DNA from: Pristiophorus japonicus
Lineage: Eukaryota
Direction: 5' to 3'
Assembly: GCF_044704955.1 (NCBI RefSeq)
Contig: NC_091979.1
Coordinates: 151,218,001-151,282,000, forward strand
DNA length: 64,000 nt
Position 1 is the stretch's first letter. Each line of letters starts with the position of its first letter. Shown here piece by piece: positions 1-64,000 of the stretch. Both the position numbers and the translations under genes were made by a program. The notes beneath the pieces were generated by a model. It was not told where the DNA came from. It saw only the letters and a list, made by a program, of their open reading frames with translations, and made no database searches.

Positions 1-3000
1 GCACTGTATATAAGCCGGAACATGGGAGTGCATGCTTTACAGATAAACAACTTCACTCCCCCCACATAGTCAAAGTGAAAACTATTTACAAGGTGAGGTG
101 GTCGGGAGCCTTTCTTTCACTGGTGGACCGCCTCGGTACAAATGTCTGTTCTGGTGTGTTGGCTGTGCCCTCGCTGGGCTGGCTTTTGTTGGCCCTGCAG
201 GGCTGCTGGGTGAGCCTGGCCTTGCTGGGCTGTTGGGCGTGATAGGTTCGATTTCCTGGTTCGGCGTGGTGTCGTTGATCCTTTGGGTGTGTGTTGTAGG
301 CTCGAAAAAGGTGGTGTCTGCTGTGGGTTGTTCAGGGCAGTCTGTGAACCACAGCCTCGTTTGGTCCAGGTGCTTTCTGCAAATTTGTCCATTGTCTAGT
401 TTGACCACAAACACCCTATTCCCTTATTTAGCTATCACTGTGCCTGCGATCCACTTGGGACCATGTCCATAGTTTAGCACATACACAGGGTCATTCAGAT
501 CAATTTCCCGTGACACAGTGGCGCGACCATCGTTTACATTTTGTTGCTGCCGCTTGCTCTCTACCTGATCATGCAGGTTGGGGTGAACCAGCGAGAGTCT
601 GGTTTTAAGTGTCCTTTTCATGAGTAGCTCAGCCGGGGGCACCACTGTGAGCGAGTGGGGTCTCGTGCGGTAGCTGAGCAGTACTCGGGACAGGCGGGTT
701 TAGAGTGAGCCTTCTGTGACTCGTTTAAGGCTCTGTTTGATGGTTTGTACTGCCCGCTCTGCCTGCCCATTGAAGGCTGGTTTAAACAGGGCCGAGGTGA
801 CATGTTTGATCCCATTGCGGGTCATGAATTCTTTAAATTCGGTACTGGTGAAACATGGCCCATTGTCACTGACCAGTATGTCAGGCAGGCCGTGGGTGGC
901 AAACATGGCCCTCAGGCTTTCAATGGTGGCTGTGGCGATGCTTCCCGACATTATTTCACATTCAATCCATTTTGAAAAAGCATCCACCACCACCAGGAAC
1001 ATTTTACCGAGAAACGGGCCCGCATAGTCGACATGGATCCTCGACCATGGTCTGGAGGGCCAGGACCACAAACTTAGAGGTGCCTCTCTGGGCGCGTTGC
1101 TCAACTGAGCACATACGCTGCATTGCCGTACACAGGACTCTAAGTCAGAGTCGATACCGGGCCACCACACTTGGGATCTGACTATCGCTTTCATCATTAC
1201 TATACCCGGGTGTGTGCTGTGGAGATCCGAGATGAACGTCTCCCTGCCGTTTTTTGGTAGCACTACGCGGTTACCCCACAACAGGCAGTCTGCCTGAATG
1301 GACAGCTCGTCCTTTCGCCGCTGGATCGGCTTGATTAGTTCTTGCATTTCAACGGGGATGCTGGCCCAGCTCCCATGCAGTACACAGTTTTTTACTAGGG
1401 ATAGCAGAGGATCTTGGCTGGTCCAAGTCCTAAACTGGCGGGCCGTGACAGGTGATTTATCATTTTCAAATGCTTCCATGACCATCAACAAGTCTGCGGG
1501 CTGCGCCACCATCAACAAGTTTGCAGGCTGTGCCATTTCCACCCCCGTGGTGGGCAATGATAGCCGACTGAGAGCATCCGCATAGTTCTCGGTGCCTGGC
1601 CTGTGGCGGATGGTATAGTTATACACTGATAGTGCGAGTGCCCACCTTTGTATGTGGGCTGAGGCATTAGTATTTATCCCTTTGTTTTCAGCGAACAGGG
1701 ATGTGAGGGGCTTGTGATCGGTTTCCAGCTCAAATTTGAGGCCAAACAGGTACTGATGCATTTTCTTTACCCCGAACACACACGCTGATGCCTCTTTCTC
1801 AATCATGCTGTAGGCTCTCTCGGCCTTAGACAAGCTCCTGGAAGCATAGGCGACAGGTTGCAACTTCCCCGCAATGTTATGTTGTTGTAATACACACCCG
1901 ACTCCGTACGACGACGCATCACATGCTTGCACAAGTCTTTTACACGGGTTATACAATACAAGCAGCTTCTTGGAGCATAAAATGTTTCTGGCTTTCTCAA
2001 AAGCAATTACTTGGTTTTTTTCCCCATACCCATTTCTCACCTTTGCGCAATAACACATGCAGGGGCTTTAAGAGGGTGCTTAACCCTGGTAGGGAAGTTA
2101 CCAAAATAGTTGAGGAGCCCCAGGAACGACCGCAGCTCCATGACAGTCTGTGGCCTGGGCGCGTTCCTGATAGCCTCTGTCTTGGCGTCTGTGGGCCGAA
2201 TGCCATCCACCGCGATCTTTCTCCCCAAAAACTCCACTTCTGTTGCCATGCAGACGCATTTTGACCTCTTCAGCCGCAGACCTACGCGATCCAATTGCTG
2301 GATGACCTCCTCCAGGTTTTGTAGGTGCTCGCCGGTGTCCCGACCCGTGACCAATATGTCATCCTGAAAGACCACCGTGTGTGGTACTGACTTGAGTAGG
2401 CTCTCCATGTTTCTCTGGAAGATCGCTGCAGCCGACCGAATTCCAAACGGGCATCTGTTGTAGATGAACAGTCCCTTGTGCATGTTGATGCAGGTGAGGC
2501 CCTTCGAAGACTCCTCCAGCTCCTGCATCATGTAGGCCGAAGTCAGGTCGAGCTTGGTGAACGTCTTGCCTCCCGCCAGAATCGCAAATAGGTCGTCTGC
2601 CTTAGGTAGTGGGTATTGGTCCTGTTGCGAGAAACGATTAATAGTTACTTTATAATCGCCGCAAATCCTGACCATGCCATCACTTTTGAGTACTGGAACA
2701 GTCGGCTGGCCCACTCACTGAATTCCACTGGGGAGATGATGCCCTCGCGTTCCAGCCTGTCCAGCTCGATTTCCACCCTCTCCCTCATCATGTGAAGTAC
2801 CGCTCGCGCCTTATGGTGAATGGGTCGTGCCTCTGGGATCAAGTGGATCCGCACCTTCGCCCCGGAAAAGCTTCCAATGCCTGGTTCAAAAAGGGTAGGA
2901 AATTTGTTGAGAACCTGGGTACTTGAGGCCTCATCGACATGTGATAGTGCTCGGATGTCATCCCAGTTCCAGCGGATTTTGCCCAGCCAGCTCCTTCCAA

Positions 3001-4769
3001 GCAGTGTGGGGCCATCGCCTGGGACAATCCAGAGTGGCAGTTCGTGCACCATGCCCTCATAGGTGACCTTGACCATGGCACTGCCCAGGACAGTGATAAG
3101 CTCTTTGGTGTACGTTCTTAGTTTCGCGTGGATGGGGCTCAGGTCTGGTCTGAATGCCTTGTTTTTTTTTTAAATTCGTAGCCAATCGTTCCAATTCTTT
3201 GTCAAATCACAAACGCCAGAGGTCACCTTGCACACATCAAGGATCACTCTGCACCAATGCTCTTAGCCAAAAGGCCTAGAGCCACTGCACCGTTCCTGGA
3301 AGTACTGCAATACCAGGTTCGTGCCATGGAGGTGGATGGGTCAGGCCCCCCACACACCTCCGTGGAGGTGGATGGGTCAAGCCACCCCACCCACCTCCTA
3401 TTTCCAAAAAGCAAGCATATACCTTCCTGATCCAGGGAGAACCACTTTGGGGTCATGGTGGTTACTCCCCTGTCAGGTCAGTTACGCATGATCTTAGCCA
3501 AAAGGCCTTGTTGCACCACAATCTCTCAAACATCTTTTTACTCATGATGGATTGGCTAGTGCCAGTGTCCAGTTCCATGGCTACGGGTAAGCCATTCAAT
3601 TTTACGTTTAGCATTATAGATGGACATTTCATCGAAAATGTGTGCACCCCGTGTACTTCAGCATCTGCCTCCTCTCTCTGAGGCTCGAAATTGCTTTGAT
3701 CCACCATGGAGTGATCTTCCTCTGCCACGTGGTGGTTAGCAGGTTTTGCAGAGCTTGCAGCTCATTTGCATGCTCGTTGGATGTGCCCCATTGTTCCACA
3801 GCTCTTGCAAACATACCCTTTGAAGCGGCATGAATAGGCTGAATGGAAGCCTCCACAACGCCAACAAGGTGTGAATCCTTTGTTGGGGACTCTGAGTCAT
3901 CCGGGTCACCTGAGGCCTGCTGGCAGTTACAGACTCGTGGGTTCTGCTCTGTACATTTCTGCTCACAAACACAGTTCCAGTTAATTTATGAACATTGCTA
4001 GCACTTGTGTGCTAAGAGATTTGTTTGGTGTTATCACTGGTGGACATAAATGCCTGTGCTATCGCAATGGCCTTGCTGAGGGTCGGTGTCTCTACAGTCA
4101 AAAGTTTTCATAGGATGGTCTCATGGCCAATGCCCAGTACAAAAAAGTCTCTGAGCATTTGCCCCAGGTAGCCATCAAACTCACATTGTCCTGCAAGTCG
4201 CCTTAGCTCGGCGACGTAGCTCGCGACTTCCTGACCTTCAGGTCGCTGGCACATGTAGAACCGATACCTCGCCATCAGCACACTCTCCCTTGGGTTAAGA
4301 TGCTCCTGAACCAGTGTACATAGCTCCTCATATGACATCTATGGGTTTCACCGGAGCCAAAAGATTCTTCATGAGGCTGTAGGTCGGTGCCCCGCAGACC
4401 GTGAGGAGGACCGTTCTCCTTTTTGCAGCACTTCCTTCTCCGTCCAGCTCGTTGGCTACAAAGTACTGGTCTAGCCGTTCAACATAGGCTTCCCAGTCCT
4501 CACCTTACTAGAACTCCTCCAGGATGCCCACAGTTTGCTGCATCTTTGCGTTGGATTCGTATTCTCGTGGCCAGTTGTTGTGTTCCTAACACAGATGAGG
4601 CTATACACAGGGAGGTTAAAGTAACAATGACCACAGTCTTTAATAAGACACTCCAGAGAAAGGAACAGGCCTTAGGGGCCGGCTTATATACAGTGCTCCC
4701 AAGGGATGCTGGGATCTCTTGGGACTTCAAAGGATGAGCTCCCTGATGGCGGAACATGGGAGTGCATGC
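1..4769 (-). mobile_element. Ty3/Gypsy LTR retrotransposon A (Mag/K02A2.6-like), decayed; same family as element D
   Basis: Frameshifted gag (4108-4543), protease (MELDTGTSQS), RT (VVFQDDILV), RNase H (CDASSYGVG, ETDHKPL) and integrase (HSTHPG..C..C, SDNGP). 5' LTR 4576-4769 lacks its first ~17 nt and is followed by PBS TGGCCACGAG. The 3' LTR runs off the window start (1-50); polypurine tract at ~55-64. Confidence 0.95.
3164..3504 (-). mobile_element. Chimeric U2/U1 snRNA-derived A-tailed retroposon (SINEU-like) inserted in the protease region of element A
   Basis: Absent at the homologous site of element D (27536-27559). TSD GCCTTGTT at 3156-3163 and 3505-3512; A tail. Contains the U2 5' motif GGCCTTTTGGCTAAGATCA, a U1-like 5' segment and U2 stem-loop IV ACCTGGTATTGCAGTACTTCCAGGAACGGTGCA. 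Confidence 0.9.
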
Positions 4770-5013
4770 ATCTCTAATATATTTAATCCGCTAGTATCTG
4801 AAAAAAGATTCCGTGCATAGAATAAGCATTGTGGCGTGACATTTCCGCTTGGGGTGCAATCTGCAAAATGTGCCCATAATGCGCTGAACAATTCACCGAT
4901 TTTGCCGAGGGGAAGTTAAACTCAAATTTCCGTGCAAACTCATTAGCATAAGGCCGAACATAAAATCTACCATGAATTAACACAATCAAGCTGCGTAATC
5001 GTTCACGTCCCAT

Positions 5014-5474
5014 TCACCCATCACCCCTGTGCTCGCTGGCCTATATTGGTTCCCGGTTAAGCCACACCTCAATTTTAAAATTCTCATTCTTGTTTTCAAA
5101 TCTCTCCATGACCTCAACCCTCCCCATCTCTGTAATCTTCACCGGCCCTACAACCTTTCGAGATATCTGCGCTCCTCCAATTCTGGCCTCTTGCGCATCC
5201 CAGCTTTTAATCACTCCACCATTGGCTGCAATGACTTCAGCTGCCAAGGCACTAAGTTCTGGAATTCCCTCCCTAAACCTCTCTGCCTCATTATCTCTTT
5301 TTCCTCCTTTAAGATGCAACTTAAACCCTACTTGTTTGACCAAGCTTTTGGCCACCTGCCCTAATATCTCCTTCTGTGGCTCGGTGTCAAATTATGTTTT
5401 ATAATGATCCTGTGACGCGCCTTGGGACGTTTTACTACATTAAAGGCGTCAGATAAATATAGGCTGTTGTTGTT
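5014..5474 (+). mobile_element. L2-clade LINE 3' fragment
   Basis: HITPVLAGLYWFPVKPHLNFKILILVFKSLH...KFWNSLP...LKPYLF is a typical L2 ORF2 C-terminus, followed by an L2-type tail ending TTGTTGTTG; homologous to 63030-63230. Confidence 0.85.
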
Positions 5475-5867
5475 GGGGCCATGTTGGAGTTTATTATGAG
5501 ACTGTGGAGTTTAAGGTGAGAGGCAAGGGACACGATAAGAGGAAGTAAAGTTTGTAGAAAAGAAACATGTGAAGATGTAAACATTTTAATAAGGAATTGA
5601 TAATAGATAAATGGTAATAGTGACCGCAAGGTAAAACAATTTTCCTGCTGTAATTTACACTGCAGTAGTGTTTTACTACCAAAGAGACAGAGTATGATCA
5701 TGATGGAAGAGACAATAAAATTGTAGATTTTCAATTTTTTAATCACTGACTTTGAAATTATTAATCGCTAGTCAGAGGAGATCTAGGACAGGAGCATTAT
5801 ACCATTTAATACACAATCTATTATTCTGTTGCTACGGTTTAGCTTATTGTCCCTTTAAATACACAAA

Positions 5868-6740
5868 GGGGAAATAATTCGGTACCTTAGCATCTCCAGT
5901 TTGTGCCTGGCGGGAGTGCTAACGGGACATTGAGGCGGTAGCGCGTAGTGAGGCGAATCCAGTGACGCATGCCAAATCCGCTCCCTCCCTCCGCCCCGTA
6001 GTGCCGCCGCTACAAGTTAGAGCCGGGAACTGCAGTGCCAGGCAGATTGTGATGTCAGTGAGCGAGCGTTAAAATTCTCATCTTTGTTTTCAAATCTCTC
6101 CATGACCTCAACCCTTCCCATGTCTGCAACCTCCACCAGCCCTACAACCTTCCGAGATATCTGCGCTCCTCCAATTCTGGCCGATCTGCAAAATTCATTG
6201 TCGCCTCCTGCCTTAGCGCCTAGCTACAATAGCGACAGGAAGAGGAGGTGTCAAGCAGGTGGATGCCGGCTCCAGGCGCGCTACTTAAAGGGATCATGAA
6301 TAATGAGTCGCAGCTGTCAGTTTTGTGCTGTTTCACTGCTTCCTTGTCAGTTTGACTGAATTCAACTGTTGCACAGTCATTTAAAGATTATTTAGTCTCT
6401 GGAGTGTTGTGGCTTCTAAAAACTAGTGACATTTTTATTCTCGCTGCATATCAACGTGCTACACTAGAATTAGGTTCTGCAGCATCAATGAACCTCCCCT
6501 TTAAGAACTGGAAAGAGCTTGTGGCAATGATGACCTGCGATTAGACTGCACCTGATATTGCTTGCGCTTTGAGTGTAACGCCACTGAGCTAGGCCATTAG
6601 CCCTTGATTTAGCGTTACAATCCTTTCTTTGAGCAATGAGAGATAATTTTGCATGCAGCGTAATTCATTTAGCCTGGCGCTAAATCTCAAACTTTTCTAA
6701 GGTTACCACCCATTCCTGGGCTATAATGAATTTCTCCCCC
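5868..6740. mobile_element. Non-autonomous DNA transposon, probably PIF/Harbinger type, with an L2 fragment inside (~6070-6183)
   Basis: Imperfect terminal inverted repeats GGGGAAATAATTC and GAATTTCTCCCCC; the internal piece resembles 5078-5188. Confidence 0.55.
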
Positions 6741-7936
6741 ATAGTCTAATTATTGTAAACAGGCGCATCTTGAGGCCATTAGGATACTACTTGCTATTGG
6801 TGCTTTTTTTCCCCTCTTTATAATAGTTTTTTAAAGATGCTTCTTGTTCATTAGTAGGTTCCCTACCTGTTCACTTGTGATTTGTTGCTGATTTATGAAT
6901 GTGGGACAGTTGAACAAATCAGGTGGAAATCTAACTTACATTTTCAAGGATAAGACTAAGGTGTGTTGTTTTTTCAGATGTGGCGCTTTGAAGTGTAGTA
7001 GGCATGCATTCAATGTGAATCTTTCATATACATATATAATTAGCAGATATCCCATGGCATTGCTCATAATGTATCAGGAGATAACCTATTTCATAAACAG
7101 ATTGTTAGACCTTGTAATGCACAATGTATGAAACAGCTGATCTGTGGCATTGCTGATGAACAAAATGTGTTACCTTTCTTCCTACTTCTTTCCCACACTC
7201 TAATTCTTCTTGTATTTCTCTCTTTTTATTTTGCTTTAAAATGTCGTCCCCTTCTCTCTCAACAGCTCTGACATGTTTTTCGTATTGTGGTATCACTCTG
7301 CATGGTTCTTTTATACTCATTATTCCACTCTATCTGTAAGTTTTTCTCCCTCTGCTTCTTCTCTCCTCTTTATCTTTCATAAATGTAGTCAATATCTATC
7401 TAAGGCCTAGAACAAGCAGAAAAATGGGAGACAATAGATACTGAGTTGAAAGTGGAGATGGGGAGAGGCTGCTGGCAAAGTGCTGCATTATGAGACATAA
7501 GGTGGGGTTGAGTGTAAGCTAGTACTGAGGGGGCAGGGGGAGAGGGTGTGCAGCTGTAGCTCAAGAAGCAAGAGGTTGGAATTGCTGTTGAAGTGTTGGA
7601 GGGGACATAGCCTTGGGGTAATGCTGGAAGTAGAATGTGGTAATGTTAAAATCTGAGAACTCTAAGTGGGGTTGCAGCACTTAGACGCAAAGGAAATATT
7701 TGGACCAGCAATTATTTGGGATAGGCAAGTGAACAATAGGAGAAAACATCAGTTGGCAAGCGTGTCCATGGGTGACATAGGAAGCACTCGGGATAAACAG
7801 CAAGTTTTGGCATGTTCTATGAATAGCCAGTTTTACTGCTGAACATAATCGTTTCCAGAAAACAATATGAGAGACCATTTCTAACACAGAAACCTGGGCC
7901 TACACATTTGGAGTAAGAAACAAAGCAGAGTAGTAT

Positions 7937-8119
7937 TCTACAAGGCATAAGTCATGAGCGTGATGGAATACTCTCCTCTTGCCTGGATGAGTGCAGCTCC
8001 AACAACACTCAAGAAGCTTGACACCATCCAGGACAAAGCAGTCTGCTTGATTGGCACATCATCCACCACCATGGGAACACCATCACCTGCAAGTTACCCT
8101 CCCGACTTGAAAATATATC
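7937..8119 (+). mobile_element. CR1-group LINE 3' fragment, left part (split by element B; continues at 17390-17590)
   Basis: VMEYSPLAWMSAAPTTLKKLDTIQDKAVCLIG is a LINE ORF2 C-terminal motif; the sequence resumes after the 3' LTR of B. Confidence 0.7.
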
Positions 8120-11100
8120 TGTTATATATGTAAACCTGTAAATACCTTGTGTAACCACCAGAGAGCTCATATACCCTGAAGTCCCAAGGGATCCCACAAT
8201 TCCTTGGGAGCACTTGTACTTAAGGAGGCCTCACAGGGTGGAGAGGCACTCTGGAGATCTGTAATAAAAGACTAAGGTCACACTTCACTTTGAGCTCACA
8301 GTATCTGGTCAGACTCTTTATTCATATATAACAACTGGTGACGAGATACAGATGACGAACCCAATGATGCAAAGAACAGTGGACATCCTGGAGAAATTTT
8401 TGGAGGGAGATGATTGGGAAACCTTTGTGGAGCGACTTGACTAATACTTTGTGGCCAACGAGCTGGAAGGAGAAGCAAATGCTGCCAAACGAAGGGCGAT
8501 TCTCCTCACCGTTTGCGGGGCACCAATGTATGGCCTCAGGAAAAATCTGCTTGCTCCAGGGAAACCCACAAAGAAATCATACGATGATTTGTGCACACTG
8601 GTCCGGAAGCATCTGAACCCGAAGGAAAGCGTTCTTATGGTGAGGTACCGGTTCTACACGTACAAAAGGTCTGAAAGCCAGGAAGTGGCGAGCTATGTCG
8701 CCGAGCTAAGAGGCCTTGCAGGACATTGCGAATTTGAAGGACATTTGGAGCACATGCTCAGGGACATCTTTGTACTTGGCATTGGCCACGAAGTGATACT
8801 TCGCAAACTTTTTACTGTAGAGACCCCAATCTTGAGTAAGGCCATAGCGATAGCCCAGACGCTCATTGCCACCAGCGACAAGACCAAGCAAGTCTCTCAG
8901 CACATGAGTGCTGCTACAAGTACTGTGAACAAAGTAATGTTGTTTTCGAATCGCAATATATAGGGCAGGCCTCATATGCAAGCAGCTGCATGTCCACAGA
9001 TATCTCAGAGTCCACCATCAAAGGTGATGAATGATAGGCCATTAACACCTTATTGGCGCTGCGGGAGTGATCATCATTTCTATTCATGCCGCTTCAAAGG
9101 ATACATTTGCAAGGGCTGTGGAACAATGGAACATCTCCAACGTATGTGCAGGCGAGCTGCAAATCCTGTTAATCCTGCAAACCACCATGTTGCAGAGGAG
9201 GACAGATCCATGGCGGATCACGATGAACCAGAGCCTCAGACCGAGGAGGCAGAGGTATATGGAGTGCACACATTTACCACAAAGTGTCCCCCGATAATGC
9301 TGAAGGTTCAATTAAATGGACTCCTGATATCAATGGAGCTGGGCATGGGCGCGAGCCAGTCCATTATGAGCAAAAAGACTTTCGATAAATTGTGGTGCAG
9401 CAAGGCCTCAAGGCCAGTCCTGACTCCCAATCGCACTAAACTAAGAACTTACACAAAGGAACTGATTCCCGTAATCGGCAGTGTTACGGTAAAGGTCTCC
9501 TACGATGGAGCGTGCACAAGTTACCAGTCTGAGTGGTACTGGGTGATGGTCCCACGCTGCTCGGCAGAAGCTGGCTGGGAAAGATACGCTGGAACTGGGA
9601 CGATGTCCGAGTGCTCTTGTCCGTCAGTGACACTTCGTGTGCCCAGGTCTTCAACAAGTTTCCCTCACTGTTCGAACCAAGCATCGGGAAGTTCCAAATA
9701 GCAAAAGTGCAGATCCACCTAATTCCGGGGGCGTGACCCATCCATCACAAGGCGAGAGCAGTACTGTACATGATGAGAGAGAGGGTGGAGATTGAGTTGG
9801 ACCGGCTGCAACGAGCGGGCATCATTTCGCCGATCGAATTCAACGACTGGCCAGTCCGATTGTTCCAGTCCTCAAGGGAGACAGCACCGTCAGAATCTGT
9901 GGTGATTACAAAGTTTCTCCCTGCAGGAACAATACCCACTACCAAAGGCAGACGACCTTTTTGCAACGCTGGCGGGAGGAAAGACCTTCACGAAGCTGGA
10001 CTTGACCTCAGCCTACATGATGCAGGAGCTGGAGGAATCATCGAAGGGCCTCACCTGCATCAACACGCACAAAGGTTTCTTCATTTACAACAGATGCCCA
10101 TTTGGGATTCAACCAGCCGCGCCGATATGTCAGAGAAACATGAAAAGCTTACTGAAGTCGGTTCCGCGCACAGTGGCCTTCCAGGACAACATCTTGGTTA
10201 CAGGTCGGGACACAATCGAGCATCTGCAGAACCGAGAGAGGTTCTTATTCGGCTCAACCGCGTGGGGCTCAGGTTAAAACACTCGAAGTGCGTTTTCCTG
10301 GCGCCTGAAGTGGAGTTCCTGGGGAGAAGAATCGCGGCGGATGGCATCAGGCCCACCGATTCGAAGATGGAGGGAATCGAGAACGCACCGAGGCCACAGA
10401 ACGTGACAGAGCTGCAGTAGTTTCTAGGACTCCTGAACTACTTTGATAACTTCTTACCGGGTCTCAGCACACTGTTAGAACCACTGCATGTCTTACTGTG
10501 TAAAGGAGGCGAATGGGTATGGGGCAAAAGCCAAGAAAATGCCTTTGTAAAAGCTAGGAAACTGTTATGCTCAAATAAATTGCTTGTGTTGTATGATCCA
10601 TATAAGCATTTGGTACTAGCATGTGATGCGTCGTCACAAGGTGTCGGGTGTGTATTGCAACAAGCTAATGAATCTGGGAAATTGCAACCAACCGGTTGCT
10701 TATGCATCCAGACTTCTGTCTAAGGCTGTGAAAGCCGACAGCATGATTGAAAAAGAAGCGTTGGCGTGTGTCTATGGGGTAAAGAAAATGCATCAATACC
10801 TGTTTGGGCTCAAATTTGAATTGGAAACTGAACATAAGCCACTGATATCCCTCTTTTCTGAAAGTAAGGGGATAAATATGAATGCATCGGCCCACATCCA
10901 GAGATGGGCGCTCACGTTGTCCGCATACAACAACGCCATCCGCCACAGGCCAGGCACAGAAAACTGTGCCAATGCTCTCAGTAGGCTGCCATTGCCCACC
11001 ACAGGGGTGGAAATGGCACAGCCCGTAGAATTAGTCATGGCAATGGAAGTATTCGAGAGTGAGCAACCACCCGTTACCGCCCAACAGATTAGAAACTGGA

Positions 11101-11534
11101 TGAGCCAGGACCCCTTACTCTCCCGAGTAAAAAACTGTTTGCTTCACGGGAGCTGGTCCAGTGTCCCATTAGAAATGCAGGAAGAGATAAAGCCGTACCA
11201 GTGGTGCAAAAATGAAATGTCTATACAGACAGACTGCCTTCTGTGGGGTAATCGGGTAGTGGTACCCAAAAAGGGCAGGGACACTTTCATTAGTGATTGC
11301 CACAGTACTCACCCAGGCAATGATGAAAGCGATAGCCATATCCCACGTGTGGTGGCCCGGTATCGATGCGGACTTAGAGTCTTGCGTGCACAAATGTAAC
11401 ACATGCTCACAGATAAGCAATGCATCCAGGGAGGCGCCATTGAGTTTATGGTCTTGGCCCTCCAAACCACGGTCTAGGGTCCATGTCGACCAGACAGGCC
11501 GGTTCTTGGGTAAAATGTTCCTTGTGGTTGTCGA

Positions 11535-14500
11535 TGATATATCCTTACTATACAATATAAATGCACACGAGGCCCATACTTGAGAGAAGGTCACTCTGTG
11601 ACCAGTTACCTTTATTACCAAGACCTCAAGTGATGGAGGTGTGTGGAGCTTCCCCTTTTATACCTGAAAGTCCAGGTAAGGAGTGTTTCCCACAAGTTCA
11701 CCCCCTTGTGGTCAATGTTCTCAAGGTGTACAACTTAGGTCAGCTTATACATGGGTTACAATGATAGTTGACATCACCTCCCGCCCCAAAGTCTTATTGG
11801 GATCACAGGTTAAGTCTCTCTGGTGGTTTACGCCTGAGTTGGGGCTCCGGTTGTTGGGCGCTGGCTGAGTGTCTGCTGTTTGCGGTGCCTCAGGCCTGTC
11901 CGGACTGCTCACAGTGACTGGGCTCTCCTCCACTTGGTTCTGGTGTTAGGTCACCTGTGGTAGAGTAAACTCTATGTCGTGTTCTTCCTCTGCTTCTTCT
12001 ATGGGATTGCTGAACCTCCTTTTAGTTTGATCCACGTGTTTGCGGCAGATTTGTCCATTGGTAAGTTTAACGAATAAAACCCTATTCCCCTCTTTGGCAA
12101 TCACAGTGCCTGCAAGCCATTTGGGCCCGGCAGCGTAATTAAGGACAAAAACAGAATCATTGACATCAATGCATCGTGCCCTCGCATTCCTGTCATGGTA
12201 GTCACATTGTGACTGATGCCTGCTCTCAACAATTTCTTTCATAGTAAGGTGTATAAGGGATAACCTGGTTTTGAGCGTCCTTTTCATTAGCAGCTCTGCG
12301 GGTGGAACCCCATTGAGCATGTGTGGTTGGGATCTATTGGCCAACAGGAAGCATGCTAAGCGGCTTTGTAGGGAACCCCCTTGGATTCTGAGCATCCCCC
12401 GTTTGATTATCTGCACTGTTCATTCCACCTGGCCGTTTGAGGCCGGCTTGAACAGTACTGTTCTGTCATGGTTGATTCCATTGCCTGCCATGAAGTCCTG
12501 GAATTCAGTGCTTGTGAAGCACAGGCCATTGTCGCTGACCAAGACATCCGGTAGACTATGGGCGGCGAACATTGCCTGTAGACTTTCTACCGTGGCAGAG
12601 GATGTGCTTGAATTTAAAATGGCACACTCAATCCATTTGGAGTAGACGTCTACTACAACCAAAAACATTTTTCCCATGAAAGGACCTGCTTAGTCCACAT
12701 GGATGCATGACCATGGCTTGGCGGGCCAGGACCAGGGGCTAAGGGGGGCTTCCCTGGGTGCGTTGCCCAGCTGAGCACACGTGTTGCACCTGCGAACACA
12801 AAGTTCCAGATCTGCATCTATCCCTGGCCACCAAACGTGTGACCTGGCAATTGCCTTCATCATGACAATGCCCGGGTGCTCATTGTGAAGTTCTCTGATA
12901 AACACCTCTCTGCCCACCTGGGGCATGACTACACAGTTTCCCCACAGTAGGCAATCGGCCTGAATCGAGAGTTCATCCTTGCGCCTATGAAACGGTTTAA
13001 ATTCCTCAGGGCATGCCCCGTACGTGGCTACCCAGTCCCCATTCAGGACACATTTTTTAACTGAAGACAGTAGCGAGTCTTTATTTGTCCAGACTTTAAT
13101 CTGACGGGCTGTCACAGGTGAGCCTTCGGTTTCGAAAGCTTCAACAGCCATGACCATCTCAGCATCATGCTCAGTTGCCCCCTCAGTGGTGGCTAGTGGG
13201 AGCCTGCTGAGTGCATCGGCGCAGTTTTCAGTGCCCGGTCTGTGCCGAATTGTGTAGTTATAGGCGGCTAACGTGAGTGTCCACCTCTGTATGCGGGCCG
13301 ATGCATTTGCATTTATGGCCTTGTTGTCGACCAAAAGGGACATTAGGGGTTTGTGATCTGTCTCCAGCTCAAATTTCCTGCCAAACAGGTACGAGTGCAT
13401 TTTTTCTACTGCATATACACATGCTAACGCTTCCCTTTTCTACCATCCCGTAACCCCTTTCTGCCTGGGACAGACTTCTGGAGGCATAAGCTACCAGCTG
13501 TAACTGACCATTGGCATTCACATGCTGCAACACACATCCGACCCCATAGGACGACGCATCGCACATTAAAACAAGTTTCTTACACGGGTCATATAACGTT
13601 AGAAGTTTGTTAGAGCACGCAATTTGTTATGCTCCATCAAAAGCCCTTTCCTGGTTGTTCCCCCAGACCAAATCACGACCTTTGCATAGGAGTACGTGTA
13701 GCGGCTCTAACAGAGTGCTCAATTTGGGAAGAAAGTTATCAAAATAGTTCAGGAGCCCCAGGAATGAACGCAGCTCCGTCGTGTTACGGGGCCTGGGTAT
13801 TCTCTGGATCGCTTCCGTTTTGGACGCAGTCGGTCTGATCCCGTCTGCTAATACCCTCCTCCCCAGGAATTCTACCTCTGGAGCTAAGAAGACGCACTTC
13901 GCCTTTTTCAGTCGCAGCCCTACCCGGTCCAGTTTGCGTAGCACCTCCTCCAGGTTGTGGAGGTGTTCTTCAGTATCACGACCTGAAAAACCACCGTCCT
14001 TGGAATCGACTTGAGGAGGCTTTCCATATTTCGCTGAAAGATCGCGGCGGCCGAACGAGTCCCGAACGGACATCTGTTATACTCAAACAACCCCTTGTGT
14101 GTCATGATGGTGGTCAGCTTCTTCGACTCACTCGCCAGCTCCTGGGTCATGTAAGCTGAGGTCAGGTCCAATTTTGAAAAAAGTTTGCCACCGGATAGCG
14201 TCGCAAGGAGGTCCTCCGCTCTCGGTAGCGGGTACTGGTCTTGGAGTGACACCCGATTGATGGTGGCCTTGTAATCGCCATATATCCTGACCGACCCATC
14301 CGCCTTGAGCACCGCCACGATCGGGTTCGCCCAGTCAATGAATTCGACTGGCGAGATGATGCCTTCCCTCAGCAGGCGGTCCAATCGCATTCTATCTTTT
14401 CCCGCATCACGTACGGCACCGCTCTGGCCTTGTGGTGCACTGGCGTCCGGGTTTATGGGTTTTGGCTCCCATGAAAGTGCCGATGCCAGGTTGAAATAAT

Positions 14501-16228
14501 GAGTCAAATTTGTCCAGGACCTGTCTCTATAGAAAAAATTGCATTGACATCACCCCATTTCCAGTTCATGACAGCAAGCCAACTCCTCCACAGAAGTGCA
14601 GGACCTTCCCCTTGGACAATCCAGAGTGGCAACTTGTTCTCCGAATCTTTATGGGTCATGACTACCGTGGCGTTGTCTAGTAGAATGATCTCCTTTGTAT
14701 ATGTCCGTAGCTGTGCGACACACGGCAATAAATTTGGCCTCCTGACCTTGGACGTCCACAACTTGTCGAACTGTTTGATACTCATCAGGGACTGGCTGGC
14801 CCCCGTGTCTAGCTCCATTAATACGGGATGCCATTGAGGAGCACTTCCATCATTATCGGTGGCGTCCTGGTATATGAATTGTATATGTGCTCCACATGAA
14901 CTTGCTGAACTTCAGCTTCCAGCGATTTCCCCCAGTATTCATTCGGCCTCGTAGGGCTTACATCGGGCCCGTCCTCATTGTACATCAACCTGGCTGCAGG
15001 CTTCCTGCACATACGCGCCAAGTGACCGCTGACATTGCAATTTCTGCAGGTATATTGCTGATACCTGCAAGCTCTGGCTGGATGTTTGCCTCCACATCTC
15101 CAGCATAAGCTGGAGGCCCCGTTGTTGGAAACAAAAGGTCCATTACCAGTCGATCGTCTCTGACTGTCTCTGGCTCTGTAACTGTCCTTAAGCGCACCAT
15201 TAACAGGTGTTGATGGCCCCATTACTGGCCGCATTGTCCAATGCGATGGCATGAATCGCCGTTCAGCTAGTAATTGTCTCTGTTGAATTCCCCCTTTGCG
15301 TTCGACTACATGCTGGAGCATATCCGATTGCCCCTGTCTGCCTAGAGAACTGTGTGCCACGTTAACAATGTTGACTCCCTGGTTGTTTGCCGCATTTGAG
15401 CCAAGATTTTTGTCATACATCATTCTGGTCTCTTCCTCCCCTGAGATAAATGTCTGGGCTATCAGAGCCGCCGCTTCCAAGGTCAAGTCTTTGGTCTCAA
15501 TCAGTTTCCTGAAAACCCCAGCGTGCCCGATGCCCTCATTAAAAAAGTCTCGCAGCATCTCCGCTCTGCATGCATCTGGGAACTTACATAGGCTCGCCAG
15601 TCGTCGGAGATCTGCCACGAAGTCTGGAACTCTTTGCCCTTCTCGCCGCCGGTGCGTGTAAAACCGGTGTCTCGCCATGTGCGTGCTGCTCGCCTGTTTA
15701 AGGTGTTCCCTAATCAACTTACTGAGCTCTTCAAACGTCTTGTCCGCCAACTTCTCTGGCGCTAGAAGGTCCTTCATCAGGGAGTACGTTCTGGATCCAC
15801 AAACCGTCAGGAGATGAGCCCTGCGTTTGTCGGCCGAACCCTTTCCCAACCATTCTTTAGTGACAAAACTATGCTGTAGTCTCTCAATAAAGTCGTCCCA
15901 ATCATCACCAACACAGTACCTCTCTTCTGTGCTGCTAGTAGCCATGCTCGCGTGGTTTAAATCCCAGTTTCTCGTCGCCAATAATATGTCCTTACTATAC
16001 TGTATAAATGCACACGAGGCCCATACTTGAGAGAAGGTCACTCTGTGACCAGTTACCTTTATTACCAAGACCTCAAGTGATGAAGGTGGGTGGAGCTTCC
16101 CCTTTTATACCTGAAAGTCCAGGTTAGGAGTGTCTCCCACAAGTTCACCCCTTTGTGGTCAATGTTCTCAAGGCGTACAACTTAGGTCAGCTTATACATG
16201 GGTTACAATGATAGTTTAATACATGACA
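11535..16228 (-). mobile_element. Ty3/Gypsy LTR retrotransposon C, nested antisense in the integrase of B
   Basis: LTRs 15982-16228 and 11535-11773, PBS TGGCGACGAG, TSD GTCGA/GTAGA; frameshifted pol. Confidence 0.95.
14818..15944 (-). CDS. Gag of element C, open, with two CCHC-type zinc knuckles
   Basis: MATSSTEERYCVGDDWDDFIERL...CWRCGGKHPARAC...CRNCNVSGHLARMC; a frameshift follows at the start of the protease. Confidence 0.75.
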
Positions 16229-17389
16229 GTAGATGTGTATTCCAAGTAGATTGAATGTGAGATAATGTCGGCAAGCACGTCTTCTGCCACCACTGAAAGC
16301 CTGCGGGCCATGTTTGCCATGCACGGCCTGTCTGATGTCCTTGTGTGCGTCAACGGGCTGTGTTTCACCAGTGCCGAGTTCATAGAGTTCGTTACCCACA
16401 AGGGATCAAACATTTTACATCTGCCTCGTTCAAACCAGCATCCAACGGTCAGGCAGAGAGAGCAGTGCAAACAATAAAGCAATGCTTGAAGAGGGTAACT
16501 GAAGGCTCACTGCAGACTTGCCTATCCCGAGTCCTGTTTAGTTACTGCATGAGACCCCACTCGCTCACTGGAATTCCACCCGCTGAACTGCTCATGAAAA
16601 GAGCACTAGAGACCTGGCTCTCGTTAGTCCACCCTGATCTACACGAACAAGTAGAGATCAGGCGGCTTCAACAAAGTACATATCATGATAGCGCAAATGT
16701 GTCATGCAAAATTGAAATTAATGATCCTGTATTTGTGTTGAACTATGGACAAGGTCCCAAGTGGCTTCTCGGCACTGTTGTGGCCAAAGAGGGGAGTAGG
16801 GTGTTTCGGGTCAAACTTTCAAAAGGATTCATTCACCGGAAACACTTGAACCAAACCAAACTCAGATTCACGGACTATCCAGAGCAACCCACATTGGACC
16901 CTACCTTCTTTTTGACCTCCCCAACACGCACACCAGTGGCAACCGACACAGCGGTTGACCACGAAGCAGAACCCATCACCTGCAGCAGCCCAGCAGGATT
17001 CACCACACCAGGCAACCCAGCAAGGTCAGCTACAGAGCAGCCCAGCGAGGGCCCAACAAACGACTCACCAAAACCAGCATTTGTACCGAGACGATCAACC
17101 AGGGAAAGAAAGGCCCCAGATCGACTCACCTTGTAAATAGTTACACTACAGACTTTGGGGAGGGGTGGAGTGTTGTTATATATGTAAACCTGTAAATATC
17201 TTATGTAACCACCAGAGGGCTCATCACCTGGAGTCCCAAGGGATCCCACAATCCCACAATTAGGAGCACCTGTACTTAAGGAGGCCTCACAGGCTGGAGA
17301 GGCACTCTGGAGACCTGTAATAAAAGACTAAGGTCACACTTCACTTTGAGCTCACAGTATCTGGTCAGACTCTTTATTCATACATAACA

Positions 17390-17590
17390 GTATCGGTGTT
17401 CCTTCCTTATCGCTGGGTCAAAGTCCTGGATCTCCATCCCTAACAGCACTGTGGGAGTATCTTTACCACAAGGACTGCAGCAGTTCAAGAATGCGGCTCA
17501 CCACCACCTTCTCAAGAGCAATTAGGGATGGGCAATAAATGCTGGCCTTGCTAGCGATGCCTGCATCTCAGGACCGAATAAATTAAAAAA
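17390..17590 (+). mobile_element. CR1-group LINE 3' end, right part of 7937-8119
   Basis: GSKSWISIPNSTVG...AAHHHLL motif and short 3' tail directly after the TSD of B. Confidence 0.65.
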
Positions 17591-18481
17591 TAGAATGATA
17601 CAGCACAGAAGGAGGCCATTCAGCCCATTGTACCTGTGCTGGCTCCTTGAAAGAACAATCCCCAGTGCCCTACCCTATCCCATAGATCTGGATTTTTTTC
17701 ATTTTCAAGTATATATTCAATTCCCTTTTGAAAGTTACTATTGAATCTGCTTCCAGCACCCTTACAGGTAATGCATTCGCTGCGTAAAAAAAATTCTTCT
17801 CCTCTTCCCTCTGGTTCTTTTGCTAATCATCTTAAATGTGTGTCCTTTCGTTACTGACCTTCCTGCCAGTGGAAACAGTTTCTCCTTATATACTCGATCA
17901 AAACATTCATAATTTGGAACACCTCTATTAAATCTCTCCTTAACATTCTCTGCTCTAAGGAGAACAAAACCAGTTTCTTTAGTCTCTCCACATAACAGAA
18001 GTCCCTCACATTTGATATAATTCTGGTAAACCTCCTCTGTACCTTCTCTATTCTTCCTAAACTGTGGTGCCCAGAAATGGACACAACATTTCAGTCGAGT
18101 CCAAACCAGTGTTTTATAAAAGTTTAGCATTACTTGCTTGCTTCTGCACTCTACACCTCTATTTATACAGTTAAGGATCCTGTACACTTTTTAATATCTT
18201 AATCAACTTGTCCTGCCACCTTCAAAGGTGAACTCCCAGATCTCTCTGGTCCTGCACCCCCATTAATATTACACTATTTAGTTTATATTGCCTTTCCTTG
18301 TTCTTCCTCCCAAAATGCATCACTTTAGATTTCTCTGCATTAAATTTTATTTGACATATATCTGCCCATTTCACTAATCTATGACCTGAAGTTTATTATT
18401 ATCCTACTCACTAATTACTACATTTCCAAGTTTTGTGTCATCTGCAAACTTTGAAATTATGCCACCTATACGCAAGTCCAC
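17591..18481 (-). mobile_element. Old CR1 LINE 3' region (split by element E; resumes at ~25593-25670)
   Basis: YKTLVWTRLKCCVHFWAPQF, IEKVQRRFTR and KFADDTKL motifs; RT sequence continues past the right TSD of E. Confidence 0.85.
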
Positions 18482-19030
18482 TGTAATATATTTGGGTAGA
18501 ACAAATGAGGGACAGAGACACGATGAGTTGCTAGTCCATAGTTTATTAGGCCAGAGCGAACTAAGCATGCTCATATAAAACCAAGTGATAATACATTACA
18601 CTGCATTCCCCCTTTACAAAGGTGTATGTATTCTTTTCTCAAACATAACAAAACTATACTCTTGTTTGTCTCAGTATTACATGTACCACATAACAAAGAC
18701 TCCTGGCTTTTTTCTTTTAAATGAACTACAAATCCAGTTTAACAATAGGTTTGTGGAGCCTTCCTGATCTCTTTACAGAATGTTTTGATGTTGAACCAAT
18801 TTTTGGGCTGTTTTGTTTTGGTCAAAGATGATCCAGTTTCCATCTCAAACTTGTTTGAACCTGGTACTTCAGTTACTGAAGTCTGAACTAAGTCAAACTC
18901 ATATATGAGTTCATAATCAAGTGTTTCATCTCTAGCAGAGATCACTTGATCTACATGAACACTTCAGATTTTGTCACCAATTTCAACCAAATGTCTCTTG
19001 GTTTCACCAATCTCTACAATGGTTCCTACA

Positions 19031-19731
19031 TCAGTCATTGAAGGTTGGCATGCAGGTACAGCAGGCGGTTAAGAAAGCAAATGGCATGTTGGCCTTCATA
19101 GCGAGGGGATTTGAGTACAGGGGCAGGGAGGTGTTGCTACAGTTGTACAGGGCCTTGGTGAGGCCACACCTGGAGTATTGTGTACAGTTTTGGTCTCCTA
19201 ACTTGAGGAAGGACATTCTTGCTATTGAGGGAGTGCAGCGAAGATTCACCAGACTGATTCCCGGGATGGTGGGACTGACCTATCAAGAAAGACTGGATCA
19301 ACTGGGCTTGTATTCACTGGAGTTCAGAAGAATGAGAGGGGACCTCATAGAAACGTTTAAAATTCTGACAGGTTTAGACAGGTTAGATGCAGGAAGAATG
19401 TTCCCAATGTTGGGGAAGTCCAGAACTAGGGGTCACAGTCTAAGGATAAGGGGTAAGCCATTTAGGACCGAGATGAGGAGAAACTTCTTCACCCAGAGAG
19501 TGGTGAACCTGTGGAATTCTCTACCACAGAAAGTAGTTGAGGCCAATTCACTAAATATATTCAAAAGGGAGTTAGATGAAGTCCTTACTACTCGGGGGAT
19601 CAAGGGGTATGGTGAGAAAGCAGGAAGGGGGTACTGAAGTTGAATGTTCAGCCATGAACTCATTGAATGGCGGTGCAGGCTAGAAGGGCTGAATGGCCTG
19701 CTCCTGCACCTATTTTCTATGTTTCTATGTT
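19031..19731 (+). mobile_element. Young 5'-truncated CR1 LINE inside element E
   Basis: Open 199-aa ORF2 C-terminus (LYRALVRPHLEYCVQFWSP), tail TTCTATGTTTCTATGT; nearly identical to 50117-50820. Confidence 0.95.
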
Positions 19732-21342
19732 ATATCCCACTTGTGTGAACTTGACTTGCCAAATGGAGTGAGAACATGAACGCACTCGTTTTGTTTGAAA
19801 CTGCGATTTTTTGATTGGTGTCATAATGACATTTCTGACTCAACTGTTTCTGTTCAACTCTTGAGACCAAATTCAGTTGAACAAGACTCAATCGTGTTCT
19901 CAATCTCCTCTTCATCAAGAGTTCTGCTGGGTATGTCCAGTTGTAGTGTGCATAGTAATTCTGTAGTTCAGCAAGAAATTTGTCAAATGTTGCTTCATGC
20001 TGAGTCCTGAACAACCCTGCATCACTTGTTTTTTGAGAGCTTCTTTCGCTATTCTAACTAACCTTTTGGCTGCTCTGTTTGAAGCTGGATGATATGGTGG
20101 AATAAGAGTGTGTTTGATACTGTTCCGTTTCATGAATTCTTGGAACAGATCGGAACATAACTGAGGGCCATTGTCAGAAACAGGTAAACCCATGACATGC
20201 AAAGATAGACCTCAATTCATCGATGGTACGTTCAGTTGTAATATTTGAACGCATGTGTTTCACTTCAATCCATTGGAGTAACTATCTATAAGTCCCAGGA
20301 AATAATCATTTACTTTCTCACAGAAGTCACCATGTACTCTCTGAAAAGGTTTACTTGACCATAACCAGGGTTGTAGTGGAACTTTGGGTGGTTTGTTTCT
20401 GCAATTTTGGCAAATGCTGCATTAACTGTCAAGTGATTCAAGATCACTGTCAAATCCAGGCCAGTGAATGTTCAGTATGAAGTTCGGCCAGAATTCTATC
20501 TCTCAAAGAAATAGGTATCACCACTCTGTTTTCCCACTTGCTCACAAGACAATTCAGTACAACGGTTGTGGAATGGTTTTAATTCTGTGTCCATACACCA
20601 ATCAGTCCATCCATTCAAAGTGTTTTCATACACTCTTTTCAGTAGAGTCCTTTTGAGGCTCATTTGCAATCTCAGCTGCAGTCACATGAAAGTGTTTGTC
20701 AACTGCACCCAGCGTGAAGATCGCACATTCACTCATAACATATGAATTCTCATGTGGCAATTTGGACAAGGCATCTGAAATTGTGTTTTGCTTTGAAGTG
20801 CGATATTCAATCGTATAGTCATATTGTGACAACAACACTCCCCAATGTTACATTATCGATGTGGCCATTTCAAGGATAGCAGATTTGGACCCAAATATTG
20901 CTGGGAGTGGTTTGTGATTGGTTATCAGGGTAAACCTTCTGCCAATTAGAAACTGTTGGAATTTTTTGATTCCAAACACTATGGCAATTGGTTCCATTTC
21001 AATTTACACGTAGCTTCTTTCCCTCTTTGTGAGGGTTTGCGAAGCATATGCGATTGGTTTCTCTTGGCTGTCATCCATTACATGGCTTATGACAGCTCCC
21101 AACCTATAGCTGGAAGCATCATATGCCAACTTAAGCTCATGCTCTGTCGCAATACACAAGTAGAGCATCGCTAGAGAGACTTCTCCTACAAACATAGTAA
21201 GCTTCCTGTTGTGCTTTCGTCCACTTCCACTGGACATCCTTCTTGAGGAGCTCATGCAATGCAACTAACATGGTTGCTAACTCAGGTAAGAAATGCACAT
21301 AGTGCTGGACCATTCCAAGGAAAGATTTAACTCAGACACATT

Positions 21343-22724
21343 GGCCGGAATCTTGCCAGCACTCAGAGGGCAGATTTGAAGGTGGGTCCGCTGTCAAAAT
21401 CTAAAATATTGATGGTCGGGCAGTATCCTGCTCTGAACCCGTCTCCTTGTTAATTTCCCAAGTGCCGGCTCTGCCTGCATTTGCAGACCCAGCATTAAGT
21501 GGCAGGTCAGGCAATTGAAATACTTAAGAAGCTTTTTAAGCAGCATTTTACCTGGTCCTAACGATTTTTCAAACTGTTTCATAAGGTTTACGTCCCTCGG
21601 GATCACATCAGGCAAGTGTGTTGGGTTATCAATGACTCTCCATTGCTGTGAATAGTTGGCAGCTGAAAAGTGGCATAAAAGCTACCATTTCACAGCTGTT
21701 CAATTTCCAATCTTAGAAGCTGGAGCCTTTAGGATTTGGAATACACTGGAGGTTTGGAGTGTTTGGAGTGAACTCTCTATCCACTGTCACCTCCTTGAAA
21801 AAAATCTCACCTTGGTCCTCAGAATCCTACCACGGCCAGCCCCAACACCAGCAGCACCAGGCACACCAGCTTCACCAACAACAACACCAACCTTCTCCGC
21901 AATCACCTGATGCTACACAGGACACAGGGCATCAGACCCAATCACATTGCTGCCCGGGAAGCCAGGGATGGCTTCACCATGGCCAGATTGACTTCACTTG
22001 ATGCTGTATACTGTGGTTGCCACATGGCGCTTCCCCACACCAACACCATAAAGCATCCCTACAATGCCCAAGCCATTCCTTCCACACTCATCACCATTGG
22101 AGGGGGGGAGGGGGAGGGGGGAGGGGGGCAGGTACCTTTGTGTCTCACCGTTCACTGCAACTCACTAAGCCACTTCCAAAGGTGCACACAGATCTGTCCA
22201 AGAAGGCAAAGTGTTGAAAATAAAGATTTCAATGTTTGACAACACACTAACAGAAACGTTACATTAACATTGGCAGTAATACCCGAGTGCCTGCCCTTGT
22301 GTGTTGTTAGTTGGTATGACTGGACAAGGATGAGGGTGAGTGTGAGGGGTACCTAGTGAGATGGGGAAGTGGTAATGTAGATAGAGAGGGATGGAGGGAG
22401 TCATGGGAGAGCCTGGGTGCAGCAGTGCAACTCTGTGCAGTGTCTGTCAGTTTTTGCAGCACTACAATGCTGCAGACCACTGTCAGAACAACTGTCAAAA
22501 TGAATGTGGCCATGGTCCCTTTAAGAAAACCGGCTGATGACGCATCATCAAATGACGTCATCAGACCGGCTTCCTTTTAATTGACCGGGAACCTCACAGG
22601 GCAGGCTTAACAAGCCCCATCATCGTAAAATCATGTCGGAGGCTGGGTTCAAGACAGCTGTAGGGTCGGAACTCACCAAGGATGTTGCCCACCTGGACTC
22701 ACTGAGATTGGTAAAATCCTGCCC
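21343..22724. mobile_element. Non-autonomous Harbinger-like DNA transposon inside the RT of element E
   Basis: Interrupts NAPKP..NVSELNLSL of E. Imperfect TIRs GGCCGGAATCTTGCC and GGTAAAATCCTGCCC, flanks ATT/AGT, internal imperfect palindrome at 22525-22574. Confidence 0.65.
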
Positions 22725-23782
22725 AGTAGTGTGGCTTTGGAGCATTGATGAGAACATCAACCTTTTCCTTCACTGGTTGCAAGTCATTTGAGACCAAGGT
22801 ACACAACCTCGGGCTGCACAAAAGCATATTTTCTCCTTTTCAATTTGGCGTTGTGGGCATTCAAACTTTGAAGCACTATATCTAGTACTTATAAATTTTC
22901 TTTCTCATGGCTGTTGCGACCAGCTCATCGTCTTGATTGTATAAGTAAGTTGGAACTCCTTGCAAAATCTTACCCATCGTAGCCTGGAAGATTTTGGGGA
23001 GCACTATGCACCATATGGCAGCTTGGTGTATGAGTACAGTCCCTTGTGTGTGTTGACAGTGAGATACTGTTGACTCTCTTTGCCAACATTCAGCTGAGCG
23101 TAAATGTGCGACAGGTCAAGCATAGAAAAGCACTTTGACCCAGAGAGTGCTGCCTACAAATCTTTGCTGTAGGTAACAGGTACTGCTCATCGTCAACTGC
23201 TTGGTTGATAGTAACTTTGTACTCATTGCACAAACGTACAGTTTTGTCTGCTTTGGGCACTACCACAATCAGGATAGCCCATTCACTTTTGTCAGTTTTT
23301 ACTAGCATTCCGTTCTCTCTGAGCTTCGCTAGCTCTTCCTCCACCTGACTCTTCAACACATAGGGGATCAGCCTTGCCTTTACAATAGACAGGCTTCATG
23401 TTGGACTTGATGTGGATATGGGCATCATACCCAGAGATGCCCTTATAACTGTGTGTGAACATGCTTTCGTACTTGTTCAGCATTGTCCCGAGTCGCTTCT
23501 TTGAAGTATCTACACTGAAGACATTTTTCCAGTGTAGTTTTAACTTTCTCAACCAGTCTTTGCCCATGAGAGTTGACCAGTTGTTGTAGCTCACGACAAT
23601 AATAGGCAGCTTTACTGACTGGTCATTATTTTGAACTGTACATTCAATTTGTCCATATGCCTCTAGGATTTCTCCGGAGTAAGTTTTTAATTCTTTGTAA
23701 GTGATAGTTGATTAAACTTACTCTCATATGTGTCCTTGCTCTTGATAGAGCAGTCCGCCGCTGTGTCAATACACATATCAGT

Positions 23783-24330
23783 ATCATCACAGACAGTCGC
23801 TCGAAACGAGGATAATTTATTTCCACGCCAAAAAAAGGATGAGTTCACAGGTGTTTCGAAAGAAAAACCCGAACTACATCCTCAAGAGTGGAAGATGCCT
23901 GTGCGTGGATTTTTTTTAATGTGTGGTGGCCATTGCACACCAACCATCACACGGGCTTGACAGAGCTAGGTCTTGGTCCAGCGGCAAGGATTACCAAAGA
24001 CAACTGGAGACCTGATCTGCTGCACGGACCTAGTGCGCACACATATCGCAGTGTGGGCTGGCCCGTGCTGCCCCTGGGCCCCTGGCCCCGAACTCATGCC
24101 TCCCCTGAGCCCCAATCACATCCCTCCACAGTCTCTCACAGCTCCTTCACCCCGATCTCGCTGCTCCTGTTGTATCTGCCCACGCTCCAATCACCGACCT
24201 GGACCTTGCTGATGTCACTCTTCGCTGCCGTTGCCCTCTTGCACCAACTCGTGCTGCTCCCTGAGGTGGTATGCCGCCATGCTGTCCAGGGGCCGCCGCT
24301 CGCCGCTCCTTTTATGACCCTGACCTGCCG
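23783..24330 (-). mobile_element. RTE-tailed non-autonomous retroposon (SINE-like) inside the protease of element E
   Basis: 3' end GGCGTGGAAATAAATTATCCTCGTTTCGAGCGACTGTCTGTGATGAT resembles the RTE 3' end at 41403-41459; GC-rich body with no RT motifs; splits LLIDQR|DMCIDTAAD of E. Confidence 0.75.
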
Positions 24331-26253
24331 GTCGTTGATCAATCAAAAGTTTTGTACGGAAGTCTTTCTCACAACTGCTAGCGCTGCCACTAGTGGCATA
24401 GGTACTGTAGATGCCTAGTTCTTTAGCATCAGATGTGTTTACTTCAAGATTGTGAACTCCTTTTTTATTGTCGCTGCCTTGCATGGTTCTTACTTCCTGC
24501 TTTAGATCTAGCTCTGCAGCCTGTTGAAATATGGCCGTGTTGCTGGCAGTGAAATTCACTGAACTGCTCTCACCGACATGCTTTTGACTCGGTCTCATTG
24601 CTTTAAGTTTGGCGGTGGCTTTGTGACTGTGGACCTCAGATGCATTAGTTGGACGGAGTTCCCCAGCATTCTTAGATGCCATCTCCATAGATAGGGCAAT
24701 TTTGCATGCTATGTCAAATGTTAGGTTTGGAGTGTTCAGTAACTTGGACTGTGTGCACTCATTCAACAGTCCACACATAAACTTATCACGCAATGCACAA
24801 TCCAAAAATGTCCTGAAATTAAAATGCAAAGACAGGTTCTTAAGAGCTACAATGTATTCTGATGTTTTCACTTTGATTTTGGTTTCTGGTACAAAACTTG
24901 TAGCTCTCTGCTATTTCTAACGACTTTGGGTACTCGAGTTTCACGACAACGTCTTCAAATGATGCATCCTTTACTTTCCCTGACACAAAAAGATTTGTCA
25001 ATATTCCGCAGCTATCTGGCCCAATCTCCTTTCGAAAAATTGCTATTTTCCATTCATGAATTACTTTATTTTGAGCTTGGACATTCTCATCTGCACCTTT
25101 AGTCTCAATAATGTTATTGACCTTAAAAAACATCTCCATCCACTCAATGTAAGAAATGAATGGTTTGCGAGCTCAGTCATACAGCCGAGGCTTCTGATGA
25201 ATCCCACAGACACGGTCGTGATTGTCCCGATCCCGTCAAATAATGATTCAGCCGCTACCTGTGTACATGTGCGAATCAACATCACTGCTGCTGTGTATAC
25301 ATACATGCAAAGGCGAAGCACAGACCATTCTGCATGAGCATTAATGGTAAAATATCACAAAAATTCAGTTTAAGTGTCACAAGTTCACTTAAACTTATTT
25401 ACTCAAAGATTGAATACTGTGTCCTTCCATGATCCCTAAACATGGCTTTGGGATCCCATCATCATCTCCAAATTGTAATATACTTGGGTAGAACAGAGGT
25501 CACGATGAGTTGCTAGTTCATGTGCTTGTTTATTAGGCCACAGCAAGTTGAACTTGCTCATAAAAAACGACGTGATAATACATTAGATCCACATCATTAA
25601 GATACATCAAAAAGAGCAGTTGTCCTAATACACTATTCTATACTTTCATCCAGTCTGAAAAATAACCGTTCATGAGTGAAAGCGAAGGTATTGGAAAATT
25701 AGAATAGACTGTCTCTCTTTTTCTCTCATTCGGAAGTAAAACGTAAGCAGTTGATATTTACTTTCCTTTGAAAGATGAAAAAGCTTCAAAAATTTATCTT
25801 TCTGCACTTTTTCAAATCATTTGGAAAAACAAACTGATAAATACTGTTTTTAGTTCAGGATATATTCACCCCGATGCACTCAGCAAAATAAATAAAACTT
25901 TACATAAACAATTATTATTTTTGAATATAAATAAAATGAAGTATGTTTGCTCAGATCGCGTATCTCTCTCTCTTTCTGTCTCCTTGACCAACTGTTTATT
26001 TCTCTAAGCAGTCTCTCTCTCTGAAATTAAAAATACCAATTGAAAATAGCTCATAAAAGGTTCTAAAATGTACGGTCCAGCTTGTTTTGAAATTATTTGG
26101 GGAAAAAAAGACTGCATAAGGTATTTTCCATAACAATCTTCTTGGCATGCATAAAGGTAATTAAGCAGTATCGTGCAAGATACAGTCAGTGTGGGGTTGA
26201 GAAATCATGCTGTTTAACTAAAGCTAACAGGATGAGTTTGTCAGAGTTATTCT

Positions 26254-29200
26254 TGTTGTGTATCTGTAAAGCATGCACTCCCATGTTCTGCCACCAGGGA
26301 GCTCATCCCTTGAAGTCTCAAGGGATCCCAGCATCTCTTGGGAGTACTGTATATAAGCCGGCCCCTAAGGCCTGTTCCTCATTCTGGAGTATCTTATTAA
26401 AGCTGAGGTCACTATTACCTTAATCTCCCTGTGTGCAGCCTCATCTATGTTAGGAACACAATAACTGGTGACAAGAATACGAAATCCAACGCAAAGATGC
26501 AGCAAAATGTGGGCATCCTGGACAATTCTCGGAGGGTGAAGACTGGGAAGCCTATGTCGAACGGCTAGACCAATACTTTGTAGCCAACGAGCTGGACGAA
26601 GAAGGAAGCGCTGCAAAAAGTAGAGCGGTCCTCCTCACAGTCTGCGTGGCACCGACCTACAGCCTCATAAAGAATCTTCTGGCTCCGGTGAAACCCACAG
26701 ATAAGTCGTATGAGAAGCTGTGTACACTGGTTCAGGAGCATCATAACCCAAGGGAGAGCGTGCTGATGGCGAGGTATCAGTTCTACACGTGCCAGCGATC
26801 TGAAGGTCAAGAAGTGGTGAGCTACGTCACCGAGCTAAGACGATTTGCAGGACAATGTGAGTTTGATGGCTACCTGGAGCAAATGCTCAGAGATGTTTTT
26901 GTACTGGGCATTGTCCACGAGACCATCCTATGAAAACTTTTGACTGTAGAGACACTGACCCTCAGTAAGGCCATTGTGATAGCACAGGCGTTTATGTCCA
27001 CCAGTTATAACACCAAACAAATCTCTCAGCACATAAGTGCGAGCAATGTTCATAAATTAACTGGAACTGTGTTTGTGAGCAGAAATATACAGGGCAGAAA
27101 CCACGAGTCTGCAACTGCCAGCAGGCCTCAGGTGACCCAAATTACTCAGAGTCCCCAACAAAGAATAAATGCAAGGCAATTCACACCTTGTTGGCGTTGT
27201 GGAGGCTTCCATTCAGCCTATTCATGCCGCTTCAAAGGGTATGTTTGCAAGAGCTGTGGAACAATGGGGCAGCTCCAACGAGCTTGCAAACGAGCTGCAA
27301 GCTCTGCAAAACCTGCTAACCACCACGTGGCAGAGGAAGATTGGTTCATGGTGGATCAAAGCAATTTCGAGCCTCAGAGAGAGGAAGCAGATGCTGAAGT
27401 ACACGGGGTGCATACATTTTCGACGAAATGTCCACCTATAATGCTAAATGTAAAATTGAATGGCTTACCCGTAGTCATGGAACTGGACACTGGCGCTAGC
27501 CAATCCATCATGAGTAAAAAGATGTTTGAGAGATTGTGGTGCAACAAGGCATTCAGACCAGCCCTGAGCCCCATCCACATGAAACCGAGAACGTACACTT
27601 AAAGAGCTTATCACTGTCCTGGGCAGCGCCATGGTCAAGGTCACCTACGAGGGCACGGTGCACGAACTGCCATTCTGGATTGTCCCGGGCGATAGCCCCA
27701 CGCTGCTTGGAAGGAGCTGGCTGGGCAAAATCCGCTGGAACTGGGATGACATCCGAGTGCTATCACATGTCGATGAGGTCTCATGTACCCAGGTTCTTAA
27801 CAAATTTCCTTCCCTTTTTGAGCCAGGCATTGGAAACTTTTCCGGGGTGAAGGTGCGGATCCACGGTCCCAGAGGCACGATCCATTCACCACAAGGCACG
27901 AGCAGTACATCACATGATGAGGGAGAGAGTGGAAATCGAGCTGGACAGGCTGCAACGCGAGGGCATCATCTCCCCAGTGGAATTCAGCGAGTGGGCCAGC
28001 CCGATTGTTCCAGTACTCAAAAGTGATGGCACGGTCAGGATTTGCGGCGATTATAAAGTAACTATTAATCGTTTCTCACTACAGGACCAATACCCGCTAC
28101 CTAAGGCAGACGACCTATTTGCGACGCTGGCAGGAGGCAAGACGTTCACCAAGCTCGACCTGACTTCGGCCTACATGATGCAGGAGCTGGAGGAGTCTTC
28201 GAAGGGCCTCACCTGCATCAACACGCACAAGGGACTGTTCATCTACAACAGATGCCCATTTGGAATTCGGTCGGCTGCAGCGATCTTCCAGAGAAACATG
28301 GAGAGCCTACTCAAGTCGGTACCACACACGGTGGTCTTTCAGGACGACATATTGGTCACGGGTCAGGACACCGCCGAACACCTACAAAACCTGGAGGAGG
28401 TCCTCCAGCGACTGGATCGCGTAGGGCTGCGGCTGAAGAGGTCGACATGCGTCTCATGGCAACAGAAGTGGAATTTTTGGGGAGAAAGATCGCGCCGGAC
28501 GGCATTCGGCCCACAGACACCAAGACAGAGGCTATCAGGAACGTGCCCAGGCCACAGAATGTTACGGAGCTGCGGTCGTTCCTGGGACTCCTCAACTATT
28601 TTGGTAACTTCCTACCGGGGTTAAGCACCCTCTTAGAGCCCCTACATGTGTTATTGCATAAAGGTGAGAACTGGGTATGGGGAAAAAAACAAGTAATTGC
28701 TTTTGAGAAAGCCAGAAACATTTTATGCTCCAACAAGCTGCTTGTATTGTATAACCCGTGTAAAAGACTTGTGCTAGCATGTGACGCGTCGTCGTACGGA
28801 GTCGGGTGTGTATTACAACAAGCTAACGTTGCGGGGAAGTTGCACCCTGTCGCCTATGCTTCCAGGAGCTTGTCTAAGGCCGAGAGAGCCTACAGCATGA
28901 TTGAGAAAGAGGCATTAGCGTGTGTGTTCGGGGTAAAGAAAATGCATCAGTACCTGTTTGGCCTCAAATTTGAGCTGGAAACCGATCACGAGCCCCTCAC
29001 ATCCCTGTTCGCTAAAAACAAGGGGATAAATACTAATGCCTCAGCCCGCATACAAAGGTGGGCACTCGCGCTATCAGCGTATATCTATACCATCCGCCAC
29101 AGGCCAGGCTCTCAGTCGGCTACCATCGCCCACCACGGGGGTGGAAATGGCGCAGCCTGCAAACTTCTTGATGGTGGCGCAGCCCGCAGACTTGTTGATG

Positions 29201-31261
29201 GTCATGGAAGCATTTGAAAATGATATATCACCTGTCACGGCCCGCCAGATTAGGACTTGGACCAGCCAAGATTCTCTGCTGTCCCTAGTAAAAAAACTGC
29301 ATGGGAGCTGGGCCAGCATCCCCGTTGAAATGCAAGAGCCAATCAAGCCGTTCTAGCGGCGAAAGGATGAGCTGTCCATTCAGGCAGACTGCCTGTTGTA
29401 GGGTAACCGCGTAGTGCTACCAAAAAAGGGCAGGGAGATGTTCATCTTGGATCTCCACAGCACACAGCACATAGTAATGATGAAAGCAATATCCAGATGC
29501 CACGTGTGGTGGCCCGGTATCGACTCTGACTTAGAGTCCTGTGTACGGCAATGCAGCGTATGTGCTCAGTTGAGCAACGCGCCCAAAGAGGCACCACTAA
29601 GTTTATGGTCCTGGCCCTCCAGACCATGGTCGAGGATCCATGTCAACTATGCAGGCCCGTTTCTCGGTAAAATGTTCCTGGTGGTGGTGGATGCTTTTTC
29701 AAAATGGATTGAATGTGAAATAATGTCGGGAAGCACCACCACCGCCACCATTGAAAGCCTGAGGGCCATGTTTGCCACCCACGGCCTGCCTGACATACTG
29801 GTCAGTGACAACGGGCCATGTTTCATCAGTGCCGAATTTAAAGAATTCATGACCCACAATGGGATCAAACATGTCACCTCGGCCCCGTTTAAACCAGCCT
29901 TCAATGGGCAGGCAGAGCGGGCAGTACAAACCATCAAACAGAGCCTTAAACGAGTCACAGAAGGCTCACTCCAAACCCGCCTGTCCCGAGTACTGCTCAG
30001 CTACCACACGAGACCCCATTCGCTCACAGGGGTGCCCCCGGCTGAGCTACTCATGAAAAGGACACTTAAAACCAGACTCTCGCTGGTTCACCCCAACCTG
30101 CATGATCAGGTAGAGAGCAGACGTCAACAACAAAATGTAAACGATGGTCGCGCCACTGTGCCTTTTTTTTTATTGTTGCTTTACATGGTCGACCTAAACA
30201 GAGTTGGTGTATTTGGTGACCGCTTTCGTGCCCTCGGAGATTGCGTGTTTGGCCAGTTCCCCCGGCAGCATGAGGCGGATGGCGGTTTGGATCTCCCGGG
30301 CTGAGATGGTGCGCCGCTTGTTGTAGTGAATGATGTGCGAGGCCTCGGAGGCAATGCGCTCGAAGATGTCGTTGACGAAGGAGTTCATCACACTCATGGC
30401 CTTGGAGGTTCGGGTGGAGGGATGAACCTGGGTTAACACTCTGTACACGTAGATGGAGTAGCTCTGCTTGCGGATTTTCCTCCACTTTTTAGGAGCTCTC
30501 TCGCTGATTTTGGTAAGCGACTGTTTCGATACCTTTCTGGACGTGCCCTTGCCCGCCTCTGGCATTGCTGTCGGTTCAATGCGAGCTCTACTCAATGGGA
30601 AATTGATCTGAATGACCCTGTGTATGTGCTAAACTATGGACATGGTCCCAAGTGGATCGCGGGCACGGTGATAGCTAAAGAAGGGAGTAGGGTGTTTGTC
30701 GTCAAATTAGACAATGGACAAATTTGCAGAAAGCACCTGGATCAAATGAGGCTGCGGTTCACAGACTGCCCTGAACAACCCATAGCAGACACCACCTTTT
30801 TCGAGCCCACAACACACACTCAAAGGATCAAAGACACCACCCCGGACCAGGAAATCGAACCCATCACGCCCAACAGCCCAGCAAGGCCAGGCTCACCTAG
30901 CAGCCCTGCAGGGCCAACAACATGCCAGCCCAGCGAGGGCACAGCCAACACACCAGAACAGACATTTGTACCGAGGCGGTCCACCAGGGAAAGAAAGGCT
31001 CCTGACCGCCTCACCTTGTAAATAGTTTTCACTTTAACTTTGGGGGCGGGGGGCGGAGTGATGTTGTGTATCTGTAAAGCATGCACTCCCATGTTCTGCC
31101 ACCAGGGAGCTCATCCCCTGAAGTCCCAAGGGATCCCAGCATCCCTTGGGAGCACTGTATATAAGCCGGCCCCTAAGGCCTGTTCCTCACTTATTAAAGA
31201 CTGAGGTCACTGTTAGTTTAACCTCCCTGTGTGCAGCCTCATCTGTGTTTGGAACACAATA
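26254..31261 (+). mobile_element. Ty3/Gypsy LTR retrotransposon D, full length, decayed
   Basis: LTRs 26254-26463 and 31062-31261, exact TSD ATTCT, PBS TGGTGACAAG, polypurine tract ~31042-31058; gag-PR-RT (FQDD)-RH-IN with stops and frameshifts. Confidence 0.97.
30194..30565 (-). CDS. Histone H2B variant, processed retrocopy with an open 123-aa ORF
   Basis: MPEAGKG...[17 protein letters not shown]...[23 protein letters not shown]...[39 protein letters not shown]. Followed by AATAAA running into A9; the insert 30163-30594 is absent from element A. Expression is unknown. Confidence 0.9.
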
Positions 31262-31504
31262 ATTCTGCATGAATATTCTTTATTGGTGTGCAACAATATG
31301 TCAAGTTACATAGTGTTTAACCTAATCATTCAGAAATCTGCTCTAACCTGGCGATGAGCTGAATCCAAACCACCTTCGCACTATATACTAATTCTGTTTA
31401 ATGTCCATGGTGGTTTTGGATCTATGCGTTTAATATGTCTGCTTCTATGATGGTCAAGGAGCTTTCTATCAATAGACCTTTTATTTGATGGTTTAATGAG
31501 ATTA

Positions 31505-32215
31505 TTCAGCTAATTTTCCTAGCAGTTCAGAGATAAGGGTCCATGTACACAGATCACTAAAAATGTAGTGGCCAGGTACAAAAATAATCAAAACGGCTAA
31601 TGGGATGTTAGCCTTCATAACTACAGGGCCAGAATATAAAGGGGAGGAAGTTTTGCTACAGCTATAACAAAGCCTTGGTTAGACCAGATCTGGAGATCTG
31701 GGCATCGGACCTTGAAAGGATATATTGGCCTTGGAAGTAGTGCAGCGCAGATTCACCAGTATGTTACGATGGCTTTAAGGGTTAGATTATGTGGAGAGAT
31801 TACATAAACTGGATTGTATTCCTTGGAATATAGGTCAAAGGGTGATTTGATTGAGGTTCTTAGGATTTTGAAAGGAATCTATAAGGTAGATAGCGAGAAG
31901 CGTTTTCTGCTGGTGGGGGAATCTAGGACAAGGGGACATAACCTTAAAATTAAAGTCAGGCCATTCAGAAGAGAACATAGGAAACACTTTTTCACACAAA
32001 GGGTGGTAGAAATGTGGAACTCTGTCCCACAAAAACCAGCAGATGCTATCTATTATTAATTTTAAAACTGAGATCGATTAATTTTTGCTAGACAAAGGTA
32101 GAACAGGATACGGAGCCAATACAAATGGATGGCATTAAGGTACAGATCAGCCATGATTTCATTGAATGGCAGAACATGCTCGAGGAGCTGAATGGCCTAC
32201 TCCTATTTTTGTATG
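31505..32215 (+). mobile_element. Old CR1 LINE 3' fragment
   Basis: GESRTRGHNLK...FFTQRVVEMWNS and the CR1 3' UTR (GAATGGCCTACTCCT). Confidence 0.85.
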
Positions 32216-33479
32216 AATTTCCCTCTTTCTCATTCTACCTTACATACATATTTTAACTAACTTTCAATTCTAACAATCAGAGTGTTATGGATTCTGTAGT
32301 CCAAATTCCCGAGCCTTAATTTATAAACCAACCTCTAATATTAGTTATCAATAATGTTAAAAGGTTACTCATTGCCTATTGATATTATTTAGTTATGCTC
32401 CAAAACAAGGGTGCTGTGCAAATCCTTTGAATTTCATGTGCTCAATGTCATATGCTTATATAAATCATAAAAATATCAATAATGTTGAACAGCTAAAACT
32501 GTTACTGTAGCTTTGAATACTATCTCACAAAGCAAATATGACTCATCCATTTCCTCAGAGGAAGTTTTTCCTTATAAACAATGCTATAACTTTTCACTGT
32601 CTAAAGCAAGTCAAAGAGCTGCAGTGGAACACTATGGAAACAATATGTCCCTGAATTTCTTCAAGGATTTCACTGGACTTCTGTCATATCTCTGGCAGAA
32701 CCCACCGGAAAAGGCAGTGACGTGGTTATGTCAGATCCCCGCCAGTTCAGGATTTTCTAATCAGATTTGCAATGCACCCCTTAAAAGCCTATGACGTCAA
32801 GGCGACAGAACCAGGGTGGTGACTTTATGTTTGGAATTCCCACTTCCCTAGCTTAGTCGAGCATACCGGCCTTCAGAAAAGCACAAGTGGGCTCAACTGG
32901 AAAGGGAGGTGGTGGGGGGAGGGTTTGGCGTGAACCCCAGAAGAAAGGTAAATTTCTTCATTTTAAAATAATTTGGATCGGCCTTCCTATACAAGGGCTA
33001 CGGTGGCACTATGGTGTTGGCGGGGGTGGGGAGGGCGTAAGGGGGGGCTTTGTACCCCATCAATAGATTTTCCAGTTGCATTGGGCAGGCAGGTGCCAGA
33101 AATGTGCCCGTAGTGGCATGCATTTTTCACGCCTTTCCATTGACCCCTCAAATTTTAATGGGGCAGTGTTGGAGGACATTGGCAAATCTTACACTTAGCA
33201 TAATTGCCAGGATATGGACTCACAGATTTTCAGAGCCTTTAAAATCTTCCTGTAAGGAAGCTGCTAGCCCAGAAATAAGTAAGGCATCAGGTAAGTTACT
33301 CTTTGCAGATCATCTGATAGAAAATGTACTTTGAATACTATTATATTATACTACCAGATGGAACACTGTCATGAAAAGTAATAGAATCAGCATATTGCCC
33401 TGACATACAGTACAGCTCTATTGCACTGACTGCCCATATGCTATTGGTTCTGCCCACCAGAAAATGCACAGTTGGAAGG

Positions 33480-33766
33480 GTCTTCTTTTGGATGAGACAT
33501 TAAACCGAGGTCCCATCTATCCTCTCAGGTGGATCTAAAAGATCCCACGGCACTATTTGCAGAAGAATTCTTTCTTGCCCTGGCCAATATTTATCACTCA
33601 ACCAACACCTAAAATAGATGAACCAGTCATTTATTTAATTGCTGTTTGTGGGGGCTTGCTGTATGCAAAATGGCTGCCACATTTCCTACATTACAATGAC
33701 AACACTTTGAAAGTGCTTCATTAGTTGTAAATCACTTTGGGATATCCTGAAGCAAATCTTTCTTTT
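33480..33766 (+). mobile_element. Deu-domain-type SINE fragment
   Basis: GGATGAGACATTAAACCGAGG...CAGGTGGAT..AAAAGATCCCACGGCACTATTT...CCTGGCCAATATTTAT core; antisense homologue at 36905-37430. Confidence 0.7.
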
Positions 33767-34335
33767 ATCAGGACATAAATTCAGTATATTTCTTGCAGAG
33801 CGTAGTTTCATCATACAGTAATAGATGGAAAACCTTGCCTATTGAGTAGGGAATTATTGGAAATAACTTATTCTACTAACTCCACGGTGCGGTATTAACA
33901 AAAGCAGGGGAAAGCATTGTTGAGGAATCAGCGGTAGATTAACAAATCATTCTTCCAACTCCAGGTCCAACTTGATTACGGACTGCAAGTATGAACATCT
34001 CTCTGGTGGCTGTAAGGGTCCTAAGTAAATTGAGTTTCAGCAGCCTCAATCCAGTTCCTAGTGGTCATAAGTTACCATAAATTGACAATCTCATTTAGCT
34101 ATGCCATACAAAAAGGTGGTTTGAAAAATGGAACTATGCAGACTGGTTCAGTGATAATGCTTTTTAAGGGTAGAGATAAGACATATTGAAGTAGAAAAGA
34201 CTGAGCTTTACCTTAAGCATAGTCTATGCAATGTCTCACCTAAGAGTGCTTGGTATGGACCCATGGACCCAAAACCAGAACAACGTTCTATTCTTCAGTG
34301 TTGACATGCTCATTCTGAGATACACAAAATATCAA

Positions 34336-34369
34336 ATATATAGATATATATATATATATATATATATAT
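34336..34369. repeat. (TA)n microsatellite
   Basis: Seen directly. Confidence 0.95.
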
Positions 34370-34429
34370 TTTAAATTATAATGTTTTGTTGGGGGAAGGT
34401 TTCTCAAAAAACTACAATATGTAAGCAGC

Positions 34430-36210
34430 AATCATAGAAATTTACAACACAGGAGGCCATTTCGGCCCATCGTGTCCAGGCCGACCAACAAAGAGCTATC
34501 CAGCCTAATCACACTTTCCAGCTCTTGGGCCATAGCCCTGTAGGTTCAAGTGCACATCCAAGTACATTTTAAATGTGGTGAGAGTTTCTGCCTCTACCAT
34601 CCTTTCAGGCAGTGAGTTCCAGACTTCCATCACCCTCTGGGTGAAGAAATTTCCCCTCAAATTCCCTCCAAACCATCTGCCAATTATTTTAAATCTATGC
34701 CCCATGGTTGTTGACCCCATTGCTAAGGGAAATAGGTCCATCCTATCCACTCTATCTAGGCCCCTCATAATTTTATACACCTCAATACGGTCTCCCCTCA
34801 GCCTCTGCTGTTCCAAAGAAAACAACCCCAACCTATCCAATCTTTCCTCATAGCTAAAATTCTCCAGTCCAGACAACATCCTCGTAAATCTCCTCTGTAC
34901 CCTCTCTAGTGCAATCACACCTTTCATGTAATGGGGTGACCAGAACTGTACGCAGTCCTCTAGCTGTGGTCTAACTAGTGTTTTATACAGTTCAAGCATA
35001 ACCTCCCTGCTCTTGTATTCTATGCCTAGGCTAATAAAGTATTCCGTATGTCCTCTTAACCACCTTATCTATCTGGCCTGCTACCTTCAGGGATCTGTGG
35101 ACATGCACTCCAAGGTCCCTTTGTTCCTCTACACTTCTCAGTTACCTACCATTTAATGAGTATTCCCTTGGCTTGTTAGCCCTCCCCCAATGCATTACCT
35201 CACATGTCTCCAGATTGAATTCCATTTGCCACTGTTCTGCCCACCTGACCAGTTGATTGATATCTTCCTGCAGTCTACAGCTTTCTTCTTCATTATCAAC
35301 CACACTGCTGATTTTAGTATCATCTGCAAATATCTTAATCATACCCCATACATTCAAGACCAAATCATTGATATATACCACAAAAAGCAAGGGACCCAGC
35401 ACTGAGTCCTGCGGATCCCCCACTGGAAACAGCCTTCCAGTCACAAAAACACCTATCAAACATTACCCTTTGCTTTCTATCTCTGAGCCAATTTTGGATC
35501 CAACTTGCCACTTTGCCTTGGATCCCATGGGCTTTTACTTTTGTGACCAGTCTGCCATGTGGGACATTATCAAAAGCCTTGCTAAAATCCACATACACTA
35601 CATCGAATGCACTACCCTCATCGACCCTCCTGGTTACCTCCTCAAAAAATTCAATCAAGTTAGTCAGACACAATCTTCCCTTAACAAATCCATGCTGACT
35701 GGTTTTGATTAATCCGTGTCTTTCTAAATGAAGATTTATCCTGTCCTCAGAATTTTTTCCAATAATTTCCCCACCACCGAGGTTAGCCTGACTGGCCTGT
35801 AATTACTCGGTCTATCCCTTTCTCCCTTTTTAATCAAAGGTACAACATTAGCAGTCCTCCAGCACCACACCTGTAGCCAAAGAGGATTGAAAAATAATGA
35901 TCAGGGCCACTGCTATTTCCTCTTTTGCTTCTCTCAACAGCCTGGGATACATTTCATTCAGTCCTGGGGATTTATCCGCTTTCAAAGATGCTAAACTCCT
36001 TAATACTTCCTCTCTCATTATATTTATTTCATCTAATATTTCACACTCCTCCCTGATTGCAATGCCTGCATCACCCCACTTTTTTGCGAAAACAGATGCA
36101 AAGTATTCATTAAGAACCATACCCACTTCTTCCGCCTCCACACACAGGTTACCTTTATGGTCTCTAATAGGGCCTACTCTATCATTAGTTATCCTCTTGC
36201 TCTTAAATTG
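34430..36210 (-). mobile_element. 5'-truncated CR1 LINE
   Basis: KSPGLNEMYPR, CLTNLIEFFEEV, DFSKAFD, FADDTK and LYKTLVRPQLE motifs; CR1 tail near 34430. Confidence 0.92.
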
Positions 36211-36904
36211 ATCATTTTTTTTGTATAAACAAATAACTTGATGTTGGTTCCAATTTGCTAATACAAAGTACAATGTCAGCATATTGAACACACTAGACTC
36301 CGAATGGCATAGAAGGAAAAACAGTTGGTGTTAAATTGAATTCATAAGTTTTGTTTAATTTTCTTAAACAAAATTCATTGGTGCAGAAAGTGCTATGATG
36401 TTATGTTGCACAGAATGGGGCACATGGATCATTGAGAGATTCCACACACAGCAAGTTTACAATCTTAACTCTATCAAAAGGAGAACATTGGGAGAGACGT
36501 GTTTATGTTCAGTTGGGTGGGGGTGGAAACTGTTCTAGTGCATCTCCTAGCAGCCAGTTTAGCATTGCCATTAATAGAGATTTCAAAATTAAAAACATAG
36601 GGCTTGTAATTCTGGTCAACACAGTGACAGAATGAGGGAAGATCCGTTGAATGGGACTGGAATTTTTGGCATAACCTAGTCCATTGGTATTCTACTCCAT
36701 GTAAAAAAAAAGCCAGTGAAATTCTAGTGTGGGGGAGGTGGGAGGGTGGGGTGTTTGTCGGGAAAGGAAAGAAGAGAAGAGGGCAAGTGTTCTGCCCTCT
36801 CCTATGTCATGGAGAGTTCCAGGAGTTCTGTCCAGTGCACCCTTTTTAGAGCTGGTTAGTCTTGCTGCTGGGGACATTTAAAAAAAAAATCAAGAAAAAA
36901 AGAA

Positions 36905-37430
36905 AGATTTGTATTTATATAGCGCCTTTCACGACCACCAGACATCTCAAATCGCTTTACAGCCAATTAAGTACTTTTGGAGTATCGTCACTGTTGCACT
37001 GTGGGAAATGCAGCAGTCAATTTGCGCAAAGCAAGCTCCCACAAACAGCTATGTGATAATGACCAGATATTCTGTTTTTGTTTTGTTGATTGAGGGATAA
37101 ATATTGGCCAGGACACCAGGGACAACTCTTCTTCGAAATAGTGCCATGGGATCTTTTACATCCACCTGAGAGTAAACGGGGCCTTGGTTTAATGTCTCAT
37201 CCAAAAGACACTAAATGTCCCACAAGGAACAAAAATTTCTAGATTTGCTAAATTCTGCAGTTTTGTCTGGGAATTTTATGCAACAATTCTGTAAATAGCT
37301 GTCCCAAGGACTCAAGTACTGCATTGGAGTGTCATCTTAAATTTATGTGCTCAAGTCCCTGGAGTGCAACTTGAACCCACAACCTTATGACTCAGATGAA
37401 TGTGCCACCCACTGAGCCACAGCTGACACA
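36905..37430 (-). mobile_element. Deu-domain-type SINE with tRNA-like head and L2-like tail, with an internal 107-bp local duplication
   Basis: Head TGTCAGCTGTGGCTCAGTGGG..GGTTCAAGT (A/B-box-like), core as at 33480, tail AAAGGCGCTATATAAATACAA. Confidence 0.75.
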
Positions 37431-37854
37431 TAGCCACAGCGGTCTTCAACAGAACAAGTCATTCCTTACAGTAATTGTTAATGAGTCACCCTAAACTGAA
37501 ATCAGGAAATTTGTCATGAGGCTGATGTACATGAACAGAAATTTGTGGGTTATGAGAGTAATAATGATCCTTTTCTCAGGAAGTGTACAGAAACACCACC
37601 CAAGTATCTAAACCAACTGTAATGTTTTTGGACCCGTGACCATCATATCCCCAGCAACTTAACTTCATAGACATAGAAAGGACATCAACAGCAGTTAATT
37701 CTGCAGGGTGCCCATGAACCAGTCAGCATATGTAGATTTATTACTAAATGTCCCACAAGCAACACAAATTTCCAGATCTGCTAAATTCTGTAGTTTTGTC
37801 TGGGAATTTTATGCAACAATTCTGTATATAGCTGTCCTAAGAACTCAAGTAAAG

Positions 37855-38120
37855 AACATGTATTTATATAGCACTATTTCATGTCCTCAGGATGCCCCAA
37901 GGTGATTTCCACTAAATGGAATTACTTTTGAAGTACAGTCACTGTTATGTAAGCAAACATGGCAGCCAATTTCCTTACAGCAAAATCCCACAATAGTAAA
38001 TGAGGGATATTTCACATCTGCCCAAGCATGGTTCAACACCCAAAAGACAGCACTCCCTCAGTAATGCATGAAAATGTCAGCCTAGATTAAGTGGACTTGT
38101 GGGATTTGAACCCACAGGCA
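37855..38120 (-). mobile_element. Degenerate SINE of the same type
   Basis: TGTATTTATATAGCAC tail, CAAAAGACAGCACTCCCTCAGTA and TTGAACCCACA segments match the neighbouring SINE. Confidence 0.55.
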
Positions 38121-38549
38121 ATGAATAAAGGTAGCATGCAGCTGAATCATACAAAAGCTCCCAGGTTCAATTCTTACTTTCTGGTCTCAATTGGGGTGGC
38201 AGTAGGGGGTACTACAATTAGCGAGGGGAAACCAGACATGTTCCTCTCGGATAGCAAATCAGATAGAAAGAGATGTGACACGCCACTGAACCCACTAACT
38301 AGCAAGCTACTTTGTTTTTCAGATCGTCAATGTTGAACAGAAAGACCCTCCTGGGATTTTCCACTCTGGTACAAACCCCAGATTATTTATCTTAAAACTA
38401 CCATAATTAATGATTATATATGCTCTTTTAGCAATATGAGATGTGCAATATTACTTTTTCCTTGTTTAAAGATAAAATACTCAGTTATCATCAAGTGGCC
38501 TGAATTCTTACCATAAACTGAGACTCATCTTAACTGGTGAATATAAGTT

Positions 38550-39270
38550 CATCATTATCATAGGCAGTCCCTCGGAATCGAGGAGGACTTGCTTCCACTC
38601 TTAACATGAGTTCTTTGGTGTCTGTACAATCCAATACGAGAACCACAGTCTCTGTCACAGGTGGGACAGATAGTCGTTGGGGGAAGGGGTGGGTGGGACA
38701 GATTTGCCGCACTCTCTTTCTGCTGCCTGTGCTTGATTTCTGCATGCTCTTGACGACGAGACTTGAGGTGCTCCGCGTCCTCCTGGATGCACTTCCTCCA
38801 CTTAGGGCGGTCTTTGGCCAGGGATTCCCAGGTGTCAGTGGGGATGTTGCACTTTATCAGGGAGGCTTTGAGGGTGTCCTTGTAACGTTTCCGCTGCCCA
38901 CCTTTGGCTCGTTTGCCATGAATGAGTTCCGAGTAGAGTGCTTGCTTTGGGAGTCTCATGTCTGGCATGCGAACTACGTGGCCTGCCCAGCGGAGCTGAT
39001 CAAGTGTGGTCAGTGCTTCAATGCTGGGGATGTTGGCCTGGTTGAGGACACTAACGTTGGTGTGTCTGTCCTCCCAGGAAAGTTGTAGGATCTTGCGGAG
39101 ACATCGTTGGTGGTATTTCTCCAATGACTTGAGGTGTCTACTGTACATGGTCCATGTTTCTGAGACATGCAGGAGGGCGGGTATTATTACAGCCCTGTAG
39201 ACCATGAGCTTGGTGGCAGTTTTGAGGGCCTGATCTTCGAACACTCTCTTCCTCAGGCGGCCAAAGGCCG
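38550..39270 (-). mobile_element. RTE LINE 3' fragment
   Basis: AFGRLRKRVF...LRWAGHVVRMPD.RLPK...CPTCDRDC..RIGL..H zinc finger; GAT-repeat tail. Confidence 0.95.
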
Positions 39271-39312
39271 AATTTACAGGCAATACCATTCTTGGCTGAG
39301 TCATTTAACTGC

Positions 39313-41459
39313 TAGCCTCAAGCAACAGCCCAACTCGGGAGCTGCAAAACAACATTACAGACGGCTCAAGGCTCTCATCCAACAAAAAACTCGGGACCTA
39401 AAGAACAGGTGGTGGATTGAGAAAGCACAGGAGATACAACAACTAGCCGACAGCCACGATATGTGAGGATTTTTCACTGCAGTCAAGGCCACCTACGTCC
39501 AAACTCCTGGCCAAGAACGGGGAAACACTCATCAAGGACACCGAGGTTGTCAGGGCCCAATGGAAGGAGCACTTTGAAGGTCTCCTCAATCAAGACGCTG
39601 CCTTTGACTCGTGTTCTCGATTCCATCCCGCAGCATGCCACCCGGCACCAACTCAGTGAAACTCCAACGTTGCATGAGGTTGGCAAAGCCATAAAACAGC
39701 TTAAGAATAACAAGGCTACAGGTGCGGATGGAATCCCTGCTGAGGCGCTAAAATATGGTGGAGAGGTGCTGTTGGCACGGATACATGACCTCATCTCTCT
39801 CATCTGGAGGGAGGAGAGCATGCTGGGAGATCTTAGAGATGCAGTGATTGTGACCATTTTTAAAAAGGAGGACAAATCCGACTGCAGCAACTACAGGGGA
39901 ATCTCCCTGCTTTCAGCCACTGGGAAAGTTGTCGCTCGAGTTCTCCCCAATCGTCTTCTCCCTGTGGCCGAGGAGCTCCTCCTGGAATCACAATGCAGAT
40001 TTTGTCCCCTACGGGGCACAAAAGACATGATCTTTGCAGCGCGCCAGTTGCAGGAAAAATGCAGGGAGCAGCGCCAGCCCTTATACATGGCCTTTTTTGA
40101 TCTTACAAAGGCCTTTGACACTGTCAACCGTGAGGGTCTATGGAGCGTCGTCCTCTGTTTCGGATGTCCCCAAAAGTTTGTCAACATCCTTCGCCTCCTT
40201 CACGATGACATGCAGGCTGTGATCCTTACCAACGGATCCATTACAGACCCAATCCACGTCCGGACCAGGGTCAAACAGGGCTGCGTTATCACTCCAACCC
40301 TCTTCTCAATCTTCCTCCCTGCCATGCTCCACCTCACAATCAACAAGCTCCCTGCTGGAGTGGAATTAAACTACAGAATCAGTGGGAAGCTGTTTAACCT
40401 ACACCGCCTCCAGGCCAGGTCCAAGATCACCCCAACCTCTGTCATTGAGCTGCAGTATGTGGACAACGCCTGCGTCTGTGCACATTCAGAGGCTGAACTC
40501 CAGGATATAGTCAATGTATTCACTGAGGCATATGAAAGCATGGGCCTTACGCTTAACATCCGTAAGACAAAGGTCCTTCACCAGCCTGTCATCGCCGCAC
40601 AGCACTGCCCTCCAATCATCAAGATCCACGGCACGGCCCTGGACAACGTGGACCATTTCTCATATCTCAGGAGCCTCTTATCAACAAAGGCAGACATTGA
40701 TGCGGAGATTCAGCATCGCCTCCAGTGCGCCAGCGCAGCCTTCGGCCGCCTGCGGAAAGAGTGTTTGAAGACCAGGCCCTCAAATCTACCACCAACCTCA
40801 TGGTCTACAGGGCTGTAGTAATACCTGCTCTCCTGTATGGGTCTGAGGCATGGACGATGTACAGAAGGCACCTCAAGTCGCTGGAGATATATCGCCAACG
40901 ATGTCTCCGCAAGATCCTGCAAATCTCCTGGGAGGACAGGCGCACCAACATCAGTGTTCTCGACCAGGCTAACATCCCCAGTATTGAAGCACTGACCACA
41001 CTCCATCAGCTTTGCTGGGTAGGCCACATAGTATGCATGCCAGATACGAGACTCCCTAAGCAAATGCTTTATGCGGAGCTCCTTCATGGTAAACGAGCCA
41101 AAGGAGGACAGCGGAAACATTATAAGGACACCCTCAAAGCCTCCCTGGTAAAGTGTGGCATCACCACTGATATCTGGGAGACCCTGGCCGCAGACCACCC
41201 GAGATGGAGAAAGTGCATCCGGGAGGGCGTTGACCTCTTTGAGGCTCGTCGCAAGGAGCATGAGGAGGCCAGGCGCAGGCAGTGGAAGGAGCGCGCGGCA
41301 AACTAGCCCTACCGACCCCTTCCCCCGATGAATGTCTGTCCCACCTGTAACAGGGTCTGTGGCTCTTATATCGGACTGTTCAGCCATCAAAGAACTCTCT
41401 TTGGGAGTGGAAGCAAGTCCTCCTCGATTCCAAGGAACTGCCTATGATGATGATGATGA
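39313..41459 (+). mobile_element. 5'-truncated RTE LINE (RT and C-terminus)
   Basis: NYRGISLLS, FFDLTKAFDTV, VKQGCVITPTLF, LQYVDN; (GAT)n tail at 41446-41459. Confidence 0.95.
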
Positions 41460-43174
41460 GGCTTTATTGCAAGATAATTCAGAAGATCAACTAAAACCTA
41501 ATTTGCTGAATGTTCACTTGTCTAATTTCTAAATAATGGAAAGCTGCTTTGTAAAGTTCCTTCTTCAGTATCATATATTTGACAATTTATACTGTCTTAA
41601 AACTACACTGAGATTGTCAGTGAATTTATATCAGAACTGCAATATAACAGCCTGGGCACAAACTCCAAAAGCTCATTGTTGCTGGCAGGAGTATAACTGC
41701 TACTGGTGTGAAGCCGACTTATTACTCACTTTTTTTCCACAGCCTTTTACAAAGCTGTGGCATTACAACATGCTGCCTTTTAATTTCTACTGCCTGAATA
41801 TATAGAAACTGACAGCAGCCAGTAAGGACTAATCTGCATGCACATTTGCGTGCATATGCTTGGAACTCCATTAGTCCCCACTCCACAGCAACATGAGTGA
41901 TCAGAGTGGAATCTCCTCATGTCACTTCACTACGGCTATTGGTACTAAGCTCGTAAGTGTAGCATAATAACAGCAAAATAACAGGATTGGTTTCACATTA
42001 CCAGACAGTATGAGATCATGATTTCAAAACAGCCTTGCGTTCAACATCTAGCTTCCTAAACAGTAAAGCAGAACTAAAGCCTGAACCTTGAATCAAATGA
42101 GAAAGTTAGCTCACAGTAACTCCACTTATATCATACAATAAAGTATAGTATACAGTGGAATTAACATTTATTTAAACAACTTCACTAAACATGACAAAAC
42201 TTTAATGAAAAAAAACCATTACATACACCAGAATGAAATAATACTAAAATCTATGCAAGCTTTTGTCTGCTATTCTGGTACAGGAGGTAGTGGTAATGTC
42301 GCCAGCATTTAAAGTGAGAAATAATTTATTCAGATGAGGGTCATCTGCTCCTTGCACTCAACATTTTATTTTAGTGGTCTTTGTAGCAATTCTTTGTCTA
42401 TTATACATAGAAGATTGTAACTATAAAATTAGAAAATGCATCTGACAGAGAAAGGTTACAGGAGTTAAGATTGTACAGCTATATCAGCCAGATACAAGTG
42501 TTCCTTGATTTTCCCATAATTATGGGAGGTGATATTTAAGCCAGCTAGTTTAAATACAGCTACCAGAACACGAGGAATTTACCCAGAAGCAGTGGATCCA
42601 GGATCGAGCCTTTATAAATGTAACTTTATAAATCAGCAGTCAGTGCTGAATTACTGAGACATTACTCAAGTAACTTAGTAACATGTTGTCAATTAACCCT
42701 ATCTACTATTTGCAAACTCATTGCCACCTATGATTGTAAAGATAATAAACAATTGTTTAGTTTCTTCTTCAGTAATTGGCCAGGATAATTCGCTCAGTAG
42801 CTGTGCAGATTCAGATGGGAGGTTGGTAGAGTAAATGTTAATATAATCCCAACTGCTTGATGCACGACAGTACAGCGAGCCAAATTTAAGCATCATTAAC
42901 TCCTGAACATAAACTGGGTAGTAAACCCCAGTTCATTCCTTGACAAGGCAGAAAGGTAAAGGCACAAGGATTCATCTGGTGCCTTTGATGAATGTTCTAG
43001 TCAGGGATTTGATCTTGGCGTTCACTCTTTCAGCAATATCCTGTCAGTTCCTTTATGTATGCAGGCAACACATCAACTGCCTGTCAAGTCCTGGATATGT
43101 CAAAATTTCCTTCAGTTCAACATTTTTGAAACACTTTTGTGCCTCTGATTTTGACTCCCATGATTGTTGCCAAA

Positions 43175-46100
43175 TTAAATTAATTCAAGGGTTAAGTCAT
43201 GGCAGGAGAGCCCAGACGCATTTCATGCTCCTCCTGTGCTATGTGGGAACTCAGGAACGCTTCCAGTGTCCCTAACTATGTGTGCAGGGAGTATATCCAG
43301 TTGTAGGCTCCTGACAGACCGCATTGCGGCACTGGAGCTGCACATGGATTCACTCGGGAGCATCCACAATGCTGAGGATGTCGTGAATAGCACATTTAGC
43401 GAGCTTGTCACACCGCAGGTAAAGGTTACTCAGGCAGATAGGGAATGGGTGACCATCAGGCAGAGCAGTGGAAGGAAGGTAGTACAGGGGGTCCCCTGCG
43501 GTCATCTCCCTCCAAAACAAATACTGTCTTGGGTACTGTTGGGGGAAGATGACTCATCAGGGGAAGGCAGTAGCCAAGTTCATGGCACCATGGGTGGCTC
43601 TTCTGCAGAGGAGGGCAAGAAAAAGAGTTGGAGAGCTATAGTGGTAGGGGATTATATTGTAAGGGGGATAGGCATTTCTGCAGCTGCAATCGAGACTCCA
43701 GGATGGTATGTTGCATCTCTGGTGCAAGGGTCAAGGATGTCTCAGAGCGGCTGTAGAGCATTTTGGAGGAGGATGGTGAACAGCCAGTTGTCGTGGTGCA
43801 TATAGGTGAAAAAAACTGGACGAGGTCCTACAAACTGAATTTAGGGAGCTAGGAGTTAAATTAAAAAGTAGGACCTCAAAAGATAGCAAAGAGCCACGTG
43901 CTAGTCAGAGGAGAAATAGCAGGATAGTTAAGATGAATATGTGGCTTGAGGAATGGTGCAAGAGGGCGGGATTCAAATTCCTGGGAGATTGGAACCGGTT
44001 CTGGGGGAGGTGGGACCAGTACAAACCGGACAGTCTGCACTTGGGCAGGACCGGAACCAATGTCCTAGGGGGAAGTGTTTGCTAGTAGTGTTGGGGAGGG
44101 TTTAAACTAATATGGCAGGCGGATGGGAATCGATACAGGCAGATGAAGTAAAATGGGGGCAGAAGTAAAAGGTAGAAAGGAGATAGGCAGAAAATCAAAG
44201 GCAAAAGTCAAAAAGGGCCACTTTACAACATAATTCTAAAAGGACAAAGTGTTAAAAAAACCTGAAGACTGTGTGTCTCAATGCGAGGAGCATTCGTAAT
44301 AAGGTAGATGAATTAACTGTGCAGATAGCCGTTAACGGATATGATGTAATTGGGATTACGGAGACATGGCTCCAGGGTGACCAAGGCTGGGAACTCAACA
44401 TCCAAGGGTATTCAATATTCAGGAAGGATAGACGGAAGGGAAAAGGAGGTCGGGTAGTGTTGCTGGTGAAAGAGATTAACACAATAGTAAGGAAGGACAT
44501 TAGCTTGAATGATGTTGAATCTGTATGGGTAGAGCTGCAGAACACCAAAGGGCAGAAAACGCTAGTGGGAGCTGTGCACAGACCACCAAACAGTGATGCC
44601 GTCCCCAATCTCACGACCAAACAGGAAATTAGGGATGCGTGCAATAAAGGTACAGAAGTTATCACGGATGACTTTAACCTACATATAGATTGGGCTAACC
44701 AAACTGGTAGCAATACGGTGGAGGAGGATTTCCTGGAATGTATAAGGGATGGTTTTCTAGACCAACATGTCGAGGAACCAACTAGAGAGCAGGCCATCCT
44801 AGACTGGGTGTTGTGTAATGAGAGGGGATTAATTGGCAATCTTGCTGTGCGAGGCCCCTTGGGGAAGAGTGACCATAATAAGGTTGAATTCTTTATTAAG
44901 ATGGAGAGTGAGTGACACAGTTAATTCAAGAGACTAGGGTCCTAAACTTAAAGAATGGTAACTTCGATGGTATGAGATGTGAATTGGCTAGGATAGATTG
45001 GCGAATTGATACTTAAAGGGTTGACGGTGGATAGGCAATGGCAAACATTTTAAGATCATATGGATGAACTTCAACAATTGTGCATCCCTGTCTGGTGCAA
45101 GAATAAAACAGGGAAGGTGGCTCAACTGTGGCTAACAAGGGAAATTAAGGATAGTGTTAAATCAAAGGAAGAGGCATATAAATTGGCCAGAAAAAGCAGC
45201 AAACCTGAGGACTGGGAGAAATTTAGAATTCAGCAGAGAACAAAGGGTTTAATTCGAAGGGGGAAAATAGGTATGAGAGGAAGCTTGCCGGGAACATAAC
45301 TGACTGCAAAAGTTTCTATAGATATGTGAAGAGAAAAAGATTAGTGAAGACAAACATAGGTCCCTTGCAGTCAGATTAAGGTGAATTTATAATGGAGAAC
45401 AAAGATATGGCAGACCAGTTGAACAAATACATTGCGTCTTCCTTAGTGAAGACAGAACCAAACAACCTTCTGGAAGTACTAGGGGACCGAGAGTCTAGTG
45501 AGAAGGAGGAACTGAAGGATATCCTTATTTGGTGGGAACTTGTGTTAGGGAAATTGATGGGATAAATCCCTGGGGCCTGATTGGGATGCATCCCAGAGTA
45601 CTTAAGGAAGTGACCCTAGAAATAGTGGATGCATTGGCGATCATTTTCCAACAGTCAATCGACTCTGGATCAGTTCCTTTGGACTAAAGGGTAGCTAATG
45701 TAACACCACTTTTTTTAAAAAGAGAAAAAATTGGTATAGACCAGTTAGCCTGACATCAGTAGTGGGGAAAATCTTGGAATCAATCATTAAGGATGAAATA
45801 GCAGCACATTTAGAAAGCAGTGACAGGATCGGTCCAAGTCAGCATGGATTTATGAAAGGGAAATCATGCTTGACAAATCTTCGAGTTTTTTGGGGATATA
45901 ACTAGTCGAGTGGATAAGGGAGAACCAGTGGATGTGGTGTAGTTGGACTTTCAAAAAGGCTTTTGACATGGTCCCACACGAGATTGGTGTGCAAAATGAA
46001 AGCACAGGGTATTGGGGGTAATGTATTGAAGTGGATGGAGAACTGGTTGGCAGACAGGAAGCAGAGAATCGGGATAAACGAGTCCTTTTCAGAATGGCAG

Positions 46101-47127
46101 GCAGTGACTAGTGGGGTGTTGCAGTGCTCAGTGCTGGGACCCCAGCTATTTACAATGTACATTAATGATTTAGATGAAGGAATTGAGTGTAATATCTCCA
46201 AGTTTGCAGATAACACTAAACTGGGTGGCGGTGTGAGCTGTGAGTAGGACGCTAAGAGGCTGCAGGGTGACTTGGACAGGTTAGGTGAGTGGGAAATGCA
46301 TGGCAGATGCAGTATAATGTGAATAAATGTGAGGTTATTCACTTTGGGGGCAAAAACCACAAAGGCAGAATATTCTCTGAATGGTGGCAGATTAGGAAAA
46401 GAGGAAGTGCAACGAGACCTGTGTGTGATGGTACATCAGTCATTGAAAATTGGCATGCAGGTGCAGCAGGCGGTGAAGGCGCAATTGGTAAGTTGGCCTT
46501 CATAGCTAGGGGCTTTGAGTATAGGAGCAGGGAGATCTTACTGCAGTTGTACAGGGACTTGGTGAGGCCTCACCTGGAATATTGTGTTCAGTTTTGGTCT
46601 CCTAATCTGAGGAAGGACGTTCTTGCTATTGAGGGAGTGCAGCAAAGGTTCACCAGGCTGATTCCCGGGATGGCTGGACTGACATGAGGAGAGACTGGAG
46701 CGACTGGGCCTTTATTCACTGGAGTTTAGAAGGATGAGAGGGGATCGCATAGAAACATAAAATTCTGACGGGACTGAACAGGTTAGATGCAGGAAGAATG
46801 CTCCCGATGTTGGGGAAGTCCAGAACCAGGGGACACAGTCTAAGGATAAGGGGCAAGCCATTTAGGACTGAAATAAGGAGAAACTTCTTCACTCAGGAAG
46901 TTGTTAACCTGTGGAATTCCCTACCGCAGAGAGTTGTTGATGCCAGTTCGTTGGATATATTCAAGAGGGAGTTTGATGTGGTCCTTACGGCTAAAGGGAT
47001 CAAGGGGTATGGAGAGAAAGCAGGAAAGGGGTACTGAGGTGATGATCAGCCATGATCTTATTAAATGGTGGTGCAGGCTCAAAGTGCCGAATGACATAAT
47101 GCTGCACCTATTTTCTATGTTTCGATG
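43175..47127 (+). mobile_element. Near full-length CR1 LINE (ORF1 zinc finger plus SGNH esterase; ORF2 endonuclease-RT), decayed
   Basis: ORF1 begins MAGEPRRISCSSCAMW and contains AIVVGD.IVRG; endonuclease CLNARSIRNK, GITETW, SDH; RT FADNTK; tail TTTTCTATGTTTCGATG. Confidence 0.95.
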
Positions 47128-48096
47128 CAGAAGTGGTATAAAATGCACCCAAATGCTTTTTTGTCTCCTCCTACCAAGAAATAGGCAATGGTTTTGCTTT
47201 TTTTTTTAAAATAAAAAGGCAGGCAGGACTCTGGACATTGCTGTGCAAAACTATCTAAAATTTTGATTCAAGTCTTTTTTCTGAAAAAATCCATAAACAT
47301 GTTACATAAACTACAAAGATGTTTGCTTGAGAGCTTAAATGTAAATAAACTGACAAATGCTTCCTGAGAAATTAAATTTATTACATTTTGCAACATGTCA
47401 TAATAAAATAATAGAAATGTTTCCAAGCATGGAAAGCTATACTTCAACATCAGATTTAATTTTCAGATTACAAAACATTAGTGTGAACTTTACAAAATTA
47501 GATAAGTGACCTGCAATAGGTACTACAGCTTTAAATTTTCACAAAGGGGAAAAAAAAAATCTTCATTGGGTTAGAGGTTCCATGGCCAGTAGCCATAAAC
47601 CAAGAAACAGGGTTCTCCTCTGCCCAGGCATTCTACATTTGAAGAATGATTCAGGCTTCCTGGATGGCTATATTAAGTTTTGATTGAATATCTAAAAGCA
47701 TAAAACATGAATCTCCATGAAGCTATTAAAATCTCTCTACATATAAATGTATGCAAATATATTCCCAACTACCTTATATTCTCATTTGTGATAGACCGCT
47801 TCAAAATGTCTATTACCTCTTCAAAATTGAAATCTGTTGCCTTAGGTTTCTAAAATAAGGCAGCTGTCACGTACTTTGAAAAAAAAATACCAATGTGTAA
47901 AAAAATATTTGCTCCAATATTTTCATCTACCACATCTATTCCTTCAGTTTAATGTACAGAATCATCACATGCAATACACATCAGGAAAATAGTTACAATC
48001 CTTTACTTGAATTTCAAGATTTAGTTCTGAAATAGTGGAGAACAATGAATACCAATTGTTTGTACTAAATTCAGAGTATAAATAAATAGATATGGA

Positions 48097-48206
48097 GGCC
48101 AGGGTTTTCCACCTCTGCAATTGTCAGCCCATATTTTTTCTCCAATTCATTACAAGGGACAGAAAATCTTGAGTAGGTGAGCACAGAAGTAGAAAAACCT
48201 CAGCCA
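48097..48206. mobile_element. Short MITE-like inverted-repeat element
   Basis: GGCCAGGGTTTTCCACCTCTG pairs imperfectly with CAGAAGTAGAAAAACCTCAGCC. Confidence 0.5.
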
Positions 48207-49061
48207 GAATGTTACATGGAAGCAGTTAAGGACTTTGTTTTTTTGGAATTAATTTCTATTGAGGTTTATGCATATTTATAATAAGATCTGTAAGAATCAG
48301 ATATTTTGCCAGGCTAACAACCAACAATGAATCCTGGTACAACAAAAAGAAATGCATGTTTTTAAACAGTATGCAACACAAAGCAAGTTGCACCGCAGGG
48401 AATCCTTGTATTTTGCACTGAATTTTATTGTTTTGAATAACTTAATTTTCAACTTGCAAATACAATTGCAACACACCATTTAAACAAGTTTTGAATAACC
48501 TGCTTACAGACTGAACCACCATCAGGCACTCTCAGATAATCACAATATACTCAAACAAATTAATCTTTTTGTGGTGCTGCTGCAACTGTGAAAAATTTTG
48601 AATATTCATGTTACATAAAAATTATGAACTAGTCACCGACCCCAGTTACAGCTCTCCAGTATATGCAAGCTGCACAAGGAGATTCATACCTGGGTACTAA
48701 CTGAACCATTCAACATGCAATGAATCAAGTTGACATTTAAGAGATCACTTTCAAGTTGCTCCTCATTATCCCCAAGCATAATATATAAACCATAATTCTA
48801 GCCCATTTTATAAAAATGAGCCACTATTAAGATAAGTGCAAAAAAGCTGATGCGCCTGTCTCCATGTAACTTTAAAAAAAAAGTTTGAAAGTGCCAACAT
48901 GTCAGTGCTCCACTGAGAGCCGCTGCTTAAATTTACGAAGAAGGCATTTACACACCTATGTGTCACATACGACTGGATCACTTTTATGAAGTGATCAAGC
49001 CCAACATAAAGGGCAAGTTTTCCCAAAGTGCCTTTTATTTGTAACTAACTATACTCCAGTT

Positions 49062-49341
49062 TCAGAATACCAATTCCTCTGTAACCTCATGGCAACTTTT
49101 GTACGAATCATCAAATCGGAATCGTTTGGGAACAATGGTCGATTCTTCAGACATATTTTCTTTATCCAAATGTCTGCATATCCCAAATGTGAGGGATCGG
49201 ATGGGATTCTTGTCTTCTAGAGGCTTAATGCACTGCTCTCCTGACTGTGAAACACATGGCATAATTTCAGGGACAGGATCAATCAACTCTTCTGTTTGCA
49301 GCCAAGGATGAAAAAGACATGCTTCAGCATTTGATCGTTCC
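49062..49341 (-). CDS. STK17B: Serine/threonine kinase 17B (DRAK2), last coding exon
   Basis: Acceptor ttttatcttttgaag; encodes ERSNAEACLFHPWLQ...EESTIVPKRFRFDDSYKSCHEVTEELVF-stop. KRFRFDDS matches the DRAK2 C-terminus (DRAK1 has KRFKFEE). Phase fits the upstream exon. Confidence 0.9.
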
Positions 49342-50116
49342 CTTCAAAAGATAAAAGGAAAAAAGTTATAATTTGTTAAATAACTTAATATCTTTTTTCA
49401 GTATGAGGAAAGGATAGATGCATCTTGGGTTAGAATAATTGAAATTGTTTTTCAGTCATATGAAACCAAATTATATATCTGCCACAGTGACGTAGAACAG
49501 CTAAAAACCAATTCGTGGGCAGTCTAATAAATCAGCACTAAACTATATAAACAAACAACAACCCATTAATGCAATCTTTAAATTATATTAAACACTGAAT
49601 ACAAAAATCTTAAATGAGTCAAGATTGATGTGCAGAAGAATACCTAATCTAGTAGTTAGGGTATTTTTTTCTTCTTCAAATTGAAGTATTTGCTAAAAAC
49701 TGCAGGTCTGAGCCTAAATCAACAGAAAACAGCACAAAAGATGTTCCTTCAGCAAGTTTGAAGTCAATTACAATAGGATGCTGTCCATATGATTTTCCCT
49801 TCCTGTGTCATACAAAATCAATCACCCCAAGCCAAAACCATTGATTCATCTTCATGGACAAGTACCCAAATATGAAATGGACAGCCAAAAGAAAAAGGGA
49901 ACAATATTAAAGGATGATTAAATGGATGGACTGGTGGGAGAAATGTGGATGACTCCATAGAAGGTAGGTAATCTATATTCCTTTTTGTATCCTCCACATA
50001 CCATGGGAAGACAACCCAACAATGACCAAGATTGCACTCAGTTGAGGTCAGACAGAACAGATCTGATAAACTGGATTACGATCAACTTTTGGTGGCAACT
50101 CCAAATGACAATACTT

Positions 50117-53100
50117 AGAAACATAGAAACATAGAAAATAGGTGCAGGAGCAGGCCATTCAGCCCTTCTAGCCTGCACCGCCATTCAATGAATTCATGGC
50201 TGAACATGAAACTTCAGTACCCCCTTCCTGCTTTCACGCCATACCCCTTGATCCCCCGAGTAGTAAGGACTTCATCTAACTCCCTTTTGAATATATTTAG
50301 TGAATTGGCCTCAACTACTTTCTGTGGTGGAGAATTCCACAGGTTCACCACTCTCTGGGTGAAGAAGTTTCTCCTTATCTCGGTCCTAAATGGCTTACCC
50401 CTTATCCTTAGACTGTGACCCCTGGTTCTGGACTTCCAACATTGGGAACATTCTTCCTGCATCCAACCTGTCCAAACCCGTCAGAATTTTAAACGTTTAT
50501 GAGGTCCCCTCTCATTCTTCTGAACTCCAGTGAATACAAGCCCAGTTGATCCAGTCTTTCTTGATAGGTCAGTCCCGCCATCCCGGGAATCAGTCTGGTG
50601 AACCTTCGCTGCACTCCCTCAATAGCAAGAATGTCCTTCCTCAGGTTAGGAGACCAAAACTGTACACAATACTCCAGGTGTGGCCTCACCAATGCCCTGT
50701 ACAACTGTAGCAACACCTCCCTGCCCCTGTACTCAAATCCCCTCGCTATGAAGGCCAACATGCCATTTGCTTTCTTAACCGCCTGCTGTACCTGCATGCC
50801 AACCTTCAATGACTGATGTACCATGACACCCAGGTCTCGTTGCACCTTCCCTTTTCCTAATCTGTCACCATTCAGATAATAGTCTGTCTCTCTGTTTTTA
50901 CCACCAAAGTGGATAACCTCATATTTATCCACATTATACTTCATCTGCCACGCATTTGCCCACTCACCTAACCTGTCCAAGTCACTCTGCAGCCTCATAG
51001 CATCCTCCTCGCAGCTCACACTGCCACCCAACTTAGTGTCATCTGCAAATTTGGAGATACTACATTTAATCCCCTCGTCTAAATCATTAATGTACAATGT
51101 AAACAGCTGGGGCCCCAGCACAGAACCCTGCGGTACCCCACTAGTCACTGCCTGCCATTCCGAAAAGTACCCATTTACTCCTACTCTTTGCTTCCTGTCT
51201 GACAACCAGTTCTCAATCCACGTCAGCACACTACCCCCAATCCCATGTGCTTTAACTTTGCACATTAATCTCCTGTGTGGGACCTTGTCGAAAGCCTTCT
51301 GAAAGTCCAAATATACCACATCAACTGGTACTCCTTTGTCCACTTTATTGGAAACATCCTCAAAAAAATTCCAGAAGATTTGTCAAGCATGATCTCCCTT
51401 TCACAAATCCATGCTGACTTGGACCTATCATGTCACCATTTTCCAAATGCGCTGCTATGACATCCTTAATAATTGATTCCATCATTTTACCCACTACTGA
51501 GGTCAGGCTGACCGGTCTATAATTCCCTGCTTTCTCTCTCCCTCCTTTTTTAAAAAGTGGGGTTACATTGGCTACCCTCCACTCGATAGGAACTGATCCA
51601 GAGTCAATGGAATGTTGGAAAATGACTGTCAATGCATCCGCTATTTCCAAGGCCACCTCCTTAAGTACTCTGGGATGCAGTCCATCAGGCCCTGGGGATT
51701 TATCGGCCTTCAATCCCATCAATTTCCCCAACACAATTTCCCGACTAATAAAGATTTCCCTCAGTTCCTCCTCCTTAATAGACCCTCTGACCACTTTTAT
51801 ATCCGGAAGGTTGTTTGTGTCCTCCTTAGTGAATACTGAACCAAAGTACTTGTTCAATTGGTCTGCCATTTCTTTGTTCCCCGTTATGACTTCCCCTGAT
51901 TCTGACTGCAAGGGACCTACGTTTGTCTTTACTAACCTTTTTCTCTTTACATACCTATAGAAACTTTTGCAATCCTCCTTAATGTTCCCTGCAAGCTTCT
52001 TCGCGTACTCCATTTTCCCTGCCCTAATCAAACCCTTTGTCCTCCTCTGCTGAGTTCTAAATTTCTCCCAGTCCCCAGGTTCGCTGCTATTTCTGGCCAA
52101 TTTGTATGCCATTTCCTTGGCTTTAATACTATCCCTGATTTCCCTAGATAGCCACGGTTGAGCCACCTTCCCTTTTTTATTTTTACGCCAGACAGGAATG
52201 TACAATTGTTGTAATTTATCCATGCGGTCTCTAAATGTCTGCCATTGCCCATCCAGTCAACCCCTTAAGTATCATTAGCCAATTCATGCCTCATACCTTC
52301 AAAGTTAGCCTTCTTTAAGTTCTGGACCATGGTCTCTGAATTAACTGTTTCATTCTCCATCCTAATGCAGAATTCCACCATATTATGGTCACTCTTCCCC
52401 AAGGGGCCTCGCACAATGAGATTGCTAATTAATCCTCTCTCATTACACAACACCCAGTCTAAGATGGCCTCCCCCCTAGTTGGTTCCTCGACATATTGGT
52501 CTAGAAAACCATCCCTTATGCACTCCAGGAAATCCTCCTCCACCGTATTGCTTCCAGTTTGGCTAGCCCAATCTATGTGCATATTAAAGTCACCCATTAT
52601 AACTGCTGCACCTTTATTGCATGCACTCCTAATTTCCTGTTTGATGCCCTCCCCAACATCACTACTACTGTTTGGAGGTCTGTACACAACTCCCACTAAC
52701 GATTTTTGCCCTTTAGTGTTCTGCAGCTTTACCCATATAGATTCCACATCATCCAAGCTAATGTCTTTCCTAACTATTGCATTAATCTCCTCTTTAACCA
52801 GCAATGCTACCCCACCTCCTTTTCCTTTTATTCTATCCTTCCTGAATGTTGAATACCCCTGGATGTTGAGTTCCCAGCCCTGATCATCCTGGAGCCACGT
52901 CTCCGTAATCCCAATCACATCATATTTGTTAACATCTATTTGCACAGTTAATTCATCCACCTTATTGCGGATACTCCTTGCATTAAGACACAAAGCCTTC
53001 AGGCTTGCTTTTTTAAACACCCTTTGTCCTTCTAGAATTTTGTTGTACAGTGGCCCTTTTTGTTCTTTGCCTTGGGTTTCTCTGCCCTCCACTTTTCCTC

Positions 53101-53166
53101 ATCTCCTTTCTGTCTTTTGCTTTTGCCTCATTTTTGTCTCCCTCGGTCTCCCTGCATAGGTTCCCA
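50117..53166 (-). mobile_element. Young CR1 LINE, nearly complete ORF2, in the last STK17B intron
   Basis: Endonuclease ORF 52265-53092, RT ORFs 51360-52223 and 50489-51343 (FADD); (TTTCTATG)n tail. Confidence 0.97.
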
Positions 53167-54204
53167 TGGAAAGGTATGGTTACTAATCTATGAAACTGCA
53201 TGGCAAATGCTCACAACCAATATTTTCTGAGGATTAGCTCAAGCATGACAACAGAATTCATCTGTTTGGAAATGTCCTCACTTCATGAGTGTCCGCTATT
53301 GAATAGATTTTGATCCTTACAGACTCACTGGCCTTTTATGTAGATAGGGAAAAGCTGCACAAGCATCTACAAAATGCCATCTACACTCTAGTTCCAAATG
53401 ATGCAGAGGTAGGCAGAAAGAGACAGCAAATTGCTTATGAATGGAACTGTAAAACCACCTTAAGTTGGGAGGTGTCTAATAACCCTTCCTACATCCAAGC
53501 ACTTCCCAGCCAATAAATATCCCAATCTATTACTATCTTCCTTCTCTTCCCCCTCCCCCACAGTACATGCACCCTAGGAGTCTCCAACATACAACACATC
53601 CAATGCTCCATGCCCTCTCCCCAGCTCTCCTGATCCCATCAACCCTGCAGTTTTACAACTTTATCTTATTCCTTATCTACTTCACACTGAGATTACTGCC
53701 TGCTTGTTTTTTTGTGCGACAGTTTATTGGTTTAAGACCCCAGGTCTGAACTAACTTCTTAATCTTTTCTGATATTTCCACACTAGGATGTAAACAGATT
53801 GCCAGGCAGGATTCCTATGGCCTTCTGCATGTTTTTCAAGCTCTAGTTCATTCACGTCAGCCTTCAACAACTGCACAATTTGAAAACTAATTTGTTGATT
53901 GTCTTCCACAACTAGTGAGTAACCCAGATATTAATTGTATTATTTCACTATTTGCCAACTTCACTTATGATTGTAAAGCAGCAAGACAGGTGAAAAGATT
54001 AAAGAAGAACTTGACTGGTTACAATTCCAGACAGTGCCGTGCCAATTTATCCGAGTTCTAGTCGTTACGTTGAGAAATCTAATAGATGTACAACTTGGAA
54101 CCTCAACCGCAATGGCTGAGTGGCTACCATTGGTAGGACTGATGGATACAACATGCCAATGTAGCTTAAGCACATTGGAGCCCATATAAATAAATAGGCT
54201 ATTT

Positions 54205-55140
54205 ACATAAGAACATAAGAATTAGGAACAGGAGTAGGCCATCTTGCCAGCTCCGCCATTCAACAAGATCATGGCTGATCTGGCCGTAGACTCAGCTCCA
54301 CTTACCCGCCCGCTCCCCATAACCCTTAATTCCCTTATTGGTTAAAATCTATCTGTGATTTGAATACATTCAATGAGCTAGCCTCAACTGCTTCCTTGGG
54401 CAGAGAATTCCACAGATTCACAACCCTCTGGGAGAAGAAATTCCTTCTCAACTCAGTTTTAAATTGGCTCCCCCGTATTTTGAGGCTGTGCCCCCTAGTT
54501 CTAGCCTCCCCTACCAGTGGAAACAGCCTCTCTGCCTCTATCTTGTCTATCCCTTTCATTATTTTAAATGTTTCTATAAGATCACCCCTCATCCTTCTGA
54601 ACTCCAACGAGTAAAGACCCAGTCTGCTCAATCTATCACCATAAGGTAACCCCCTCATCTCCGGAATCAGCCTAGTGAATAGTCTCTGTACCCCCTCTAA
54701 AGCTAGTATATCCTTCCTTAAGTAAGGTGACCAAAACTGCACGCAGTACTCCAGGTGCGACCTCACCAATACCCTGTACAGTTGCAGCAGGACCTCTTTG
54801 CTTTTGTACTCCATCCCTCTCGCAATGAAGGCCAACATTCCATTCGCCTTCCTGATTACCTGCTGCACCTGCAAACTAACTTTTTGGGATTTTCCCCAAG
54901 TCCCGCAGCATGTTGTAATTTCTCCCCATTCAAATAATATTCCCTTTTACTGTTCTTTCCTCCCCCCCCCCCCCCCCACCAAGGTGGATGACCTCACATT
55001 TTCCGACATTGTATTCCATCTGCCAAACCTTAACCCATTCGCTTAACCTATCTAAATCTCTTGGCAGCCTGTGTCCTCTACACAACCCGCTTTCCCACTA
55101 ATCTTAGTGTCATCTGCAAATTTTGTTACACTACACTTTG
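54205..55140 (-). mobile_element. CR1 LINE 3' fragment
   Basis: ORF2 C-terminus 54335-54874; TTCTTATG tail; same subfamily as 58740-60817. Confidence 0.93.
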
Positions 55141-56008
55141 TCATTCACTTATATGGGCTATTGTCCCACTTTCCCATTTCTTCGGCTGCCTTCACCATCC
55201 TGCCTCATTGCTTCTGCTAGCCCAGCCATTTTAAATGAGCAGTTATTTTCAACATCACAGCTGACTGGAAAGCAGTTCATTGAGTTGCAATGTTGGAAAC
55301 TACTGTACTGATTTACAAAGCCACTGGTAACTGAAGTAATGGGAACAAAATGGTAAAATATCAAGGACAGCAGGATTGTGCATTGGGAGAATATCACCGC
55401 TGTTTGGTCTGCAGTGATGTTGATGCTGCTTCCAGATATGGCATATAGCTGCAAATTCATAAAAATACCCATCAAATTCCATGGAAAACTTGGCTGGTCA
55501 TAAGAAAAGCATCTATGCACTGAAATGCCATTCAATCCCTGGACCACACACACACAAACAATACTCTGGTTAAGAGCACAAAGGCAATTTGTTCTCAGTT
55601 CCCTACCAATTGGCAAAGGATGCCCAAAATGAGTTTTGTTCTCTTTCGAGAAAACATGTAATCTCTCCCATGGCAGAGCTTGGAACCTAGTTAATGCAGT
55701 ACTATGCTTCCCGTCATGATTGAGACATTTAACACTGTCCAACACTTGAATCCAAAAAAAAAATTGAATCAAACATATCTTTGTGATTAATTTTACCAAT
55801 GCTAATTTTAAAATTTAGAGAAGTCAAAATGACAATTGTAGTTTGGTAACAATCATAGAAAACATTAAGGCTGTCAAAAACATGTGATTACTTCAACAAA
55901 TTTGTGTAGTTAGAGTAAATGACACTGAACTTATTGCAAAATCTGAATCATTTTAGGATGCTTTTAAGTTGGTGTGTGACTTTATTTTCCTATCAAATGT
56001 ATACTCAC

Positions 56009-56188
56009 TCAGGTTTTTTGATTAGAAGCTGCTGAATAAATTCAACAGCAGTTTTAGAAATGCCTTGAAATATTTCTTCTGAATAATCAACATTAACTTG
56101 TGATATATTAAGGAAAGTCTCTTGTTTATCTTCACCCTGAAATGGAGACTCTCCTGTCAGCATCATATACACCAACACTCCTATGCTC
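56009..56188 (-). CDS. STK17B: STK17B internal exon (180 nt), kinase subdomains IX-XI
   Basis: tttacag | (W)[59 protein letters not shown](E) | gtgagt. Not listed in the ORF track. Confidence 0.95.
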
Positions 56189-56369
56189 CTGTAAATAACA
56201 AAGGCAGAAAGACAAAGCTGTAAAGCAGAATCTGTAATTGTTTTGCTCTATTTAAATACAAGAATCCCAGTTATAAATGCATCATTACACATCTATGGTA
56301 CTGTTTCTGAATAGAGTATGGTGCATAATTGCTGGCACAGCTATCTCTAAAATGCTACAAGTGCACACC

Positions 56370-58445
56370 TAGAGAACGTCAAGGTGACAAGATAGTACTC
56401 TGTCCGAATAACTCCCAGTTTCAAATAGTGTGAAGCAAAGATTTGTACCGGGTCCTACTCTATTCGCCCTCTGACGTGGCTGTGCTGGATGATGCAACAA
56501 GGGATTTTCAGATAGGAATTGTGATACAAATCCGCATAATGAGGAAATTGTTCGATCAAGATTGCGAACAGCGACTGAAGTTTCCAAATAAATTATACAA
56601 GAACTTTTGTATGTTAATAACTGCACCCTTGTGGCGCATTCTGAAGAGGATAAGAACATAAGAATTAGGAGCAGGAGTCGGCCATTTGGCCCCTCAAGCC
56701 TGCTCTGCCATTCAATAAGATCATGGCTGATCGGATCATGGACTCAGCTCCACTTCCCTGCCTGCTCCCCATAACCCTGGACTCCCTTATCACTCAAAAA
56801 TCTGTCCATCTCCACCTTAACTATATTCAATGACCCAGCCACCACAGCTCTCTGGGGCAGAGAATTCCATAGATTTACAATCCTCAAGAAATTTCTCCTC
56901 ATCTCAGTTTTAAATGGGCAGCCCCTTATTCGAAGACTATGTCCCCTAGTTTTAGTTTCCCCAGAGTGGAAATATCCTTTCAGGATCCACCTTGTCTTTT
57001 TTATTTCGCTAAGATCACCTCTCATTCTTCTGAACTCCAATGTGTATAGGCCCAACCTACTCTCATAAGTCAACCCCCTTATCTCCGGAATCAACCTAGT
57101 GAACCTTCTCTGAACAGCCTCCAATGCAAGTATACCCTTCCTTAAATACGGAGACCAAAACTGTATGCAGTACTCCAGGTGTGGCCTCACTAATACCCTA
57201 TAAAGTTGTAGCAGGACTTCTCTGCTTTTATACTCTATCCCCCTTGCAATAAAGGCCAACATTTGCCTTCCTGATTATTTGCTGTACCTGCATACAAACT
57301 GTGTGTTTCATGCACAAGGACCCCCCAGGTCTCTGTACTGCAGCACTTTGCAATTTTTCTCCATTTAAAATTATAATTTTCTTTTCTAGTATTTCTGCCA
57401 AAGTGGATAACCTCACATTTTCCCACATTATACTCCACCTGCCAAATTCACTGAGCCTGTCTATATCCCTTTGCAGATTTTTTGCATCCTCACCATTTGC
57501 TTTCCCACCCATCTTTGTATCAGCAGCAAACCTGGCTACATTACACTCGGTCCCTTCATCCAAGTCATTAATATAGCTGATGGTTATATTTGCAGCTTCT
57601 GCTAGTAACTACAGGCTTACTATTAACTTGAAGATTTACTATTAGTTTGAAGAATTAAGTAATCTATCAATCAGCTCTTGGGAAGCCACGTTAGACTATC
57701 GATCACTATTGGCAAAATGGAATTGAATACGGTCAGAATTCACCCATCTTGGAAGTGTACTATCTGATGATGCAAGGATCGATAAGGAATTGATGGCTCG
57801 TATACAGAGAGGAAGTGAGCAAGACTGTCCAAGCACATTTGGAATCAGTGAGTTATCAAGTTTGCCACTAAACTGAAGGTTTGCAAGGTGGTTGTCTTGA
57901 CCAATCTCTTGTTGGGATGCAAAATACGAACACAATAGAACGCACACTCAACAGCTGGAAAGGTTTCACGAAAGTCATCTTCGCACCTTGCTTGATTAAG
58001 TGACGGGAGAAGAACACCAACAAAACAAAAACAGGAACGTGTCAACAGCATCAACATTGAAGTAATGATCATCAATGCTTAGCTCCATTGGGCTGGACAT
58101 TCTGTTAGGATGGATGCCATACCGTTACTGAAGCAGGTGCTTATGGTGAACTATTGGATGGCAGGAGAAAGCAGCAACAAAATCACTGCAAATATACGCT
58201 GAAAATTGAAGCAGTGCAACATAATCATTAACTCTCGAGAAAACCTGGCCATTAACAGACAGTCGTGCATGCTGAAGAGGAGCAAAGGTTTTTGAGCTAT
58301 AATGCCATGCAAGTGTGCAGGTAAGATGCAAGAGATGGAAGGGTTAGCAACGTCAGAGGGATCAACAGGAGAACCCACCCGTTAGTGTGGTTATGCGAGG
58401 CTTTTGGTATACAATACCTGCCCATATATTTGCCTGCATAATCAT
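56370..58445 (+). mobile_element. Ancient RTE LINE remnant split by a CR1
   Basis: IQELLYVNNCTLVAHSEED before the CR1; FTHLGSVLSDDARIDKE and LHWAGHSVRMD after it. Confidence 0.7.
56651..57576 (-). mobile_element. CR1 LINE 3' fragment
   Basis: ORF 56744-57262 (LYRVLVRPHLEYC); TTCTTATG tail. Confidence 0.92.
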
Positions 58446-58739
58446 CAATGCACTCCTCCACCCTGAAATTTTGTTCACTTCATTGTTGGCACCATCATCC
58501 TCAGGTATACCCAGACTGTTCCCCTGGTACCGGCCCTCATCTCGCTCCCTTAAGTCCAAGGGATGTAGAGTTCAACGGATATGGCCATTCACTGCCAGAT
58601 CTGGCTGGACCACAAAGTATTATTGGGTCCTGCATTCGCCTGCCAAAATTGCTCACTATTCCTGAATCATTCTGAAATGCACAGAAAAATCCCAGCTTCT
58701 CTTCTCCACTGCTAACTGTCTTCTTAAACCCCTCTCCCG

Positions 58740-60817
58740 TCAGACAGACAGTGAAAAAGGGCAGTAAGAGAAGGGATAACCAGCCGTGGATAACCAAGAA
58801 AATAAAGGAGAGTATCAAATTAAAAACCAATGCGTATAAGGTGGCCAAGGTTAGTGGGAAACTAGAAGATTGGGAACATTTTAAACGACAGCAAAGAACG
58901 ACTAAGGAAGCAATAAAGAAAGGAAAGATAGATTACGAAAGTAAACTTGCGCAAAACAAAAACAGATAGTAAAAGTTTTTACCGATATATAAAACGGAAG
59001 AGAGTGACTAAAGTAAATGTTGGTCCCTTAGAAGATGAGGAGGAGGATTTAATAATGGGAAATGTGGAAATGGCTGAGACCTTAAACAATTATTTTGCTT
59101 CGGTCTTCACAGTGGAAGACACAAAAACCATGCCAAAAATTGCTGGTCACGGGAATGTGGGAAGGGAGGACCTTGAGATAATCACTATCAGTAGGGGGAT
59201 AGTGTTGGACAGGCTAATGGATCTCAAGGTAGACAAGTCCCCTGGTCCTGATGAAATGCATCCCAGGATATTAAAAAAGAGATGGCGGAAGTTATAGGAG
59301 ATGCATTCGTTATAATCTATCAAAATTCTCTGGACTCTGGGGAGGTACCATCGGATTAGAAAGCAGCTAATGTAATGCCTCGGTTTAAAAAAGGGGGCAG
59401 ACAAAAGGCAGGTAACTATAGGCCGGTTAGTTTAACATCTGTAGTGGAGAAAATGCTTGAAGCTATCATTAAGGAAGAAATAGCAGGACATCTAGATAGG
59501 AATAGTGCAATCAAGCAGACGCAACATGGATTCATGAAGGGGAAATCATGTTTAACTAATTTACTGGAATTCTTTAAGGATATAACGAGCAAGGTGGATA
59601 GAGGTGTACCGATGGATGTGGTGTATTTAGATTTCCAAAAGGCATTCGATAAGGTGCCACACAAAAGGTTACTGCAGCAGAAGATAAAGGTACGCGGAGT
59701 CAGAGGAAATGTATTAGCATGGATAGAGAATTGGCTGGCGAACAGAAAGCAGAGAGTCGGGATAAATGGGTCCTTTTCGGGTTGGAAATCTGTGGTTAGT
59801 GGTGTGCCACAGGGATCGGTGCTGGGACCACAACTGTTTACAATATACATAGATGACCTGGAAGAGGGGACAGAGTGTAGTGTAATAAAATTTGCAGATG
59901 ACACAAAGATTAGTGGGAAAGCGGGTTGTGTAGAGGACAGGGAGGCTGCAAAGAGATTTAGATAGGTTAAGCGAATGGGCTAAGGTTTGGCAGATGGAAT
60001 ACAATGTCACAAAATGTGAGGTCATCAACCTTGGGGAAAAAAAAAAAACAGTAAAAGGGAATATTATTTGAATGGGGAGAAATTACAACATGCTGCGGAG
60101 GGACCTGGGGGTCCTTGTGCATGAATTCCAAAAAGTTAGTTTGCAGGTGCAGTAGGTAATCAGGAAAGCGAATGGAATGTTGGCCTTCATTGCGAGAGGG
60201 ATGGAGTACAAAAGCAGGGAGGTCCTGCTGCAACTGTACAGGGTACTGGTGAGGCCACACCTGGTGCACTGTGTGCAGTTTTGGTCACCTTACTTAAGGA
60301 AGGATATACTAGCTTTGGAGGGGGTACAGAGACGTTTCACTAGGTTGATTCCGGAGATGAGGGGGTTACCTTATGATGATAGATTGAGTAGACTGGGTCT
60401 TTACTCGTTGGAGTTCAGAAGGATGAGGGGTGATCTTATAGAAACATTTAAAATAATGAAAGGGATAGACAAGATAGAGGCAGAGAGGTTGTTTCCACTG
60501 GTCGGGGAGACTAGAACTAGGGGGCACAGCCTCAAAATACGGGGGAGCCAATTTAAAACTAAGTTGAGAAGGAATTTCTTCTCCCAGAGGGTTGTGAATC
60601 TGTGGAATTCTCTGCCCAAGGAAGCAGTTGAGGCTAGCTCATTGAATGTATTCAAATCACAGATAGATAAATTTTTAACCCCAAGGGAATTAAGGGTTAT
60701 GGGGAGCGGGTGGGTAAGTGGAGCTGAGTCCACGGCCAGATCAGCCATGATCTTGTTGAGTGGCGGAGCAGGCTCGAGGGGCTAGATGGCCTACTCCTGT
60801 TCCTAATTCTTATGTTC
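58740..60817 (+). mobile_element. 5'-truncated CR1 LINE
   Basis: NYRPVSLTS, DFQKAFD, GVPQGSVLGP, FADD; tail TTCTTATGTTC. Confidence 0.95.
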
Positions 60818-60819
60818 GG

Positions 60820-63228
60820 ATCTCATGGACTTCTTTGTCTCAAAGATTGAGACCATCCGTTCAGCTGCTTCTGCCACTTCCCTTCCTTCCCCTAGCCCAC
60901 CGGGCCAAACTTCCTCTCATGTTCCCTCCTGCCCTTGCTCTGAACTCTCATCTTTCGCTAGTTTCTCTGAGCGCCTCTCATGACCTAACCATGCTAATCT
61001 TGTCCACGGGACCCACTTCCTGCTCCCTCTACCCTATTCCCACCAAACTGCTGGTCACCCACCTTCTTTTTCTGGCTTCTGTTAGCTGATATTGGCATGG
61101 AAATCCCAGCCTCACCGGGTCTGTACGAAGCTTCTACGGACCCGGAAAGGCATCAGAAAAGCAGTTTTTCAGCACGCAATCCGCACGCGCTGAAAACCAG
61201 TTTTCCTGATCTGTCAAGTTTCTGGCTTGACAGATCTCGCACATCTCGGGAGCAATAAAATTGCATTACGGAGGCGACAATAAAATTTCATTTGTGGACG
61301 AGTAGATTCAAGACAGGTCACCTGATACACTGAAGTTACTGCTGCTTCAGAGTATTCATCAACTAACCTAATCCCAAGGTCCCGTGTACTCTGAATGATC
61401 CACTGAAGTGCCTCATAAAATTTTTCTACATTAGGAACATTTAAAATTGCAGGATTTCTGCATATGTTGCCCAGCAAATGTTCTCAAAATTCTTACGCCT
61501 GATAAAAGCAGGCGCATAGCCTACCTTTACAGGCGTAAGAGTTTAAAAACCAAAATAAAATTAAAAAAACATTTGTTGAAACCCTGCCCACTCAGATAAT
61601 TTTATTTAAAAAAATAATTAAAACTTTAAAAAAATTGGTAATTTTTTTCTTTAAAAAACATTTCTACCAACTTTAATTTCTAGTGTATTTGTGTGAGGTG
61701 TTTTAAAAAAATATTTTATGTGGTGTTTGGATGTGTTTCTCATTCCTAGTAATAGGAGTTTGACTTAGGAAAATTATGTTACTAGGAATGAGAAAATACT
61801 TTACCGTGAGTGGTTGTCCAAGCCCACGTGACTCCTGTGAACATCCCAATGTGAACGTGCTCCGTTGTGCAAGAGGAGGCCTCAAGTCTGGGATCTCTGG
61901 TGGGCATTCGACTAAAAAGTAGGTGCGCATCTTCTCTCCTATTTTTAGTCGAACGCCTGCAGAAAGAAGAAACAGGATTTCTGGGCCATTGTTAACGGTT
62001 TGCTCTCCTCAAGTACTGTCCCCCCCCCCCTTCCACAAATCTGCCATCATCACACATTTCCTCAAAAAGAAATCCTTCGCCCCATCTCCAACCTCCCTTT
62101 CCTCCCCAAAGTCCTTGAACATGTTGTCGCCTCCCAAATCCATTCCTGGAACTCCGTGTTTGAATCCCTTCAATCAGGTTTCCGCCTCTGTCACAGTACT
62201 GAAACGGCTCTCAAAGTTACAAATGACATCCTTTGTGACTGACAAAAGTAAACTATCCCTCCTCGTCCCGCTCGACCCATTTGTAGCCTTTGACGCAGTT
62301 GACCAGCCATCCTTTTCCAACACCTCTCCACCATCGTCCAGCTGGGTGGGACTGCACTCTACTGCTTCCATTCTTATCTATCCAATCATCGCCAGAAAAG
62401 CACCTGCAATGGCTTCTCTTAGCAGTTCTGCATAGTTACCTCTGGTGTCCAAGGATCTAGCCTTGGCCCCCTCCTATTTCTCATCATTATGCTGCCCCTT
62501 GGTGACATAATCCCCAAACCTGCCGTCAGTTTCCACATGTATGCTGATGATACCCAACTGTACCTCACCACCACTTCATTCGACCCTTCCACAGCCTCAA
62601 TTGTCAGACTGCTCATCAGGCATCCAGCTCAGAATGAGCAGAAATCTTCTCCAATTAAATATTGGGAAGACCGAAGCCAGTGTCTTCGGTCCTCGCCACT
62701 AACTCAGTTCCTTAGCCACTGACTCCATCCCTCTCCCTAACATTTATCGGAGGCTGAACCACACTGTTTTCAACCTTGGTGTCCTATTTGACCCTGAAAT
62801 GAGCTTTCGACCACATATCCATGGCATAACTAAGACCGCCTATTTCCACCTCTAAAATCGCCCGACTCTGCCCTTGCCTCAGCTCATCTGCTGCTGAAAC
62901 CCTCATCCATGCCATTGTTACCTCGAGACTCGACTATTCCAATGCACTTCTGGCTGGCCTCCCATCTTCTACCCTACGTAAATTTGAGGTCATCCTCAGT
63001 TGCCCATGTCCCAACTCGTACCAAGACCCGTTCACCCATCTCCCCTGTGCTCGCTGATCTACATTGGCTCCTGGTTAAGTAACGCCTCAATTTCAAAATT
63101 CTGATCCTGATTTTCAAATCCCTCCATGGCCTCGCCCCTTCCTATGTAAGTAATCTCCTCCAGAGATATCTGCGATCTTCTAATTCTGCTCTCTTGAGCA
63201 TCCTGATTATAAATCGCTCAACCATTTG
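60820..63228 (+). mobile_element. L2 LINE (RT and C-terminus), decayed, split by a MITE
   Basis: RPISNLPFLPKVLE, QSGFR..HSTETAL, FHMYADDTQLY and SRLDYSNALLAGLP motifs. Confidence 0.9.
61094..61987. mobile_element. Harbinger-like non-autonomous element
   Basis: Imperfect TIRs GGCATGGAAATCC and GGATTTCTGGGCC, exact 3-bp TSD ATT; removing it restores L2 LADIVNG. Confidence 0.8.
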
Positions 63229-63256
63229 TGCACAAATTGGCTGCCACCTTTCCTAC

Positions 63257-63591
63257 CATCATCATAGGCAGTCCCTCGAAATCAAGGAAGACTTGCTTCA
63301 ACTCCAAAAGTGAGTTCTTAGGTGACCGAACAGTCCAATACGGGAATTACAGTCTCGGTCACAGGTGGGACAGAGAGTAGTTGAAGGAAAGGGTGGGTGG
63401 GACTGGTTTGCCGCACGCTCCTTCTGCTGCCTGCGCTTGGTTTCTGCATGCTCTCGGCAATGAGACTCGAGGTGCTCAACGCCCTCCCGGATGCACTTCC
63501 TCCACTTCGGGCGGTCTTTGGCCAGGGACTCCCAAGTGGCAGTAGGGATGTTGCATTTTATCAAGGAGGCTTTGAGGGTATCCTTGAAATG
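63257..63591 (-). mobile_element. RTE 3' fragment inserted in a SINE tail
   Basis: CPTCDRDCNSRIGLFGHLRTH; GAT tail; TTTCCTAC repeated on both sides. Confidence 0.88.
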
Positions 63592-63807
63592 GACATTTCA
63601 AGGACATTTCCTACTTTACAACAGTGACTACACTTCAAAAGTACTTAATTGGCTGTAAAGCACTTTGAGACATCCGGTAGTCATGAAAGGTGCTATATAA
63701 ATGCAAGTCTTTGTGAAGTGTCTTGGGACGTTTTACTAAAGGAGCTATATAAATACAAGTTGTTGTACAAGGGACACACTACTATTACTACACAGCTATT
63801 AACATAC

Positions 63808-63856
63808 CACATGTCTGTTTCTGTGGAGATTGGTTCATAGTTCAAGATTTCAGGGG
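63808..63856 (-). CDS. STK17B: STK17B internal exon (49 nt), APE motif
   Basis: tttctcttgcag | (A)PEILNYEPISTETDM(W) | gtatgt; joins in phase to 56188 (TG+G = Trp). Earlier exons lie beyond the window. Confidence 0.93.
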
Positions 63857-64000
63857 CTGCAAGAGAAAGAAAAATGACTAAGTTGAAATATTAACGAGCA
63901 ACTCATATAATGATCAATTGAACACTGCTGATTCAGAATATAAAGCCTAAAGTGATAAGGGGTCTGGCCTTTCTGAAAACAACCCTTCTAACTCAAGTCT

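Follow-up and report, generated by a model that had tools for sequence, protein, structure and literature searches.

A U2/U1-derived short retroposon family in Pristiophorus japonicus with copies in U2 genes at the Keno site

The chimeric element at positions 3507-3172 (minus strand) of the window, a 64,000-nt stretch of the Pristiophorus japonicus genome (contig NC_091979.1, positions 151,218,001 to 151,282,000), is almost certainly a recent member of a several-thousand-copy family of short retroposons derived from U2 and U1 snRNA. What is new here is that U2 genes contain copies of this family, inserted at the Keno site, that one subfamily (A2) stands behind the U2 upstream flank and that dispersed copies match these residents. 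Comparison of the sequences indicates that the U2 Pol II promoter is likely to drive the gene-resident copies and that the proteins of a Keno-like Tx1 LINE are likely to disperse them. Candidate source loci, matching dispersed copies and an intact partner LINE, all in one genome, turn the transcription of SINEU elements, the snRNA-derived SINEs of crocodilians, into a testable question.

Anatomy and insertion site of the window copy

Aligned to U2 and U1 genes of P. japonicus itself (a U2 array copy in L147 and the commonest of eight U1 gene copies, four of which are identical), the window copy is a U2-U1-U2-U2-tail retroposon of about 345 nt, less 10 nt of its 5' end. Read along the minus strand, it opens with a head of U2 nt 11-35 (3483..3507; 23/25 identical), nt 1-10 having been lost through 5' truncation. 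There follows U1 nt 3-57 (3426..3482; 45/54 identical), which comprises the U1 5' end and stem-loop I with an altered loop; its alignment score of 62 compares with a maximum of 32 in 500 shuffles. U2 nt 96-140 (3369..3414; 33/45 identical) holds a degenerate Sm-site region and a first stem-loop-III-like unit, and U2 nt 109-186 (3285..3364; 63/77 identical) holds a second such unit and stem-loop IV. The stem-loop-III region is duplicated, the two units being 33/35 identical when measured in one full-length copy. Next comes another stretch from the U2 5' end (nt 7 to about 36; 3249..3280; 26/30 identical, weak in the last ten bases), which may be compared with the inner heads of a sister family, B, and the element closes with a 77-nt tail (3172..3248), homologous to the tail of that family, and eight A's (3164..3171).

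All parts that a preliminary description had listed for this chimera, the A tail included, are present. Its anatomy holds, with the 5' edge of the element now placed at 3507, where the first three bases overlap the target-site duplication (TSD). The first U2 piece runs to nt 35, not nt 29. In the comparison with Rfam that had been proposed, the window copy matched U2 with an E-value of 4e-5 and U1 with one of 0.094, neither match reaching the gathering score.

The tail has no match to the LINE described below on either strand (scores 31 and 36, against a shuffled 95th percentile of 33 and maximum of 37), to host U1 or to host U2, and it gave only chance matches in Rfam at E up to 10. No tRNA, 5S or 7SL head was matched in Rfam at E up to 5, and the window copy is therefore not a classical Pol III SINE; the element contains three internal runs of four to five T's. 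Rfam matches to Prion_pknot, mir-1003, PVT1_4 and IhtA were set aside, being put down to chance or to the internal duplication. The stretch was found in eight sequencing runs from three studies, none of them listed as RNA and thus without bearing on expression. In a sequencing run from a second organism, 0.23 of the words were common with the stretch, which gives no evidence of spread to other species.

The copy lies within a Gypsy-type LTR retrotransposon, host A (18..4769, minus strand, its extent being that of the match to host D), the protease frame of which lies upstream and the RT frame downstream of the insertion. The 8-bp TSD, AACAAGGC, stands at 3512-3505 and 3163-3156 (minus strand), and the last three bases of the 5' copy are the element's first three. 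The same sequence occurs once, as the empty target site, in the paralogous host D (27543..27550, plus strand), just as the first account of the element had it. Hosts A and D are 91-94% identical in three long matches, whereas the long U1 and U2 segments of the window copy are 73-83% identical to the host RNAs, which bears out the earlier claim that the mosaic is older than this insertion. Further Gypsy-type paralogs of host A occur in the window at 8395-11769, 12623-16910 and 26524-30920 (69-96% matches), and several LINE/SINE 3' ends in the window presumably resemble shark HE1/HER1 repeats in style.

Family size, subfamilies and target sites

A DNA search of the 5.9-Gb genome returned 2,173 candidates. 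All 40 that were scored are full-length at 98-100% identity, a sample that consists of the best-scoring candidates and is therefore biased to young copies; the earlier suggestion of an amplifying snRNA-derived SINE family outside crocodilians is thereby substantiated. Exact matches to the U2/U1 junction number at least 2,292 genome-wide (control 0), and exact matches to a tail motif number at least 5,819 (control 2). The other origin first considered, copying from an unknown chimeric RNA, need not be invoked. The nearest copies lie 0.6-0.9% from the window copy, and the family is probably still active. The first 40 junction loci of contig C1 yielded 48 copies, which differ from the window copy by a median of 5.3%; 9 of them lie within 3%, a spread that implies several subfamilies of different age.

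Full-length copies measure about 345 nt plus an A tail and start at U2 +1. Under a strict exact-match rule, a TSD of at least 6 bp was found at 70 of 113 loci (range 6-23 bp, median 14), and 27 of the 113 contain tandem copies or re-insertions. Among the 73 copies with a 3' end, 54 start within nt 1-20 and 19 start after nt 100. The family has the structural features of the SINEU class: a U1/U2-derived head, a length below 500 bp, a 3' poly(A), junctions shared among many copies, and TSDs with 5' truncation.

The subfamilies are A1, to which the window copy belongs, A2, with 386 exact heads genome-wide, and A3, with 217 exact matches and a head that is exactly U2 nt 1-37. They stand about 9% apart, and heads have been replaced freely. 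The sister family B (L010:1000-1250, L041, L063, L035) consists of nearly the whole of U2, a second U2 5' piece and the tail. Its tail aligns to that of family A with a score of 50 (shuffled maximum 31), and family B is, to judge by sequence, likely to be close to the ancestor of family A. It was also seen at U2 nt 37/38 in the U2 genes of L134, L135, L138, L139, L118 and L119.

Column counts over 70 sites gave a purine at -3 in 76% and at -2 in 79%, a pyrimidine at -1 in 87%, A at +1 in 92% and A or T at +2 in 91%. Since the TSD rule bars A at -1 and makes A at +1 more likely, the rule-free signal is the purines at -3 and -2 and the excess of C/T over G at -1. The dispersed target motif, RRY/AW, which is short and partly set by the TSD rule, fits U2 nt 35-39 (AGT/AT).

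Besides U2 nt 37/38, one other recurring target was seen, in the RNase H region of a Gypsy family. This target, a single position hit antisense, accounts for 7 of the 70 resolved sites (L020, L062, L196, L198, L207, L212, L216) and recurs in L005, L056, L215 and L256; in 17 of 112 loci, long flanks match host D of the window. Two pile-ups occupy this hot spot in L254/L255 (G000:C4:75015000-75034999). In one, a LINE fragment, a SINE and a full-length LINE (99.2% to an array copy) lie at a single site; the other holds 10 SINE tails of several subfamilies.

Copies in U2 genes and the Keno-like LINE

The U2-gene-resident copies and the Keno-like LINE lie outside the window and were absent from the preliminary description. 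Poly(A) joined to U2 from nt 38 onward was matched 79 times, at 57 distinct places (control 0); the chance expectation for an exact match to the U2 site is 0.0002 events, or 0.01 if the motif is granted. Of these 57 junctions, 54 were classified. The Keno-like Tx1 LINE occupies U2 nt 37/38 in 27, family A occupies the same site in 21 and family B in 6. The assembly contains 280 exact uninterrupted U2 5' ends against 57 interrupted ones, counted by exact patterns that miss variant U2 genes, and this represents a load on essential arrays.

Two kinds of U2 cluster with different upstream flanks were seen, one with units of about 770 bp and GTT/GAT microsatellites, the other with units of about 18-21 kb on C9. 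The clusters lie at G000:C19:69624000-69726500, on C1003, C1832, C1868 and C4309, and at C9:110.99-111.32 Mb and 113.4-113.8 Mb. Nearly every assembled unit of the C19 array holds a LINE or a SINE.

We use 'promoter' for the upstream flank common to intact U2 genes. In a set of 169 upstream-flank ends, taken from cluster loci chosen for having insertions and hence not a random sample, 137 lead into (nearly) uninterrupted U2, 13 into the LINE, one into a truncated SINE plus LINE and 18 into A2. In each of the 18 A2 residents the flank is followed by A2 from +1, then by an extended A tract (13-109 in arrays) and U2 38-190. Gene nt 28/29-37 are missing and no TSD is present; the U2 head of the SINE replaces the first 37 bases of the gene. 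The residents comprise three sequence types (15, 2 and 1 copies) and two flank types, which points to at least two independent A2 insertions, and the 15 identical copies may reflect array expansion of one insertion.

Three dispersed copies (L195, L216, L219) show zero substitutions relative to resident L142, and three others (L198, L203, L206) are 0.3% away. Such copies are what gene-resident sources would predict, the direction of copying not being given by the match. In vertebrates the U2 promoter elements lie outside the gene, about 60 and 220 bp upstream (PMC4494074). Source copies of A2 would very probably use the U2 promoter, and those of A1, the subfamily of the window copy, would be likely to do so, though with less assurance. 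The promoter-SINE junctions are known from the assembly alone, in which most short-unit U2 arrays are found on short unplaced contigs. No A3 copy was seen behind the promoter in the cluster loci examined. The only A1-type copy seen at the U2 site (L131, G000:C9:110994479-110994835) belongs to a C9 unit and differs by 5.1% from the window copy; relative to L133 it lacks about 470 bp of proximal upstream flank, and it is possibly a dead source copy.

The full-length LINE is about 5.7 kb long and, in the C19 array, lies after the U2 head. A 1,147-aa open frame is present in 5/5 full-length array copies. ORF2 carries APE, RT and zf-RVT (zinc finger) domains, and ORF1 carries ZCCHC3 RNA-binding domains and a CCHC knuckle. 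Homologs of its protein come from amphibians and fish (37-49%), one of them named 'transposon TX1 149 kDa protein'; BAD04856.1 (39%) and BAC82621.1 (37%) are records without an element name, and the local match of highest identity, 65% across 8% of the query, is to a protein from a shark. By insertion site and predicted domains, the LINE conforms to the definition of Keno.

This LINE is also dispersed, with 487 exact 3' ends genome-wide, and many dispersed copies are older (84-98% identity). The 5' end lay within the locus in 19 copies, and 12 TSDs were resolved among them; of these, 10 have a purine at -2, 9 a pyrimidine at -1 and 8 an A at +1. LINE and SINE occur together at single targets outside U2 genes, as LINE-SINE-LINE in L254/L255 and as a LINE between two A1 copies in L246. 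At array and dispersed sites alike (L140-L143, L150, L254), the LINE begins with U2 1-37, in which nt 34 is a G as a fixed variant. This head of its own implies that the LINE likely uses the same promoter capture as the SINE. Its 5' UTR contains, 20 nt after the U2 head, ATGCAAAT, which we take to be an octamer-like motif. The Keno-like LINE is probably the mobilising partner of the SINE. The tail of the SINE does not resemble the LINE, a finding that would fit recognition through poly(A) but leaves the partner unproven. Poly(A)-based RNA recognition is known for L1-type elements.

A proposed cycle and its relation to known systems

We propose that the family alternates between two homes, a model that we favour on balance. 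The SINE would re-enter U2 genes at the Keno site with its own head put in place of that of the gene, capture the external Pol II promoter and be dispersed in thousands, and each re-entry could add a U2 1-37 head. Its starting point is observed: family copies and intact Tx1 LINEs share U2 nt 37/38 in arrays, and in 18 array units the SINE's U2 head directly follows the flank of intact genes. The flank-SINE junction would form when a U2-like cDNA end anneals to the target, as proposed for R2. From the U2 promoter, the RNA would start at U2 +1, cross the SINE with its A tract and continue into the remaining U2. Keno ORF2 would prime reverse transcription in the A tract at U2-like nicks (RRY/AW), giving A-tailed, TSD-flanked copies such as the window copy.

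The mosaic would have grown by repeated insertion at U2 nt 37, each event adding a U2 1-37 head, together with jumps of the template to complete U2 and U1 RNAs. The two U2 5' pieces both stop at about nt 35-37, and the heads of A3 and of the LINE are exactly nt 1-37. In the simplest order, a short tail inserted into U2 nt 37 would give U2(1-37)-tail; a jump to whole U2 would give family B; a U1 5' piece would replace the front and stem-loop III be duplicated; and re-insertion at U2 nt 37 would supply the present head. Fresh U1 5' pieces of about 50-60 nt were seen on the 5' ends of single SINE or LINE copies (L173, L175, L176, L179), and those on L173, L175 and L179 indicate that template jumps still occur.

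The strongest competing account, which we consider unlikely, accepts a real, Tx1-mobilised family and differs as to A1. This subfamily would be transcribed by read-through from other promoters, in a gene or at the Gypsy hot spot, its U2 head would be added or trimmed by template jumps, and U2 residents would be one route only. Read-through from Mariner-N4 was proposed for crocodilian SINEU (Kojima 2015, PMC4494074). A search for an A1 copy behind either U2 flank gave seven matches, none of them at a promoter, and this, like the template jumping seen in the fresh U1 pieces and the share of resolved sites taken by one antisense Gypsy position, is consistent with read-through. However, 33 dispersed copies reach U2 +1 behind flanks that are unrelated to each other, with no upstream extension in common, and the fixed differences between the head and U2 in at least 2,292 copies argue for copying from a source element and not from fresh U2. 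A promoter-fused A1 source may be unassembled or turned over, given arrays on short unplaced contigs, but this is an excuse and not evidence.

Less probable still is that U2-promoter sources exist and that another LINE (Tx1 or L1) does most of the dispersal, Keno merely placing the element in U2 genes. Such a division would suit a tail without LINE similarity, the excess of dispersed SINE over LINE ends (5,819 against 487 exact motifs) and the greater age of many dispersed LINE copies, and the partner survey covered the Keno-like LINE only. It accords poorly with the dispersed targets common to LINE and SINE and with the presence of young intact LINEs. The motif RRY/AW, moreover, fits U2 AGT/AT and not the L1 target site, TT/AAAA.

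It is very improbable that the mosaic is a variant snRNA used by the host, the retrocopies of which have spread passively. The array residents do have a U2 upstream flank, stem-loop IV is retained in families A and B, and the predicted fold of the element RNA beats 100/100 shuffles (z -5.5), a score inflated by the internal duplication. Yet the element lacks most of U1 and the branch-point-pairing region of U2, its Sm-site region has changed, its subfamilies are diverged and exchange heads, and U2 genes are interrupted by its insertion. An origin as a single template-switch pseudogene, or a chance resemblance, with which sub-threshold Rfam scores would agree and for which the preliminary description had looked to a single genome-wide copy, is refuted by thousands of copies with identical junctions and different TSDs.

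If true, the two-home cycle would answer both the question of SINEU transcription and that of the layered heads, in a second vertebrate lineage. The data suggests an independent origin of snRNA-headed SINEs outside crocodilians, and the young insertions are possible population markers.

SINEU-1 to SINEU-3 were found in crocodilians and in no group outside them (Kojima 2015, PMC4494074). Their transcription was left open, U1 and U2 being without an internal promoter and no SINEU cDNA or start site having been found (PMC4494074), a doubt repeated in the available portion of PMC5786205. The SINEU target is Mariner-N4 and the partner is Tx1-Mar (PMC4494074). SINEU and the present family have in common layered U1/U2 heads, poly(A), TSDs, 5' truncation, tandem insertion around one TSD, internal oligo-T runs, 5' U1 additions on single copies (SINEU-2) and, probably, a Tx1-clade partner. 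The present family differs from SINEU-1/2/3 in lineage and segment order, being set apart by description only, and unlike SINEU it has copies in real U2 genes, at the Keno site and behind the U2 flank. The literature covered, which excludes subscription journals and Repbase Reports, contained no SINEU outside crocodilians and no U2-gene-resident SINE; the family may already be catalogued in Repbase or Dfam.

The retropseudogenes of snRNAs and chimeras of the U6-L1 type arise by template jumps onto snRNAs, as independent one-off events (PMC4494074). Single U1 additions of this kind are seen here too, whereas the present family has thousands of copies with common junctions. Keno inserts after U2 nt 37, according to the accessible parts of PMC6136364 and PMC4640811. 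The present LINE resembles Keno, as these excerpts describe it, in its APE endonuclease, in its insertion after U2 nt 37 and in the same 3' flank. It differs from that partial description in having a probable SINE partner and wide dispersal (487 exact 3' ends), with dispersed copies that can carry a U2-like head.

The way of life of the SINE is, by analogy, closest to that of the R2 SIDEs of 28S rDNA, so far as the consulted sections of PMC3414825 describe them. SIDEs are non-autonomous, occupy a LINE site in a multicopy RNA gene and rely on co-transcription (PMC3414825); the SINE has the first two traits and would share the third. The same sections present SIDEs as LINE deletion derivatives excised by a ribozyme, whereas the present SINE has no detected LINE sequence, is built of snRNA pieces, occupies thousands of other sites and would need no 5' processing if its start is U2 +1. 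For R2 itself, upstream target sequence retained in the RNA anneals to the target and gives uniform 5' junctions, in the account available from PMC3774820. The flank junction of the A2 residents resembles these target-homology junctions as they appear in that account (PMC3774820).
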